Origin: Paramicrosporidium saccamoebae KSL3
Lineage: Eukaryota; Fungi; Cryptomycota
Direction of reading: 5' to 3'
Length of the DNA stretch: 7,849 bases
Assembly (NCBI GenBank): GCA_002794465.1
Contig: MTSL01000119.1
Span: 7,912-15,760 of the forward strand
Below the pieces are notes generated by a model, which saw only the letters and a list, made by a program, of their open reading frames with translations, had not been told where the DNA came from and made no database searches. Position numbers and translations under genes: made by a program. Numbering within the stretch: the stretch's first letter is position 1; the number at the start of each line of letters is the position of its first letter. Shown here piece after piece: positions 1 to 7,849 of the stretch.

Positions 1-211
1 AAAATAACATTATCCTTCATCGATTGTTCTGATTATCCCTTCTCCATACTAGGGAACTATTTCCAAAAGCCATGCTAATCAGTTTTTTACGTCACAATGT
101 CATGCATTAGAATAGTCAAAGTACTATGACTCTTGCATCCGCTTCACCCGTTTCATTGTATTTCTGGTGGCTATGAAAAGCTATCCTTTGCTCTGAAATG
201 ATTAATCTTTA

Positions 212-2672
212 ATGTCCACAGTCCATCTTGGGACAGCATACCAACGGGAAATCTACACAGATTTCGTCACCGATTCCGGTTTTCTCGTCCTCGCCAAAGG
301 ACTCGGCCTATTTCAAATTGTCAAGGCGCTTGTCGAGCTGTATGCGTCACCAAAGATGCTCGTCTTTCTCCTGGGGGCGACACCAGCGCAGGAGGCTGTC
401 TTACAGCATCTCTTTACCGGCGGCGAGGAGCAACTTGTCGGCCATGTCAACTTTAAAATTCTCAAAAATGATACGCCATCCAAGAACCGGTATGGTGGCC
501 TGCAATTGATTGACGTATAGGTTGGAGACTTATTTGCAGGGAGGAGTGTTGTCCATTACCAGTAGAATTATGCTGATCGATTTGCTCAAGGAAAGGATCC
601 CGTCCCACATGGTCACTGGTATTATGCTACTAGAAGCCCATCGGGTGGCCGAATTCAGCTTGGAGGCCTTTATTGTGGAGCTATTCCGTTCCCGTAACAA
701 GGTCGGCTTTGTAAAGGCATTCAGCGACAGAGCCGAATCCTTGACGGGTGGATTCGCAAAAGTAGAAAAGACGATGAAGTTTTTGAAAACTCCCAAATTG
801 CTTCTTTATCCGCGTTTCCATGCGACTGTTAAATCGGATTTGGATTCGGTAGTCCTGCCAGTTGAAGAGCTCTACATCGGAATGACGAGCAAAATGACAA
901 TGATACAGATTGCCCTGATAGAGATTATCGAGTCTCTCCTAAATGAAATCATCCGAGCCAACCCGTCAGTACCCGCCATAGTCATTGCTAACGCATAGTT
1001 GGATGTAAAAGAGTTCAATTCGGAAACGGTAATTACCGACTCTTTTGATCAGCAAATTAAACGTCAACTGGATCCGATCTGGTATCGCGTCAGTCTAAAG
1101 AGTAAGCAGCTGCTGGGAGAAATCAAAGTCATTCGTGCGTTGTTAGAGTATTTAGTCGAGTACGATGCCATTAGCTATTGTAAATTTATCGAGACTATCA
1201 TTACTGCGGATGCCTCAGCCAGCAGTACAGGAGGGTTCCGATCATATTGGATCATGATGGACATTGCACAGTCTCTAATTCAGACTGCCAAGGATCGGGT
1301 GTTTACGCTGTCCAAAAGGGATGGAACCATGGAACCAACGGTTGAAAAGATACCCAAGTGGAAATCCCTAGAAAGCACACTTTGCAATTCCAAAGGAAAG
1401 CGAATTTTGATCATGGTCAGGGAGGAGCACACGAGACGCACATTGGCCAGGATAATATCGATGGGATATGACAATTGGCAGCAATCAAAGTATAATGAAT
1501 ATCTCAAGTGGAAGAAAAAGGCCCGTAGCCAAGGAGGACTCTCTAGTGGGATTTCAGTTCCCGAGAGCAGCGCAGTCCGTCGCAAAAGCAAACCAATGCG
1601 AACTGTCACATCGGAAAAGTTGCCAAACGAAGATCAGGTCGCTGTGCAGGATGATGATATTGAAGGCGACACGACAGAATTATTGCCCGAAAATGTCCAT
1701 ATCCATTGCTACGCCCATTCCAATGATTATTTTGAGGTTTTGGATTCCCTCAGGCCGGAAGTGGTGGTCATGTATGAAGGTGATTTGACATTTATTCGCA
1801 CTCTCGAACTGTACAGCCATCGCCAGCCCGATACGGGAATGTCAGTGACGATGCTCGTCTACAACGAGTCCATCGAAGAACAGCTTCAATTGCTGTCCAT
1901 CCGACAAGAAAAGGAAGCATTTGAAAACCTTATCAAGGCCAAAGCGACTATGGCACCTCTTATAAGTGATGCTCCCGCCGGAGAAGAGGATTTCATTGCG
2001 ACCCGGTTCCTGGGAATAATTGAAGATTCTCCGCGGACACTAATCATTGATATGCGCGAGCTCCGCAGCTCCCTCCCTTTTGTGCTGTACAAGCACAATT
2101 TTATCTTGGAACCGGTCACCATAGACGTAGGAGATTACATCCTCAGTCCGGAGATTTGTGTGGAGCGCAAGAGCACTAGCGATCTAATATCATCCCTTAA
2201 TAGCGGACGCCTACACAGCCAAACAGAGCAGCTATGCCGTCATTACAGTAAGCCATTGCTGCTCATCGAGTTTGATGACACAAAGCCCTTCTCTTTGCTG
2301 CCGGGCGACATTCGGGCTGACATTTCCATCAGCGACATTTGTAGTAAACTCTGTCTGTTGCTGTTACATTTCCCGACGCTGAAGCTGGTGTGGTCGCCCA
2401 GTCTGACGGCCACTGCAGACATATTCCGAGACCTAAAACGCGACCAGGAAGAGCCAATATTGCCAAGCTTGGAGGGTGTAGAGAGTGACCCCGTGGCACG
2501 AGACCTGCTGCTCTCATTGCCGGGTGTCACACCACAAAACTGTCACCTCCTTATGCGACATGTACGAGATATTCGAGCACTGTGCAGTCGAACACTGAAT
2601 GAGTTGGAGGATTTGCTGGGGAGGGAGAATGCGACAAAACTATACAACTTTCTACATGAGCCCTTCAATTAA
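212..2672 (+). CDS. ERCC4: XPF/Rad1/Rad16 structure-specific DNA repair endonuclease, join(212..489,521..968,999..2672), 799 aa
   Basis: Three consecutive track ORFs join through two short GT-AG introns into one protein. It has the XPF N-terminal helicase-like motifs (LAKGLG, YLQGGVLSITSRIMLIDLL, EAFIVELFRSRNKVGFVKAFSD, LYPRFH, QLDPIW), an intact ERCC4 nuclease core (IDMRE at ~2046-2060, GDYILSPEICVERKS at 2130-2174, DLISSLNSGRL) and a C-terminal HhH2 region (LLSLPGV...KLYNFLH). The spliced length of 2,400 nt is a multiple of 3. Confidence 0.96.
490..520 (+). other. Spliceosomal intron 1 of XPF, 31 nt, phase 2
   Basis: GTATGG...ATTGAC-GTATAG. Removal joins CG|G and gives KNR-LETYLQGG, collinear with the XPF motif NSR-YEVYTQGG. 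It also explains the frame change between ORFs 212..520 and 510..998. Confidence 0.92.
969..998 (+). other. Spliceosomal intron 2 of XPF, 30 nt, phase 0
   Basis: GTACCC...GCTAAC-GCATAG. Removal deletes the in-frame TAG at 996-998 and gives NPS|LDVKE, matching XPF NPSLEVED with no insertion. Confidence 0.92.
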
Positions 2673-2683
2673 AGCACTTTATT
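2668..2683. terminator. ATTAAA overlapping the XPF stop (+, 2668-2673) and AATAAA for Sec61-gamma (-, 2678-2683)
   Basis: AAT-TAA-A spans the XPF stop codon. TTTATT on the + strand lies 58 nt past the Sec61-gamma stop. Confidence 0.55.
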
Positions 2684-2740
2684 TCGAGTCGTCACTGTCC
2701 ATTTGTCCATAGGGCTGCTGAATTTGGTGCCTCGGCTGAA

Positions 2741-3017
2741 TTAGGACGCACCCCTACAAAAGAGTCAATCTCTCACTGAATGCGTACACAATAATGTTGT
2801 TAATGGGAATGTGGATAAGCTTGATAAAATAGCCTATGAAGCCCATAAGCAGGAATCCCATTCCAACGGCCTGCGCAATCTTTGCAAACTCTATGCGTCA
2901 GCACCACTGCCGTAAATTACCACGCTTATCGGGCTTGGTGCAACGCTGCAGCAGCTGCGTGCTGTCCTTGGTAAACTTGCGGGGCACCTCTAGAAGACTT
3001 GTCAAATAGTCACTCAT
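2741..3017 (-). CDS. SEC61G: Sec61 translocon gamma subunit (SSS1/SecE family), complement(join(2741..2753,2788..2890,2921..3017)), 70 aa
   Basis: The manual spliced translation is [70 protein letters not shown]. It contains the Sec61-gamma signature CTKPD..EF..IA and [19 protein letters not shown]. It is not in the ORF track because each exon is short. Confidence 0.97.
2754..2787 (-). other. Spliceosomal intron 2 of Sec61-gamma, 34 nt, phase 2
   Basis: Minus strand GTACGC...ATTGAC-TCTTTTGTAG. Removal restores the conserved C-terminus NNIIV-GAS*. Confidence 0.9.
2891..2920 (-). other. Spliceosomal intron 1 of Sec61-gamma, 30 nt, phase 1
   Basis: Minus strand GTAATT...GCTGAC-GCATAG. Removal restores PDKR-E-FAKIA. 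Confidence 0.94.
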
Positions 3018-3032
3018 TGCGCGACCGGGGCG

Positions 3033-3638
3033 ATGCGCTCACGCAGTACTGACTCTTCCGGCTTTTCCTCCTCGCCCAGTCCGGTCCGTGGACGCACTGT
3101 GGAGATGGCCGATGCAATGGAAGACGTAACTATTGCGTCAGATATGATGGCGGTGGAGGGGCTATCACGAAATGTTACTGAGACGCACATTCGGGAGATT
3201 TTTGGCAAATTTGGAACGATCCACAACGTGACCTTTGGACGGGGTTGGTGTCGAGTTCAATACGAAACGGAAACTGATGTGGAGGGTGCATGTAAGTATA
3301 TGAATGGCGGACAGTTGGACGGAAATTTACTGGAATGTCGACCGTACAAGGAGCAGAGGAGGACATTGCAGTCCCCGTTGCGTTCTCCTAGACAGAGACG
3401 GTCGAATTCGCGTCCAACAGAGTCCCCAAGACACCGCCGGTCGTATTCACGTCCAATAGATTCCCCAAGACAGAGTCGATCTTATTCACGCTCCCGTAGT
3501 CCTCCACGTCGGAATCAATTGCATTCCCGTACTCCTCCGAGACGGGATTATTCACACACACATTTCCCATCGCATTCACGGCCACGCTCTCGCAGTCCTC
3601 ATCGGCGTCATAACCGTCGTATGTACAGTCCCATGTAA
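3033..3638 (+). CDS. RNPS1: RNPS1-like RNA-binding protein (short S-rich N-terminus, one RRM, RS/RP-rich tail), 201 aa
   Basis: The RRM at 3147-3347 has GLSRNVTETHIREIFGKFG and KYMNGGQLDG, matching the RNPS1-type RRM (LTRNV..H..EIF..YG; MDGGQIDG). A Ser-rich N-terminus precedes it and an RS/SP-rich tail follows. An alternative in-frame ATG lies at 3105. Confidence 0.8.
   Translation: MRSRSTDSSGFSSSPSPVRGRTVEMADAMEDVTIASDMMAVEGLSRNVTETHIREIFGKFGTIHNVTFGRGWCRVQYETETDVEGACKYMNGGQLDGNLLECRPYKEQRRTLQSPLRSPRQRRSNSRPTESPRHRRSYSRPIDSPRQSRSYSRSRSPPRRNQLHSRTPPRRDYSHTHFPSHSRPRSRSPHRRHNRRMYSPM
3384..3500 (+). repeat. Three degenerate 39-nt coding tandem repeats (SPRQRRSNSRPTE / SPRHRRSYSRPID / SPRQSRSYSRSRS)
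   Basis: The units at 3384-3422, 3423-3461 and 3462-3500 share TCYCCWAGACA and TCGTATTCACG-like blocks at a 39-nt period. Confidence 0.85.
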
Positions 3639-3659
3639 TATGTAGCATGCAACATGTAA
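3632..3659 (+). repeat. Degenerate heptamer tandem array, consensus CATGTAA x4, overlapping the RNPS1 stop codon
   Basis: CATGTAA TATGTAG CATGCAA CATGTAA read directly from the sequence. Confidence 0.7.
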
Positions 3660-3668
3660 CATAACACT

Positions 3669-3695
3669 AATAAACCAGAGGCGAGGCCATTTATT
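3669..3695. terminator. Opposed AATAAA polyadenylation signals: 3669-3674 (+, RNPS1) and 3690-3695 (-, protease)
   Basis: One canonical hexamer lies on each strand within the 69-nt convergent gap, each downstream of its gene's stop codon. Confidence 0.65.
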
Positions 3696-3707
3696 ACTAC
3701 GGACGAC

Positions 3708-4967
3708 TTAGTCATGGACGGCCGGGGCAAAACCGACACGATTCTTTCCCATGTCATAGACTGTGTAATAGCGACGCAAGAAAGCATCACCCACAATCCA
3801 CAACTTCATCCCGGGCAGATCCAAGCCCATAAAGGGAGAGATGCAACCACCTGATGTTTGAAGAATATAGTCGCTGGCCTCCAATGGGAACTTGTGGCCT
3901 CCAAATTCAAAGATCACGGGCGGCATTGTAGGGATAGCGGCGCAGTCTACAGTGTAGATGCCACGGAAGCCCTTAGTGGCGCCAATTTGCTGATTGATCA
4001 TATCCGAGACGGCCGAGGGGAGGGCAATCAACGAAGTGCCCGTATCAATGGCAGCAGTGCCCTTGATTCCCAAATCCTCATCACCCACAAAGAACGAATC
4101 GAGTGAGACCTCCCAATATCCCTTTCGGACCACTGGGGCATACTTGAGAGGACCCACAAACTTGTCCTCCTCCACACCACCCAACACTAAACTGCCACCC
4201 TCAGACTCCGCACTCTTGGAGAGGAAGAAGGAGAACAGCGGTTCGGAGATGAGGCCTTGTTGGTACAGATTGTAGAAGGGAGGCACTACACCGGCCACCG
4301 AGATGGTGTCGTAGCCCAGACCCATGATTCCGTCAAACTTGGCAAAGGCAAAGGTGAAGCCTGGCATCTTGGTTGTCTCACCAAAGCCCTGATCTTGGAT
4401 GGCCAGACCACCAATCTCCATCACGTCGTGGGACACAAAGCCCTCCACCGCTCCCGTTCCGTAGCGGATCTTGAACTCGGTGCGGTTGGCCACAAAGGTG
4501 CTCGACTTGTCCGAATCATAGCGACGATGCAACAGACACGCCAATGAAGAGCATTCCTTTGATGGCACCCACGTGTTGGATGAACCCGTGTCAAAGATTA
4601 CATTGAACTCTTGACGTGGACTTCCCAAGTAGATTGGTCCGTAGTATTGGGCGTCCATAAAGTTGGTCAATGGGACATGTCCCATTCCGTCCTTACGGAA
4701 CGGCTCTCCATGCAATCGCGTAAAGTACTTTTCAATAAACGCATCCTGCAGGCCGTCGATAATGTCCCAGATGTTGCTCTGCAGCTTCTTCAGCTGCACC
4801 TTGATAGTACGTCCCACCTCGCGTGCGTCGGGCAGCTCATCCTTGAAATCAAACTGACGGATTAGCTGGAGCCAGTCCTCTGGGATGCGCGAAGGCATCT
4901 CTGAAGGCCTGGATTCTTTTGCGAGCGCAGCGGTAAGGAAGAGTGCAGTCACTGTTTGCAGTTTCAT
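3708..4967 (-). CDS. PEP4: Pepsin-family (A1) aspartic endopeptidase, Pep4/saccharopepsin/cathepsin-D type precursor, 419 aa
   Basis: There are two catalytic motifs, DTGSS (DTG at 4584-4592) and DTGTS (DTG at 4038-4046). Also present are VPLTNFMDAQYYG, CSSLACLLH, the flap IRYGTG, KFDGIMGLGY and the C-terminal WIVGDAFLRRYYTVYD...RVGFA. The signal peptide MKLQTVTALFLTAALA places the start at ATG 4967; the track start at 5018 is GTG. There is no saposin-like plant insert. Confidence 0.93.
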   Translation of the reverse strand: MKLQTVTALFLTAALAKESRPSEMPSRIPEDWLQLIRQFDFKDELPDAREVGRTIKVQLKKLQSNIWDIIDGLQDAFIEKYFTRLHGEPFRKDGMGHVPLTNFMDAQYYGPIYLGSPRQEFNVIFDTGSSNTWVPSKECSSLACLLHRRYDSDKSSTFVANRTEFKIRYGTGAVEGFVSHDVMEIGGLAIQDQGFGETTKMPGFTFAFAKFDGIMGLGYDTISVAGVVPPFYNLYQQGLISEPLFSFFLSKSAESEGGSLVLGGVEEDKFVGPLKYAPVVRKGYWEVSLDSFFVGDEDLGIKGTAAIDTGTSLIALPSAVSDMINQQIGATKGFRGIYTVDCAAIPTMPPVIFEFGGHKFPLEASDYILQTSGGCISPFMGLDLPGMKLWIVGDAFLRRYYTVYDMGKNRVGFAPAVHD

Positions 4968-5047
4968 GTTGGTCACTACCCACTCGTTGTCGCTTAATAT
5001 ACTGCATTTATCTTCCACTTGCTAAAAATAGAATGGCAGCAATTATG

Positions 5048-5097
5048 ATTGGCTTTGACCGATCCAATTTGATTGGCCATTAGCCATTGGATATTGG
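5048..5097. promoter_or_regulatory. Cluster of five CCAAT boxes upstream of the protease gene
   Basis: ATTGG at 5048-5052, 5072-5076, 5086-5090 and 5093-5097, plus CCAAT at 5064-5068. They lie 81-130 nt upstream of ATG 4967. Confidence 0.55.
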
Positions 5098-5139
5098 ACA
5101 CTGGACATGGGCCGTGGGCCATGAGTCATGGGTCATGAG
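5070..5139. repeat. Ten-unit degenerate 7-bp tandem array in the NOC2-PEP4 intergenic region
   Basis: TGATTGG CCATTAG CCATTGG ATATTGG ACACTGG ACATGGG CCGTGGG CCATGAG TCATGGG TCATGAG. Every unit ends in G, and adjacent units from the second onward differ by only 1-2 bases. Confidence 0.85.
5121..5129. promoter_or_regulatory. Consensus AP-1/Gcn4-type bZIP site ATGAGTCAT
   Basis: Exact match to ATGA(C/G)TCAT, inside the 13-bp odd palindrome CCATGA-G-TCATGG (5119-5131), about 155 nt upstream of the protease ATG. Confidence 0.5.
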
Positions 5140-5166
5140 TGAATTGTGCTCACAAGAACAAGTCTA

Positions 5167-5172
5167 TTTATT
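5167..5172 (-). terminator. AATAAA polyadenylation signal overlapping the NOC2 stop codon
   Basis: The minus strand reads GAT-TAA-ATAAA, so the hexamer shares the last base of the TAA stop. Confidence 0.6.
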
Positions 5173-6827
5173 TAATCGTCCAAGACAAAGTCTTCAACAA
5201 TATCCTCTTCAGGGCCCACATTCTTTGCAGCGCGTTTATTTCCACTGGGCTTTTCTGTGCTTTCAGTCTTTCTTCGTTTCTTAGAAGCTGGCAATTCCTG
5301 TTTTGGTTTTTTGACTTTGTCCACTGATTTTTTGTCAACCGCGGCGTTTTTGGAAGAGACTTTTTTGGTAGAAGCTTTGTTAGTAGAAACTTGATCGTCC
5401 TCTTCTTCTTCTTCTTCCTTGTCCGCAAGCAGTTTTCGTTTAATATTTCTAACCTTTTCCAAATTGGCAACATAGGCGATCAGAGGTTGTTTCATGTTGT
5501 CGATCTGGAGGGTCGATTTTTTGTCGAATACAGCAGTAGGTGTCAGCGCCTCTCCAATACGCAACGTCTCAATCTCCTTCTTTTGCTGAGTAATCTTTGT
5601 CATGTGGCCTTCGATCTGCTTTTTCAAGTTGCGATCGAGTTTTGGGAAATTCTTGATTACATTCTTCAGTGATGACAAGACTGCGTTAGCCTGCTCCGGA
5701 AAGGTGACGGTAGATATTTGCTGGGTAAGGAGTTTCAGGATGTAGAAAAGCGCCTCATCTGCGACACACTCCAGGTATCCCTTGGTGGTGGTCTCTGACT
5801 TTGGGACCTTGTAAAGGGCAACCAGATCGTATGCAGCCTTCTTTACTTCAAGCTTGTACAATGGCTGCTTGGCTACATAGCCCACAATCTTTAAGAGGCA
5901 CGAAGTTACTGGAATATGGCATCCAGTCCTCTCAATCATTTCTAGGGCCGACGCAACCATGTGGAAGTGGAATCCAAAGAAGCGCGGAGATGACTGGAAC
6001 GACAAGACACAGGTGAGCAAGTTGCACACGGGAAATAGAAGCGCTTTAAAGGCACTCTCCGTCCCCATAGTAGCAAGCAAATGGGCCCAGAATCGAACTA
6101 GTGCAATAAACTGCCAACAGAGCACCTTTTTCACATTCGTCTTGTCTGACTTTTTCATCGCCTGTTGTACTAGCGACGCCATCTGCCGCAGACATCGTGT
6201 TCCAAATGCAACAGCCTTTTCCGGATACAGTGCAAATATCTCCACCAGTCCGTTGAGCATCAACGTGGCTTGGCCCAAGTTGTGCATAGAAAGGGAGCGA
6301 CATGACCGTCCGTATTGTTGATACATTTCCTTGAGACACGACTCGAAGACTTTGGAGTACCGACTGCAGAGATGATGGAGGGTCAGAAGGGCGACGACAC
6401 GAACCGAGTCTGATGGCCAACTTGACCAGACACTGACAACGTTCTTTGCGAGCTGCTTTCGAAGCACCGGATATTCCCTCAGCAACGCCGAACTGGTGCC
6501 AAGCACTCGGAGCAAAGATACAAGAATGTCCTCTGGGACGCTACTCGGGTCCGCTAGGATCTGTGCAGTCTTTTCACAGAACAGCTTGACGACGCGTTGG
6601 ATGCGCTTAGTCTTTTCAACGTCCTTTGTAGAAAGTTCAAGGGCCCTCAATAGTGAAACAGGGATGGGGCCAACGAGGGCAGTAAGACTGGTAATAGGAG
6701 AACCGCCAGCGTCAAGGTCGATTTGTTCTAATGCAGATTTGCAAGCATCCAGACCCAATACGGTAGGTTCATCTGCGGTCATTCCAGATTCTCGAATCCC
6801 CGGTCCATCGAGGATATTGTGATCCAT
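5172..6827 (-). CDS. NOC2: Nucleolar complex protein 2 (Noc2/NOC2L family, 60S biogenesis), 551 aa from the first ATG
   Basis: Noc2-family motifs: KNVVSVWS, YGRSCR, CLRQMA, VLCWQFIALVRFWAHLL (cf. VYNWQF..SL.FW..VL), LLFPV, PRFFGFHF, HIPV, TFPE, PLIAYV. An acidic/Lys-rich tail ends EDIVEDFVLDD. The track start at 6893 is TTG; the first ATG is at 6827. Confidence 0.88.
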   Translation of the reverse strand: MDHNILDGPGIRESGMTADEPTVLGLDACKSALEQIDLDAGGSPITSLTALVGPIPVSLLRALELSTKDVEKTKRIQRVVKLFCEKTAQILADPSSVPEDILVSLLRVLGTSSALLREYPVLRKQLAKNVVSVWSSWPSDSVRVVALLTLHHLCSRYSKVFESCLKEMYQQYGRSCRSLSMHNLGQATLMLNGLVEIFALYPEKAVAFGTRCLRQMASLVQQAMKKSDKTNVKKVLCWQFIALVRFWAHLLATMGTESAFKALLFPVCNLLTCVLSFQSSPRFFGFHFHMVASALEMIERTGCHIPVTSCLLKIVGYVAKQPLYKLEVKKAAYDLVALYKVPKSETTTKGYLECVADEALFYILKLLTQQISTVTFPEQANAVLSSLKNVIKNFPKLDRNLKKQIEGHMTKITQQKKEIETLRIGEALTPTAVFDKKSTLQIDNMKQPLIAYVANLEKVRNIKRKLLADKEEEEEEDDQVSTNKASTKKVSSKNAAVDKKSVDKVKKPKQELPASKKRRKTESTEKPSGNKRAAKNVGPEEDIVEDFVLDD

Positions 6828-6925
6828 CCCAGTGTTAACTAGCGGGTATGAGACCAAGTACTTTGTCAGGCAGAAAGAGATGGGGATAAACAAAAGGAAA
6901 CTTGTGCACTGTCAATCCAATAGCA

Positions 6926-6999
6926 TATTTATAATCTCACAAATGGCGTGCTAATAGCCCTAGAACAGTAAGAAGGCAGATCTCACTGTCTCCCATTGG
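6926..6999 (-). promoter_or_regulatory. Putative NOC2 core promoter: TATAAATA (6926-6933) with an upstream CCAAT (6995-6999)
   Basis: TATAWAWR match 99 nt upstream of ATG 6827, with a CCAAT about 60 nt further upstream on the same strand. Confidence 0.4.
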
Positions 7000-7202
7000 C
7001 CACTCCAAATAGAACGTCTCCAAACTAGGAAATCATCGTCAAATGGCCAACTAATCAATTCACTAAATGGCACCAGGATAACCTAGCAGTGATCCGGCGA
7101 TAAATTAATGGTAGAGAAGTGGCATTGCGAGTAACAATAAATCTAAAATTACATACACAAACAGTAAAGTATGACAATTCATGATCGTCGAATGTATTAG
7201 TA

Positions 7203-7676
7203 TCAAGGCCTACCACGCCCGAACCGTGTCCTCTTTGCCACAAATGTAGTCAGCGCAACTGTCAGGAACAGTCTCACCGGCATGAAAATCTTGTGAATTG
7301 CATAGGCCACCGCTACTGTGCCGGCATTGTCCCAGAGTCCCGAGTCGGGTAGTCCGATTTTGCGTATCAGCGCTTTGACGTCCACGCCCGTTCGCAGAGC
7401 CAGATATATGGATGAGAAGGAGACGAGTGACATGCCCAGATAAATTCCAATGCCCAGTTTGCCGTATTGTCGAAAAAAGGTGCGCAAACGTTCTCTAAGG
7501 GTCGGCGGCGCATTGTTAGTTGGGAGGGTCGAGTAGCCAGAACGGAACAAAGCCTGCATAGCTGGGGGTGCAAGGACGTGGCGAGGACTCTGACTAAGGC
7601 TAATGGGACGGCAAGCGCGGAACGCCAGCGGTAGTCTGCTTAATTGGGATGTTAGTACAATTGTCCGACCAATCAT
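7203..7676 (-). CDS. FAM210B: FAM210B-like / DUF1279 mitochondrial membrane protein, 157 aa
   Basis: DUF1279 motifs LRTFFRQYG..G...Y, GVDV and AVAYAIHKIFMPVRLFLT (cf. FAM210B VAYAIHKLFAPVR). From ATG 7676 the first ~60 residues are Arg/Ser/Thr-rich with no acidic residues, like a mitochondrial presequence. The track start at 7847 is TTG. Confidence 0.87.
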   Translation of the reverse strand: MIGRTIVLTSQLSRLPLAFRACRPISLSQSPRHVLAPPAMQALFRSGYSTLPTNNAPPTLRERLRTFFRQYGKLGIGIYLGMSLVSFSSIYLALRTGVDVKALIRKIGLPDSGLWDNAGTVAVAYAIHKIFMPVRLFLTVALTTFVAKRTRFGRGRP

Positions 7677-7849
7677 AACACTCGCATGACCTGGGTGCAG
7701 CAAATTTGTAGTGTGCAGTAAATCATTTAATCCGCGCTCTGAAGTGGGGGGAGGTGAGATGAGAAGAAAGAGATGAAATGAAATGAAGCTGAAAAAGGAT
7801 TCAAGCGGGTGCAAAGAGTTTACCGTCCGACTTTGAGTTATTAACAATG

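Follow-up and report, generated by a model that had tools for sequence, protein, structure and literature searches.

Tiny introns gathered at a lineage-specific minimum length are already known from microsporidia, ciliates, nucleomorphs, and mikrocytids, and the phenomenon as such is not new. Reported sizes are about 25 nt in Paramecium, 18–21 nt in chlorarachniophyte nucleomorphs, 16–17 nt in mikrocytids, and 15–16 nt in heterotrich ciliates (PMC10245619). Among Microsporidia, the introns of E. cuniculi measure 22–76 nt (PMC3629993), and those of Ordospora average 31 bp (PMC6944219). Microsporidian splicing motifs are strict, following GTA[AG]GT ... TAATT N0-4 AG (PMC3486916, PMC3629993), and the genomes are intron-poor, with tens of introns each and a density of about 0.01 per kb CDS (PMC8476143). 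Paramicrosporidium saccamoebae, an amoeba parasite, was placed as sister to Microsporidia in its genome paper (Quandt et al. 2017), which states that RNA-seq reads were generated and the main text of which does not contain the word "intron". Our searches of the literature returned no description of P. saccamoebae introns, and those reported here are thus new to the searchable literature. In this organism, which holds a key position adjoining Microsporidia, microsporidian-sized introns occur at fairly high density and with degenerate donors.

Introns of the XPF/Rad1 and Sec61-gamma genes

The window analyzed here, a stretch of 7,849 nt, lies at the end of contig MTSL01000119.1 of the P. saccamoebae assembly GCA_002794465.1; the first-pass annotation had guessed at a microsporidia-related organism, and rightly so. 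N-gaps occur close by on the contig (L001 7850–7993). A strict scan for GTA...TAG intervals of 20–60 nt with YTRAC inside reproduced all four introns of that annotation, with their lengths of 31, 30, 30, and 34 nt, and every number it quoted for the branch A (intron positions 24, 23, 23, and 23) and for the distance from branch to end (7, 7, 7, and 11 nt) proved correct. Two of the introns interrupt the XPF/Rad1 gene on the plus strand and two the Sec61-gamma gene on the minus strand. The rest of the window encodes Noc2, FAM210, an RRM protein, and an aspartic protease, each of which aligns with its orthologues as a single unbroken HSP; the count of four is therefore complete for the window. 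When the aspartic protease was looked up in public assemblies, only the genome contig matched and no transcript assembly was visible. Matches to a CCAAT-like motif, TGATTGGY, numbered three against 0.9 expected, which is not significant (at least three in 16 of 200 shuffles).

Exon 1 of the XPF/Rad1 gene (ERCC4-family nuclease; 212..489, plus strand) is an ORF with its ATG at 212 and a product that aligns with human XPF. Intron 1 (490..520, plus strand; 31 nt, phase 2, GTATGG...TTGAC...TAG) has its predicted branch A at 513, which is intron position 24 and leaves 7 nt to the 3' end, and it is followed by exon 2 (521..968, plus strand), a joining ORF that also aligns with human XPF. In intron 2 (969..998, plus strand; 30 nt, phase 0, GTACCC...CTAAC...TAG) the predicted branch A falls at 991, position 23, again 7 nt from the end, and the terminal TAG would be an in-frame stop if the intron were retained. 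Exon 3 (999..2672, plus strand) carries the ERCC4 nuclease domain and ends at the stop codon. Excising 490–520 and 969–998 merges the three ORFs into a single 800-aa XPF/Rad1 protein, whose alignment with human XPF (6sxa) begins at residue 9 and is gap-free across both junctions (...SKNR/LETYLQGG... and ...ANPS/LDVKEF...). Both introns are missing from two uncultured, syntenic Paramicrosporidium-like relatives that served as comparison genomes (L002 and L003), and at the site of intron 1 the relatives' ORF is colinear.

The Sec61-gamma (Sss1) gene is read from the minus strand. Its exon 1 (2921..3017, minus strand; ATG at 3017–3015) is followed by intron 1 (2891..2920, minus strand; 30 nt, phase 1, GTAATT...CTGAC...TAG), in which the predicted branch A at 2898 occupies position 23 with 7 nt to the end. 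Exon 2 (2788..2890, minus strand), identified by alignment to solved chains, encodes the transmembrane helix. Intron 2 (2754..2787, minus strand; 34 nt, phase 2, GTACGC...TTGAC...TAG) likewise has its predicted branch A at position 23, nucleotide 2765, here with 11 nt to the end, and exon 3 (2741..2753, minus strand) is 13 nt long including the stop codon. With both introns removed, the gene encodes a 70-aa Sec61-gamma that matches solved chains end to end (E=2.6e-27); junction 1 (...KPDKR/EFAKIA...) is gap-free against solved Sec61-gamma, and junction 2 (...INNIIV/GAS*) agrees with the conserved C-terminus ...NNI(I/L)VG. Both introns recur at the same codon and in the same phase in the two relatives.

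Spliceosomal nature of the introns

Taking in three contigs with a combined length of 44 kb raised the number of P. saccamoebae introns to 17, of which homology supports 15. This length corresponds to about 0.6% of a genome that we take to be roughly 7 Mb, and the sample is biased towards conserved genes. Additional P. saccamoebae contigs were reached through the syntenic neighbors of the relatives, and a paralogue search for more of them ranked none high. We also tried three versions of motif-free intron calling by ORF joining, in which GT-AG exceeded control dinucleotide pairs 2–3-fold in the 29–34-nt bin (31 vs ~16; 16 vs ~5.6). This procedure was dropped in favor of homology-guided calls because neighboring GT/AG choices were unresolvable and many false joins fell in non-coding frames.

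All 17 introns start with GT and end with AG; the start is GTA in 16, and the end is TAG in 14 and CAG in three. A strict YTRAY motif stands 6–12 nt before the 3' end in 13 introns, compared with a mean of 1.3 and a maximum of 6 in 5000 composition-preserving shuffles; two more have NTRAY, and two (MeaB-C and MeaB-E) have no motif. The boundaries of MeaB-E are ambiguous, as an intron of 37 nt leaves a product 3 aa shorter than its homologues and one of 16 nt a product 4 aa longer; we entered it at 37 nt and, as it has no branch motif, outside the distance statistics. Gap-free alignments to solved structures span 13 junctions: two each in XPF, Sec61-gamma, and a TopBP1-like BRCT gene, five in MeaB, and one each in GCS and SpoU/TrmH. 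The PRA1 intron is supported by its position and phase, conserved in both relatives. In all, nine introns (both of Sec61-gamma, PRA1, MeaB A–D and F, and GCS) have counterparts in L002 and/or L003 that match them in codon and phase.

On this sequence evidence, the four interruptions in the window are real U2-type GT-AG spliceosomal introns. That they are instead assembly or sequencing errors, or marks of pseudogenes, is a reading to which the neighboring N-gaps (L001 7850–7993) lend some substance, and we regard it as highly improbable: such errors would have to carry GT...AG ends throughout and branch motifs far above expectation, to bring back conserved residues without a gap on excision, and, in nine cases, to recur with codon and phase unchanged in relatives whose genomes were assembled independently.

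Effects on the deposited annotation

Within the 44 kb, most introns are either absent from the deposited annotation or modeled wrongly in it. This annotation presents XPF exon 1 as a separate 102-aa gene (Pfam ERCC4 is entered on the deposited XPF product), leaves Sec61-gamma and PRA1 uncalled, places the GCS donor wrongly, starts SpoU with an N-terminus in the wrong frame, fuses MeaB to a bromodomain gene, and fuses Sel1 to an M16 peptidase. The 118-nt intron with which the deposited model bridges Sel1 and M16 resembles an intergenic spacer, and the M16 peptidase on L008 contained no intron within 3 kb. Mis-annotation of this kind could affect what has been published on gene loss in this parasite.

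Orthologous introns in the relatives

The nine shared introns are all longer outside P. saccamoebae. In P. saccamoebae, L002, and L003, respectively, they measure 30, 101, and 59 nt (Sec61-gamma intron 1), 34, 64, and 48 nt (Sec61-gamma intron 2), 33, 57, and 43 nt (PRA1), 30, 50, and 53 nt (MeaB A), 33, 53, and 41 nt (MeaB B), 29, 49, and 45 nt (MeaB C), and 31, 49, and 38 nt (MeaB D); MeaB F measures 38 nt in P. saccamoebae and 56 nt in L002, with no reliable call in L003, and the GCS intron measures 31 and 50 nt and is absent from L003. The orthologues thus span 38–101 nt, with candidate branches 15–46 nt from the donor, and the median intron is 31 nt in P. saccamoebae, 53 nt in L002, and 45.5 nt in L003, making the P. 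saccamoebae introns ~40% shorter than their orthologues. Terminal sequences are kept in the relatives, with a TAG acceptor in 23 of 23 introns and a GTA donor in 21 of 23. Several uncultured relatives with conserved gene order and the same introns at 38–101 nt therefore offer a natural series for intron shrinkage and the point at which it stops; sequence data for the relatives are in Logan SRR21707646, SRR28640811, and SRR28640814 and in NCBI GCA_047514055.1. Longer introns also occur within P. saccamoebae itself, as a 120-bp intron was reported in its S23 gene (Whelan et al. 2018, PMC6349667).

Intron geometry and its lower limit

Intron length in the 17-intron sample ranges from 29 to 38 nt (median 31, SD 2.7). 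With branch points assigned throughout by motif alone, the donor-to-branch distance is 24.2 ± 1.7 nt (range 22–28; two introns at 22, four at 23, four at 24, two at 25, and one each at 26, 27, and 28) and the branch-to-end distance is 8.1 ± 1.8 nt (range 6–12; two at 6, five at 7, the mode, three at 8, two at 9, and one each at 10, 11, and 12). Both distributions are right-skewed, and each distance correlates at ~0.7 with intron length. The first-pass annotation, working from four introns, had described the donor-to-branch distance as near-invariant and the branch-to-acceptor distance as variable; in the larger sample this distinction disappears, the SDs being 1.74 and 1.77. Its observation that donor positions +4 to +6 (TGG, CCC, ATT, and CGC in the window) are unconstrained extends to all 17 introns, which have no consensus there.

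The donor is weak by other measures as well. Position +3 is A in 16 of 17 introns, but +5 is G in only 5 of 17, and agreement with CAG/GTAAGT averages 4.7 of 9 positions. A G at +5 normally makes the strongest contact with U1 and U6. In L003, with introns of 38–59 nt, the donor is equally weak (4.8 of 9 matches; +5 G in 3 of 10), which separates donor weakness from the short geometry. As regards the remodeled or compacted spliceosome that the first-pass annotation put forward as a possibility, no snRNA gene or other Rfam family matched in the 44 kb, and a literature search for a published P. saccamoebae spliceosome inventory found none.

These data bear directly on the idea, raised in the first-pass annotation, that splice sites are specified through a fixed spacing, such that the spliceosome would measure ~23 nt from the donor instead of relying on extended U1 pairing, with the branch-to-acceptor distance left free. 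The branch A does lie at 23–24 nt in 8 of the 15 assignable introns and below 22 nt in none, donor positions +4 to +6 are free, and a non-orthologous intron in the G-alpha gene of Mitosporidium daphniae has the same form (30 nt, branch A at 23, 7 nt to the end, TAG). Nevertheless, the supposedly measured segment spans 22–28 nt and varies as much as the free one, two introns lack a branch motif in the expected place, the orthologous introns reach 38–101 nt despite the same GTA...TAG ends, an S23 intron of 120 bp is reported in P. saccamoebae itself, and the donor is just as weak where introns are longer. We consider measurement of a fixed distance very unlikely, and conclude from the long orthologues and the S23 intron that the 23+7 form is a floor rather than a ruler. 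There may also be some positive preference for the 23–24-nt spacing, beyond a simple floor.

We propose instead, as the likely explanation, that these are ordinary U2-type introns reduced to roughly the minimum length that the P. saccamoebae spliceosome tolerates, retaining a 5' GTA, a YTRAY branch, and a TAG (sometimes CAG) 6–12 nt past the branch A. Genome compaction and deletion bias would have stripped dispensable intron sequence down to two steric minima, one of ~22–23 nt between donor and branch, leaving room for the 5'-splice-site and branch-site complexes on one RNA, and one of ~6–7 nt between branch and acceptor. This notion of steric minima is drawn from general knowledge of spliceosome architecture. 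Introns would then crowd against a floor of 23+7=30 nt, longer spacings in one or the other segment forming a tail, and such crowding, we suggest, would give the appearance of a constant distance. Recognition would presumably proceed by intron definition over a very short span, to which donor positions +4 to +6 would contribute little.

Selection against intron retention could act in addition to the floor, as a supplement and not a substitute. GTA(A/G), the TRA within the branch motif, and the closing TAG would be favored because they place stops in every frame of an unspliced 30-nt intron, so that mis-spliced mRNAs are truncated or degraded, as proposed for the tiny introns of Paramecium; Jaillon et al. 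in 2008 reportedly described in-frame stops in the 3n ultra-short introns of ciliates. In our sample an in-frame stop is present in all five introns of 3n length and in 14 of 17 introns overall, compared with the 11.0 that shuffles predict (P about 0.04), and it is exactly these three elements that supply the stops (positions 2–4 in phase 2, the TRA of the branch, and the TAG at the 3' end). This excess is marginal, the sample is small, introns of 3n length show no depletion (5 of 17, or roughly a third), and the GTA and TAG ends are equally conserved in the relatives' 38–101-nt introns, for which arguments from frame are weaker. We regard this contribution as unlikely.

Comparison with known short-intron systems

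The M. daphniae G-alpha intron, the only one with a unique solution when introns were rebuilt from gene span and product length (the reconstruction was under-determined for multi-intron genes), points, together with Ordospora intron sizes, to a lower bound that this region of the tree has in common. Tentatively, and with the odds against it, one may ask whether P. saccamoebae, Mitosporidium, and Microsporidia share a clade-specific hard limit of ~22–23 nt from donor to branch and ~6–7 nt from branch to acceptor, set by a slimmed spliceosome with a GTA-only donor; on such a reading donor positions +4 to +6 would pair with neither U1 nor U6 when the 5' splice site is recognized. If so, P. saccamoebae would be an intron-rich intermediate in which this geometry is measurable on hundreds to thousands of introns, and its published gene set would fall substantially short of the true one, these introns having escaped the annotators.

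P. saccamoebae introns resemble those of Microsporidia in size class, GT-AG ends, a donor that starts with GTA, and a branch a few nt before the acceptor. They differ in that none of the 17 donors matches GTA[AG]GT and the branch is a looser YTRAY; the branch-to-end distance of 6–12 nt, within a few nt as in Microsporidia, is looser than TAATT N0-4 AG. They differ also in density and placement. Most microsporidian introns are found close to the start of ribosomal-protein genes, at their 5' ends, whereas the sampled P. saccamoebae contigs hold roughly 0.4–1 intron per kb, located internally in housekeeping genes. The 14-kb L001 has 13 introns, six of them in one 1-kb gene and all internal, in genes for DNA repair, the translocon, metabolism, and tRNA modification. 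Rozella allomycis, with ordinary short fungal introns, has 2.5 introns per kb of CDS. With L002 and L003, P. saccamoebae shares intron positions, phases, GTA...TAG ends, and a presumed intron-definition architecture; unlike theirs, its branch is drawn to 6–12 nt from the acceptor.

Many introns, minimal signals, and clustering at a lineage-specific minimum are features in common with Paramecium, nucleomorphs, mikrocytids, and heterotrichs (PMC10245619, PMC5014332). The slight excess of in-frame stops, present in every 3n intron of the sample, hints at a further likeness to ciliate-type tiny introns, for which such stops are treated in PMC5014332. Unlike those systems, P. saccamoebae has a larger minimum (29–31 nt) and a spread of 29–38 nt in place of the 1–4-nt windows of total length that characterize fixed-length tiny introns, and it keeps a yeast-like YTRAY branch and lets longer introns, such as that of S23, coexist with its shortest.

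Ultra-short introns in the window

A scan of the window for GTA...TAG segments of 20–60 nt with an internal YTRAC confirmed the four introns of the first-pass annotation, with every length and branch position correct. These are XPF intron 1 (490-520, plus strand; 31 nt, branch adenosine at intron position 24), XPF intron 2 (969-998, plus; 30 nt, position 23), Sec61-gamma intron 1 (2891-2920, minus; 30 nt, position 23), and Sec61-gamma intron 2 (2754-2787, minus; 34 nt, position 23), with 7 nt from branch adenosine to 3' end in the first three and 11 nt in the last. Once both plus-strand introns were spliced out, three ORFs joined into an 800-aa XPF that aligned to human XPF (6sxa, 9pd3; E about 1e-69) without gaps at ...SKNR/LETYLQGG... 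and ...ANPS/LDVKEF... (slash, junction), and splicing of the two minus-strand introns gave a 70-aa Sec61-gamma that aligned over its full length to solved Sec61-gamma chains (E=2.6e-27). Every other gene of the window matched its orthologue in a single unbroken HSP, which puts the total for the window at exactly four introns. Three of these have near-identical 3' parts: XPF intron 2 TGCTAACGCATAG (983-998, plus), Sec61-gamma intron 1 TGCTGACGCATAG (2891-2906, minus), and XPF intron 1 ATTGACGTATAG (508-520, plus). This shared part, which was not common to other introns sampled in the genome, may represent an extended optimal context for branch and acceptor (YTRACGYATAG) or have arisen by chance.

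The aspartic protease ORF of the window is encoded on a single public contig, MTSL01000119.1 (assembly GCA_002794465.1). Reverse-complemented, the final 7849 bases of this contig make up the window, which is edged by a 144-N gap (7850-7993 in the L001 numbering of the contig) that adjoins its left edge in the XPF/PRA1-family intergenic region; another scaffold gap lies at 2557-2691 of contig MTSL01000202.1. The source organism, Paramicrosporidium saccamoebae, is an intranuclear parasite of amoebae placed as sister to Microsporidia (genome paper, MTSL00000000, PMC5701793). Seven genes are counted, including the XPF first exon, a separate gene according to the depositors: XPF/Rad1 (plus), Sec61-gamma (2741-3017, minus), an RRM protein (3033-3638, plus), a pepsin-like aspartic protease ORF (3708-4967, minus), Noc2 (minus), and a FAM210/DUF1279 protein (minus). 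The RRM protein ends in a long tail rich in Arg, Ser, and Pro and built of repeated S-P-R-(Q/H)-R-R-S-(N/Y)-S-R-P units; the protein, on record as a Pfam RRM_1 hit, has the look of a splicing/EJC factor of the RNPS1 or SR type. The motif TGATTGGC, which reads as a CCAAT box on the opposite strand, occurs twice, at 5046-5053 and 5070-5077 (plus), 80–110 nt upstream of the aspartic protease ATG, and GATTGG-like motifs also lie upstream of the glutamate-cysteine ligase (GCS)/PRA1 genes (about 8750 of L001) and of G-alpha (about 4585 of MTSL01000202.1); the motif count in the window was not significant (3 versus 0.9 expected).

An enlarged sample of introns

We extended the sample to the rest of MTSL01000119.1 and to contigs MTSL01000202.1 and MTSL01000006.1, reached through the syntenic neighbors of relatives, and checked junctions by homology. 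GCS has one intron (31 nt; ...CPIV/MALTAS... ungapped against yeast 3ig5); a MeaB/MMAA-like GTPase gene has six, A to F (30, 33, 29, 31, 37, and 38 nt), with five junctions ungapped against 2qm7/2www and one ambiguous; a SpoU/TrmH methyltransferase has one (29 nt), whose removal regained the conserved N-terminal ...EYLYG... segment; and a TopBP1-like BRCT gene has two (35 and 31 nt; e.g., ...AAGIW/ILRPEF... ungapped against 3al2). One intron in an uncalled PRA1-family gene (33 nt) was placed by frame logic and a position kept in relatives, and two in uncharacterized genes of MTSL01000006.1 and MTSL01000202.1 (34 and 35 nt) by ORF logic only. With those of the window this gave 17 introns, 15 of them homology-supported, drawn from 44 kb with conserved genes over-represented.

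For MeaB intron E (13070-13106 of L001), the only frame-restoring GT...AG pairs are 37 nt (GTACTC...TTTAG) or 16 nt (GTCCAAGTTACTTTAG) long. The 37-nt form has no YTRAY motif and leaves the product 3 aa short of its homologues, and the 16-nt form leaves it 4 aa long; a 16-nt length would be exceptional in this genome.

Intron geometry and splice signals

The introns are of GT-AG type with a YTRAY branch site near a TAG acceptor (TAG in 14 of 17, CAG in 3), and range from 29 to 38 nt (median 31). Branch sites were assigned by motif, as the YTRAY closest to the 3' end or, failing that, NTRAY; neither form was found in 2 of the 17 introns. The signal is beyond doubt, being carried by 13 of 17 introns against 1.3 expected, with a maximum of 6 in 5000 shuffles.

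The first-pass annotation had contrasted a constant donor-to-branch distance with a variable branch-to-acceptor distance, a pattern that proved an accident of n=4. Among the 17 introns the former spans 22–28 nt (mean 24.2, SD 1.74; two introns at 22, four each at 23 and 24, two at 25, and one each at 26, 27, and 28) and the latter 6–12 nt (mean 8.1, SD 1.77), and total length correlates at about 0.7 with each segment. Both distances are equally constrained and look like distributions pushed onto a lower bound, near 22 and 6 nt, respectively. There may be a positive preference for a spacing of 23–24 nt, where 8 of 15 introns fall.

The donor is GTA in 16 introns (the exception being GTTTGA), and the earlier remark that positions +4 to +6 are unconstrained held, with no consensus there in 17 introns. 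Matches to CAG/GTAAGT averaged 4.7 of 9, three of them the invariant GTA, and G occurs at +5 in 5 of 17.

Orthologous introns in relatives

A protease search returned many uncultured Paramicrosporidium-like relatives (62–86% protease identity) in public read-set assemblies. The order FAM210-Noc2-Asp-RRM-Sec61-gamma-XPF-PRA1-GCS-SpoU-MeaB-bromodomain is kept in three loci, namely L002 (Logan SRR21707646), L003/L004 (SRR28640811, SRR28640814), and, in part, L005 (NCBI GCA_047514055.1); synteny spans at least 11 genes. Orthologous introns, placed with a purpose-written protein-guided spliced aligner validated on the Sec61-gamma gene, were identical to those of P. saccamoebae in codon and phase and greater in length. 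Lengths in P. saccamoebae, L002, and L003, respectively, were 30, 101, and 59 nt for Sec61-gamma intron 1; 34, 64, and 48 nt for Sec61-gamma intron 2; 33, 57, and 43 nt for PRA1; and 30, 50, and 53 nt, 33, 53, and 41 nt, 29, 49, and 45 nt, and 31, 49, and 38 nt for MeaB introns A to D. MeaB intron F measures 38 nt in P. saccamoebae and 56 nt in L002 (no reliable call in L003), and the GCS intron 31 and 50 nt (absent from L003). Among the relatives, the 23 reliable introns all terminate in TAG, and 21 of them start with GTA; the boundary signals are therefore clade-wide and the length is not. The donor of L003, with introns of 38–59 nt, is equally weak (4.8 of 9; G at +5 in 3 of 10), that of L002 is slightly stronger (5.5 of 9), and donor strength did not differ significantly between P. 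saccamoebae and the relatives (Mann–Whitney P=0.12), indicating that donor degeneracy is not coupled to the 30-nt geometry.

These comparisons show the P. saccamoebae introns to be shortened forms of longer orthologous introns, and, judging from the same alignments, the spliceosome lineage of the clade copes with donor-to-branch spacings far from 23 nt. Moreover, a 120-bp intron has been reported in the P. saccamoebae S23 gene (Whelan et al. 2018, PMC6349667). The first-pass suggestion of a ruler, in which a fixed donor-to-branch distance chooses splice sites, is therefore not supported, given the equally variable spacing, the longer orthologous introns, and the S23 intron. We propose instead that deletion bias in a compacting genome would strip dispensable intron sequence until the RNA barely spans the positions at which the spliceosome binds the 5' splice site and the branch site, and that the resulting pile-up at 23+7 would mimic a ruler.

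Both XPF introns are missing from L002 and L003, where the ORF is colinear (L002 12547-15183; L003 13068-15794), and introns at GCS codon 196, MeaB codon 21, PRA1 codon 112, and SpoU codon 77 occur in the relatives but not in P. saccamoebae. Together with the GCS absence, this indicates that intron presence is polymorphic within a small clade, where gain and loss are ongoing; the XPF introns may be either gains or losses.

Retention would introduce an in-frame stop for all five introns of 3n length and for 14 of 17 overall (11 expected, P about 0.04), through TAA/TAG at intron positions 2–4 in phase 2, through the TRA within the branch motif, or through the terminal TAG. This weakly hints at an extra layer of selection for retention stops.

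Consequences for annotation

The practical consequence of these findings concerns the annotation of the P. saccamoebae genome. The deposited annotation (GCA_002794465.1) is faulty for introns in all multi-exon genes checked: Sec61-gamma (window 2741-3017, minus) and the PRA1-family gene are uncalled; XPF is divided between two products of 102 and 676 aa (window 212-520 region, plus); GCS is given a wrong 49-nt intron (9619-9667 of L001) at the cost of the conserved residues VMCPIV; the SpoU/TrmH model starts out of frame at its N-terminus; MeaB and the bromodomain gene are run together into an 827-aa product; and Sel1 is joined to an M16 peptidase across a 118-nt spacer. Further coordinates of mis-annotated loci are 8174-8683 (minus), 11305-12132, and 12188-14142 of L001 and 7403-12704 of MTSL01000006.1. 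Given this mis-annotation, gene-content conclusions for P. saccamoebae may need another look. We found no description of its introns in the searchable literature: "intron" and "splice" are absent from the main text of the genome paper, and other papers give only the S23 intron or omit the species.

Comparison with known systems

Ultra-short introns are already known elsewhere, and P. saccamoebae adds a further case. Its introns share the microsporidian size class: Ordospora introns average 31 bp (PMC6944219), and those of E. cuniculi, whose genome is intron-poor, measure 22–76 nt and have strict motifs at donor and branch (PMC3629993). The P. saccamoebae donor is looser than the microsporidian one, for which the published search pattern is GTA[AG]GT ... 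TAATT N0-4 AG (PMC3486916), and intron density is well above microsporidian (13 in the 14 kb of L001, but about 3 in the 22.7 kb of MTSL01000006.1). A G-alpha intron of Mitosporidium daphniae, GTAAGAGGATCGATCAATTTTAACTTTTAG (JMKJ01000444.1 6269-6298, minus), has the same form as those of the window (30 nt, branch adenosine at position 23 and 7 nt from the 3' end, TAG acceptor) and is not orthologous to any P. saccamoebae intron; neither that species nor its relatives have an intron at this site. In general kind, the P. saccamoebae introns belong with the tiny introns of narrow size known from mikrocytids (16–17 nt), chlorarachniophyte nucleomorphs (18–21 nt), heterotrich ciliates (15–16 nt), and Paramecium (PMC10245619, PMC5014332), and the stops in all 3n introns recall the Paramecium tiny-intron rule.
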